DNA from: Acidobacteriota bacterium
Lineage (GTDB): Bacteria > Acidobacteriota > Terriglobia > Acidiferrales > UBA7541
Reading direction: 5' to 3'
Assembly (NCBI GenBank): GCA_003224195.1
Contig: QHYP01000110.1
Span: 1 to 46,848, forward strand
Length of the DNA stretch: 46,848 bases
The position numbers were made by a program, and so were the translations under genes. Positions 1 to 46,848 of the stretch are shown here, one piece after another. Positions within the stretch are counted from its first letter, which is position 1, and every line of letters begins with the position of its first letter. The notes below the pieces were generated by a model. It did not search any database and was not told the DNA's origin. It saw only the letters and a program-made list of their open reading frames with translations.

Positions 1-427
1 CCGTCGGGATTTCGGTCGGCAAGCATTCGATTTCCACTTCGCGCGTGACCGTCTCGAAGATGCCGCCCTGCTGCTTCACGCCCGCGGGTTCGCCGAAGGT
101 GTGCACCGGCACCTTGACGCGCATGCGCACGTCCATGGCCACGCGGAGCAAATCGACATGCAGGAGCGCCCCGCTGAGCGGATCCACCTGCCAGTCTTTC
201 AAAATCGCCGACTGCCGCTTGGCCCCGAGCTTCACTTGAAAGAGCGTATTGTGGCCAGTTTCGGAGCGCAGAATCGACGTCACCTGTTTGGCGTTCACCG
301 TCACCGCGAGCGTTTCACCCTTGCCGCCATACAACACCGCAGGAACCTGGCCGGTGCGGCGCAGGCGGCGCGCTTCATTTTTGCCCCGGTCGGTCCGGGG
401 CGCTGCTTCAACGATAATTTCAGCCAT
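1..427 (-). CDS. rplY: 50S ribosomal protein L25/Ctc (5' part; runs off the left edge)
   Basis: Manual translation from ATG at 427: MAEIIVEAAPRTDRGKNEARRLRRTGQVPAVLYGGKGE... This matches the L25 N-terminal motif (GK..ARRLR..G.VPAVLYG). It lies downstream of prs, the conserved gene order. Not in the ORF track because it is partial. Confidence 0.93.
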   Translation of the reverse strand, partial: MAEIIVEAAPRTDRGKNEARRLRRTGQVPAVLYGGKGETLAVTVNAKQVTSILRSETGHNTLFQVKLGAKRQSAILKDWQVDPLSGALLHVDLLRVAMDVRMRVKVPVHTFGEPAGVKQQGGIFETVTREVEIECLPTEIPT

Positions 428-477
428 ACTTTCTTTCCTTCCGTGAGATCCCGCCCCGACTCGCCGGGGCTAAAACT

Positions 478-1440
478 CTAAATAAACAGTTCGCTGATCG
501 ACGTTTCTTCGTGAATCGAACGAATGCCGCGAGCGAGCAGGTCCGCCACGCTCAAAATCCTGATTTTCGGGACCTGGCGGCCCGCTTCGGAAAGCGGAAC
601 AGAATCCGTCGCCACGACTTCCGCGATCTTCGACTTGTTGAGGCGCTCGACCGCCGGCCCGGAGAGCACGGCATGCGTGCACGCCGCGTACACCTGCGTC
701 GCGCCTTCCTTCAAAAGCGCTTCCGCGGTCTTCACCAGCGTGCCCGCCGTGTCGATGATGTCGTCCACGATCAGGGCGCTGCGCCCGCGGATTTCACCGA
801 TCAGGTTCATCACTTCGCTGACGTCCACGTCCACGCGGCGCTTATCCACGATGGCCAGCGGGGCGTCGAGCCGCTTGGCGAAAAAGCGCGCGCGCTCCAC
901 GCCGCCCGCGTCCGGGGAAACCACCGTCAGTTTCGGCAGTTTTTTCTGCCGGAAGTAATCCACGAGCACCGGCGAGGCGAACAGATGATCCACCGGGACA
1001 TTGAAATAGCCCTGAATCTGCGGAGCGTGGAGGTCGAGCGTGAGCGCGCGGCTCGCGCCCGCCGTTTCGAGCAAGTCCGCGACGAGTTTCGCGGAGATCG
1101 GCACGCGCGGCTTGTCCTTGCGGTCTTGCCGCGCGTAGCAGTAATAGGGCACGACGGCCGTAATGCGCCAGGCCGAGGCGCGCTTGAACGCGTCAATCAT
1201 CAGCAGCAATTCGAGCAAGTGGCAATCCACCGGATAGCTGCACGGCTGGACGACGAAGACGTCCGCACCGCGCACGTTCTCGAGAATCTGAAAATAGATT
1301 TCACCGTCGCTGAAGCGTCCCAGAACCGCCTTGCCCAGTGTCACGCCGAGAGTGTGGCAGATGCTCTCGGCCAGAGCGGGGTTCGCCGTGCCCGAAAAAA
1401 TCTTGAAACGCTCGTCGTTCACGAGGCGCGCACTCCACAA
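478..1440 (-). CDS. prs: Ribose-phosphate pyrophosphokinase
   Basis: FSDGEI, YYCYARQDRK, DLHAPQIQG, VSPDAGG and the PRPP loop VDDIIDTAGT. The start may be the GTG at 1422. Confidence 0.97.
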   Translation of the reverse strand: MWSARLVNDERFKIFSGTANPALAESICHTLGVTLGKAVLGRFSDGEIYFQILENVRGADVFVVQPCSYPVDCHLLELLLMIDAFKRASAWRITAVVPYYCYARQDRKDKPRVPISAKLVADLLETAGASRALTLDLHAPQIQGYFNVPVDHLFASPVLVDYFRQKKLPKLTVVSPDAGGVERARFFAKRLDAPLAIVDKRRVDVDVSEVMNLIGEIRGRSALIVDDIIDTAGTLVKTAEALLKEGATQVYAACTHAVLSGPAVERLNKSKIAEVVATDSVPLSEAGRQVPKIRILSVADLLARGIRSIHEETSISELFI

Positions 1441-1500
1441 TCCGCACGAAACGCGAATTCCAACAGGCGGGAACGAGCGCGCAGAGAGGTCCGCTCCAGT

Positions 1501-2418
1501 TCAGCCGACGCGCGCAGCGTTCATTCGACGCAGATACCTCTCGCGGGAGAGGGTCTCGCAGACAAACGTCTGATCGTTCGGGAACCTCAGAGCGGCTCGG
1601 CGCGCCATCGCCGGGCTCGGGAAGACTCCAAACACCGCCGAACCGCTACCCGCCAGCGAGGCATCCGCCGCTCCCTGCCGAAGCAACACCCGCTTGATCG
1701 AAGCAAGCGGCCGGTGGCGCTGGAAGACCGGACTCTCGAAATCATTCAAAAGTCCGCCCTCCTGCGTGCTCCAGCATAGAGCGCAGAACTTCCAAAGTTT
1801 AGGGGTGAGGGCAGGTTTTGTCAATCTTTTGGGAAAGAGCGGCTGCGCGCGGAGCCAGCGATACGCATCCGCCGTCGGCACGTGGATATTCGATGGCGAG
1901 ACGATCAATACCGTTCGGCGCGGCCTGTCCGGCAAGGGATAGACCTCGTCGCCGCAACGAATGCCCAGAGCGCGGCCGCCGAAGAGGAAAAACGGGACGT
2001 CTGCGCCAAGGCTGGCGGCGATTTCCGCCAGGCGGGACAGCGGCAGCTTGCGGCCGACCAGCCGCAGGTAGCCGAGAAGGGCGGCAGCGGCGTCGCTCGA
2101 GCCGCCACCGAGCCCGCGGCCTGCAGGAATGTTTTTGCGGAGTTCGATCGCAACGCCGGAATGGAGCTTCAGCTCGAGTTGCAGCGCCTTTACGGCGCGA
2201 TAGACAAGATTCTTCTCCAAAGGCTCACGCGCAAGCGCTTCATTCCCGCGGATTACCAGCAAAATGCCCCGCTTGTGCGAGGCGCGCAGGCGCAGGTCGT
2301 CGTGCAGCGACACGGTTTGAAAGACCGTCCGCAGCTCGTGATATCCGTCGGGCCGCTCCCCCAGAATCTCCAGACGCAGATTGACCTTCGCGAAAGCAGG
2401 AATCCGAACCTCGCGCAT
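1501..2418 (-). CDS. ispE: 4-diphosphocytidyl-2-C-methyl-D-erythritol kinase
   Basis: PAFAKVNLRL, DGYHEL, KNIPAGRGLGGGSSDAA, LGADVPFF, NDFE, GSGSAVF. Confidence 0.95.
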   Translation of the reverse strand: MREVRIPAFAKVNLRLEILGERPDGYHELRTVFQTVSLHDDLRLRASHKRGILLVIRGNEALAREPLEKNLVYRAVKALQLELKLHSGVAIELRKNIPAGRGLGGGSSDAAAALLGYLRLVGRKLPLSRLAEIAASLGADVPFFLFGGRALGIRCGDEVYPLPDRPRRTVLIVSPSNIHVPTADAYRWLRAQPLFPKRLTKPALTPKLWKFCALCWSTQEGGLLNDFESPVFQRHRPLASIKRVLLRQGAADASLAGSGSAVFGVFPSPAMARRAALRFPNDQTFVCETLSRERYLRRMNAARVG

Positions 2419-2430
2419 AGAGCGTAGAGT

Positions 2431-4581
2431 TTACTGCGGCTTGGTATCTTCGCCGGCAGGTTTCTGCTGCGCGATGCGGTGTTTTACCTGGGTGAGTTTT
2501 TTCTCGACTTCGGCCACTTTGTCGGGTTCGAGCTCGGTCGGCAATGCCCGATGCCATTCCGCAAGCGACTTCTCCCACTCCGCCGCGGCGAGATCTTTGC
2601 GACCCGAGCGGAAGTAGACGTCGCCGAGATGGCTGTGAATGGTGGGGTCGTGACTCTCGCGCTCGACTGCCTTGCGGAGGAAAGCCTCGGCCTCGACAAG
2701 CTTATTTTGTTTATAACAGACCCAGCCGAGGCTATCGAGATAGGCTCCATTGTAAGGTTCTTCGTCGAGAGCGCGCTGCACGAGGGCTCTGGCTTCGTCC
2801 AGGCGGGTCCCGAGATCTCCGAGCATGTAGCCATAGTAGTTCAGCGCCATGGAATTGCGCGGGTTGATGGCAAGGACTCTCTTGAAGAATTCCTCGGCGC
2901 GGTCATATTCCTTTTGGCGCTCGTAGATCGCGCCGAGCAGGAACAAAGGCATTTCGCTGTCGCGCGGGGTGCCGGGTAGCACCTCGGCCGTGTGCGCGGC
3001 TTCTTCCGCTTCCTTGTAGCGCCGGCCGCGTTCATACACTTGCGCGATGTTCAGAAAGGTATCGCGATCGGACTCCGCGCCGGTGAGCTGCGAGCGGAGA
3101 ATCTTCACGGCCTCGTCGGTCTGACCGTTCTCACCGAGAAGCATCGCCCGGCTTGAGGCCAACCCCGGATCGTTCGGGTATTTTTCCAGAGCTTCTTTGG
3201 CGGTCTCGAGCGCTTTGGGTATGTCCTTCGCCGCGCGGTAGGTATCGAGAATCCACAGCCGCGCCCGCCGGTCTTCTTCGTCGCCGAGGCGCTGCATCTC
3301 CTGGAAGGTGTTCACGGCGGCAGGATAATTCTGTACTTCGCGGTAAAGCTGGCCGAGTTGCTGGTAAAGGATCGCGAGGGCCCGGGCGCTGGAAGGCACG
3401 GACGCGGTCTGGTTTTTGATCCCGCTGATGGCATCCGATAAGACGTGGATGGCGTCCTCGAAGCGTCCCTGCGACTCGTACAGCATCGCTTCGTTATAAA
3501 TGACCTCGACCCTGCCTGGATCGCGCCGGCGCGCTTGGAGAAGATTCTCCTCGGCTTTGTCAAGCTGATGGAGCTGGCGGTAGATCTGCGCGAGCCGCAG
3601 ATACGTGTCCGGATCGTCGCCGTCGTTTTCCGCAATCTTCTGGTACACGGACAGCGCATCCGGAAACTTCTCTTCGGCGAGCAGCGTCTGGCCGAGCCCG
3701 CGCTGGTAGTTTATTTCGGAAGGATCGAGAGCCACCGCCTGGCGATAGACTTTTTCGGCTTTGGCCAGATCTTTCGCCTGGGTGTAAGCGTCGCCCAAAA
3801 GACTCAACAGCGAGGCGGACGGCCTTCCGCGCTGAACGATTCCTTCGAGCAGTGCAACCGCGTCCGCCGATTTGCCCTCGTCCAGGAAAAGTTGCGTCAA
3901 CTGTTCGATGGCCTGCTGGTTCTGCGGGTCCGTCTTCAGGACGCCACGGAGGACCTCCTCCGCCTTTTGGTGAGAATTCTGCAAACGATATAACCGCGCC
4001 AGCCACAGTGCGGATTCCGAATCGGAGGGATCGAGTCGGCAGATTTCGCGGTACTGCTCGATCGCGCCCTTGATAATCTCTGCCTGCCCGGAGGGAATCT
4101 CCTGCGAGCCTGTCTCCTTTCCCGCGCCGCCGTTCGTCCCCGTGGCGCCGCCGCCGAGACTCCGCAGATAGATGCGGCCGAGCAGGCGGCGCGTCGGCAG
4201 ATTGTTCGGGTCGCGCTTCAAGAGCTGCTGCGCTTCCTGCACGGCTTCGTTTAAGCGCTGCGCCTTCCAATACATCTCCGCCAGACGCTCACCGATAACT
4301 GCGGAAGAGGGATCGAGAGCGTAGGCTTTCTTGTAGAAGTCGATGGCTTGGGTCGCGTATTCGCTGCGGCTCGTCGATTCATACATCTGCTCGGCGATGT
4401 GGCCCATCGTGTAGTTGTAGTAGGTCTCAGCGCGCTTGGACTCGAGGTCTGGAGACTCCGCGGCCCGAGGGGTGTTTGATTTTGAAGCCTCCGCTTGAGC
4501 GGCCACGCGCGAGGGCGTCAAAGCGCTAAGGGTGAGGCCCGCCAGGAAGAGCGCGCCAGCGATCTTACAGTGAGGTTTCAT
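2431..4581 (-). CDS. Exported tetratricopeptide-repeat protein
   Basis: Signal-peptide-like N-terminus from ATG 4581 (MKPHCKIAGALFLAGL...AAQA), many TPR motifs, and C-terminal ALNYYGYMLG / YLDSLGWV / HLGDVY motifs like the TPR proteins found upstream of ispE. Confidence 0.85.
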   Translation of the reverse strand: MKPHCKIAGALFLAGLTLSALTPSRVAAQAEASKSNTPRAAESPDLESKRAETYYNYTMGHIAEQMYESTSRSEYATQAIDFYKKAYALDPSSAVIGERLAEMYWKAQRLNEAVQEAQQLLKRDPNNLPTRRLLGRIYLRSLGGGATGTNGGAGKETGSQEIPSGQAEIIKGAIEQYREICRLDPSDSESALWLARLYRLQNSHQKAEEVLRGVLKTDPQNQQAIEQLTQLFLDEGKSADAVALLEGIVQRGRPSASLLSLLGDAYTQAKDLAKAEKVYRQAVALDPSEINYQRGLGQTLLAEEKFPDALSVYQKIAENDGDDPDTYLRLAQIYRQLHQLDKAEENLLQARRRDPGRVEVIYNEAMLYESQGRFEDAIHVLSDAISGIKNQTASVPSSARALAILYQQLGQLYREVQNYPAAVNTFQEMQRLGDEEDRRARLWILDTYRAAKDIPKALETAKEALEKYPNDPGLASSRAMLLGENGQTDEAVKILRSQLTGAESDRDTFLNIAQVYERGRRYKEAEEAAHTAEVLPGTPRDSEMPLFLLGAIYERQKEYDRAEEFFKRVLAINPRNSMALNYYGYMLGDLGTRLDEARALVQRALDEEPYNGAYLDSLGWVCYKQNKLVEAEAFLRKAVERESHDPTIHSHLGDVYFRSGRKDLAAAEWEKSLAEWHRALPTELEPDKVAEVEKKLTQVKHRIAQQKPAGEDTKPQ

Positions 4582-4797
4582 GGATGTCACGAAAGTACAA
4601 ATTATCCCATGCGGTGGAAACAGGGTCAAAACGTAAGACGGTAAGCGTTTCCAGAGCCGAGTGGCAACAATGAATTAGGATGCAGGCAAGCCAGCCAGAG
4701 TTGAGCGCGAGCAGGAAGGTTTTGAGAGTCGGCGCAAATGTACGTGGTAGCAAGCGACACGGTCCGTCAGCCGGAGGAGAGGGTGAGCTCCAAGGGA

Positions 4798-4834
4798 TTG
4801 ACATAGTTCTATAATTCCGCAAATATGGAATTGT
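4798..4834 (+). promoter_or_regulatory. ars promoter/ArsR operator candidate
   Basis: TTGACA at 4798-4803 and the inverted repeat ATAATTCC-N8-GGAATTGT (4811-4834) directly before the arsR start. Confidence 0.55.
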
Positions 4835-5219
4835 GTCGAAGCCAAGCCCCGCTCAAGTCGCGCGCTTCGCCGAGCGGTTCTCCGCCCTCGGAGCAGAACC
4901 TCGACTGCAGATTATTCGGTTGCTACTGTCGGCGCATCCGACCGGGATGGTTGTGGGTGAGATTCAAGACGAACTGGGCATTCCTCCGTCAACCCTTTCG
5001 CATCACCTGGAAAAACTGAAGCAGGTTGGGTTGGTCGCCGTGCGGCGGGACCGCCAGTTTCTCTGGTACACGGCGGACACGAGCGCGCTGCAGGGGTTGT
5101 TGAGTTTCCTGTACGAAGAGTGTTGCACGCGGAGCCGCGCGGTGTCGCCCAAGGCGCCGGTACAGGTTCCGGGATCGAAGGAATCAGGGCCAGAAGAACA
5201 AAAGGAGACAAACGCATGA
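4833..5219 (+). CDS. arsR: ArsR/SmtB family repressor with C-terminal CC motif
   Basis: [12 protein letters not shown]...[18 protein letters not shown] winged HTH and FLYEECC motif. Its stop overlaps the arsM start (ATGA). Confidence 0.92.
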
Positions 5220-6082
5220 GCGAGCCGCGACTCGAAGAAACGGCAATTCAGGAATCCGTGCGCAAGAAATACGGGGAAGCCGCAAAGCAAGTTGCCAGCG
5301 GAGGCAGCGCGTGTTGTGGCGGCGCCGCCGAACTCATTGGTTGCGACCCCATCGGTGCGAACCTTTACAACGAGACGGAAAAGGGCGGGCTCCCCGAAGA
5401 AGCGGTCAGGGCCTCCCTCGGTTGCGGCAATCCAACCGCACTGGCCGAACTGAAGCGCGGAGAAACCGTGCTTGACCTCGGCTCCGGCGGCGGGATTGAC
5501 GTTTTGCTTTCCGCGCGCCGCGTCGGGCCTACCGGCAAAGCCTACGGCCTTGACATGACGGACGAAATGCTGGCTCTGGCCCGTGAAAATCAGCGCAAGG
5601 CGGGAGTGGAGAATGCCGAGTTCCTGAAGGGCCAGATCGAGAACGTTCCCTTGCCGGACAACAGCGTGGACGTCATCATCTCAAACTGCGTCATCAATCT
5701 TTCGGCGGACAAGGATCGCGTGCTCAAAGAGGCGTTTCGGGTGCTGAAACCCGGCGGGCGATTTGCAGTTTCCGATGTGGTTGTCCGGGGCGAGGTGCCG
5801 GCGGCAATTCGCAAGAGCGTCGAACTTTGGATCGGCTGCATCGCGGGCGCACTCGAGGAGAGCGAATACCGCGCAAAGCTTGCCCGCGCGGGTTTCGAGT
5901 CGGTCGAAATCGAGCCAACGCGCGTCTATCGCGTGGACGACGCACGCGAGTTTTTGGCACAAGCAGGGATCGATGCTGATGCCATTGCGCCGCAGGTGGA
6001 CGGGAAATTCATGAGCGCGTTTGTGCGCGCGGTGAAACCGGCCGTTAAGGCGGCGTGCTGCGGCCCTTCCTGCTGCGCCTGA
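5216..6082 (+). CDS. arsM: Arsenite S-adenosylmethionine methyltransferase
   Basis: [35 protein letters not shown], Cys-rich termini. SD AAGGAG precedes ATG 5216. Confidence 0.95.
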
Positions 6083-6098
6083 CCGATTCTTTTCGCGG

Positions 6099-6530
6099 AT
6101 GAAACAGCGCGTCCTCATCCTCTGCACAGGAAACTCGGCCCGCAGCCAGATGGCCGAGGGAATTCTGCGACAACTCGGCGGCGATGGGTATGAGGTTCAC
6201 AGCGCCGGCATTCGGCCCGCGGGAGTCAATCCGCTGGCCGTCGAGGCAATGGGCGAAATTGGCGTGGATATCTCACGACAACGCTCGAAATCCGTCGCAG
6301 AGTTCGACGGCCAGAGCTTCGATGCGGTAATTACCGTCTGCGACAGCGCGGCCAAACAGTGCCCTACCTTCCCCGGCGCGCCGCGGCGATTTCACTGGAG
6401 CTTGCCGGACCCCGCGACCGTGGAAGGAACCGTGGAAGAAAAGCGTGCGGCGTTTCGGTCGGTTCGGGACGCCGTCCAAATGCGCATGCGCGAGTTCCTC
6501 ACCGAAAACAAAGGCGCCCAAAAGGATTGA
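6099..6530 (+). CDS. arsC: Arsenate reductase, LMW-PTPase/thioredoxin-coupled family
   Basis: CTGNSARSQMAE P-loop, ITVCD, CPTFPG, HWSLPDP, FRSVRD; ars operon context. Confidence 0.9.
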   Translation: MKQRVLILCTGNSARSQMAEGILRQLGGDGYEVHSAGIRPAGVNPLAVEAMGEIGVDISRQRSKSVAEFDGQSFDAVITVCDSAAKQCPTFPGAPRRFHWSLPDPATVEGTVEEKRAAFRSVRDAVQMRMREFLTENKGAQKD

Positions 6531-6597
6531 AGAAGTTTCCGGGCAATTCCTGAGGTTTGCGCTATACCCGCGCGGGCGCTGGCGGCCTGGCCAGGGC

Positions 6598-6750
6598 TCA
6601 CGCCTGCTCTTCTAGTTTGCCGCTCATGCGCGTGGCGACAGCGACGGCGATTTGCGCGGCCAACCGGGCGTTGGCGATGAGCAATGCCATGTTCGCCTTC
6701 AGGGTGCGCCCACCGCTGCGCTGCGGTCTTACTACAGATTCGCGCTGCAT
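6598..6750 (-). pseudogene. psuG: Remnant of pseudouridine-5'-phosphate glycosidase (C-terminal helices only)
   Basis: 50-aa ORF MQRESVVRPQRSGGRTLKANMALLIANARLAAQIAVAVA... resembles the PsuG/IndA C-terminal pattern (GG.SL.AN.AL..NNA.LAA.IA). It is divergent from a PfkB kinase gene. Confidence 0.6.
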
Positions 6751-6795
6751 GCGAAGGCATGGGAGGGCGGCTCTACATCTGCCGGATGCTAAGAT

Positions 6796-7815
6796 GTGGC
6801 CGCCATGCCTTCCGGAAGCCGAGCCAAGCGGAGCGTCCTCGTCCTGGGCGACATCATCGTGGACCTTATCGGCCGCGTGAAAGCGTGGCCCCAGCCGGGT
6901 GACGATTGTCTGGCGCCGCGACTTGAAATGCACTGCGGAGGGGTGGCCGCCAACTGCGCCTTCGCGCTCGCCCGCTGGGGAATGCGGCCGCGATTGCTCG
7001 GCTGTGTGGGCCGCGACAATTTTGGCGAATATCTGCTGCACATGCTCCGGAGAGCGCGAGTGGACGTCCGCTGGGTGCAGCGCAGCGCCAAGGCGATGAC
7101 GGGTTTGCTCTATGTGAATGTCACACCGGACGGCCAGCGAACTTTTTTCGGCAGCCGCGCGGCCAATGGTCTGGTCCGCCGCGTGGCGCAAGGCTCCGCG
7201 TTTTATCGAGGGGCGGCCGGTGCGCATGTGGTTGGATACAACTTTCTCGACCCGGCGACCGAAAAGGCGGCGCGGCAGCTCATGCGTACCATTCGCGCCC
7301 GCGGAGGGTGGATCGCTCTCGACGTCGGCGCCTTGCCCAGCCAGCAGATTCCCCGGAAGATTTTGCAACTCTGCGCGAACGTGGATATTCTCTTCGTGAA
7401 CCGGGACGAGGCCGCTGCGCTCACCGGCATGCGAGACCCGCGAAAAGCCTTTGCGCGTCTGCAGAAAACCGGCGCGCGGCAGGTCGTGATGAAACTGGGA
7501 AAGCGCGGCTGCTTGCTGGTCGAGGACGCCACGCTGCTCGAGGTTCCGTCGTGCGTGGTGCGCGCGGTGGATTCGACCGGGGCAGGAGACGCCTTCGTGG
7601 CGGCGTTCCTGCAGGGCCGCATGCGAGGCTGGCCTCTGGCCGAGTCCGCGCTCGCCGCCAATGCGGCCGGCGCTCTGGCGGCTTCCGTCGTCGGCGCCGG
7701 CGCGAACTTGCCGGGCGCGCGAGAGGTTGCCGCGCTTCTGCGTCACGAGCGCTACGGCGGAAAGTGGGACGCGGTGAGACGGAACATCCTCGAACGTTTG
7801 CGGATTGTGAGCTGA
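6796..7815 (+). CDS. PfkB/ribokinase family carbohydrate kinase
   Basis: GGVAANCA, GCVGRDNFG, NRDEA, VMKLGKRG and the signature DSTGAGDAF. Confidence 0.9.
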   Translation: MAAMPSGSRAKRSVLVLGDIIVDLIGRVKAWPQPGDDCLAPRLEMHCGGVAANCAFALARWGMRPRLLGCVGRDNFGEYLLHMLRRARVDVRWVQRSAKAMTGLLYVNVTPDGQRTFFGSRAANGLVRRVAQGSAFYRGAAGAHVVGYNFLDPATEKAARQLMRTIRARGGWIALDVGALPSQQIPRKILQLCANVDILFVNRDEAAALTGMRDPRKAFARLQKTGARQVVMKLGKRGCLLVEDATLLEVPSCVVRAVDSTGAGDAFVAAFLQGRMRGWPLAESALAANAAGALAASVVGAGANLPGAREVAALLRHERYGGKWDAVRRNILERLRIVS

Positions 7816-7828
7816 ACGGGAGGTCGCG

Positions 7829-8719
7829 ATGACGCGAGTGCCGGAATGGAAACAAGAGATGGATCGCCCGCGGATGAAATCGCTGGCGGACCTGTTCGGC
7901 GTGCCCAAGCCTGTGATCGGGATGGTGCACTTGTGGCCTCTGCCGGGCGCGCCGGGATATACCGGCTACGGAATGCAGACGATCATTGCTCACGCGCTGC
8001 TCGATGCGGAAGCGCTGATCCAGGGCGGCGTGGACGCGCTGATGGTCGAGAACATGTGGGACCTCCCTTACTACGTCGGCAATGACGTCAAGCCAGAAGC
8101 GATGACCGCGCAGGCCGTTGCGGCGGCTGAGGTGGTGAAGAATTTCCCTGTGCCCGTGGGGATCAACGTCATTCACAACGGCGGGCTCGTATGTCTTGCG
8201 ATCGCGCTGGCGGCGGGCGCGCGGTTCATCCGCGTGTGCATCTTGACGGGGGCGCGTCTCTGGGACACGGGCGAATTCGATCACGGTTGCGCCGCGGAGC
8301 TCGTCCGCAAGCGGAAAGAACTCCGCGCGGAAGGAATTCACATCTTCGCCGACGTGGACAAGAAGCACTCCGTGGCGTTTCCCGGCCTCGACCTGGCGAC
8401 GCACATCGAGTGGACAGAGTTCTACGGCGCAGATGCGCTGATCGTCTCCGGGAGAATGACCGGCAGTGCTCCTGACATCGAAAAGGTCCGGGAGGCGAAG
8501 GGGCGGGCGAAGCGTCCCCTTCTGATTGGCAGCGGTACGACAGCCGAAAACGTCGCTGGGTTCCTGGAATACGCCGACGGTATAATCATTGGAAGCAGTT
8601 TGAAAAAGGACGGAGTGATGGAGAATCCCGTAGACGTGAACCGGGTCCGCGCGCTGATGGACAAAGTGCGCCCTGTCCGTGAAGCCGTCGCCGCGCGCGC
8701 GTCTTCCTCTCGCGCCTAA
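7829..8719 (+). CDS. BtpA/SgcQ family TIM-barrel protein
   Basis: IGMVHL.PLPG, GGVDALMVENMWDLPY, PVGINV, ADVDKKHS, ADALIVSG..TG, IIGSSLK. Confidence 0.9.
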   Translation: MTRVPEWKQEMDRPRMKSLADLFGVPKPVIGMVHLWPLPGAPGYTGYGMQTIIAHALLDAEALIQGGVDALMVENMWDLPYYVGNDVKPEAMTAQAVAAAEVVKNFPVPVGINVIHNGGLVCLAIALAAGARFIRVCILTGARLWDTGEFDHGCAAELVRKRKELRAEGIHIFADVDKKHSVAFPGLDLATHIEWTEFYGADALIVSGRMTGSAPDIEKVREAKGRAKRPLLIGSGTTAENVAGFLEYADGIIIGSSLKKDGVMENPVDVNRVRALMDKVRPVREAVAARASSSRA

Positions 8720-8787
8720 ATTTTCCGCAAATCCAGGCCGATTGAAGACCCCCTGCGTGCGCAGGGACGCGCTGGATCGTGGTTTCT

Positions 8788-10359
8788 TCAATGCAAAAAG
8801 TGCCGCATGCCCGTGAAGATCATGGCGACGCTGAGGCGGTCGGCGGCTGCGATCACTTCGTTGTCACGCACCGAGCCGCCGGGCTGAATCACGGCGGTCG
8901 CGCCGGCCTTCGCTGCCTCTTCGACGCCATCCGGAAATGGAAAGAACGCGTCCGAGGCCACGATGCTGCCCTGCAAAGACGTCCGCGCCTTCATCACCGC
9001 GATCTTCACGGAGTCCACGCGGCTCATCTGTCCCGCGCCGACGGCCAGCGTCGCGCCACCGCGCGCAAAAACGATGGCGTTGGACTTGACGTGCTTCGCC
9101 ACCTTCCAGGCGAAGCTCATCGTGTGCATCTCTTCCGCCGTGGGCGCACGCTTGCTCACCGTGCGCAGCTCGTTGTCGGCCAGCTCGCCAAGATCCGGCT
9201 CTTGGACGAGCACGCCGCCGGAAATCTGCTTGAGCTGTAGCGCGCGATTGGGATCGAGCCCGTTTGGCGGCAATTCGAGCAAACGAAGATTTTTCTTTGC
9301 GCCAAATGCTGTCCGCGCCTCTTCGTCAAACCCTGGAGCAACGATGCATTCCACAAACAGTTTGGCGACTTCCTGGGCCGTTGCGCCGTCCGCCACGCGA
9401 TTGAACGCCAGGACGCCGCCAAACGCCGAGACCGGGTCGCACGCGTAAGCCTTTGAGTACGCTTCGAGGAGCGTCTCTTGCTCGGCTGCACCACTGGGAT
9501 TGTTGTGTTTCATGATCACCGCCGCAGGACGCCGAAATTCCGCGGCGAGCGAGCGCGCCGCTTCCAAATCGGCAAGATTGTTGTAGGAGAGTTCCTTGCC
9601 CTGGAGTTGCTTCGCGGCAGCCAATCCCCGCGGTGCGCACCCGGCTGGAACATACAACGCCGCCGCCTGATGCGGATTTTCGCCGTAGCGCAACTGTCTC
9701 TGCCGCAGCAGCGCAATGTGTAGCCGCTGGGGAAGCGCGCCCTTTTCACCGAGTGCGACGCGTCCCGCGGCTGCCGAGAGCCGCTCCAGTTCCATCGCAA
9801 TCCGGCCATCGTAGCGCGAGGTCGCCGCATAGACCTTTCGCGCCAGCTCCAGCCGGGTTGTGAGCGAGGTGTCGCGCGCCGATTCCAACTCCGCCGCCAC
9901 GCGGTCATAATCGGCGGGATCGGTTACAACCGTCACGCTCTCGAAATTCTTCGCCGCTGAACGCAACATTGCCGGCCCGCCGATGTCGATGTTTTCGATC
10001 AACTCCTCCACGGTGAGCCCTGCCTTCGCTGCCGTCGATTCGAAGGGATAAAGATTCACGACGACAAGGTCAATCGGCAAGATACCGTGTTCGGCCGCCT
10101 GTTTGCGGTCTTCGGGGTGGCCGCGGCGAAAGAGCAGCCCTCCATGCACCTTGGGATGAAGCGTCTTCACGCGCCCGCCAAGCATTTCCGGCCAGCCGGT
10201 GAATTCGGACACGTCGCGCACCGGAACGCCCGCGTCACGCAGCAGCTTTGCCGTCCCGCCGGTGGAAAGGATCTCAATGCGCAGGGGAGTCAGCCGCTTC
10301 GCGAAATCCACGATTCCGGTCTTGTCAAAAACGCTGATCAGCGCGCGCTCGACCGCCAT
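8788..10359 (-). CDS. purH: Bifunctional AICAR transformylase/IMP cyclohydrolase
   Basis: RALISVFDKTG, STGGTA, GRVKTLHP, IDIGGP, LRYGENPHQ, ASDAFFPF, QPGGSVRD, MRHFLH. Confidence 0.98.
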   Translation of the reverse strand: MAVERALISVFDKTGIVDFAKRLTPLRIEILSTGGTAKLLRDAGVPVRDVSEFTGWPEMLGGRVKTLHPKVHGGLLFRRGHPEDRKQAAEHGILPIDLVVVNLYPFESTAAKAGLTVEELIENIDIGGPAMLRSAAKNFESVTVVTDPADYDRVAAELESARDTSLTTRLELARKVYAATSRYDGRIAMELERLSAAAGRVALGEKGALPQRLHIALLRQRQLRYGENPHQAAALYVPAGCAPRGLAAAKQLQGKELSYNNLADLEAARSLAAEFRRPAAVIMKHNNPSGAAEQETLLEAYSKAYACDPVSAFGGVLAFNRVADGATAQEVAKLFVECIVAPGFDEEARTAFGAKKNLRLLELPPNGLDPNRALQLKQISGGVLVQEPDLGELADNELRTVSKRAPTAEEMHTMSFAWKVAKHVKSNAIVFARGGATLAVGAGQMSRVDSVKIAVMKARTSLQGSIVASDAFFPFPDGVEEAAKAGATAVIQPGGSVRDNEVIAAADRLSVAMIFTGMRHFLH

Positions 10360-10441
10360 ATCATTCCTCCGCCGAGGGATGAAAACTGGAAATTCTACGT
10401 GGGGAGAGAAGATTGGGAAAGCCTAAACGGACGGAACCCGC

Positions 10442-11050
10442 TCAGGTCTTCACAAGAGCCTTCAATTTGGCCTGGCCGTCCACGACTTCCACGACGTACT
10501 CGACCTCCCGACAGCCCTTCTGCTTCTGGAGGTCTTTCGTTTTCTTGCGCACGAACTCGCGAAACCCCGCGCGCGTGAGCTTATCCGTGTGCTCGCCCGC
10601 CTTCTGCTTGGCCTCGAGGAAAGCCTTGTAGAGCTGCTCGACCTTTTCCGCCTCTTTGTCCGGTTCGGCGCAAATCACGCGGAACGCCGATGGCGCGGCC
10701 GCAGCCGACGTCTGCGCAACTTCCTTATGCGACCGTTCGGCCTCGATGGCTCTTGCAGCGGCGCCGAAGTGGCGCTGGATCTTGCCCTCTTCCTTCTGCT
10801 GGAAGCGTTTCCGGAAGACGTCCTTATACTTGGCGTAACTCTGCGTCAGGTTGCTGAAGCGAAAGCGTTGCGCGGACTTCAACTCTCCCATCCGCTCCGT
10901 GTAGCGTTTGACGAGCAACTCGATCCGCCACTCGATTTCCGTGGGCGGACGCTTGCGCCCGCCGCCGAAATACTGGTCATATTCGACCTTGAGCTGGCGG
11001 ATGTCCCTCTCGATCTGGTTCAGGTCTTCGTCAATGGTCGGAGGGGCCAT
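10442..11050 (-). CDS. Conserved helical hypothetical protein (resembles MXAN_5187 C-terminal domain proteins)
   Basis: LKVEYDQYFGGGRKRPP N-terminal motif and C-terminal V.DGQAKLKA; SD AGGCG; co-oriented upstream of purH. Family assignment is from memory of the motif. Confidence 0.65.
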   Translation of the reverse strand: MAPPTIDEDLNQIERDIRQLKVEYDQYFGGGRKRPPTEIEWRIELLVKRYTERMGELKSAQRFRFSNLTQSYAKYKDVFRKRFQQKEEGKIQRHFGAAARAIEAERSHKEVAQTSAAAAPSAFRVICAEPDKEAEKVEQLYKAFLEAKQKAGEHTDKLTRAGFREFVRKKTKDLQKQKGCREVEYVVEVVDGQAKLKALVKT

Positions 11051-11215
11051 AGGAGCGTTGCGCCTGTCTTGCCCATCCTAGGGGCCGGAGGCGGCCGCGT
11101 CAACCCGACGCGCGAGCGGGGATGCGCATCCGATAAGGAGCCTCCCGCACTGCCAGCGGGCTCGGTGCGATTCGGCGAGATTGCTCTGGCGCAATGCCTG
11201 TGCTGAAATGGCATC

Positions 11216-12649
11216 ATGGAAACCCGACCCAAACGCGCCCTCTCACGGGAGCAGTCCGAATTCCTGCGCCAGCTCCCTTCCGTGGACGAGCTTCTCGCGC
11301 AACCGAGGTTGAGCGCGCTCGGCAACCGCGTGGATCGGGGAATCCTGGTCGAAGTCGCGCGCGCGGTCCTGGCCGAGTTCCGCGCGCGAGTCACGGGGGA
11401 AATCGCTACGACGATCGTGGCGACGATGCAAACCGGAGACATCGAGGCACGGATCGCCGAGATGGTCGAACGCATTCTGGCGCATTCACTCGTCCCTGTA
11501 ATCAACGCTACGGGCGTGATTCTGCACACCAACCTGGGCCGCGCGCCTCTGCCCGCCGCGCTCACTGATCAACTGCGCCAGACCGCTACGCAATACTGCA
11601 ATCTCGAATACGATCTGGAAGCCGGCGCGCGCGGCAAGCGCGACGTGCACACCTCGCGTTTGATCGAGCGGCTGACCGGCGCCGAAGCCGCCATTGTCGT
11701 GAACAACTGCGCCGCCGCCATGCTGCTCTCACTGGCGGCGCTCGCCAAGGGCGGCGAAGTCATCGCCTCGCGCGGCGAGCTGATCGAAATCGGCGACGGC
11801 TTCCGCATACCGGAGATCATGGCGGAAAGCGGGGCCATTCTCCGCGAAGTTGGAACCACGAACCGCACGCGCATCACGGATTATGAAAAGGCCATCAACG
11901 AGCGCACGCGGCTGCTCCTGCGCGTCCACCCGTCGAATTTCCGCATCACCGGGTTCACCGAGCGCCCTTCGCTCGAAGAATTAGTGCAACTGGGCCACGA
12001 CGCTGACCTGCCTGTGATGGAAGACCTCGGCTCGGGCTGTGTCGTGGATCTCTCTGAAAACGGCATGAACGAGCCGCTTGTGCGACAAAGCCTTCAGTGC
12101 GGCGTGACGCTCGTCGCCTTCAGCGGGGATAAACTGCTTGGCGGGCCGCAAGCCGGAATCATCGCTGGAAGAAAAGACCTGGTCGCGAGAATTCGCCGCT
12201 ACCCGCTCTTTCGCGCGCTGCGTGTGGACAAGCTGACCATCACCGCACTCGAAGTCACGCTTGGCGCTTATCTCCGCGGCACGCTCGACGAAATCCCCGC
12301 TCTGCGCATGATCCGCACGGACGCGAAGGAGCTTCGCCGCCGCGCGGAGAACCTTGTGCGTGAGCTGCGCGCCGGATTGCCGCTCGACGAAGTCGAGCTC
12401 GAAATTGTGGAGGGCACTTCGCTGGTGGGCGGCGGCTCGACGCCCGACCAGTCGCTTCCGACGCCGCTTATCCGCATCGCCAGCGTGCGCTATTCGGTGG
12501 CCCAACTCGAGGAGCGTCTGCGCCGGGCGCCGAGGGGCATTTCCGTCATCGCGCGCGTCGCGGACGACCGCCTGGTGCTTGACCTGCGCACTGTTTTCCC
12601 CGAGCAGGAGCCGCTTCTCATCTCCACTCTCTCCGCTGTGCTGCTCTAA
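11216..12649 (+). CDS. selA: L-seryl-tRNA(Sec) selenium transferase
   Basis: VINATGVILHTNLGRA, NLEYDL, VNNCAAA, SRGELIEIG, EVGTTNRT, VHPSNF, DLGSG and the PLP-Lys motif FSGDKLLGGPQAG. Confidence 0.97.
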   Translation: METRPKRALSREQSEFLRQLPSVDELLAQPRLSALGNRVDRGILVEVARAVLAEFRARVTGEIATTIVATMQTGDIEARIAEMVERILAHSLVPVINATGVILHTNLGRAPLPAALTDQLRQTATQYCNLEYDLEAGARGKRDVHTSRLIERLTGAEAAIVVNNCAAAMLLSLAALAKGGEVIASRGELIEIGDGFRIPEIMAESGAILREVGTTNRTRITDYEKAINERTRLLLRVHPSNFRITGFTERPSLEELVQLGHDADLPVMEDLGSGCVVDLSENGMNEPLVRQSLQCGVTLVAFSGDKLLGGPQAGIIAGRKDLVARIRRYPLFRALRVDKLTITALEVTLGAYLRGTLDEIPALRMIRTDAKELRRRAENLVRELRAGLPLDEVELEIVEGTSLVGGGSTPDQSLPTPLIRIASVRYSVAQLEERLRRAPRGISVIARVADDRLVLDLRTVFPEQEPLLISTLSAVLL

Positions 12650-12666
12650 TCCACCTCACATTGCAT

Positions 12667-13644
12667 ATGCTTGCCTTCACCGTCCGCAACCGACGCCTTG
12701 TTCGCACGGACAAGCCGCTTCCACGGCTCCGGCCCGGGTGGGCCCTGATTCAGATGCGCCTGGCAGGCATCTGCAATACCGACATCGAGATTTTGCGCGG
12801 TTATCACAACTTTCGGGGAACCCCCGGCCACGAATTTATCGGTGAAGTAAAAGACGTGCGCGGCTCCGCGCTCGAACGCGCGCGCTGGATCGGCCGGCGC
12901 GTCGTGGGCGAAATCAATATCGGCTGCGCGGCACTCGGTTTCCGCCCGCTGTGCCGTTTTTGCCGCAGCGGCCTGAAAACGCACTGCGCGCGGCGCAAAG
13001 TTCTCGGCATCGTCGCGCACGACGGCACTTTTGCAGAATGTCTCGCGCTGCCGCTCGAAAATCTTCATGCCGTGCCGGACAGCATGCCCGATGAAATCGC
13101 TGTTTTCACTGAGCCTCTTGCGGCCGCGTGCGAAATCCTCGAGCAACTGCCGGTACGGCGCTTCCGCGAAGTTGCTGTCCTCGGCGACGGCAAGCTCGCC
13201 CACTTGGTCGCGCAAGCACTTTGCTGTGCGGGATTGCGCGTCATTATGTTTGGTAAACACGAAAAAAAACTGGCGCTGGCACGCCGCAGGGGAATTGCGA
13301 CGCAGCGGGTGCGCGGCGACGCCTCTGATTCTGCCCGCATCAAGCGCAGTTTTCCGCTCGTCATTGAAGCCACCGGCTCACCGACTGGCCTGGCGCTGGC
13401 CCAGCACATGACCGAACCACGCGGCACGCTCGTCTTGAAATCCACCTTTCACGGCACGTCGCCGGCCGAGACCTGGCCCATCGTGGTGAAAGAGATCGAC
13501 GTGATCGGCTCGCGCTGCGGTCCGTTCAGCAGGGCACTTGCACTACTCCGCACGAAGAAAGCTGATCCACGTCCTCTCATTTCGCGCACCTTCTCCCTCG
13601 CCGAAGCGCCGCGCGCGGTGCTGAAAGTCCTCCTGAAAACATGA
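12667..13644 (+). CDS. Zinc-dependent medium-chain dehydrogenase
   Basis: AGICNTD, GHEF.G, VVGEINIGC...CRFC...HC structural Zn site, EPLAAA, GDGKL, GSRCGPF. Confidence 0.88.
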   Translation: MLAFTVRNRRLVRTDKPLPRLRPGWALIQMRLAGICNTDIEILRGYHNFRGTPGHEFIGEVKDVRGSALERARWIGRRVVGEINIGCAALGFRPLCRFCRSGLKTHCARRKVLGIVAHDGTFAECLALPLENLHAVPDSMPDEIAVFTEPLAAACEILEQLPVRRFREVAVLGDGKLAHLVAQALCCAGLRVIMFGKHEKKLALARRRGIATQRVRGDASDSARIKRSFPLVIEATGSPTGLALAQHMTEPRGTLVLKSTFHGTSPAETWPIVVKEIDVIGSRCGPFSRALALLRTKKADPRPLISRTFSLAEAPRAVLKVLLKT

Positions 13645-13717
13645 GGCAGAGAGTCGAGAGCAGCAGGAACCCGCGGAAATAGGCGAGCGCAGGAGCGCTC
13701 CGCATTTGTGCGGCTTC

Positions 13718-14479
13718 TTAGAGCCGGTTAATGCAGGAGGCGACGCAGGCCGCGCCGAAACCATTGTCGATGTTCACTACAGTCACGTTCGACGCGCAAC
13801 TGTTCAGCATCCCCAGCAGCGCCGTGATCCCGCCAAAACTCGCGCCGTAGCCCGTGCTGGTCGGCACGGCGATCACCGGCACCCCGACCAGCCCGCCGAC
13901 CACGCTGGGCAGCGCGCCTTCCATTCCTGCGATGCAGATAATCACGCGCGCTTTCGCGAGCGCCCGGCGATGCTCAAGCAGCCGGTGAATTCCCGCCACG
14001 CCGACGTCATAAAGATGCTCGACTTGGTTGCCCATCATCCGCACAGTTAGGACAGCCTCTTCCGCAACGGGAATGTCGCTCGTCCCCGCGGAGACCACGA
14101 GGATCAAGCCTTTCCCCGTAATTTCGCGATTGCGCTCGATCGTTATGACGCCCGAGAGTGGATGGAATTTCGCTGCGCGGCTCGCGCGCCGCACCGCTGC
14201 ATAGATTTTCGCGTCGGCGCGAGTAACCAGAACATTCTGGCGCGAAGACTTCGCCCCGAGCATCGCCCGGACAATCTCCGCCACCTGAGCCGGTGTTTTG
14301 CCCTTTGCGAGAATGACCTCGGCATACCCCTGACGCAGCGAGCGGTAGCGGTGATGGTCCACTTTTGCGAATCCGATATCTTCAAACGGCGGATGCTTCA
14401 GTCGCTCGATGGCCCTCGCGGGGGGAAGGTTTCCCGCGCGGACAGACTCCAAAAGTTTCAACAATTCGCGCTGATCCAT
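13718..14479 (-). CDS. larB: Nickel-pincer cofactor biosynthesis protein LarB (PurE-like)
   Basis: FAKVDHHR, GKTP, SAGTSDIPVAEEA, DVGVAGIHRL, AGMEGALPSVV, AVPTSTGYG, MLNSC, VVNIDNGFGA. Confidence 0.93.
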   Translation of the reverse strand: MDQRELLKLLESVRAGNLPPARAIERLKHPPFEDIGFAKVDHHRYRSLRQGYAEVILAKGKTPAQVAEIVRAMLGAKSSRQNVLVTRADAKIYAAVRRASRAAKFHPLSGVITIERNREITGKGLILVVSAGTSDIPVAEEAVLTVRMMGNQVEHLYDVGVAGIHRLLEHRRALAKARVIICIAGMEGALPSVVGGLVGVPVIAVPTSTGYGASFGGITALLGMLNSCASNVTVVNIDNGFGAACVASCINRL

Positions 14480-14578
14480 ACAGTTCAACTGCAGCGAATT
14501 CTATCATTGCCCCGCTGCCCAGCCGCCGCTTGACTTGGCCCGAGGCCGCTGCGAGACTGAATCTCTCCGCGCAAAACC

Positions 14579-15214
14579 ATGCCCAACCGTGAAGGACGCA
14601 TCATCACCGTGGGTGTGACCGGCGCGAGCGGAGCCCTGCTTGCGCAAGCGGCGTTGCGCATTCTCGAGGACGACGCCCGCGTCACGCGCGTCCATCTTGT
14701 GGTTTCCGACGCTGGCCAGCGCCTTTTTGCCACCGAACTCGAGGTCACTTCCGGCGACTTGAAACAGCTTCCGCAACGGGTCTTGGGCAGGCCGTCAACA
14801 AAAATCGAAACCCTGCCGAATCACGACGTCGGCGCATCGATCGCCTCCGGCAGCTACCCCGTGGACGCGATGATCGTGATTCCCTGCTCGATGGGCACGC
14901 TCGCCTCGATCGCGAATGGCACGAGCGAAGACCTGATTGCCCGCGCTGCCGACGTGATGCTCAAGGAATGCCGCAAACTCGTGCTGTGCATACGCGACAC
15001 GCCCTTCAGCCGCATCCACCTAGAAAACATGCTGCGCGCGCAGCAAGCCGGCGCGTTGATCATGCCCGCGATTCCGTCCTTTTACCACCAGCCCAAAACG
15101 ATTGACGACCTCGCAACGCAGTACGTCTGCCGCGTGCTGGCGCAGATCGGCCTCCCGCAGGAGCGCATGTACCGCTGGCCGGGGCAAAGCGCAAGCAAGG
15201 CAAAACAGGCGTAA
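14579..15214 (+). CDS. ubiX: Flavin prenyltransferase
   Basis: VGVTGASGA, ASIASGS, PCSMGTLASIA, RAADV.LKE, HLENML, PSFYH.P. Confidence 0.93.
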   Translation: MPNREGRIITVGVTGASGALLAQAALRILEDDARVTRVHLVVSDAGQRLFATELEVTSGDLKQLPQRVLGRPSTKIETLPNHDVGASIASGSYPVDAMIVIPCSMGTLASIANGTSEDLIARAADVMLKECRKLVLCIRDTPFSRIHLENMLRAQQAGALIMPAIPSFYHQPKTIDDLATQYVCRVLAQIGLPQERMYRWPGQSASKAKQA

Positions 15215-15220
15215 CCACCG

Positions 15221-16093
15221 ATGGCGAACCGCATCCGCACCGTGCTGGAAATGATCAAGTTCGAGCACTCGGTCTTCGCTCTCCCGTTTGCGCTGACCGG
15301 GGCTCTGCTCGCCGCGCGCGCCACCACGCATGGCTGGCCGACGCTTCGCCAGATCGCGTGGATCCTTGCGGCCATGGTCGCGGCGCGCTCCGCGGCCATG
15401 ACCATGAATCGCATCGCCGATTTGCGCTATGACCGCGAAAACCCACGCACGCAACGGCGGGCGCTCGTCACCGGCGCCTTGTCTCTCCCCTTCGCATGGA
15501 GTTTCACGCTTATAGCAGCTGCGCTCTTCCTCATTGCGGCCTGGCAATTGAATCGGCTGGCGCTCGAGCTCGCCCCGATCGCACTGGCTATTTTATTCCT
15601 CTACTCGTACACCAAACGCTTCACGACGTGGTCGCATCTCGTCCTCGGTTCTTGCCTGGGCATTTCACCGGCGGCGGCGTGGATCGCGGTCACCGGCAGC
15701 CTCGACCCGCGCATGTTGATTCTCTGCGCCGCCGTAACACTCTGGGTCAGCGGTTTCGATGTGCTCTATGCCTGCCAGGATGTGGAGTTCGACCGCCGCG
15801 CAGGTCTCTACTCGATTCCGAAGCGTTTCGGCATCGCCCGAGCACTCTGGATCGCGCGCATCATGCACGTCTTGGTCGTTGCGCTGCTCACCTGGCTTGC
15901 CGCAAGCTTCGCTCTCCCTTGGCCCGCATGGGCCGGCGTCGCCGCGGTTGGCCTGCTTCTCGGTTACGAACACTCTCTTGTCAAGTCCAACGACCTCAGC
16001 CGGCTCGATGCTGCGTTTTTCACAGTGAACGGCTATATTAGTCTTTTGTTTCTTTTGTTCTGGGGCGCGGCCGTGGCAGTTTGGCGCGTTTGA
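15221..16093 (+). CDS. ubiA: UbiA-family polyprenyltransferase (MqnP-like)
   Basis: MIKFEHSVFALPFA, ARSAAM..NRIAD..YD..NPRT, YSYTKRFT, GFDVLYACQD; sits between ubiX and mqnE. Confidence 0.9.
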   Translation: MANRIRTVLEMIKFEHSVFALPFALTGALLAARATTHGWPTLRQIAWILAAMVAARSAAMTMNRIADLRYDRENPRTQRRALVTGALSLPFAWSFTLIAAALFLIAAWQLNRLALELAPIALAILFLYSYTKRFTTWSHLVLGSCLGISPAAAWIAVTGSLDPRMLILCAAVTLWVSGFDVLYACQDVEFDRRAGLYSIPKRFGIARALWIARIMHVLVVALLTWLAASFALPWPAWAGVAAVGLLLGYEHSLVKSNDLSRLDAAFFTVNGYISLLFLLFWGAAVAVWRV

Positions 16094-16112
16094 AAGTTCC
16101 GGCGGATTCGCA

Positions 16113-17267
16113 ATGGGCGAAATCACATTCAACGACCAGCATCTGAAGCCGATCGCCGATAAAGTCCTCGCCGGCGAGCGTCTCAGCTTCGACGACGGCA
16201 TCGCGCTTTATCGCTCACCGGATCTCCTTGCCGTCGGCTGGCTCGCGAATCAAGTCCGCGAAAGGCGCCACGGCAACATCACCTACTACAACGTCAATCG
16301 CCACATCAATCCGACCAACGTCTGCGTCGCCCATTGCAAGCTTTGCGCCTTCGGCCGCGATCCCGATGCCGCCGGCGCTTACACCTTCGCCCTGGAAGAG
16401 ATTTACGCACGCGCCGAGCAGGGCGTCCGCGAAGGCGCCACCGAATTTCACATCGTCGGCGGCCTCCATCCGGATCTACCCTTCGACTATTTCCTGGATC
16501 TCGTCCGCGGGCTGAAAGAACGCTGCCCCACGGTGCATTTGAAGGCCTTTACCATGGTTGAGGTCGGCTACTTCGCCCGCATCGCGAAACTGACGATCCG
16601 AGAAACGCTTCTGAAGCTCAAACAGGCTGGGGTCGATTCGCTGCCCGGTGGCGGCGCGGAAATTTTCCATCCCCGCGTCCGAAAAATCATCTGTGATCAC
16701 AAGGTCAGCGGTCAAATGTGGCTGGACATCGCGCGCACGGCCCACGAAATCGGCCTGCGTTCAAACGCAACCATGCTTTACGGGCACGTTGAAACCGAAG
16801 AAGAGCGCGTCGATCACCTCATCAGGCTCCGCGAACTGCAGGACGAAACGCGCGGCTTTGTCGCCTTCATTCCTCTGGCATTTCACCCGGACAACACCGC
16901 TCTCTCGCACATTCCGAAACCCACCGGCTACGCCGACCTGAAAAACATCGCCGTTGCGCGCCTGCTGCTCGACAATTTCGACCACATCAAAGCCTACTGG
17001 ATCATGCTCACGCCGAGCATCGCGCAGATCGCGTTGCGGTTCGGCGCGAATGATCTTGACGGCACAGTGGCGGAGGAAAAAATTTACCACGACGCTGGCG
17101 CCAAAACGGAGCAGTTCACTCCGCGCGCCGAGCTCGAGCGGCTCATCCGCGCCGCGGGCCGCATCCCGGTCGAGCGCGACACGCTCTATCGCCCGGTGGA
17201 CCGCTCGAAGATGCCGCCGCCGCCGGCAGGGCGCACGGATGTCGTCACTCTAACGCTTAACGTGTAG
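16113..17267 (+). CDS. mqnE: Aminofutalosine synthase (radical SAM)
   Basis: NRHINPTNVCVAHCKLCAF, EFHIVGG, HLKAFT, LPGGGAEIF, NATMLYGH, HIKAYW, EEKIYHDAGA. Confidence 0.92.
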   Translation: MGEITFNDQHLKPIADKVLAGERLSFDDGIALYRSPDLLAVGWLANQVRERRHGNITYYNVNRHINPTNVCVAHCKLCAFGRDPDAAGAYTFALEEIYARAEQGVREGATEFHIVGGLHPDLPFDYFLDLVRGLKERCPTVHLKAFTMVEVGYFARIAKLTIRETLLKLKQAGVDSLPGGGAEIFHPRVRKIICDHKVSGQMWLDIARTAHEIGLRSNATMLYGHVETEEERVDHLIRLRELQDETRGFVAFIPLAFHPDNTALSHIPKPTGYADLKNIAVARLLLDNFDHIKAYWIMLTPSIAQIALRFGANDLDGTVAEEKIYHDAGAKTEQFTPRAELERLIRAAGRIPVERDTLYRPVDRSKMPPPPAGRTDVVTLTLNV

Positions 17268-17438
17268 TGTGGCCCTGGCCGGCATGAACGATCCCCGCCG
17301 ATGCTACTTCTTCGTGCGATGTGCCGCGGGCGATACCGATTTCTGGTCGCCGAAACCGAAACGTACTTTGGCTCGCGGAACAATTGAGGCTCCCAAGACA
17401 AAGATCGAAAAGAAATAGTAGACCGCGCGGAGCGGGAA

Positions 17439-18188
17439 TTATTCGCCGAGACGCCGTGGCCGCCAGACAACGACGTCCTGCCGCCGGGCGAAATGCAGCA
17501 GCGCCGGGTCCGCCGGCAACGCAATTCCGGCGGCGGCTGCCATCGTGTTCCGCTCGACATTCGCTTCCGCCATCTGCAGCATCCACGGCGGATGGTGGAT
17601 TTCCGCCCGAAAGATCTGCCCACCTGCATTCGCCGCATAGAGGCAATAGCGCTCGGTCAAAAAATGTTCAAGCGTGCCAGGCCGCGCTTGAAAAACTTCG
17701 TCGATGGGACGGTATTGGCAAGAGAGTTCGGCAAAAGGCGCGCCGCGATGCATTCGCTCACTACGATAGACAATCCAGCCATCCCCCTCGCGAAGCGACA
17801 TCCGTGCGCGAAAATACGGCAAATGAAACCAGGCGCGCGCAATCGCCACCGCGATGGGATTCCCCGCATCAAGACTGAAAAACCAAACCCCGGGTTTGCC
17901 GCTGGAGACGACGTAGGTTCGAACATTCAGTTCCGCAAACGCTGAAAGCCACGGTAAGGCCGGTGCCCCGCGCAGCCGCACGCCGTTCATCCAGAATGGC
18001 ACCACGCTGACCCAGCATTGTTCCTGAAACATGTCCAGCTCCAAATCCGCAGGTAGGAGTGGCCGAAGCATCGCTGCGGGCGCGGTCCAGTGCGCGAATA
18101 GCAAATCATGCCAAGTCTGCGCCATAATCCACGGGCCCAGGGGCACTGCCCACGGCCGGTGCTTGACTTCCCTGAGAATGGCTCTCAT
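17439..18188 (-). CDS. DUF2071/YqjF family protein
   Basis: HRPW, QTWHDLLFAHW, ELNVRTYV, PGVWFFSLDA, FLTERYCLY, IHHPPW. ATG at 18188. Confidence 0.88.
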   Translation of the reverse strand: MRAILREVKHRPWAVPLGPWIMAQTWHDLLFAHWTAPAAMLRPLLPADLELDMFQEQCWVSVVPFWMNGVRLRGAPALPWLSAFAELNVRTYVVSSGKPGVWFFSLDAGNPIAVAIARAWFHLPYFRARMSLREGDGWIVYRSERMHRGAPFAELSCQYRPIDEVFQARPGTLEHFLTERYCLYAANAGGQIFRAEIHHPPWMLQMAEANVERNTMAAAAGIALPADPALLHFARRQDVVVWRPRRLGE

Positions 18189-18301
18189 TGAGGAATTGCT
18201 CGACGCAAGCGGCCCATCTGGGCAATATACCCATACTCGCATCTCAGGAATCGAATTCTCTAGTTTGGAATTCTCTGAACGAGCGGAAGGGGGCGAAACA
18301 C

Positions 18302-18727
18302 ATGCAGCGCAAGGCAACGGCGGTCTGGCAGGGCGGTTTGAAGGATGGCAAAGGCACACTTTCGACCGAGAGCGGCGTCTTGAAGCAGTCGCAATATTCT
18401 TTCAGCACGCGCTTCGAGAACGGCGTCGGCACCAACCCCGAAGAGCTTCTTGCCGCGGCCCATGCCGGCTGCTTCACCATGGCCCTCTCCGCACAACTCG
18501 GCAACGCGGGGATGACTGCGCAGAAGCTCGAAACCTCCGCCACTATCACACTGGAAAAATTGGCCGACGGCTTCGCCATTACCAAAAGCCATCTCGATCT
18601 TGTCGCTCGCGTCCCGGGTGCGGACAAATCCAAATTCGACGCCGCCGTCAAAGCCGCCGAGACCGGCTGCCCGGTCTCCAAGCTCTTCAAGGCCGAAATA
18701 TCTGTCAACGCGCGCCTGGAAGCCTGA
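18302..18727 (+). CDS. osmC: OsmC family peroxiredoxin
   Basis: AVWQG.LK.GKG, YSFSTRFE.G.GTNPEELLAAAHAGCF, GCPVSK. Confidence 0.93.
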   Translation: MQRKATAVWQGGLKDGKGTLSTESGVLKQSQYSFSTRFENGVGTNPEELLAAAHAGCFTMALSAQLGNAGMTAQKLETSATITLEKLADGFAITKSHLDLVARVPGADKSKFDAAVKAAETGCPVSKLFKAEISVNARLEA

Positions 18728-18766
18728 GCCATTGCCGCGATCGCTAGAACGGATTAGATTCCCCTC

Positions 18767-19918
18767 ATGATTCCCTTTCCCATCGCATTCTTTGCCGGGC
18801 TTGCGTTGATCCTGTTTGTCGTCTGGGACGCCTTCGAGACCATCATTCTGCCCCGGCGTGTCACACGGCGCTTTCGTTTCACGCGCCTCTTCTACAAAAA
18901 CACTTGGCGCCTGTGGAAGTTGGCCGCGAGGCTTATCCCCTCGAAGAAAGCCCGCGAGTCACTGCTTGGCTTATTCGGACCCATTTCCCTGCTGATTCTT
19001 CTCGGTGTATGGGCGCTCGGCCTTATCTTTAGCTTCGGCTTGATGCATTACGGCGCAGGCTCAGCGGTCAATGTGGCGGGCACGGAACCGGGCTTCGTTG
19101 CGGATCTGTATCTCAGCGGCACGACGTTTTTCACGCTCGGGCTCGGCGACGTATTGCCGCGCTCGTCGCTGGCGCGGGCTCTCACGGTTACTGAGGCAGG
19201 AGTGGGCTTCGGATTCCTCGCGATCATCATCGGCTATCTACCTGTCATCTATCAGTCGTTTTCCCGCCGCGAAGTGAATATCTCGCTTCTCGATTCGCGC
19301 GCGGGTTCGCCGCCCACCGCCGGTGAGCTCCTCCGTCGCCACAGCTATCCCCATGGACATGAGGCATTGCGCGAGCTCCTTCAAGAATGGGAGCACTGGT
19401 CGGCCGACCTCATGGAAAGCCATCTTTCCTATCCCGTGCTGGCCTTCTTCCGCTCCCAGCACGACAACCAGTCCTGGATCGCCTCTCTGACCGCCATCCT
19501 CGACGCTTGCGCTCTTCTGATGGTCGGAATCGAAGGTGCCTGCGAACGCCAGGCCCAGCTCACCTTTGCGATCGCGCGCCACGCCGTCGCGGATCTCTCG
19601 CAAGTGTTCCGAACCGCCCCTCAGCCGCTTCCTCGAGAACGCCTCACCTCGGCCGATCTCGCCCGCATGCGCGACATCCTTGCTCAGCATGGCATGAAAC
19701 TGCGTGATGGCGAGGAAGCCGACCGGCGACTAGGAGAATTGCGCCGCATGTATGAGCCGTATCTTTATGCGCTCGGCAGCTACCTGAATCTCTCACTCCC
19801 GCCCTGGATTCCCGAGAAAAAGGGCAAGGACAACTGGCAGACCACGGCCTGGGCAAAAGCCGCAGGCGCCGCAGAGCAAGAAGAAGCAGCGGCGGCCGTC
19901 GCCGACGATCACGCCTGA
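18767..19918 (+). CDS. Two-TM potassium-channel-family membrane protein
   Basis: Pore-loop-like LYLSGTTFFTLGLGD flanked by TM helices, followed by YLPVIYQSFSRRE and ESHLSYPVL. Confidence 0.75.
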   Translation: MIPFPIAFFAGLALILFVVWDAFETIILPRRVTRRFRFTRLFYKNTWRLWKLAARLIPSKKARESLLGLFGPISLLILLGVWALGLIFSFGLMHYGAGSAVNVAGTEPGFVADLYLSGTTFFTLGLGDVLPRSSLARALTVTEAGVGFGFLAIIIGYLPVIYQSFSRREVNISLLDSRAGSPPTAGELLRRHSYPHGHEALRELLQEWEHWSADLMESHLSYPVLAFFRSQHDNQSWIASLTAILDACALLMVGIEGACERQAQLTFAIARHAVADLSQVFRTAPQPLPRERLTSADLARMRDILAQHGMKLRDGEEADRRLGELRRMYEPYLYALGSYLNLSLPPWIPEKKGKDNWQTTAWAKAAGAAEQEEAAAAVADDHA

Positions 19919-19968
19919 CATGCGCCGTTCTGTCTCAAATTTTCGGCAATTCCCAACGGGAGAGTTCC

Positions 19969-20931
19969 ATGAAAGCCATCCAAGTCCATGAATTCGGCGC
20001 GCCGGATGTGATGAAGCTCGAAGAAATTCCCACGCCGAAGCCCGGCCCGGGCCAGGTGCTCGTCCGCGTGAAAGCGGTAGGAGTCAACCCCTACGACACC
20101 TACATGAGGAGCGGCGGCTACGCGATCAAGCCTTCGCTGCCCTACACGCCCGGCAGCGACGCTGCTGGAACGGTGGAGACCGTCGGCGCTGGCGTTTCAC
20201 GCGTGAAGCCCGGCGCCCGCGTGTATACGGCACGCTCCATCACCGGCGCCTACGCCGAATTCGCACTCGCCCTCGAATCGCAGGTTCATCCGCTGCCCGA
20301 GTGCGCGTCGTTTGCCCAGGGCGCGGGAGTTTGGGTGCCTTATGGCACCGCCTATCACGCCCTGCATCACTTCGCGCACGCTTGCGCCGGTGAAGTCGTT
20401 CTAATTCACGGCGCCAGTGGCGGCGTTGGCACCGCGGCCGTGCAGATCGCCCGCGCCATGGGTCTGACCGTCTTCGGCACCGCCGGCACGGAGAAAGGCC
20501 TTGAACTCGCGAAGCGCGAAGGCGCCCATCAAGTTTTCGACCATCGCGCTTCCGGCTATCAGGAAAGCATCCTGAAGGCCGCCGGCGGCCGCGGTGTGGA
20601 TATCATTCTCGAAATGCTCGCCAACGTGAATCTCGGCGCCGATCTGAAGCTCCTGGCAACGAACGGCCGCGTCATTGTGATCGGCAGCCGCGGCGATGTG
20701 AACATCACTCCGCGCGACCTCATGTCTCGCAGAGGATCCATCCTGGCTTTCACTTTGTGGAGCATCTCCGAAACGGAAGAACGAGAAACGCACGCCGGCC
20801 TGATCGCCGGCCTGGAGAATGGCACGCTTCGGCCCGTGGTCGGCAAGGAGCTACCGCTCGCTGCGGCGGTTCAGGCGCACAAAGACGTTATGACTCCCGG
20901 CGCCTTCGGCAAGATCGTGCTGTTGCCCTGA
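19969..20931 (+). CDS. NADPH:quinone reductase (zeta-crystallin-like)
   Basis: GVNPYD, PYTPGSDAAG, GAYAE, VLIHGASGGVG, GKIVL. Confidence 0.9.
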   Translation: MKAIQVHEFGAPDVMKLEEIPTPKPGPGQVLVRVKAVGVNPYDTYMRSGGYAIKPSLPYTPGSDAAGTVETVGAGVSRVKPGARVYTARSITGAYAEFALALESQVHPLPECASFAQGAGVWVPYGTAYHALHHFAHACAGEVVLIHGASGGVGTAAVQIARAMGLTVFGTAGTEKGLELAKREGAHQVFDHRASGYQESILKAAGGRGVDIILEMLANVNLGADLKLLATNGRVIVIGSRGDVNITPRDLMSRRGSILAFTLWSISETEERETHAGLIAGLENGTLRPVVGKELPLAAAVQAHKDVMTPGAFGKIVLLP

Positions 20932-20977
20932 GATAATGTCGAAACCCGAGTTCTTCCTTTGCGTGCGCCGCGCCTCG

Positions 20978-21005
20978 TTGACATAGGGCGTGGCCGCCTT
21001 ATAAT
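20978..21005 (+). promoter_or_regulatory. Consensus sigma70 promoter for the GT2 gene
   Basis: Exact TTGACA-N16-TATAAT about 135 bp upstream of the CDS. Confidence 0.7.
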
Positions 21006-21138
21006 CATGACCGTGCAGGCGGTGCCGGCAAACATCGGCGCCGCTGCGGCAAATTTTCGTTCGCACGTCACGTGTTGGCGGCTGCGCCTCGCCGCGCAGC
21101 TCGCAAAATAAATTGAGCCGGCATAGGGAGCAGTTCAT

Positions 21139-22767
<1,629 letters not shown>

Positions 22768-22821
22768 ACACACCGCGGAACGGCATCATCCTGCCTCTCT
22801 CGCAGAGACGTTCTCGAAGCC

Positions 22822-23367
22822 TCACTTCTGTCGCGTCTGCTTCCCTCCCATCACCAGCTTCAGCGGCTCATCGGCCGCGCCCATTTCAAATTGGAAGGTC
22901 GCAGAATCCGGCGAGATCTGCCTCAACGTGAATCGCCCGCGCATGGCCTTCCCTTCCATCTTGCCCTCATTGTTCCAGGTCCACGTGCCCCCCTCCGCGC
23001 TCCCCCGGGAAAAGACGTTTTCGCCCAAGTTGTTTGTCTCAAAATAGACATAACTCTTCTCGGCGGCGTCATAGCCCATCACGCTGAGGCCCTTGACAGC
23101 GCCCTCGCCCATCTTTCCCTCGGAATGGCAAACGATGGCGAACCCGCCGGAAAACCACTCGCATGTTTCCACAAAGCTGAACTTCATCGCCGGACCGAAC
23201 GCGCTCGCTTTCGTTTCGCCTTCGGAAACCCATTTGCCCGCAAAATAGGCCAGCTTTTGATGTTCCGGACCCGGTTTGGGAGCTCCCGAGGGAGCCTGCG
23301 CTAATCCGCCTACCACACAGGCCGAAGCCAACACTGCGCCTACTAGAAGAAAGGTGTGTTTTTTCAT
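22822..23367 (-). CDS. Secreted DUF1579-like beta-barrel protein
   Basis: Signal peptide, PKPGPEHQKL..FAGKW, GYD...K.YV; strong SD GGAGGAG. Confidence 0.7.
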   Translation of the reverse strand: MKKHTFLLVGAVLASACVVGGLAQAPSGAPKPGPEHQKLAYFAGKWVSEGETKASAFGPAMKFSFVETCEWFSGGFAIVCHSEGKMGEGAVKGLSVMGYDAAEKSYVYFETNNLGENVFSRGSAEGGTWTWNNEGKMEGKAMRGRFTLRQISPDSATFQFEMGAADEPLKLVMGGKQTRQK

Positions 23368-23534
23368 GTGCTCCTCCGCTGAGATGTTGTGGTCCTAGAG
23401 GTTGGCGCACGCCACACACAGTACAGAGGGTTGGTGTCCTCGCCGTAACGTCGTGCGCTATCCTACCATGTCATGCAAATGGCAGAAGCCGCGCCCGGGC
23501 AGTTATTTATACACTCCACGCTTCGCTGGAATCA

Positions 23535-23564
23535 TTGACAGCCCTGCCCGCTCAAACCTAGGCT
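23535..23564 (+). promoter_or_regulatory. Sigma70-like promoter
   Basis: TTGACA-N18-TAGGCT just upstream of the structured leader at 23579. Confidence 0.5.
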
Positions 23565-23578
23565 TGTAATAAGGAGCT

Positions 23579-23695
23579 TTCCTCGGCTACGCCTGGCTGT
23601 CCAACCGTGTGGGAACTGCTGCTGAGGTTCGCGGCATGCCGACCACACATCAGTCGGGACGGCCGGAACGCTACTAGCCGGGGCGTATCGAGGAA
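23579..23695 (+). ncRNA. Candidate structured leader or small RNA (no family recognised)
   Basis: Nested complementary segments TTCCTCG/CGAGGAA, TACGCC/GGCGTA, CTGGCTGTCC/GGACGGCCGG, GTGTGG/CCACAC and TGCTGC/GCGGCA. Confidence 0.45.
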
Positions 23696-23698
23696 CGT

Positions 23699-24037
23699 AT
23701 GGCTGCTTCCTATCAGACACTTCCGGCAAACAAGCGTCACTGTCCTTTCTGCGGCGTGCTCATTGCCATGAATCTGTCTCAGTGCCCCTCGTGCCGCGAA
23801 GCGGTTCCACCGGTCTCTGTCGCTTACCGTTCCAGCCCCGATGGCCGCCGAGCCATTCGCCGCGGTCTGCTTTATATGCTCCTGGCCGCCGTGGCGTACT
23901 ACTTCGCGAGCGGCTACGGCGGCTACAGCCTTCCGATCCAAGTCAAACCTCTGGTTACGGACTATCTCCTTCCGGTGCTGTTCCTCGCCGGCCTGGGACT
24001 GAGTCTTTACGGCGCATTCCAGCGCATCCGCGCGTGA
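23699..24037 (+). CDS. Small membrane protein with N-terminal zinc ribbon
   Basis: CPFC-x10-CPSC followed by two hydrophobic helices; SD GAGGA. Confidence 0.7.
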   Translation: MAASYQTLPANKRHCPFCGVLIAMNLSQCPSCREAVPPVSVAYRSSPDGRRAIRRGLLYMLLAAVAYYFASGYGGYSLPIQVKPLVTDYLLPVLFLAGLGLSLYGAFQRIRA

Positions 24038-24086
24038 CCCTGGGCCAGACTGCACCATTTCCTCGACCTCAGAGGCATGGCTGAAC

Positions 24087-24713
24087 GTGTCCTTTCTCCT
24101 CGACCTTATGCTGTCTTTCCTCCCGCCGCGTTATCGCAGCGCATGGCGCCATTCCGCGAGCGGTTCGCTTGTCCGCGCCGCAGCCGTCTCGGGTTTCCTT
24201 GAAATGGTGGCCTTCGGCACGCTGTACATCGTTGGCTTTGTCAGTGCCTTTACGCACCTGGCTGTTATCGGTCCACTGGCTTTCGTCGAGTATCTCTTCT
24301 ATCCGAAGTCGTGGCCCCTGGCGTTCTTCTTCTTCGACGGCACAATCCGCTGGCTCACGTCGCTTTCCGGACAGGCCGTCGGCTCGCTCGCGCTCTATCC
24401 GGCCGCCTGGATTCATGGCTGGCTCGAGCGCCGCGCGGAGCGCCGCCGCCGCGGCCCGAAGGTCCCCGACATCATCGAGCGCGGCGACGGTACGCGTTAC
24501 GAACTGCGCATCTCTTCCTGCCGCCCCAAGGGCAACTGGGACAAGTGGATGACCGTCATGTATGAAGAAAGGCTCTATGAAATCGCGGCAGCGGAATTGG
24601 GCCAGCCGCCTCGCCCTTACCTCTATCTGCTGCGCACCAAGCCTGAATCAAAAGTCATTCGCGGCCTGCATCGCTATGACCCGAATGAAGTTTTCCAGGA
24701 AGAGTGGCCTTGA
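24087..24713 (+). CDS. Hypothetical membrane protein
   Basis: 208-aa ORF with hydrophobic N-terminal half and soluble C-terminal half; co-oriented with neighbours and fills the gap. Confidence 0.65.
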   Translation: MSFLLDLMLSFLPPRYRSAWRHSASGSLVRAAAVSGFLEMVAFGTLYIVGFVSAFTHLAVIGPLAFVEYLFYPKSWPLAFFFFDGTIRWLTSLSGQAVGSLALYPAAWIHGWLERRAERRRRGPKVPDIIERGDGTRYELRISSCRPKGNWDKWMTVMYEERLYEIAAAELGQPPRPYLYLLRTKPESKVIRGLHRYDPNEVFQEEWP

Positions 24714-24796
24714 ATCCGTTGGCTGGATCGCAGCAGATTCCTATAGAATCTCGGATTCACGAACGGCGGTCGCCAACAGTAGGTTAACGAGGTGAA

Positions 24797-26230
24797 ATGA
24801 TGCGCGATGCGCGCTGGTGGTCTGGCTTGTCTCTCAATCCCTCCAAGGCCGCGATTGCGGCCGCGATAGGTCTTAGCATTGCCTGCGTCACTCCGCCTGC
24901 GCGTGCCCAGGAACGCCGCGACCGCGAGCCGAACAGCGTCTATGCCGACCGCCGCGCTAAGCTCGCGGCCCAGGTGGATGCACCGATAGTTCTCTTTGGC
25001 TTCACCGGCCGCGAAGAGTCCGCGCAAACCTACATGTTTGAACAGGAAGAGAATTTCTACTACCTGACCGGGCACAACGAGGAGGGCGCCGCCCTGCTGA
25101 TCCTCCCTAAAGGCAGAGAGGACACCGCAAAGGGCAACCAGGAAGGACTGACCGAGATTCTCTTCCTCCCGCCCAAAAATCCGCAGAAGGAAAGATGGAA
25201 CGGCGTGCGAATGTCGCCAGATGAGCCGGGAATCCACGAAAAAACCGGCTTCGCGGTAGTTCGCCTGTTTCCCGAGCTCCGCGCCGAGGTCGAGAAACTC
25301 GCCCGGAGTCATTCGAGCTTTTTCACGATTCTCCCCTACGAAAAGGAGCTCGGCGGCTACCCGCACGAAAAGGAATGGACCGCCTGGCTTGCCGAAGTGG
25401 CTCCGCAGGTCAAGCTGAAAGACATCCGCCCGCAAGTTAGCTCACTGCGCCAGGTCAAATCAGCGGGCGAAATCGCTTTCCTGCAGCGCGCCGTTGACCT
25501 CAGCGTGGACTCGCATTTAGAAGCCATGCGCATAATGCGGCCGGGCCTGTTCGAGTATCAGGTCGCGTCCCGCATGGTGGAAATCCACACCATGGGAGGC
25601 TCCGAAGCCGAAGGCTATGCGCCCATCGTCGGAGCCGGGTTCAATTCCACTGTCCTCCACTACGACAAGCTGGCGCGCAAAATCGAAGACGGCGACGTCG
25701 TCTTGCTCGACGTCGGCGCACAATTCTCCGGATACTCCGCGGACATTACGAGAACTCTTCCTGCCAATGGCAAATTCACGCCGCGGCAGCGCGAAATTTA
25801 TGAAATCGTGCTGGGCGCGCAGAACGCCGCGCTGGCCGCGGTAAAGCCGGGTATGGACTTCTGCCGCAAAGGCGACAACAGCCTCTACAAAATCGCGTAC
25901 GACTACATCAATTCCCACGGCCAGGACCGCAATGGCCAACCGCTCGGCCAGTATTTCATTCACGGCCTGGGCCATAATATCGGCCTCAACGTCCATGACC
26001 CCGGCGAGTCCTGCAAACCGCTCGTGCCCGGCATGGTCATCACCATCGAGCCGGGGATTTACATGCCGGAGGAAAATCTCGGTGTGCGCCTAGAGGACGA
26101 CGTGCTCGTCACCGAAACAGGCCACAAGGTTCTCAGCGAGCGCCTGCCGCGCGATCCGGAGGCAATTGAAAGAATCATGGCCGAAGCCGCAAAGCAGCGC
26201 TCCCGCAGTCGATTAACAGGCGACGATTAG
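24797..26230 (+). CDS. pepP: Xaa-Pro aminopeptidase (M24B) with signal-like N-terminus
   Basis: NFYYLTG, RQVKS, LHY, LLDVG, YSADITRT.P, HGLGH.IGL.VHD, TIEPGIY, GVRLEDD. Confidence 0.9.
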   Translation: MMRDARWWSGLSLNPSKAAIAAAIGLSIACVTPPARAQERRDREPNSVYADRRAKLAAQVDAPIVLFGFTGREESAQTYMFEQEENFYYLTGHNEEGAALLILPKGREDTAKGNQEGLTEILFLPPKNPQKERWNGVRMSPDEPGIHEKTGFAVVRLFPELRAEVEKLARSHSSFFTILPYEKELGGYPHEKEWTAWLAEVAPQVKLKDIRPQVSSLRQVKSAGEIAFLQRAVDLSVDSHLEAMRIMRPGLFEYQVASRMVEIHTMGGSEAEGYAPIVGAGFNSTVLHYDKLARKIEDGDVVLLDVGAQFSGYSADITRTLPANGKFTPRQREIYEIVLGAQNAALAAVKPGMDFCRKGDNSLYKIAYDYINSHGQDRNGQPLGQYFIHGLGHNIGLNVHDPGESCKPLVPGMVITIEPGIYMPEENLGVRLEDDVLVTETGHKVLSERLPRDPEAIERIMAEAAKQRSRSRLTGDD

Positions 26231-26430
26231 TGAAGCGGACCGGTTGACCCGGAAGAAGATGGGCCATTATACTTTTCTTCCCGCCGGGAAAGGAATGTAA
26301 TCCGGCGTATCTCGTGTCATTCCCTTAGGCGCCGCACGCATAAGTTGCCCGGCTGGCTGCCCGCCTGCTGGAATTTCCGAAGCGAATCTGGGAGCCGTTG
26401 GCCGCGGCTTGGTCGGGGTCGCACAAAACG

Positions 26431-26994
26431 ATGAGCAGCGTCAAAGCCACACAACTCCGCCCCGGCATGGTGATCCAGCACGAGGGCCAGCTTTTCACGG
26501 TCTTCAGCACCGAGCACCGCACGCCCGGCAACAAGCGCGGCTCGATGCAGACGCGTATGAAGAATCTCCGCACCGGGGCCATCATCGACTACCGGTTCCG
26601 CGCGGAAGAGTTCGTCGAGCGCGCCTTTCTCGACGAGGTCGAGTTTGAGTACCTCTATAATGAAGGCGATGCCTATCACTTCATGAATACGGAAACCTAC
26701 GAACAAATCCAGCTCACGAAGAACGAGCTCGGTGAATCCGTGTACTATCTGATTCCCAATACCGTCGTCAAAGTCGAATTCTTCGAGAACAAACCCATCG
26801 GCCTGGATCTGCCGGACACGATTGATCTGACCGTTGTGCATACCGAACCGACGGTACAGAAGGCCACCGCCAGCGCGGTGATGAAACCCGCGAGGCTCGA
26901 AACGGGGTTGGTGATTCAGGTGCCGCCATTTGTGAATAACGGCGACCGCGTGAAAGTGGATACGTCCGAAGCGCGCTACGTCCAGCGCGTGTAA
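26431..26994 (+). CDS. efp: Elongation factor P
   Basis: ATQLRPGM, TPGNKRG loop, YLY, HFMN.ETYEQ, KPARLETG, QVPPFV..GD.VKVDT, YVQRV. Confidence 0.95.
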   Translation: MSSVKATQLRPGMVIQHEGQLFTVFSTEHRTPGNKRGSMQTRMKNLRTGAIIDYRFRAEEFVERAFLDEVEFEYLYNEGDAYHFMNTETYEQIQLTKNELGESVYYLIPNTVVKVEFFENKPIGLDLPDTIDLTVVHTEPTVQKATASAVMKPARLETGLVIQVPPFVNNGDRVKVDTSEARYVQRV

Positions 26995-27047
26995 AGGTTC
27001 CCGCCTCCGCAGCCTGCGCGCACCCGGGCGAGCAGGAAGAGGCAACC

Positions 27048-27084
27048 AGGCGGTCCGGTTCTGACCGGACCGCCTTTCCCTTTT
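27048..27084 (+). terminator. Intrinsic terminator between convergent efp and purB
   Basis: Perfect 12-bp stem AGGCGGTCCGGT-TCTG-ACCGGACCGCCT followed by TTCCCTTTT. Confidence 0.75.
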
Positions 27085-28412
27085 CAGCTTTGGGCTCGCT
27101 TCGCAGCCGACTTTTCGCCGAAAACGCGGGCGAAGATCGCATCAACGTAGCGAAGTTGGCGCTTCAGGTCAAAGGTGTGTTCGACCGCCTTCATGTCGAG
27201 ATACTTCGTGATGCGCGCATCGGCCGCGACGCGCTCCCGGAAGCTCGACTCCGTCTCCCACGCGGCCATGGCGTTTTCCTGAACGGCCTTGTACGCATCG
27301 TCGCGCGGCATACCCTTCTCCACCAGGTCCTGCAAGAGTTGCCCGGAGAAAATCAGGCCGCGCGTCGCTTCGAGATTGCGGAGCATGCGCTCTGGAAACA
27401 CGCGCATCTCCGAGATGATGGTCGTCATCTTGGCCAGCATGTAGTCCACGAGAATGGTTGAATCGGGCAGGATGATGCGCTCGACCGAGCTGTGCGAGAT
27501 GTCGCGCTCGTGCCAGAGGGGCACATTCTCGAACGCGGCGATGAGGTTCGAGCGCACGAGCCGGGCAAGACCGCAGATCTGCTCGCAGCTCACCGGATTG
27601 CGCTTGTGCGGCATGGCGGAGCTGCCGCGCTGTTCCTCGGCGAACGGCTCCTCGGCTTCTCGGACCTCCGTGCGCTGCAGGTGCCGGATTTCAAGGGCGA
27701 TCTTTTCCAGCGTGGCCGCGATGAGGGCCAGCGCGCTCATGTAATGAGCGTGGCGGTCGCGCTGAATCACCTGCGACGCGACAGGAGCGACGTTCAGTCC
27801 GAGGCGCTGGCAAATACGCTCCTCCACGTCTGGACCGAGGTGCGAAGCGGTGCCCACGGCGCCTGATATTTTGCCCACGGCCATTTGCGCCGCCGCGTTG
27901 CGGAAGCGCTCCTGATTGCGCTGATTCTCCGCGTACCAATTCGCGATCTTGAGTCCGAAGGTGATGGGCTCGGCGTGAATCCCGTGCGTGCGGCCGATCT
28001 GCGGTGTGTGACGAAACTCCTGTGCCCGGAGTGCAAGGATGTCGCCGAATTCCGTGAGGCCGCGCTCGATAAGGCGGGACGCGTCGCGGACGAGAAGCGC
28101 CTGCGCTGTGTCCACGACGTCGTTCGACGTCAGGCCATGGTGCAGCCAGCGCGCCGCTGACGCATCGCCGATGGATTCGCCGACAGACATCGTGAAGGCA
28201 ATGACGTCGTGTTTCACGCGCGATTCGAGCTCGTGGATGCGCTGCACGTTGATTTTGGCCCGCTCGCGAATTGCGGCAGCCGCGGCGCGCGGAACCTGGC
28301 CCGCATCGGCGAGTGTCTCCGTAGCGGCCAGCTCGACCTCGAGCCACTTCGCGAACCGGTTCGCGTCGCCCCAGACGCGGCCCATCTCTTCACGCGTATA
28401 GCGAGGTATCAA
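27084..28412 (-). CDS. purB: Adenylosuccinate lyase
   Basis: [58 protein letters not shown] start with GGAG SD. Confidence 0.97.
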
Positions 28413-28575
28413 TTTTTGCTCCCGGAATGGCCATCTCTCCGGCTACCGAAGTCAGCCGGTGAATAGACCAAATGCAGTTCTGGCGGGGTCAATCCCTTAG
28501 CAATGATACCGTACTTTCCGGCCACCTCGGTGGCGGCAGGGTACCTGAGCGCCCTCACCTGGCCACCGGCGAACC

Positions 28576-28602
28576 TAACCGACAAGCCGGGAATCTGTCT
28601 AA
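28576..28602 (+). promoter_or_regulatory. Candidate ECF-type (auto)promoter
   Basis: TAACC-N16-GTCTAA ending 8 nt before ATG 28611, similar to ECF AAC...GTC promoters. Confidence 0.4.
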
Positions 28603-28610
28603 TGATTCGG

Positions 28611-29273
28611 ATGGAGAGCGCCGAGCGGACGGGAGGCGGCGATGCCGCCGCGGTGGAGCGCACGCTGGCTGGCGACCGGGATGCCTTTCGAGTGCTGGTC
28701 GAGCGGCACAGCCGCGGCTTGTTCCGGCTGGCGTATCGCATGACGGGGAATACGCACGACGCCGAAGAGATTGTTCAGGAGGCATTTCTGCGTGCTTACC
28801 AAAAACTTGGGCGCTTCGAGTCGCGGTCGAACTTTGGAACATGGCTCTTCCGCATCGCCGCGAACATTTCTGTCGACCGGCTGCGCAAACGGAAAAGCGA
28901 AGAGGCGCACCGGGAGTTGCCGAGTCAAACCCTAGACGGTGACGCAGTCTCTCCGGCGGAGCTGGTTGCGGACGAGCGGCCCGCACCGGATCGCATGGCG
29001 CTGAGCATGGAATTGCAGAAGAAGATGCGCGCGGCGATGGAAGAGTTAACGCCGGCCGAGCGCACCGCGTTTGTGATGCGCCACTGGGAAGGCTGCCGGA
29101 TCGAAGAGATCGCGCGGACGCTGCGCCTCCGGCCGGGTGCCGCAAAAAACACCGTCTTTCGGGCCATTCAGAAGTTGCGGCGCTCGCTTGAGCCGTTTGT
29201 CGCACCGCGGGGAGCGAGTGCTGCGCGGGCTTTCGCGAAGATTTGTGACGCTGCCCCGGAGAACGATGGATGA
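28611..29273 (+). CDS. ECF RNA polymerase sigma factor
   Basis: GDRDAF..LV.RH, DAEEIVQEAFLRAY, FGTWLFRIA.N, region 4 ERTAFVMRHWEG..IEEIA. The start may be 28602. Confidence 0.93.
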   Translation: MESAERTGGGDAAAVERTLAGDRDAFRVLVERHSRGLFRLAYRMTGNTHDAEEIVQEAFLRAYQKLGRFESRSNFGTWLFRIAANISVDRLRKRKSEEAHRELPSQTLDGDAVSPAELVADERPAPDRMALSMELQKKMRAAMEELTPAERTAFVMRHWEGCRIEEIARTLRLRPGAAKNTVFRAIQKLRRSLEPFVAPRGASAARAFAKICDAAPENDG

Positions 29274-30058
29274 AGCACCTGACGGAAAAAGAGCTGATCG
29301 TTTATCGCGAAGGCGAGCGAACGGGACGCGAAAGTGTCGCGCGACATCTTGGCGAGTGCGCGGAATGCCGCGCTGCGCTTGAGCGCATGGAAAGCGTTCT
29401 CGCCGCGCTCGATACCATGCCCGTACCCGATCCCGGTGAGGATTACGGCCAGCGCGTGTGGCGGCAGATCGCTGCGCGATTGCCCGAGCGGCGAACGTGG
29501 GATTGGAGTGCGTGGCTTGAGCCGCGCCGCTTGGCTGCGGCCGGTGTCATGGCAGCGGTGATCGTGGCTGCATTTCTCGCCGGTCGGTACGTTCGGCCCG
29601 CCAAAACGAGCATCCCGCTGGATGCCGCACAAGTGCGCGAACGCGTCCTCCTCGTCGCCGTGGGCGACCATTTGGATCGCTCGGAGATGATTCTCGTCGA
29701 ACTCTCGAACACGGAACCCAATCCGCGCGGCAAGCAAACCGTTGACATCTCCGCCGAGCAGAAGCGCGCGGAAGATTTGTTGGGCGAGAACCGCCTGTAT
29801 CGCCAAACAGCTTTGCAGCAGGGAGACGCGGTGTTGGCCAGTGCGCTGGACGAACTCGAGCGCGCCCTTTTGGAAATCGCCCACAGTCCGCGCGAAGTGA
29901 CGCCAGCGCAATTTGATGCAATTCAACGGCGGATCGAGGCGCGGGGGATTCTGTTCAAGGTTCGGGTGGTCGGCGAGGAACTGCGTGAGCGCCAAAAGAA
30001 CGTGAAGCCGGCGCCTGCCCAGAGCGAAACTGGCAAGCACGAAAGGAATAAAGCATGA
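29270..30058 (+). CDS. Zinc-finger anti-sigma factor (ZAS HxxxCxxC) with TM helix
   Basis: RHLGECAECR motif, one TM helix, helical C-terminal domain; ATGA overlap with the sigma gene. Confidence 0.8.
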   Translation: MKHLTEKELIVYREGERTGRESVARHLGECAECRAALERMESVLAALDTMPVPDPGEDYGQRVWRQIAARLPERRTWDWSAWLEPRRLAAAGVMAAVIVAAFLAGRYVRPAKTSIPLDAAQVRERVLLVAVGDHLDRSEMILVELSNTEPNPRGKQTVDISAEQKRAEDLLGENRLYRQTALQQGDAVLASALDELERALLEIAHSPREVTPAQFDAIQRRIEARGILFKVRVVGEELRERQKNVKPAPAQSETGKHERNKA

Positions 30059-31420
30059 CCGCGGAAAGTGGACGGCGAATCTCGCTCGGATGCTGGCTGG
30101 CAATGGCGGGGCTGCTCGCAGCGCCAATCATGGCACCTGCTGCGACTGCGGCTCCGCAGGGCGATCAGGAAAGGCAGGAACGCGAACAGGAGCGGCTCGA
30201 CAGAGAGCAGGAGAAGCGCGATCACGAGCAGGAACTGCACGACCGGGAACAGGAAAAACGTGAACGCGAACAAGAGCGAGCGGACCGCCAGACGGAGCTG
30301 TATGACGACGGCCAGGAAGCGCTCGACGAAGCGCGCTGGGAGCAAGCCGAAGCGAAATTCGGTCAACTCGCCGAAATGAACGGCCCGCAAAGCGACGCGG
30401 CGCTCTACTGGAAATCTTATGCGCAGTCCCACGCCGGAAAACGCGACTCGGCCCGGAAAACGCGACTCGGCGCTCGCCTCTTTGGCCGAATTGAACCGGC
30501 GCTTTCCGCAAAGCCGCTGGGCAAAGGACGCAAAAGCGCTCGACATCGAGGTGCGTCAGTCCAGCGGGCAGCAGCTACACCCCGAAGCGCAAGGCGACGA
30601 TGAGTTGCGGCTGCTTGCAATTCAAGGCCTGATGAACAGCGACCCGGAGCGGGCTTTGCCGCTGCTCAAGAAAGTGCTGGAAGGCCCGGGCTCGCGCAGA
30701 GTGAAAGACCGGGCGCTGTTTGTTCTGGCGCAGAACGGCTCACCCGCGGCGCGGCAGGCTTTGGGAGAAATCGCGCGCGGCCAGAACAATCCGGAACTCC
30801 AGCGCAAGGCCGTGCAGTATCTGGGCTTATTCGGGGGCGAGGAGAGCCGGAAGACGTTGGAAGAGGTCTATGCCTCGACCGCTGATGCACAGCTCAAGCG
30901 CGCCATCCTCAGAAGTTTCATGCTGTCGGGTGATCACGCGCGTCTCTTTGCTGCCGCAAAAAGCGAGAAAGAAGAAGAGGTACGCCGCGAAGCCATCCGG
31001 CAGCTTGGGTTGGTTCACGGCCTGAACGAACTGCAACAACTGTATCAGTCGGAGAGTTCTCCCGCACTGCGCCGGGAGCTGTTGCAAGCGTTCTTCCTGG
31101 CGGGTGATGCCACAAAACTTGTCGAGGTGGCCCAAAACGAGAAGGACTCCGAACTGCGTCGCACCGCCATTCGCAACCTTGGATTGATCCACTCTGACGA
31201 TTCAGGGAAGGCGCTGCAGGCCATCTATTCCAAGGAGACGGACCGCGTCCTGAAAGCTGAAGTCCTCAATGCCTACTTCCTTCAAGGAAACGCCACGGCG
31301 CTCGTGGCCATCGCGCGCAGCGAGAAAGACCCCGAATTGAGGAAAGCGACGGTCCAAAAGCTTTCGCTGATGCATTCAAAAGAAGCTACGGATTACCTCA
31401 TGGAACTTCTGAACAAGTGA
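30055..31420 (+). pseudogene. Exported HEAT-repeat protein split by a 19-bp tandem duplication (or an assembly error)
   Basis: ORFs 30055..30603 and 30419..31420 join in frame if one copy of CCGGAAAACGCGACTCGGC (30434-30452 / 30453-30471) is removed. The joined product has signal peptide, E/R/Q coiled coil, TPR-like segment and HEAT repeats. Confidence 0.8.
30434..30471 (+). repeat. Exact 19-bp tandem duplication
   Basis: CCGGAAAACGCGACTCGGC occurs twice back to back. Confidence 0.95.
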
Positions 31421-31427
31421 GGGCGGT

Positions 31428-32531
31428 ATGAGACTCCATCGGCTCGCTGCATTTTCGCTTGGGTTCACGTTTGCTTTGGCGCCGACCGTTCGAGCGCAAG
31501 CACCCTCCGCGGAAACGCCGCGCGTGACGAATGCAAAACTCGAAACGCGGACTGTGAGCGGCTCACTCGCGGCCGAGTTTCGATTGCTGGTCGAGCGCCA
31601 GGCGGGCCCGGCGTGGATCGGGTACGCGGTCCCGCAGATTCCTGGTGAACACTCGATGTGTTGCGGGAATTATGACGACTCTCACTCTGGATGCGGCGGC
31701 TGCCGGCTCGAAGCGCGAGATGCCGGCGCAAACACGACTTCCGGCGAGAAGCAAACCGTGAAGCTGGAAGGCCCGCGGAATTTGCTGGTTCTGTTCCGCG
31801 CGGAGAAAGGCGCAGTGGGCAAGATCCGCGCTTTCTCCGAGGATTGCGCGCTCGATGCGGGAGGATTGCCGTTTGTTTGGCTGACGGGAGTGAACGCGGC
31901 GGAAAGTGTAGCTCTGCTGGAACCTTTTGTAAGCCGCTGGGAGAACGATTCACACGATGATCACGAGACGCGCCACGCGGCGCTGATGGTCATCGCGATG
32001 CAAGACGGCGAGGCGTCCAGCCAGGCGCTCGAGAAGTTCACTGCGCCGGATCGTCCCGAGAAATTGCGTGAGCAGACTGCATTCTGGCTGGGAGCGGCAC
32101 GTGGCGCGGCGGGCTTGCCCTTGCTCACGCGGCTGGCGAAGAACGATCCAAGCGCACATGTGCGCGGGCATGTAGCGTTTGCGCTGTCGGTGAGCAGAGA
32201 GCCCGGCGCGCTGGATGAAATGATCCGCTTGGCGAAAACGGACGCGGCCGGATATGTGCGCGGACAAGCGCTTTTTTGGCTTGCGCAAAAGGCGGGGAAA
32301 AAGGCCGCCGGAACGATCACCGCAGCGATTGAAGATGATCCGGACACCGACGTGAAGAAAAAGGCCGTCTTCGCGCTGAGCCAGTTGCCGAAAGACGACG
32401 GCGTGCCGAAACTGATCGAAGTGGCGCGGACAAACAGAAATCCTACGGTGCGCAAGCAGGCAATGTTCTGGCTGGGACAGTCAAACGATCCTCGCGCGCT
32501 CGCGTTCTTTGAAGAAGTGTTGACCCACTAG
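31428..32531 (+). CDS. Exported HEAT-repeat protein with Cys-rich N-terminal domain
   Basis: Signal peptide, PAWIGYAVP, CCG...GCGGCRLE, and repeated (V/L)R.QA.FWL / KKAVFALSQ HEAT units. Confidence 0.85.
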   Translation: MRLHRLAAFSLGFTFALAPTVRAQAPSAETPRVTNAKLETRTVSGSLAAEFRLLVERQAGPAWIGYAVPQIPGEHSMCCGNYDDSHSGCGGCRLEARDAGANTTSGEKQTVKLEGPRNLLVLFRAEKGAVGKIRAFSEDCALDAGGLPFVWLTGVNAAESVALLEPFVSRWENDSHDDHETRHAALMVIAMQDGEASSQALEKFTAPDRPEKLREQTAFWLGAARGAAGLPLLTRLAKNDPSAHVRGHVAFALSVSREPGALDEMIRLAKTDAAGYVRGQALFWLAQKAGKKAAGTITAAIEDDPDTDVKKKAVFALSQLPKDDGVPKLIEVARTNRNPTVRKQAMFWLGQSNDPRALAFFEEVLTH

Positions 32532-32635
32532 TGCCGTTCCAACTAAATGTAGCAAACGCGAAATACCCTATCCTTGCCGGTTAGGCGGATGCGGTTCGCA
32601 CGGGGCCTTGTCGCAATAAGTTGGAACGGCACTAG
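32528..32635. mobile_element. MITE-like element with 17-bp perfect terminal inverted repeats
   Basis: CTAGTGCCGTTCCAACT (32528-32544) and AGTTGGAACGGCACTAG (32619-32635); CTAG at both ends; no coding capacity. Confidence 0.65.
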
Positions 32636-32664
32636 AGGGCGCAAAAGCCTGCTGGATGCAAGCA

Positions 32665-34047
32665 CTACGGTCTTGGCTCCACGGGGACGAGTTTAGGGAC
32701 GATCTCCAGCTTGGCGCGGGCGATCCATCCCGTCCGCGCGCGGATGCGTACCCAGCCGACTGGCGTGCCCGGAGGCGTCGGCAGCTTTTCCAGCCGGGCG
32801 CGATAGACAAGGGCGCCTGCGAGTGGATCGCCACCGGGCTTGACGAGAGGACGAATCGGCGCCGGGCCGCCGTTCGCGGAGTTAAGCAGTTTGTAGGGCT
32901 CCGCGTCGAAATTGCCCGCGGTAGCTTCGGCAAAATCGTCCCCGGCGAGCCAGGCATCAAAGGAGTCCCTGGTCGCGACTTCAAGGAAATTCTGGTTTGC
33001 CCAAAGGACTTCGTAGTCGCCGGGCTTGAGATCGCCGGAGGACTTTTCGCCGGGACGTTTCGTGACCGGAGTCGCAGATTTCAGCGAGACACTCGGCACA
33101 ATTCGCCAGCAATTCCTTGCGCTTGCCTGGTCAATCGAGCAAATGCCTTTGTCCGTCGCCACCCAACCGCCGTGGAGAGCTGTCACCACGGCGCCGGCAA
33201 GTGGTGAGCCCGCCGCAGCCATTGTCGCTGTTTTTCCCGTTGATGGTTGGAAGCTGACCAGGCCCGCGCAAGGCAACATCGTGCCTTCGTATTGCCGGCG
33301 AGTGCCCAAAAGGAGCGCATCGCTTCCGCGCACGCTGAGCTGCGTCACGGCGCACGTGGCGAGTTCGGGAGGCTGAAACGCCTTCGCTTCTTTTGCTTTC
33401 ATGTCAAATCGAATCACCGTGCCGATGCCGAGTTCCCCTTCTCCCAGGGAATGGCCCACAGCCGCCCAAACGGAGTCGCCCGAGGAATCGATGCCGTAAA
33501 GAATCGGATCCGCAACCTCGAGTTCCTTATGCAATTTGGCCGCCGTGAGACTTTTCTGCTCGCGCTGCAGAGTCGCGAGCCAAGCGGTGACGAGTTGATC
33601 CCGCGTCCATACAACGACGGACATGGCCGGCTCGGCTGCGCCCTCGCGGCGAAGCTCGACAGTGGCCCGTTGGTCATCAGATGTGCCGGAAACGACAAAG
33701 TCATCGCCGCCCAGCGTGAAGGAGATCTTATTCTTGCGCTCCGGCTGAGATTGGTCCGCGGAATTATCCGCAGGTATGACCGTCCACTCGGGCACCTGAG
33801 GCGTTTGGTCGTTTAGCGCCGCGGTGAGGGCTTCCACGGTGTGCCGGTAGGTGAATCTTGGCGCGTAAAACTCCATGATCGGCGAGGACTCGCTGAGCGA
33901 GCGCTCCTCGATCCGCTGTGGCGCGAGATAGAGCAGATCGCGGGACATTTCCGTAGCGTCAGCGGGGAGCCTTTGAGAAAACACACGCGGAAGAGCTGCG
34001 AGGAAGAACGCTAAGCATAAGGCGGCGGGAACGAGAGTGCGTCGCAT
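32665..34047 (-). CDS. Secreted hypothetical protein (beta-propeller-like central region)
   Basis: ATG 34047 gives signal peptide MRRTLVPAALCLAFFLAAL...; WAAVG, LLLGT and WVATDKG strands. The longer ORF start overlaps dapD and is unlikely. Confidence 0.7.
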   Translation of the reverse strand: MRRTLVPAALCLAFFLAALPRVFSQRLPADATEMSRDLLYLAPQRIEERSLSESSPIMEFYAPRFTYRHTVEALTAALNDQTPQVPEWTVIPADNSADQSQPERKNKISFTLGGDDFVVSGTSDDQRATVELRREGAAEPAMSVVVWTRDQLVTAWLATLQREQKSLTAAKLHKELEVADPILYGIDSSGDSVWAAVGHSLGEGELGIGTVIRFDMKAKEAKAFQPPELATCAVTQLSVRGSDALLLGTRRQYEGTMLPCAGLVSFQPSTGKTATMAAAGSPLAGAVVTALHGGWVATDKGICSIDQASARNCWRIVPSVSLKSATPVTKRPGEKSSGDLKPGDYEVLWANQNFLEVATRDSFDAWLAGDDFAEATAGNFDAEPYKLLNSANGGPAPIRPLVKPGGDPLAGALVYRARLEKLPTPPGTPVGWVRIRARTGWIARAKLEIVPKLVPVEPRP

Positions 34048-34138
34048 CGGTGCCGTTGAAAGAATGTTGGAAGAAAGCCTTCGCGTCAAGGTTTGGATGC
34101 ATAGGTCGTGCCAGAAGGGTGCCTGCGAAGGTCGCGCA

Positions 34139-34978
34139 TCAACGGAGCAGGTCTTCAAGCTGGACGCGCGCATCCGTTTTCGCGTCGCGATATTTGACGA
34201 TAACGGCGGCCTGGAGCGAAAGTCCCCACTTCGCGCCGGCAGCGTGCGAAACAGCCCGCGAGCCGGGAACGACGATGGCTTGCTCGGGAATAACGAGCGG
34301 ATCGGAGTCGGTCGCGGTGTAAACGGCGTCGCGGACAAGATCGTACACTGGAATGGACCGATTCAGAATCGTGCCCGTCCCGAGGACCGCGCGCCGTTTG
34401 ACCACCGTGCCTTCGTAGACGCCGCAATTGCCGCCAACGAGCACCTCGTCTTCGAGGACAACCGGCAGCGCGCCAACGGGTTCGAGGACGCCGCCAATCT
34501 GCGCTCCGGCCGAAATATGGCAATTCCCGCCCACTTGCGCGCAACTCCCGACGAGAGCGTGGGAGTCAATCATCGTGCCTTCGCCCACGTAGGCGCCGGC
34601 GTTGATGAACATCGGCGGCATGCAGATGACGCCGCGCCCGACAAAGCTCCCATCGCGGATGCTCGAGCCGCCGGGAACAATACGCACGCCGTCGTCGGCG
34701 TTGATCGTGCGGACCGGGTAGGTGGACTTGTCGAAAAATCGCTGACGCTTTCCGTCTAAAGACATATCCTCGATGGTGCCCATGCGGAAGCCAAGTAGGA
34801 TGCCCTTCTTGACCCAAGCGTTGGCGCGCCAGCCGGTTTTGGAGGACGGGTCAGGTTCAGCGGCGCGGATTTCACCACGATTCAGCGCATCCTTGAACTC
34901 GCGGAAGAGGCGGAAATGTTCTTCGGTGTACTGCGCCGGAGGCTCGTCGAACAGGCGTTCAATTTGCGACGGCAACAT
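34139..34978 (-). CDS. dapD: Tetrahydrodipicolinate N-succinyltransferase
   Basis: LNRGEIRAAEP, NAWVKKGILLGF, RIVPGG, FINAGAYVGEGTMIDSHALVGSCAQVG, GGVLEP, IVKYRD.KTD. Confidence 0.95.
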   Translation of the reverse strand: MLPSQIERLFDEPPAQYTEEHFRLFREFKDALNRGEIRAAEPDPSSKTGWRANAWVKKGILLGFRMGTIEDMSLDGKRQRFFDKSTYPVRTINADDGVRIVPGGSSIRDGSFVGRGVICMPPMFINAGAYVGEGTMIDSHALVGSCAQVGGNCHISAGAQIGGVLEPVGALPVVLEDEVLVGGNCGVYEGTVVKRRAVLGTGTILNRSIPVYDLVRDAVYTATDSDPLVIPEQAIVVPGSRAVSHAAGAKWGLSLQAAVIVKYRDAKTDARVQLEDLLR

Positions 34979-35867
34979 GAGATCTCTCGGCCAGCCCCAG
35001 CGATTCGAGAACGCCGCGGATGCGCGCACGATTTTCCGCCTTGGGTGGAACGAGCGGCAGCCGCCACACGGGTTCGAGCAAGCCCATTTCCGCCATCGCC
35101 GCTTTCACGGGAATCGGGTTTGATTCGACGAAATTGACCTCCATCAATGGCGCGTACCGGCGATGGACCGCGCGCGCTGCAGAAAAGTCGCCTTCCAGGC
35201 AAAGTTTTGTCAGACGAGTCATCTCTGCGGGAATCTCGTTGGAGACAACGGAGATGATTCCGCGGCCGCCCAGGGCGATGAGCGGGAGCGTAATCGAGTC
35301 GTCGCCAGACAGAACAAGAAAGTCGTTCGGCACGGCGTTCAGGATCGCCGACATTTGCGCAATGTTGCCCGAGGCCTCTGTGATGCCCGCGATGTTTTCG
35401 ATCTCGGCCAGACGCTTCACCGTGGCGGGTTCAATGTTCACGCCGGTGCGGCCCTGCACACTGTAGAGAATGATCGGCAGAGAAACCGCCGCCGCGATTG
35501 CTTTGTAATGTTGATAGAGGCCTTCCTGCGTCGGCTTATTGTAATAGGGGGTGACGGAGAGAATGCCGTCCACGCCAATGGCCGCAAGTTCGCGCGCCGT
35601 GGCGATGACCTCGGCGGTGTTGTAGCCGCCGGCGCCGGCAAGCACGGGAACCTTGCCGTTCGCCACCTCCACGGCGATTTCGGCCACCCGCAAATGTTCT
35701 TCCCGCGTGAGCGTTGGACTTTCTCCCGTGGTGCCGCAGGGAACGAGAAAATCCACGCCCGCTTCGATCTGCCGCCGCACGAGCTTTCGCAACGTCGCCT
35801 CCTCGAGCGAGCCGTCCCGCCGGAACGGAGTCACCAGCGCAGTACCGCAACCTGTAAACCTCTCCAT
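34959..35867 (-). CDS. dapA: 4-hydroxy-tetrahydrodipicolinate synthase (Schiff-base Lys appears as Thr)
   Basis: GTALVTPF, PCGTTGE, VTPYYNKP.QEG, SGDD, ISVVSN, ESNPIPVK; dap operon context. Confidence 0.92.
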   Translation of the reverse strand: MERFTGCGTALVTPFRRDGSLEEATLRKLVRRQIEAGVDFLVPCGTTGESPTLTREEHLRVAEIAVEVANGKVPVLAGAGGYNTAEVIATARELAAIGVDGILSVTPYYNKPTQEGLYQHYKAIAAAVSLPIILYSVQGRTGVNIEPATVKRLAEIENIAGITEASGNIAQMSAILNAVPNDFLVLSGDDSITLPLIALGGRGIISVVSNEIPAEMTRLTKLCLEGDFSAARAVHRRYAPLMEVNFVESNPIPVKAAMAEMGLLEPVWRLPLVPPKAENRARIRGVLESLGLAERSHVAVAN

Positions 35868-35923
35868 CTTCTCCTCCTCTTTGAGATCCGACCTGAGCCA
35901 AGCCGCAAAGGCCGGCCCTTCGT

Positions 35924-36625
35924 TCAGCTCAATTCGGCAAGGATCTCTCGAAACTCAAAAACGCCTTTCTTTCCAATCACCCAGCGTGCCGCCCGCAGCG
36001 CGCCGCGCGCAAAGCCGTCGCGGTTGCGGGCAGTGTGGCGCAATGTGATGGTGTCCGCCGCGGAATCAAAGCCGATTTCGTGCGTGCCGGGATGCGCGCC
36101 GGCGCGGTTCGAGCTCAAATTTTCCGGGCGGTCGTAGCCGCTTCTGCGCAGCGCCTCCGCGAGTTGCAGGAGCGTGCCGGAAGGCGCGTCCTTCTTCGCC
36201 GAATGGTGAATTTCCCAACCCCAGGCTTCGTACTCGGGCTGTCTTGCAACCAAAGCGGCAGCGTGTGAGACGATTTGAACGAAAAGATTTACGCCTACGG
36301 AAAAATTCGACGCCCAAACGAGCGCGGCGCCGTTCTGTTCCACAATCGCTCGAACCGCGGGCAGGTGGTCGAGCCAGCCGGTCGTGCCCGCGACGCAAGG
36401 CAGGCCGAGCTCGGCAATTCGGCAGATGTTTTTCGCCGCGGCATTGGGCGTGGAAAACTCGGCGGCGACATCCACGCCGCGGAGAGAGTCCCGCGTGAGG
36501 CCCGCGCCGCAGGAATTGTTGCGGCTCTCGATTTTCACGCGCACGTCAAATCCATACTCGGGCGCAAGCTGCTCGATGAGCCGCCCCATCTTGCCGTGCC
36601 CCACGATGGCAAGCCCCAAGCTCAT
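35924..36625 (-). CDS. dapB: 4-hydroxy-tetrahydrodipicolinate reductase
   Basis: IVGHGKMG, EFSTP, GTTGW, ASNFSVG, EIHH..KKDAPSGT, PGTH, GFARGA. ATG at 36625 overlaps the upstream stop. Confidence 0.93.
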   Translation of the reverse strand: MSLGLAIVGHGKMGRLIEQLAPEYGFDVRVKIESRNNSCGAGLTRDSLRGVDVAAEFSTPNAAAKNICRIAELGLPCVAGTTGWLDHLPAVRAIVEQNGAALVWASNFSVGVNLFVQIVSHAAALVARQPEYEAWGWEIHHSAKKDAPSGTLLQLAEALRRSGYDRPENLSSNRAGAHPGTHEIGFDSAADTITLRHTARNRDGFARGALRAARWVIGKKGVFEFREILAELS

Positions 36626-37644
36626 GCGCTCGTTGACCCCTTTGCAAGGAGTTGCCTCACCATGCGCGCGTAAATGTCTACGGCGTCCGCAAGATCCCTC
36701 CTGGCGACGCGCTCTTCGGCGGTGTGCGCCATGTGAATGTTGCCGGGGCCGATGAGGAACGCCTTGCCCCAGGAATCGCCGAACGCGGGAATGTCCGTCG
36801 TAAACGCAGCGACGGTGGTGGGCAGGCCATTCAAACCCGAAAGGCGCACCGCCGGCGTGTACAGCACTTCGCGGGCTTCGGCGCGGCCAGCGGACGCTGC
36901 GGTGACGGCGGCGCGAATCGGCGCGGGGTCGCCGCTGAGGCGGAACATAATCTCGGCCTGCGCGTGATCGGCAAGAACATTCGGCGCGCGGCCGCCGGCG
37001 ATTGTGCCGATATTCAGCGTGCTCGCCCCAAGAAGTGGGTCCTCCGGCAAAGGAATGTTTTGGATCTCGCGCAAGACGTCCAGCAACACGTGGATGGCGG
37101 AATGGCCCAGCTCGGGATAAGCCGAGTGCGCAAGTTTCCCCTGCGCGACGATCTCGTAGCGAAGCGCGCCCTTCGACGCGACCGCGAGGCGGTTCCCGGT
37201 CGGCTCGCCGTCGACGAGGAAGCGTGAGCCGCGCGGATTCTGCGCCGCGGCTTTCGCTCCCGCGCTGTTGCGCTCTTCGCCCACGACGAACAGCAGGCCG
37301 AAATTGCGCGTGCCGCCGGCGAGAAGCCTTTCCGCCGCGCCGACCATTGCGGCAATGATGCCCTTGGCATCGCATGCGCCGCGGCCCCAAATGAATTCGT
37401 CATCCTCGCGCGAGGGAAAGAACGGCGGCACCGTGTCCATGTGCGTGGAGAGCGTGACCTCGGGTTCCCCCCAGCACGCAAAAATGTTGTCCCGGCCACG
37501 CGCGGCTTCCATGCGCTCGAGATGGCCCTTGTAGCAGGTCCCCAGGGCAGAAAGACGCTCGAAGAGGTAGTCGCCGACTTGCCTCTCGTTGTTCGTGATC
37601 GACTCGATGTCGACCAGCGCGCGCGTAAGCTCAAATAGATCCAT
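36622..37644 (-). CDS. M20 metallopeptidase (ArgE/DapE family; probable succinyl-DAP desuccinylase)
   Basis: STHMDTVPP, GRGACDAKG, VGEE, GEPT, AHSAYP, AHT.EE; first gene of the lysine-riboswitch dap operon. Confidence 0.85.
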   Translation of the reverse strand: MDLFELTRALVDIESITNNERQVGDYLFERLSALGTCYKGHLERMEAARGRDNIFACWGEPEVTLSTHMDTVPPFFPSREDDEFIWGRGACDAKGIIAAMVGAAERLLAGGTRNFGLLFVVGEERNSAGAKAAAQNPRGSRFLVDGEPTGNRLAVASKGALRYEIVAQGKLAHSAYPELGHSAIHVLLDVLREIQNIPLPEDPLLGASTLNIGTIAGGRAPNVLADHAQAEIMFRLSGDPAPIRAAVTAASAGRAEAREVLYTPAVRLSGLNGLPTTVAAFTTDIPAFGDSWGKAFLIGPGNIHMAHTAEERVARRDLADAVDIYARMVRQLLAKGSTSA

Positions 37645-37717
37645 TTGCGCCTAGGTTTTCGGGATGGTAGCGAAACGAGAAGGAGAAACCGCGAGGATAC
37701 AACTCGGGGCTGCCGCC

Positions 37718-37953
37718 TCTCGATAGCGCTCCATCCGTTTTGGTCGATCGCTGTGCGATCGCACTCGATCGGATGACAGTGGACAGGCCTTGGACCTGCC
37801 CCCCAACCGCGGCGGATTCAGCTTCCGCGGCGATTTCGGCGGATGGCAATTGCCATGCGACCTTCTTGGTCTCGAGAGCCCCTTCGCGCGGGCGTCCGAA
37901 GCTGCTCGGAACTGCGCGCCCCGCTACTGATGGCCTCCGCGCCTCTATCAAGA
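37718..37953 (-). promoter_or_regulatory. Lysine riboswitch (enlarged)
   Basis: Minus strand reads GATAGAGGCGC...AGTA...GAAGG...GCCGAA...TTGGG...ACTGTC...GGAGCGCTATC. P1 is TCTTGATAG/CTATCGAGA. The L2-L3 kissing loops CAGCTT/AAGCTG are complementary. It lies upstream of dap genes. Confidence 0.88.
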
Positions 37954-37961
37954 ACCCTATC

Positions 37962-37990
37962 AGTCTAGGGGAGCGACGCGGCAGTGTCAA
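37962..37990 (-). promoter_or_regulatory. Sigma70 promoter of the dap operon
   Basis: TTGACA-N17-TAGACT about 9 nt before riboswitch P1. Confidence 0.7.
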
Positions 37991-38027
37991 TGAGCGATCG
38001 GCGCAGACCGTGAGAGACAGCCGATCT

Positions 38028-38831
38028 CTAAAGGGAAAGAGGCTTGAGGGGAACGCGCTGGGAAGCGATGAGAAGTTCGCCACGGAACGTAGATTCCGCC
38101 GGGCGCCGGCTGAGCGCCTCTTCGGCCGATAAGCGAGCAAGCTCGGGATTGTTATTTTCCTCGGAGAGATGGGCGAGGACCAAGTAGCGCGCGCGGGAGT
38201 CGAAGCCTTCCGGATCGCACAGAAATTCGCTGACGGCGTGATTGGACAAATGCCCCGTGCGGCTCAAGATGCGCTGCTTGACGACCCACGGATACGGACC
38301 CGCTTTAAGCATGTCTGGATCGTGATTCGATTCGAGGATCAGGCAGTCGCACTCGCGAAGATGATGCTTGACGAGCTCGGGCAGGTAGCCCAGGTCGGTA
38401 ACAAGCCCGAGCTTCGTGCCGTTGCTACGGAACGTGAACGCGACAGGATCAGCGGCGTCATGCGGAACGGCAAAGGCGTGGACTTCAATGTCGCCAACCG
38501 CGAAGCATTGCCCGGCGTGAATGGATTCGACGCGGTTGAGACGCTTCGCCAGCGCGTCGGAGAGAACCCGATGCAACGCGTCGAGCGTCTGTTCGGTGAC
38601 AAAGAGCGGCGCTTTCCACGTCGCCAGAGCATGCGGCAAGCCGCCGCAATGGTCCGTGTGTTCGTGAGAAATCAGAATGCCGTCGAGGCGGTCGAGATCG
38701 ATGCCCACAGCGGCGAGCCGCGCCAAGGTTTCCCGCCTGCCGAGTCCAACGTCCACGAGGAGTCGGGTGTACTCGGTCTCGAGCAAGGTGATGTTGCCCG
38801 AGCTGCCCGACGCCAGAATGGACACGCGCAA
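38028..38831 (-). CDS. MBL-fold metallo-hydrolase (YycJ/WalJ-like)
   Basis: LASGSSGN, ISHEHTDH, PHDAADP, TDLG, LESNHD, YPW..KQRI....GHLSN, LAHLSEENN. Probable TTG start at 38831 behind a GGGGGAG SD. Confidence 0.88.
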   Translation of the reverse strand: MRVSILASGSSGNITLLETEYTRLLVDVGLGRRETLARLAAVGIDLDRLDGILISHEHTDHCGGLPHALATWKAPLFVTEQTLDALHRVLSDALAKRLNRVESIHAGQCFAVGDIEVHAFAVPHDAADPVAFTFRSNGTKLGLVTDLGYLPELVKHHLRECDCLILESNHDPDMLKAGPYPWVVKQRILSRTGHLSNHAVSEFLCDPEGFDSRARYLVLAHLSEENNNPELARLSAEEALSRRPAESTFRGELLIASQRVPLKPLSL

Positions 38832-39010
38832 GCCGATCGCTCCCCCCGGTTCGCCTTGCGGCAAATTTTCTGCATCATGGCAGACCGCTGTGCGCACGTC
38901 AACGGGAATTGGAACGTGAGGCGATGCCGATCGCTACCGGATGTAACGACAGAGTTCTACGTTCACCCATCAAGTCAAGTACTACCCCGAACATCTAAAA
39001 GGCAGGAGTG

Positions 39011-40288
39011 TTAGCAGGCCAGGCGGGCGCGGTCGAGCGAGAAGCCGTTGAGCGGGCCGAGGACGGTGGCGGCGACCAGGTTGGTTTGGAAGAATTCGCG
39101 AGCGATTTGCTGGACTTCTTCCCGTGTGACCGCTTCGATGGAATCGAGGATTTCATCGAGCGTGTAGAAACGCTCGAAATACAGCTCCTGCCGGGCGAGA
39201 TTGGACATCCGCGCGCTCGTGGACTCGAGCGAAAGCATCAGCGAGCCCTTGAGATGATCCTTGGCGCGGCGCAGCTCCTCTTCGGTAACGGGCGACTCCT
39301 TGAGGTTCCGGAATTCCCGCATCACCAGGTCAACCACCTTGCCCGCGGCTTCGAGCGCCGTGCCCGCGTAGACGGAGAGCATTCCGGTATCGGAGTATGG
39401 TGTCAGCTCGCTGAAAACGGCGTAGGCGAGGCCCTGCTTTTCGCGGATATTCTGAAAAAGCCGCGAGGACATGCCGCCGCCGAGAAGATTGTTGAGGACG
39501 GCGACGCCGAAGCGGCGTTCGTGCGCCAGGGGAAACGACGGCACGCCAAGGCAGAGGTGCACCTGTTCCAGGTCGCGCTTGCTCTCGAGGAGAATTGGCG
39601 CGCTGGTCCGGGGCGTGACCGGATTGCTTGCCGGGCCTGCCGGCGCAAGGCCGGCGAACTCGCGCTGGGCCAATTCGAGCACTTGCTCGTGGTGCACGTT
39701 GCCGGCGGCGGTCAAGACCAGGCGGTCCGGAGCGAACCAGGCGCGGTGATGCTCGAAGAGCGTCTCGCGAGCAAAACGGCGGACAGTTTCGGGAGTGCCG
39801 AGAATGGGCCGGCCGAGGGGATGATCCGGCCAGAAACCTTCGGTGAAAATTTCGTGGAGCAGGGATTCGGGATTGTCCTGATCCATCTTGATTTCTTCGA
39901 GGACCACCTGTCTTTCCTTTTCCACATCGCCCGCATCGAACCGTGGGCGAAGAATGAGATCGGAGATGACGTCAAAGGCGATGGGCAGGTGCTCGTCGAG
40001 CACTTTGGCGTTGAAGCAGGTGAGTTCCTTAGCGGTGAACGCATCGAGCATGCCGCCGACGGAGTCCATCGAACGGGCAATCTCTTCGGCGGAGCGGCGC
40101 TCCGTGCCCTTGAAGACCATGTGCTCGAGGAAATGGGCGATGCCGTTCTGCGCGGCGTGCTCCCGGCGAGAGCCCGTGCGAATCCAGATGCCCACGGAGA
40201 CAGAACGCACATGGGGCATCGTCTCGGTCAGGACAACCAAGCCGTTAGGCAAGACGTGCTTCTGGATGTCGCGCGCGTCGGCGGTCAT
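39011..40288 (-). CDS. M16 (pitrilysin family) zinc peptidase
   Basis: LPNGL, GSR.E, GIAHFLEHMVFKGT (HxxEH), LGGGMSSRLFQ.IREK.GLAY. Confidence 0.92.
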   Translation of the reverse strand: MTADARDIQKHVLPNGLVVLTETMPHVRSVSVGIWIRTGSRREHAAQNGIAHFLEHMVFKGTERRSAEEIARSMDSVGGMLDAFTAKELTCFNAKVLDEHLPIAFDVISDLILRPRFDAGDVEKERQVVLEEIKMDQDNPESLLHEIFTEGFWPDHPLGRPILGTPETVRRFARETLFEHHRAWFAPDRLVLTAAGNVHHEQVLELAQREFAGLAPAGPASNPVTPRTSAPILLESKRDLEQVHLCLGVPSFPLAHERRFGVAVLNNLLGGGMSSRLFQNIREKQGLAYAVFSELTPYSDTGMLSVYAGTALEAAGKVVDLVMREFRNLKESPVTEEELRRAKDHLKGSLMLSLESTSARMSNLARQELYFERFYTLDEILDSIEAVTREEVQQIAREFFQTNLVAATVLGPLNGFSLDRARLAC

Positions 40289-40361
40289 TCTCACATTCTG
40301 ACACACGGAAGCGGCGATTGCTAATTGCCACAAAGATCCGCATGCGTTTCCGTTGCCGATG

Positions 40362-40390
40362 TTGAAACACTGTTTACTCTGCGCTAGAGT
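40362..40390 (+). promoter_or_regulatory. Sigma70-like promoter
   Basis: TTGAAA-N17-TAGAGT upstream of the ORF at 40427. Confidence 0.45.
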
Positions 40391-40426
40391 CGCCTGCGCT
40401 TTATCAATGTCGCGAGGAGGGCACAG

Positions 40427-41371
40427 ATGCCCGCTGCCGAAGTGTCGATCTACGCCAGTCGCGCTCCACAGATTGTCGCGAGCAACGGCCTGCCCATCCG
40501 CGAAGATGTGGCTTATTCAGACGCTAAAGGCGAAGAGAGCGAGCGGAGCAGGAGGCGCGCGCAGGAGGCCATCGACAAGCTGCGCGACATACTGCCCAGC
40601 CTGCTCGAACCGAAGGAGGCCATTTTTTGCCTCGTCCGATGCCAGGCTCCGGTGGGTGCGCTCGAACAATTGTTTGTCGGTTGGTCCATCTACCAGATCA
40701 CTGCTACGGTGCTGGTCTTTACGAACCTGCGGGTCATCCATCTGGGTGTGGACTCCAAGGGCAAATGGAAGCGCACCCTGAGAAGTGTTCGCTGGGGCGA
40801 CATCGCGGAGGCAAGAATCAAAGGGTGGGGCAGCAAGGTGCTCGCCCTCAAGTACGCAAGCGGGAAAAAGGAAAATTACTGGCGGCTTCGCAGAAGAGAC
40901 GCAAAGAAAGTAAAAACCCTCCTGGAAATCCTGATTCCCGCCAGCCGCGGGGATATGACAGCGGCCCAGGAAATGGTTGCGCTTTGCCCCGACTGCCGCG
41001 CGCGGCTTACCCCTGAAAAGTATCGCTGCGAGTCCTGCCGGCTGGCTTTCAAAGACGAAAAGACGCTGCTCCGCCGTACTCTCCTGATACCTGGAGGCGG
41101 CTACTGGTACGCCGGCCTGTGGCCACTGGGCCTGATGAGCTTTTTTGGAGAAGGGGTTCTTACCTTACTTGTGATTACTCAGATCTTGTTGGCAACTGGC
41201 ATCGTCACATCGGAAGGCAAGCCGGGCTCCGCACAGTCAACCTCTGCCGGATTCTGGACCGCAGCGGCGATCTTGGCCCTGTTGCTTGCTTTGGAAAAAG
41301 CGCTTGCCTATATCCATACGCGGCGCGTAATCCGAACATTCCTTCCGTTACAGAAGCCCGGCCAGGTCTGA
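40427..41371 (+). CDS. Hypothetical membrane protein (PH-like segment, CxxC zinc ribbon, TM helices)
   Basis: SD GAGGAGG; LVFTNLRVI; CPDC-x10-CESC; PGGGYWY followed by TM helices. Confidence 0.7.
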   Translation: MPAAEVSIYASRAPQIVASNGLPIREDVAYSDAKGEESERSRRRAQEAIDKLRDILPSLLEPKEAIFCLVRCQAPVGALEQLFVGWSIYQITATVLVFTNLRVIHLGVDSKGKWKRTLRSVRWGDIAEARIKGWGSKVLALKYASGKKENYWRLRRRDAKKVKTLLEILIPASRGDMTAAQEMVALCPDCRARLTPEKYRCESCRLAFKDEKTLLRRTLLIPGGGYWYAGLWPLGLMSFFGEGVLTLLVITQILLATGIVTSEGKPGSAQSTSAGFWTAAAILALLLALEKALAYIHTRRVIRTFLPLQKPGQV

Positions 41372-41426
41372 CCGGTACCAAAGACGGGCGCAATCCGACT
41401 TAGAAAATGAATCGCGAGAACTGCTC

Positions 41427-42005
41427 TTACAAGAGCTTCTCCGAAGGATTGAGCTTGCCGTATTCGCTCGTATAGTGGAGCGGTACATCCATGTACTTGC
41501 CCTGCTCGCGCAGGTAAATCTCGCAACTGTCATAAGGATAGGAATAAACGTGGATGCTCACGGCCTGCCGGGCATACTCCGCCGGGTTCAGCACTTGATG
41601 CACGGGCTGGTCCGGATCAACGTATGCGGGGTGCTCGGGGTCCATGTCGTAGGCGTCCGTTGGAGCGAGCCGGCAGCTGCCGCACGAGGCGTCTTGGTCT
41701 TCCACGCGAAAGTTTTGCACCCGGAGGCGGCCGATCGGCGTGGCCATCCAGCAATGCTGGCCGCGATGATTGTGAATGCGGCTGACCTGCCCGATTTCCC
41801 AGCAGATGGCCAGGCATTCAAAAAGCGTGCACTTGTGAATCAGATTGCGGGTGTAGTTGCCCTTCGAGAAGAACAGATACTTGTCGAGAGATTCCGGGAT
41901 GATGGCGTGCCGGGAGAAGTAGTCATGCACGCGCTCGATGGTGAACTCGCGCTCGCGAATGGCCGTCAGGCCTTCGACCCAATTGTGGATCTGGAGTTTT
42001 TTCAT
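41427..42005 (-). CDS. Cysteine dioxygenase family cupin
   Basis: ATG 42005 with SD GGAGGGAGGAG; YTRNL, CW..GQ.S.IHNH....C, VHQV.N, SIHVYS.P. Confidence 0.85.
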   Translation of the reverse strand: MKKLQIHNWVEGLTAIREREFTIERVHDYFSRHAIIPESLDKYLFFSKGNYTRNLIHKCTLFECLAICWEIGQVSRIHNHRGQHCWMATPIGRLRVQNFRVEDQDASCGSCRLAPTDAYDMDPEHPAYVDPDQPVHQVLNPAEYARQAVSIHVYSYPYDSCEIYLREQGKYMDVPLHYTSEYGKLNPSEKLL

Positions 42006-42137
42006 TCTCTCCTCCCTCCAGCAAGCAAAGCTCCGGAATCCCGGCGTGCCGATTATACCGCTGCGCGGCCATGGCTGGCGTTTGCGAACCGGTTCGGACG
42101 GCATGCTACGATGAGGGGAACGAAAACGGGACTCTCC

Positions 42138-43223
42138 ATGCCTGCCGAACTTCTGGGAAAAGACCGCGAAGAGCTGCGAACGTTCTGCAAAGGCCTGGGC
42201 GAACCGGCTTTCCGCGGCGCGCAGCTTTATCACGCTGTGTATGCGGAGAGGAAATTCGACTTTGCCCGGATGACCAATCTCCCCGCGGCGCTCCGGGAGC
42301 GGCTTGCCACCGAGGCCCGAATCTCGTTGCCGGAGATTCGGCGGAGATTCAAATCGCAGGACGGTTCGGCGCGGTATCTGCTTGACTTGCCGCCGGACGA
42401 AGAGCGCAGAACCAGGAATCTTCTCGGGGAACATCCGGCAGCGCAAAGAACTTCGATCGAAGCTGTTTTCATGCCGAGCGAGGGTCGGCAGACGATTTGC
42501 ATTTCGACGCAAGCGGGCTGCGCCGTGGACTGTCATTTTTGCCTGACGGCGCAACTCGGCTTGATTCGCAATTTGACGCCGGGAGAAATTCTGGCACAGG
42601 TGCTCCTGCCGCTCGAAGAGCACAAGTCGGACCTTGCGCCGCAGACCAACGTCGTGCTGATGGGGCAGGGCGAGCCGCTGCTGAATTTCGACGCGGTGAT
42701 GACCGCAGTCCGCATCTTGCTCGACCCGGATGGCGTGGCGCTCTCGCCGAAGCACGTGACGCTTTCCACGAGCGGGATCGTGCCGGGGATCGAACGCCTG
42801 GCAAAAGAACCGGTGCGGCCCAAGCTGGCGATCTCGCTGAACGCATCGCAGGACGAGCAGCGCGACGCGCTGATGCCGATCAATCGGAAGTATCCGCTGG
42901 CGATGCTGCTCGAAGCGGGCCGCAAGTATCCGCTGAGGCCGTGGGAGTGGCTGACCTTTGAATACGTGCTGCTCGGCGGAGTGAACGATTCGCCGGAAGA
43001 TGCGCGGCGGGTGGTGCGGCTGCTCGCCCATTTGAAGGCCAAGGTGAACCTGATACCGTGGAATCCAGGTGAGCTGCCCTACGACGAGCCGAGCGCGGAC
43101 CGCGTGGAAGAGTTCCGGCGGATTCTCGCGGAGAAGGGCGTGCCGGTGTTTGTTCGATACTCGCGCGGGCGCGACGTGATGGCCGCGTGCGGGCAGTTGG
43201 CGCTCGTCGAAATTCAAGGTTAG
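42138..43223 (+). CDS. rlmN: Dual-specificity RNA methyltransferase RlmN
   Basis: GEPAFRG.QL, S.DGS, TICISTQAGCAVDCHFC, RNLT.GEI, MGQGEP, LAISLN, FEYVLL.GVND, AACGQL. Confidence 0.95.
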   Translation: MPAELLGKDREELRTFCKGLGEPAFRGAQLYHAVYAERKFDFARMTNLPAALRERLATEARISLPEIRRRFKSQDGSARYLLDLPPDEERRTRNLLGEHPAAQRTSIEAVFMPSEGRQTICISTQAGCAVDCHFCLTAQLGLIRNLTPGEILAQVLLPLEEHKSDLAPQTNVVLMGQGEPLLNFDAVMTAVRILLDPDGVALSPKHVTLSTSGIVPGIERLAKEPVRPKLAISLNASQDEQRDALMPINRKYPLAMLLEAGRKYPLRPWEWLTFEYVLLGGVNDSPEDARRVVRLLAHLKAKVNLIPWNPGELPYDEPSADRVEEFRRILAEKGVPVFVRYSRGRDVMAACGQLALVEIQG

Positions 43224-44155
43224 TGTTCCGAATATCCGAGTGACTCGCGGAGGCCGATGACGGCCATGAGGCGGCCGGAGTGCGGACCTTCTTTGCGATA
43301 GCTGAAGAAAAAGTCAGTGTGGCAGGCGGTGCAAAGATCGCTGACGAAAATATTTTCCTCTCGGACGCCCGCTTCCAGAAGGTGACAGCGATTCGCTTTG
43401 CGCAAATCGAGAAGAACGTTTTTCGGCGGGGGCTGGTGTCCCGGCGGCGCCATGCTGAGCCACTGCAGTGGATTGGGCGCATCTCCGGTGCGCAGCTCAT
43501 CAAACCACTCTGCGGCATTCGCGAATTGCGCCGCGAAGGCGGACGCGACTTCGGTGCCGACTTCGTAGCAGCAACCGCCAATCGCTGGGCCGAGAGTGGC
43601 GATAAGGTCTGCGGAGCGCGAGCCAAACTCCATCTGCATGCGGCCAATGGTTTTCTGCACGATTCGTTGCAGCGTGCCGCGCCAGCCCGCGTGAACGGCA
43701 GCCACGGAGTGGCGGCACGGATCGACGAGAAGAATCGGCACGCAATCGGCGGTCTGCACGCCGAGAAGCAGACCGGGACGATTCGTTGCAGATGCGTCAC
43801 CGCGACAGACTTCTGCCGGCGCTTTGTCGAAGAGGCATACTACGTCCGAATGAAATTGCCTTAGAGAGACGAGTGCCATGTCTGGCGCGCCAAGGGCCGA
43901 CTGCAGGCGCCGGCGATTTTCCAGGACATTTTCGCCGCTGTCCCAGTCTGTGAAGCCGAGATTGAGTACGAGCTTGCCCCCTAGCTCGCTCACTCCGCCG
44001 GGGCGCGTGCTGAAGCCATGGACGAGCCAGGGAAACTTAGTGAGGGCGGCAAGTTGCAGGACGCGCAGGCCGTCCTTTTGCACTTCGACCCAATCGGGTA
44101 CAAAGCGAGAGCGGCCACGCTTCGATGCGGCGCGCCTTTTTGCCAACGTCTTCAT
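43220..44155 (-). CDS. pgeF: Peptidoglycan editing factor / YfiH-like purine nucleoside phosphorylase
   Basis: HGFSTR.GG, LNLG, QFHS, TADCVPILL, VHAGWRG, GPAIG.CCYEV, CTAC....FFSYR. ATG at 44155. Confidence 0.9.
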   Translation of the reverse strand: MKTLAKRRAASKRGRSRFVPDWVEVQKDGLRVLQLAALTKFPWLVHGFSTRPGGVSELGGKLVLNLGFTDWDSGENVLENRRRLQSALGAPDMALVSLRQFHSDVVCLFDKAPAEVCRGDASATNRPGLLLGVQTADCVPILLVDPCRHSVAAVHAGWRGTLQRIVQKTIGRMQMEFGSRSADLIATLGPAIGGCCYEVGTEVASAFAAQFANAAEWFDELRTGDAPNPLQWLSMAPPGHQPPPKNVLLDLRKANRCHLLEAGVREENIFVSDLCTACHTDFFFSYRKEGPHSGRLMAVIGLRESLGYSEH

Positions 44156-44235
44156 GGAAGCCACAACATTACCAGTATAATCGCAGCCGCGAGCGGAGCA
44201 TCTTTCCGCGGCGCGGCAAACCAAACGGAGCGCAA

Positions 44236-44613
44236 GTGATCGTCGGACTGGGTTTGGACATTGCGGAAGTGGAGCGGGTGCGGGCTGCGATTGAGCGGCA
44301 CGGGCCCCCGTTTGTGCGGCGAGTGTACACTGCCGCCGAGGCAGCGTACTGCGAGGGATTTCGCAACAAATACGAGCGGTACGCCGGGCGGTTCGCGGCG
44401 AAAGAGGCGACGATGAAGGCGCTCGGGACCGGCTGGCGGAGCGGCATTCGCTGGCAGGACATCGAAGTGGTGCGCGAGCCGAGCGGGCGGCCGACGCTGG
44501 CGCTGAGCGGCGCGGCACGCGCGCTGGCGGACAAGCTCGGCGTGAAACGCATCTCTCTCTCGATCACGCACACGGCTCAACAGGCGCTCGCACAGGTCAT
44601 CTTCGAGACGTAA
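44236..44613 (+). CDS. acpS: Holo-ACP synthase
   Basis: GTG start with GGAG SD; IVGLGLDI, AGRFAAKEA.MKALGTG, SG.P, LSITH. Confidence 0.93.
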   Translation: MIVGLGLDIAEVERVRAAIERHGPPFVRRVYTAAEAAYCEGFRNKYERYAGRFAAKEATMKALGTGWRSGIRWQDIEVVREPSGRPTLALSGAARALADKLGVKRISLSITHTAQQALAQVIFET

Positions 44614-46067
44614 GCCGCAAGACTTTCTTCCGATACAGGATCCGCGAGCAGGCGATTTTCTTCCCTGCCAGTCACGCGCACATCAAGCCAAGCGTTTGGC
44701 GGAAATGAGCCATCGACGCGGACGCGCAGATAGTGGCTCGAAAGCGCGTCGGTGGTTTTCGCGGCGATTTCCGCTGCGGTGTGCAGAGTCAAAACGCGCA
44801 TCTTCTTTCCCACTTGGGCGTTGAGAAATTCAGCGGATTTCTTGGCGGCAAGAGCGCGAAGTTCGTGGGCGCGGCGGCGGACGATCGCGGGCGCGACCTG
44901 GCTGGAGAGATTTGCAGCGGCGGTGCCGGGGCGCTCGGAAAACGAGAACACGTGAAGATAGGTGAACGGAAGCCGGGCGATGAAGTCGAGCGTGGCGGCG
45001 TGGTCTTGCTCGGTTTCGCCGGGAAAGCCGGCAATGACGTCGGCACCGATGGCGGCGTACGGCAACAGCTCACCGATCAGCTCGACTCGCCGGGCATAGT
45101 GCTCGGCGCGATACCAGCGGTGCATTGCGGCGAGGGTGCGGTCCGAGCCAGATTGCAGAGGGATGTGAAAATGCTGCGCGACGCGGCCAGTGGCGGCGAA
45201 GAGATCGACCAGGTCGCGGGTGACGTCCATGGGTTCGATGGAGCTGACGCGGAGACGTTCGATGGAGGTTTCGTCGAGGATGCGCTTCAGCAGATCGACA
45301 AATTCGACGCGCGGGGTGAGATCGCGGCCCCAGGCGCCGAGATTGATCCCGCTCAGGACGATTTCGCGCGCGCCGGCGGCGAGGAGAGCGCGGATTTCGC
45401 GGAGAACATCGTTTGGCGGGAGGCTGCGGCTGCGTCCGCGCACGAAAGGGATCACGCAGTACGAGCAGCGGTTGTTGCAACCGTCCTGAATCTTGAGGAT
45501 GGGCCGCGTATGGCCCGCAGCGATGCTATCGAGGCCGGCATCGTCGCCGGAAACGGGAGCGGAGAAGATGTCCGCTTGTTCAAAAATATTGCCGGTGAGG
45601 ATTTTGGCGGGGCCGCGCGCGAGAGACATCTCCACGTGTGACCGCGACCTGGTCGGGGCCAACGGCTGGGCATCGAATACGGTTAAGGGAACCAATGCGG
45701 ATGACTGCGGCGAAGTGGAGCGCTGCGCGGCCAGCTCGCCAAAGAGGCGAGGAATTTCCGGCTTGTGGGAATTGCCGACGACCCAGTCCACGCCGGGAAG
45801 GGCGGCGAGTTCTTCCGGGGCGCGCTGGGCATAACAGCCCGTGACCAGGATACGGGCGGCGGGATTGCGGCGGTGAATTGCGCGGATGGCTTCGCGGGCC
45901 TGGGCGTCGGCGGCGGCGGTGACTGTGCAGGTGTTCACAACGACGACATCGGCGGCGGCTGAGCCGGGTGCAGGAGCGGCGCCGCGTTCGCGGAGTTGGC
46001 GCTCGATGGCGGCGGCGTCAGCCTGGGTGGCGCGGCAGCCGAACTGTTCGATGTAAAAGGTGGCCAT
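44577..46067 (-). CDS. mtaB: tRNA t6A37 methylthiotransferase (MtaB)
   Basis: FGCRA.Q.D, VNTCTVT, VTGCYAQ, RPILKIQDGCNNRCSYCVIP.VRG.SRS, SSIEP, HFHIPLQSG, GFPGET, HVFSFS.RPGT. The 3' end overlaps acpS by 37 nt. Confidence 0.9.
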   Translation of the reverse strand: MATFYIEQFGCRATQADAAAIERQLRERGAAPAPGSAAADVVVVNTCTVTAAADAQAREAIRAIHRRNPAARILVTGCYAQRAPEELAALPGVDWVVGNSHKPEIPRLFGELAAQRSTSPQSSALVPLTVFDAQPLAPTRSRSHVEMSLARGPAKILTGNIFEQADIFSAPVSGDDAGLDSIAAGHTRPILKIQDGCNNRCSYCVIPFVRGRSRSLPPNDVLREIRALLAAGAREIVLSGINLGAWGRDLTPRVEFVDLLKRILDETSIERLRVSSIEPMDVTRDLVDLFAATGRVAQHFHIPLQSGSDRTLAAMHRWYRAEHYARRVELIGELLPYAAIGADVIAGFPGETEQDHAATLDFIARLPFTYLHVFSFSERPGTAAANLSSQVAPAIVRRRAHELRALAAKKSAEFLNAQVGKKMRVLTLHTAAEIAAKTTDALSSHYLRVRVDGSFPPNAWLDVRVTGREENRLLADPVSEESLAAYVSKMTCASAC

Positions 46068-46660
46068 CGCTAGCGAAAGTTGTCTTTGGAAGCTCCCAGA
46101 ATACTCGGCCATGCGGGTGTTCGCAAAGGCAGTACGGAGTGGAGGCGGAAGGTTGAAATGCCAAAGGTCCCAGGGTCGAAGAGTCTCGCAGGCTTGAATC
46201 TAGTCGCTGCGACTTGGAAAGACGCCCCTCGGCGCTGGACTTCTCGCGGTCCGCATCCCCGTCTGGATGCGGAGAAAAGTACCCCCTACCCCCACCCCGG
46301 GTGTTTTTCGCAAAGAGTGCAGGAGTGCTTGAAAACAAAGGCGTTGACATTTTGAGGCGTGCAAAAGAGTGCGCAAGTGTATGAGCCGAAAGGGGTCAGA
46401 TAGGGAACGTGAGTAGGGGTCTGATTCTCCAGGAGTTAGGCAGTTGAGAAGTCCGCCGAGGCCCACCGGACTGCCGAAACCGGAGATACCTATGGGTTCG
46501 GCAAGCTCACCACAGGTCCTTGCGGGATAGTAAGAGAGATCCCTCGGCTCCCTTCGGTCGCTCGGGATTCGCATCCTCGTCGGATGCTCAATTGTCAAAG
46601 AGCAGATGCTCCGGGCTTGCCGGAAGGAGGCATTCCTGCAAATGCTTAACCGATTTATGT
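46068..46660 (-). other. Long structured non-coding leader with boxA and REP-like hairpins
   Basis: No credible CDS. Contains TGCTCTTTGACAA (46604-46592), repeated GCATCC..GGATGC hairpins and REP-like palindromes. Confidence 0.5.
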
Positions 46661-46665
46661 TAGGA

Positions 46666-46694
46666 ATGTTAACACAGAAGTACAGATATGTCAA
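46666..46694 (-). promoter_or_regulatory. Near-consensus sigma70 promoter with extended -10
   Basis: TTGACA-N17-TAACAT with TG one base upstream of the -10 hexamer. Confidence 0.65.
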
Positions 46695-46848
46695 ACGATA
46701 TTTCTATGTGCTTGAGGAGCAAAGGGATACGCGGGAATCGCGGCGAGGCGGTTCAGAGGAGCGGTGAAGCAGGGCCCATCGTAGCACAGGAAATACTCAG
46801 ATGGTAAGGCCCTGCCTAGTTGCTCTTAGGGACGGCTTGGGGAAAATG

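What the first reader, a model, noticed from the sequence alone, without database searches (positions are those of the whole stretch)
46068..46807. rRNA-operon-style promoters plus hairpin/boxA leader driving a roughly 600-nt non-coding RNA into mtaB, with no rRNA
Seen on the minus strand: (1) a weaker promoter-like site TTACCA-N18-TACGAT with TG extension and a GC-rich discriminator GGGCCC (46807-46778); (2) about 112 bp downstream, TTGACA-N17-TAACAT (46694-46666); (3) a hairpin TCCGG-CAAGC-CCGGA (46624-46610) followed closely by TGCTCTTTGACAA (46604-46592); (4) about 520 nt of hairpin-rich non-coding sequence before the mtaB ATG. Known: TGCTCTTTAACA is the NusB/NusE boxA consensus, and tandem promoters plus boxB-boxA is the layout of rrn leaders. 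Non-rRNA boxA sites are described for the suhB leader and for CRISPR leaders. Inference: this may be an undescribed Nus-antiterminated long ncRNA or repeated element that either works on its own or puts a tRNA-modification gene under stable-RNA-like control. This is my best candidate for a novel system.
Basis: partly seen in the sequence, partly recalled or inferred. Interest (0 to 1): 0.75.

Follow-up and report, generated by a model that had tools for sequence, protein, structure and literature searches.

The report
Dispersed origin-like repeats in soil Acidobacteria
The stretch is not a leader built for the neighbouring tRNA-modifying gene but one copy of a repeat (promoter, short-unit array, G-run) scattered at dozens of sites in some soil Acidobacteria, and in one complete chromosome strand bias flips at nearly every copy tested, so these repeats likely act as local starting points for DNA copying or exchange.

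Summary
The motifs are real but the stretch is not an mtaB leader. The promoter-hairpin-boxA head occurs 10 times in this genome, 8 facing a convergent gene; the boxA equals the genome's own rrn boxA; none of 29 mtaB orthologue loci has it. The head is one variant of an oriented module (DnaA-box-like edge, sigma70 promoter, REP-like inserts, array of GTAAG-N16-18-CTTAC units, A-tract, G5-6(A/T)G4-7 run with a sharp right edge) found at tens of copies per genome in part of the Terriglobia, together with a multicopy C3H zinc-finger gene. BoxA heads arose in several unrelated lineages but are rare. The module often borders low-GC, strain-variable cargo (here an Rhs tip/immunity pair), and strains swap arrays between sites. 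In complete chromosome G364 GC skew flips from negative to positive at 22 of 23 copies, an origin-like signature; it is only partial in G073 and this genome, and this copy is not at a flip. The RNA is not structured beyond shuffles; two metatranscriptome contigs hint at transcription. No Rfam match, no paper in 10 searches, no earlier scan finding of it. Best reading: a selfish, transcription-assisted initiation site for DNA synthesis/recombination (0.45).

The parts
46838..46846 (-). Degenerate DnaA-box-like site (TTTTCCCCA) at the left edge; paralogues carry TTTTCCACA or ATTTCCACA here
   Evidence: box consensus recalled
46778..46807 (-). Weak upstream promoter-like site (8/12 plus TG); among the 10 heads seen only here and in C152
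46666..46694 (-). Conserved sigma70 promoter TTGACA-17-TAACAT of the module
46610..46624 (-). GC hairpin before boxA (boxB position); one pair with compensatory change among 11 copies; stability not above shuffles
46592..46603 (-). boxA GCTCTTTGACAA, identical to the genome's rrn boxA
46505..46590 (-). REP-like hairpin inserts, shared with other sites (59 nt identical on C316); optional part of the module
46309..46438 (-). Array of degenerate 25-27-bp units (family consensus GTAA(G/C)TCCTTT-N-CAC(T)CTTAC), C-rich on the sense strand (C 36%, G 14%)
46363..46384 (-). 22-nt direct repeat at which the window lacks 136 nt present in L263, L295, L301 (collapsed assembly or deletion allele)
46282..46308 (-). 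A-tract plus G-run (GGGGTGGGGGTAGGGGG): the sharp right edge of the family
46220..46281 (-). Second REP-like insert after the G-run, shared with C36, C202, C223
46098..46126 (-). Candidate proximal mtaB promoter TTGCGA-17-TATTCT (8/12, below the scan threshold; read by eye)
   Evidence: unchanged in the 95%-identical strain allele
44577..46067 (-). mtaB, the core gene that happens to follow this copy

Best explanation
The stretch is one copy of a dispersed, oriented repeat module that likely works as a selfish, transcription-assisted starting point for DNA synthesis and recombination, and mtaB is likely only its neighbour. Shown: the repeated anatomy, the fixed G-run edge, the swapping of arrays and cargo between sites and strains, the co-occurrence with a small zinc-finger gene, and the strand bias around copies. 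Inferred: RNA polymerase starts at the conserved promoter and crosses the untranslated C-rich array (in boxA variants Nus factors would keep Rho off); at the G-run the RNA would stall or stay hybridised (R-loop or hybrid G-quadruplex); DnaA boxes and the array (bound by IHF/HU or by the zinc-finger protein) would load the helicase or expose a break; synthesis would then run outward, always upstream and, from 0 to about 5 kb past the G-run, downstream. Repeated firing would leave the saw-tooth GC skew, and free ends in a 25-60-copy repeat would drive ectopic conversion and anchor foreign genes on the promoter side.
For: Multi-copy, neighbour-independent. Promoter on the sense strand within 600 nt upstream in 38 of 58 ends in three other genomes, against 6 on the opposite strand, 2 downstream and about 8 in shuffles. 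Homology between copies ends at the G-run (median 0 to +4 nt) in five genomes, left edge variable. G364: skew switch positive at 22 of 23 copies (mean 0.106; random points 0.007, 50% positive); genes pointing away from a copy have four-fold GC skew +0.10 (n=130), toward -0.17 (n=127), p 4e-18; 5 of 6 negative-to-positive peaks in about 420 kb lie 0.3-4 kb from a copy, 0 of 4 opposite peaks within 10 kb. G073 and G000: sense strand C-rich upstream and for about 3 kb downstream whichever way genes point. Ectopic swap: the array at the mtaB site in L288 is 98% identical to G000 C152, which has another downstream gene. Upstream flanks lower in GC (0.547 against 0.604) and strain-variable (3 of 6 shared downstream sites have different upstream DNA, 0 of 7 the reverse). 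Zinc-finger gene and repeat co-occur in family f1 (12 of 13 against 0 of 8). G-run resembles mitochondrial CSB II G5AG7 (PMC4176368, passages).
Against: This copy is not at a skew flip: the flip in the window lies about 19 kb downstream with no module there, and 6 of 6 interior flips in long G000 contigs lack array units and G-runs. The switch is positive at only 14 of 20 copies in G073 (p 0.12) and 11 of 15 in G000. T/A skew runs opposite to the usual leading-strand pattern. A simple RNA-primed fork would make the first kilobases downstream G-rich; in G000, G073 and G372 they are C-rich. All five genomes tested keep dnaA. No skew control from a repeat-free relative was obtained. DnaA boxes were found at only 7 of 58 ends, strict boxA at 0 of 58; several copies have a terminator-like hairpin soon after the promoter (seen by eye). 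IHF consensus is enriched only about 4-fold (44 against 10.6) and has no 1-mismatch match in this copy. The protein has no catalytic signature or fold match. Only about half of G000 copies show low-GC cargo. Kin are not independent in the co-occurrence count.
Confidence: 0.45

Rival explanations
1. End of a one-ended (rolling-circle or HUH-type) mobile unit: the G-run is the fixed end, cargo is captured on the other side, and the strand bias reflects insertion into, or transfer of, one strand rather than initiation of replication.
For: Sharp right edge and variable left edge; cargo on one side; sense strand C-rich on both near flanks in G000 and G073; G-run followed directly by the DnaA-box edge in several copies; a RAYT-like ORF beside L002 (recognised from memory).
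Against: No integrase or HUH hit and 2 transposases among 142 flanking ORFs, 2 IS transposases and one possible HTH transposase among 65 cargo ORFs; no shared left junction; does not explain G-rich downstream flanks in G364 (21 of 23 at 7-10 kb).
Confidence: 0.22
2. A family of trans-acting ncRNA genes: the 120-490-nt RNA, ended at the G-run and Nus-protected in some lineages, titrates a protein (the zinc-finger product, as in type III toxin-antitoxin layouts) or pairs with ribosome-binding sites through its repeated CUCCUUU, which echoes the 16S 3' tail.
For: Conserved promoter and boxA; boxA heads without detectable mutual similarity in G000, G521, G126/G084, G112, G109; the only 2 RNA contigs on 19.9 kb fall between promoter and G-run; 16S tail ACCTCCTTT; zinc-finger ORF 45-110 nt after the G-run in many loci.
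Against: No folding above shuffles; units occur inverted and with variable spacing, and half-sites also lie upstream of -35; content is swapped freely; does not explain the skew; the RNA run was chosen with this stretch, depth 2, strand unknown.
Confidence: 0.17
3. Passive DNA-binding platforms or decayed copies of an autoregulated zinc-finger gene (operator arrays, DnaA/IHF sinks like datA), with boxA picked up by chance.
For: Dyad-shaped units, DnaA boxes, three HU/IHF genes; pseudogenised ORF copies.
Against: Promoter and boxA conserved above spacers in gene-less copies; genome-specific recent expansions; skew signature.
Confidence: 0.11
4. One reading: an rrn-type leader that puts mtaB under stable-RNA control.
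For: Co-directional here; boxA intact; a boxA head precedes mtaB in both allele types seen, so read-through is possible.
Against: 8 of 10 boxA copies are convergent; 0 of 29 orthologue loci carry it; own promoter candidate; RNA contigs do not reach mtaB (absence of cover is weak).
Confidence: 0.05

Closest known systems
rrn leader (boxB-boxA, NusB/NusE antitermination); boxA of CRISPR leaders, suhB and parE-like genes
   Same: Strong sigma70 promoter, hairpin, then the genome's own boxA 42-62 nt after -10, before untranslated C-rich RNA. Non-rRNA boxA: PMC13753749 and 10.1101/091223 (passages); CRISPR case seen only as cited in PMC7862264.
   Different: No rRNA, CRISPR array or nearby start codon follows; no similarity to the rrn leader outside boxA; multi-copy; boxA optional in the family.
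Bacterial oriC, datA/DARS and ColE1-type or R-loop (oriK) origins (recalled); mitochondrial CSB II
   Same: DnaA-box-like sites, IHF-like sites, a promoter firing into a G-run, and a negative-to-positive GC-skew flip in G364.
   Different: Tens of copies per chromosome, 0-2 DnaA boxes per copy, not beside dnaA, polar anatomy, atypical T/A skew, flip displaced or absent in two genomes.
REP/BIME mosaics, including CGTC REPs (PMC3733652, passages) and IHF-binding RIB/BIME-1 (recalled)
   Same: Intergenic, multi-copy, mosaic, contains REP-like hairpins and IHF-like sites.
   Different: Own conserved promoter, non-palindromic array, fixed G-run edge, associated zinc-finger gene; the REP-like parts are optional inserts.
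IS91/ISCR one-ended rolling-circle elements and MITEs (recalled)
   Same: One precise end, one variable end, cargo on the variable side.
   Different: No transposase in or regularly beside the module, no terminal inverted repeats or target duplication seen.
Type III toxin-antitoxin loci and 'cuckoo' sRNAs (recalled)
   Same: Promoter, repeat array, possible stop signal, small ORF; anti-SD-like words.
   Different: Units degenerate and in both orientations, no Rfam match, protein unrelated in Pfam/PHROGs/PDB searches, most copies gene-less.

Membership tests
rrn leader | boxA identical to host rrn boxA after a hairpin, close to a sigma70 promoter | tested here: met
rrn leader | 16S rRNA or tRNA follows | tested here: not met
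   the 16S is on C162
Nus-antiterminated non-coding RNA | NusB and Rho encoded | tested here: met
Nus-antiterminated non-coding RNA | NusB binds and boxA prevents Rho termination | not testable with these tools
   needs ChIP or reporter
Structured long ncRNA | Folding above shuffles, covariation, conserved length | tested here: not met
   z +0.96 and -0.09; one compensatory pair; no Rfam hit; promoter-to-end length 121-491
cis-leader of mtaB | Conserved upstream of orthologues and co-directional in paralogues | tested here: not met
   0 of 29 orthologue loci; 2 of 10 co-directional
Replication origin | Negative-to-positive GC-skew flip independent of gene direction | tested here: inconclusive
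   met in G364 (22 of 23), partial in G073 (14 of 20) and G000 (11 of 15), not at this copy
Replication origin | Cluster of DnaA boxes with an unwinding element | tested here: not met
   0-2 boxes per copy, 7 of 58 ends with any
Replication origin | Initiation shown by marker frequency or plasmid rescue | not testable with these tools
   only contigs were served
REP/BIME | Built only of short palindromes and linkers, no promoter of its own | tested here: not met
   promoter in 38 of 58; array not palindromic RNA hairpins
IS/MITE or rolling-circle transposon | Transposase in cis or regularly adjacent | tested here: not met
IS/MITE or rolling-circle transposon | Precise empty site, target duplication | tested here: inconclusive
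   no truly empty allele among 49 metagenome loci, which were selected by the filled pattern
Phage cos/pac plus small terminase | Relatives in phages next to a large terminase | tested here: inconclusive
   no match in IMG/VR for protein or end motif, none significant in phage or plasmid records; pattern-based searches miss distant relatives
KOPS | G-rich word polarised by replichore | tested here: not met
   both strands interspersed along G364 and G073

The most novel reading that the evidence does not exclude
Some soil Acidobacteria replicate their single chromosome from dozens of dispersed, selfishly spreading, transcription-activated origins, this repeat being the origin, the zinc-finger protein its initiator or regulator, and boxA a repeatedly acquired way to let the priming RNA escape Rho; the same sites are the entry points for accessory genes.
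Probability: 0.25. Interest if true: 0.97.

Novelty: categorically new. Interest (0 to 1): 0.8.

Why it matters
Bacterial chromosomes are taken to replicate from one origin (PMC2804667, passages). A repeat family whose copies mark skew flips every few tens to hundreds of kilobases would make multi-origin or recombination-dependent replication in bacteria directly testable, and could explain the 'lack of strand bias' noted for another acidobacterium (PMC3174227, passages; that genome was not examined here). Even if origins are wrong, it is an undescribed, abundant module that borders toxin, immunity and defence cargo in a dominant soil lineage, comes with a 2000-cluster unknown protein family, and adds a class of non-rRNA boxA sites that arose more than once.

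Tried and rejected
Rfam and ARAGORN: nothing. Mis-assembled or captured rrn leader: no similarity beyond boxA, and the same locus recurs in other assemblies. Tyrosine-recombinase or dif-like sites: spacing varies (N16-18) and cores differ within one array; no integrase nearby. KOPS: no replichore polarity. Terminase/cos: no phage matches; folds gave no hit at E below 0.001 and best Z 6.5 on generic helices; DUF5763/WRC likeness is sub-threshold. Fused forms of the protein: none seen, weak searches. Array half-site at left junctions of cargo: one case at the Rhs islet, not systematic, 91 of 146 half-sites have no G-run near. Inversions between copies as cause of the skew flips: would give both signs, G364 gives 22 of 23 one sign. 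Oligomer strand tests as a control for a repeat-free genome: too few matches, uninformative. The DnaA box at the window's own flip (26930) lies inside an efp-like ORF, treated as chance. G017 and G131 boxA matches lie in ORFs and were dropped. No complex prediction was run. The Stringer 2020 paper was not held and was not read.

Full report
Setting. The window is the whole contig C219 of a 3.84-Mb, 87%-complete assembly; related records are titled Candidatus Acidiferrum. There is no Rfam or tRNA match.

The head is repeated. BLAST gave 37 hits in the genome. The block promoter - about 60 nt - hairpin - boxA occurs on 10 contigs; the true rrn leader has the same 12-nt boxA about 150 nt before 16S but no other similarity. 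Hexamers and boxA are conserved above the spacers. Eight of the 10 face a convergent gene (frames picked by a codon heuristic and by eye). Of the 29 best mtaB orthologue loci (of 49 hits), 23 have a divergent glycosyltransferase 111-330 nt away and none has boxA or this promoter. So the module is not an mtaB leader.

The whole module. After boxA come optional REP-like hairpins, an array of 25-27-bp units (48 regex hits in 35 clusters, 0 in one shuffle; frequency matrix), an A-tract and a G-run. Other copies have different heads without boxA. The end motif reaches 4 or more matches in 3 of 201 phylum genomes, 12-57 per genome in five family members (controls 3-9), up to 63 in another family, on both strands. 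In 58 of 60 fetched ends that could be parsed, a promoter lies upstream on the same strand in 38, strict boxA in 0. Homology between copies stops at the G-run. BoxA plus array is rare: G000, G521 (6 matches) and G109 among 351 family genomes, and G126, G084, G112 among 120 genus genomes; these heads do not resemble each other before boxA except within a lineage, so boxA was probably acquired several times (inference).

The associated gene. Some copies precede, or contain, a 130-250-aa ORF with a C-x9-C-x11-C-x2-H finger and three helices: 838 homologues, 2046 clusters at 50%, no Pfam, PHROG or fold assignment. Among 42 loci, 35 have a G motif, 33 a promoter, 19 a DnaA box and none boxA upstream; they fall into 18 downstream contexts of 41. 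It is found in 11 of 19 family genomes, weakly in 8 of 19 of a second family, in 1 of 1 of a third and in 0 of 111 others, at 1-13 copies, some with stops, and co-occurs with the repeat (kin not independent).

Cargo and swapping. A metagenome scan gave 49 loci. Three show this same site with 136 extra nt (672 against 536 nt from boxA to ATG, the latter from coordinates), matching loose ends in four runs, so the window is collapsed or a deletion allele. Upstream lies the end of contig C262, an Rhs gene, and the tip/immunity pair differs between strains. A 95%-identical strain carries at this site the array that G000 has at C152. Upstream flanks are lower in GC in the boxA set and in four other genomes (10 of 12, 16 of 20, 16 of 20, 15 of 19; the nearest windows may include the module's own AT-rich head, but 7-kb profiles in G364 agree). 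Cargo in G364 includes Rhs, toxin-antitoxin, AAA and endonuclease genes and IS elements; downstream neighbours are unrelated core genes.

Expression. One RNA run among 20 listed gives two 151-nt contigs, both between promoter and G-run and nowhere else on 19.9 kb that a DNA run of the same study covers in 30 of 30 bins. The run was found with this stretch, depth is 2 and strand unknown: a hint only. The RNA folds like shuffles.

Strand bias, unexpected. In G364 (one contig, 100% complete) skew is saw-toothed and flips from negative to positive at copies whichever way they point: 22 of 23 copies examined (of about 30 pattern sites), against 50% of random points; it holds at four-fold sites for genes on either strand, and 5 of 6 unbiased peaks sit at copies. 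In G073 (20 of about 50 sites examined) and G000 the upstream half holds (sense strand C-rich), but the first 3 kb downstream are also C-rich and the bias fades at 3-6 kb. This copy fits the upstream half (C262 side) but the window's flip is about 19 kb away, and 6 interior flips in G000 have no module. T/A skew has the unusual sign. No repeat-free control genome could be profiled.

Mechanism. Shown: anatomy, copy number, polarity, swapping, co-occurrence, skew. Inferred: transcription to the G-run, Nus protection, R-loop or hybrid G-quadruplex (by likeness to CSB II, PMC4176368), protein binding, initiation of synthesis or breakage. I give 0.45 to a transcription-assisted initiation/recombination module, 0.22 to a one-ended mobile unit, 0.17 to trans-acting RNAs, 0.11 to passive sites, 0.05 to mtaB control; true multi-origin replication 0.25.

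Literature. Ten searches found no description of this family; the library lacks most subscription journals. Passages only were read of PMC13753749, 10.1101/091223, PMC3733652, PMC4176368, PMC7862264, PMC3174227 and PMC2804667. Consensus motifs for IHF, DnaA and RHS, and the comparisons with oriC, datA, ColE1, ISCR, BIME and type III toxin-antitoxin systems, are recalled. Five look-ups in earlier scan findings showed no report of this module.

Noticed in passing
window 46363-46384: Assembly lacks 136 nt of array present in L263, L295, L301 and implied by loose ends in four runs.
   Followed up: yes
G000:C262:11400-16541 and L263, L273, L282, L288, L301 upstream flanks: Rhs gene with strain-variable tip and immunity genes (DUF4329-like, SMI1/KNR4, others) directly upstream of this copy; C152 has an ankyrin gene in the same position.
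   Followed up: partly
G000:C162 about 35985 and L043: The rrn promoters also have DnaA-box-like sites 20-30 nt before -35, in G000 in the opposite orientation to the repeat heads.
   Followed up: no
G000:C283:1-600: Promoter plus GTTCTTTGACAA 195 nt before a contig end, unlike the C162 leader: possibly a second rrn or other stable-RNA leader; L293 shows a boxA module upstream of the other end of this contig.
   Followed up: no
window 1-46848: GC skew changes sign within the contig (flip near 27 kb, at efp) and in other long contigs on a 10-30 kb scale; adjacent opposite genes share the DNA-strand bias.
   Followed up: partly
G000:C149:7472-8933: A DNA methylase and a likely restriction gene sit where relatives have mtaB, next to the glycosyltransferase.
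   Followed up: no
L189, L197, L201, L203, L227, L233: Non-boxA copies carry a GC hairpin plus U-tract 20-40 nt after the promoter, like an early terminator or a REP.
   Followed up: no
L002:2419-2940: RAYT-like (Y1) transposase ORF upstream of a zinc-finger-bearing copy; recognised from memory, not scanned.
   Followed up: no
L190 (G073:C2 about 1.799 Mb): A copy sits between ilvN- and ilvC-like genes, inside a likely operon.
   Followed up: no
G463: 63 end motifs, the highest count seen, in a different family; not examined.
   Followed up: no
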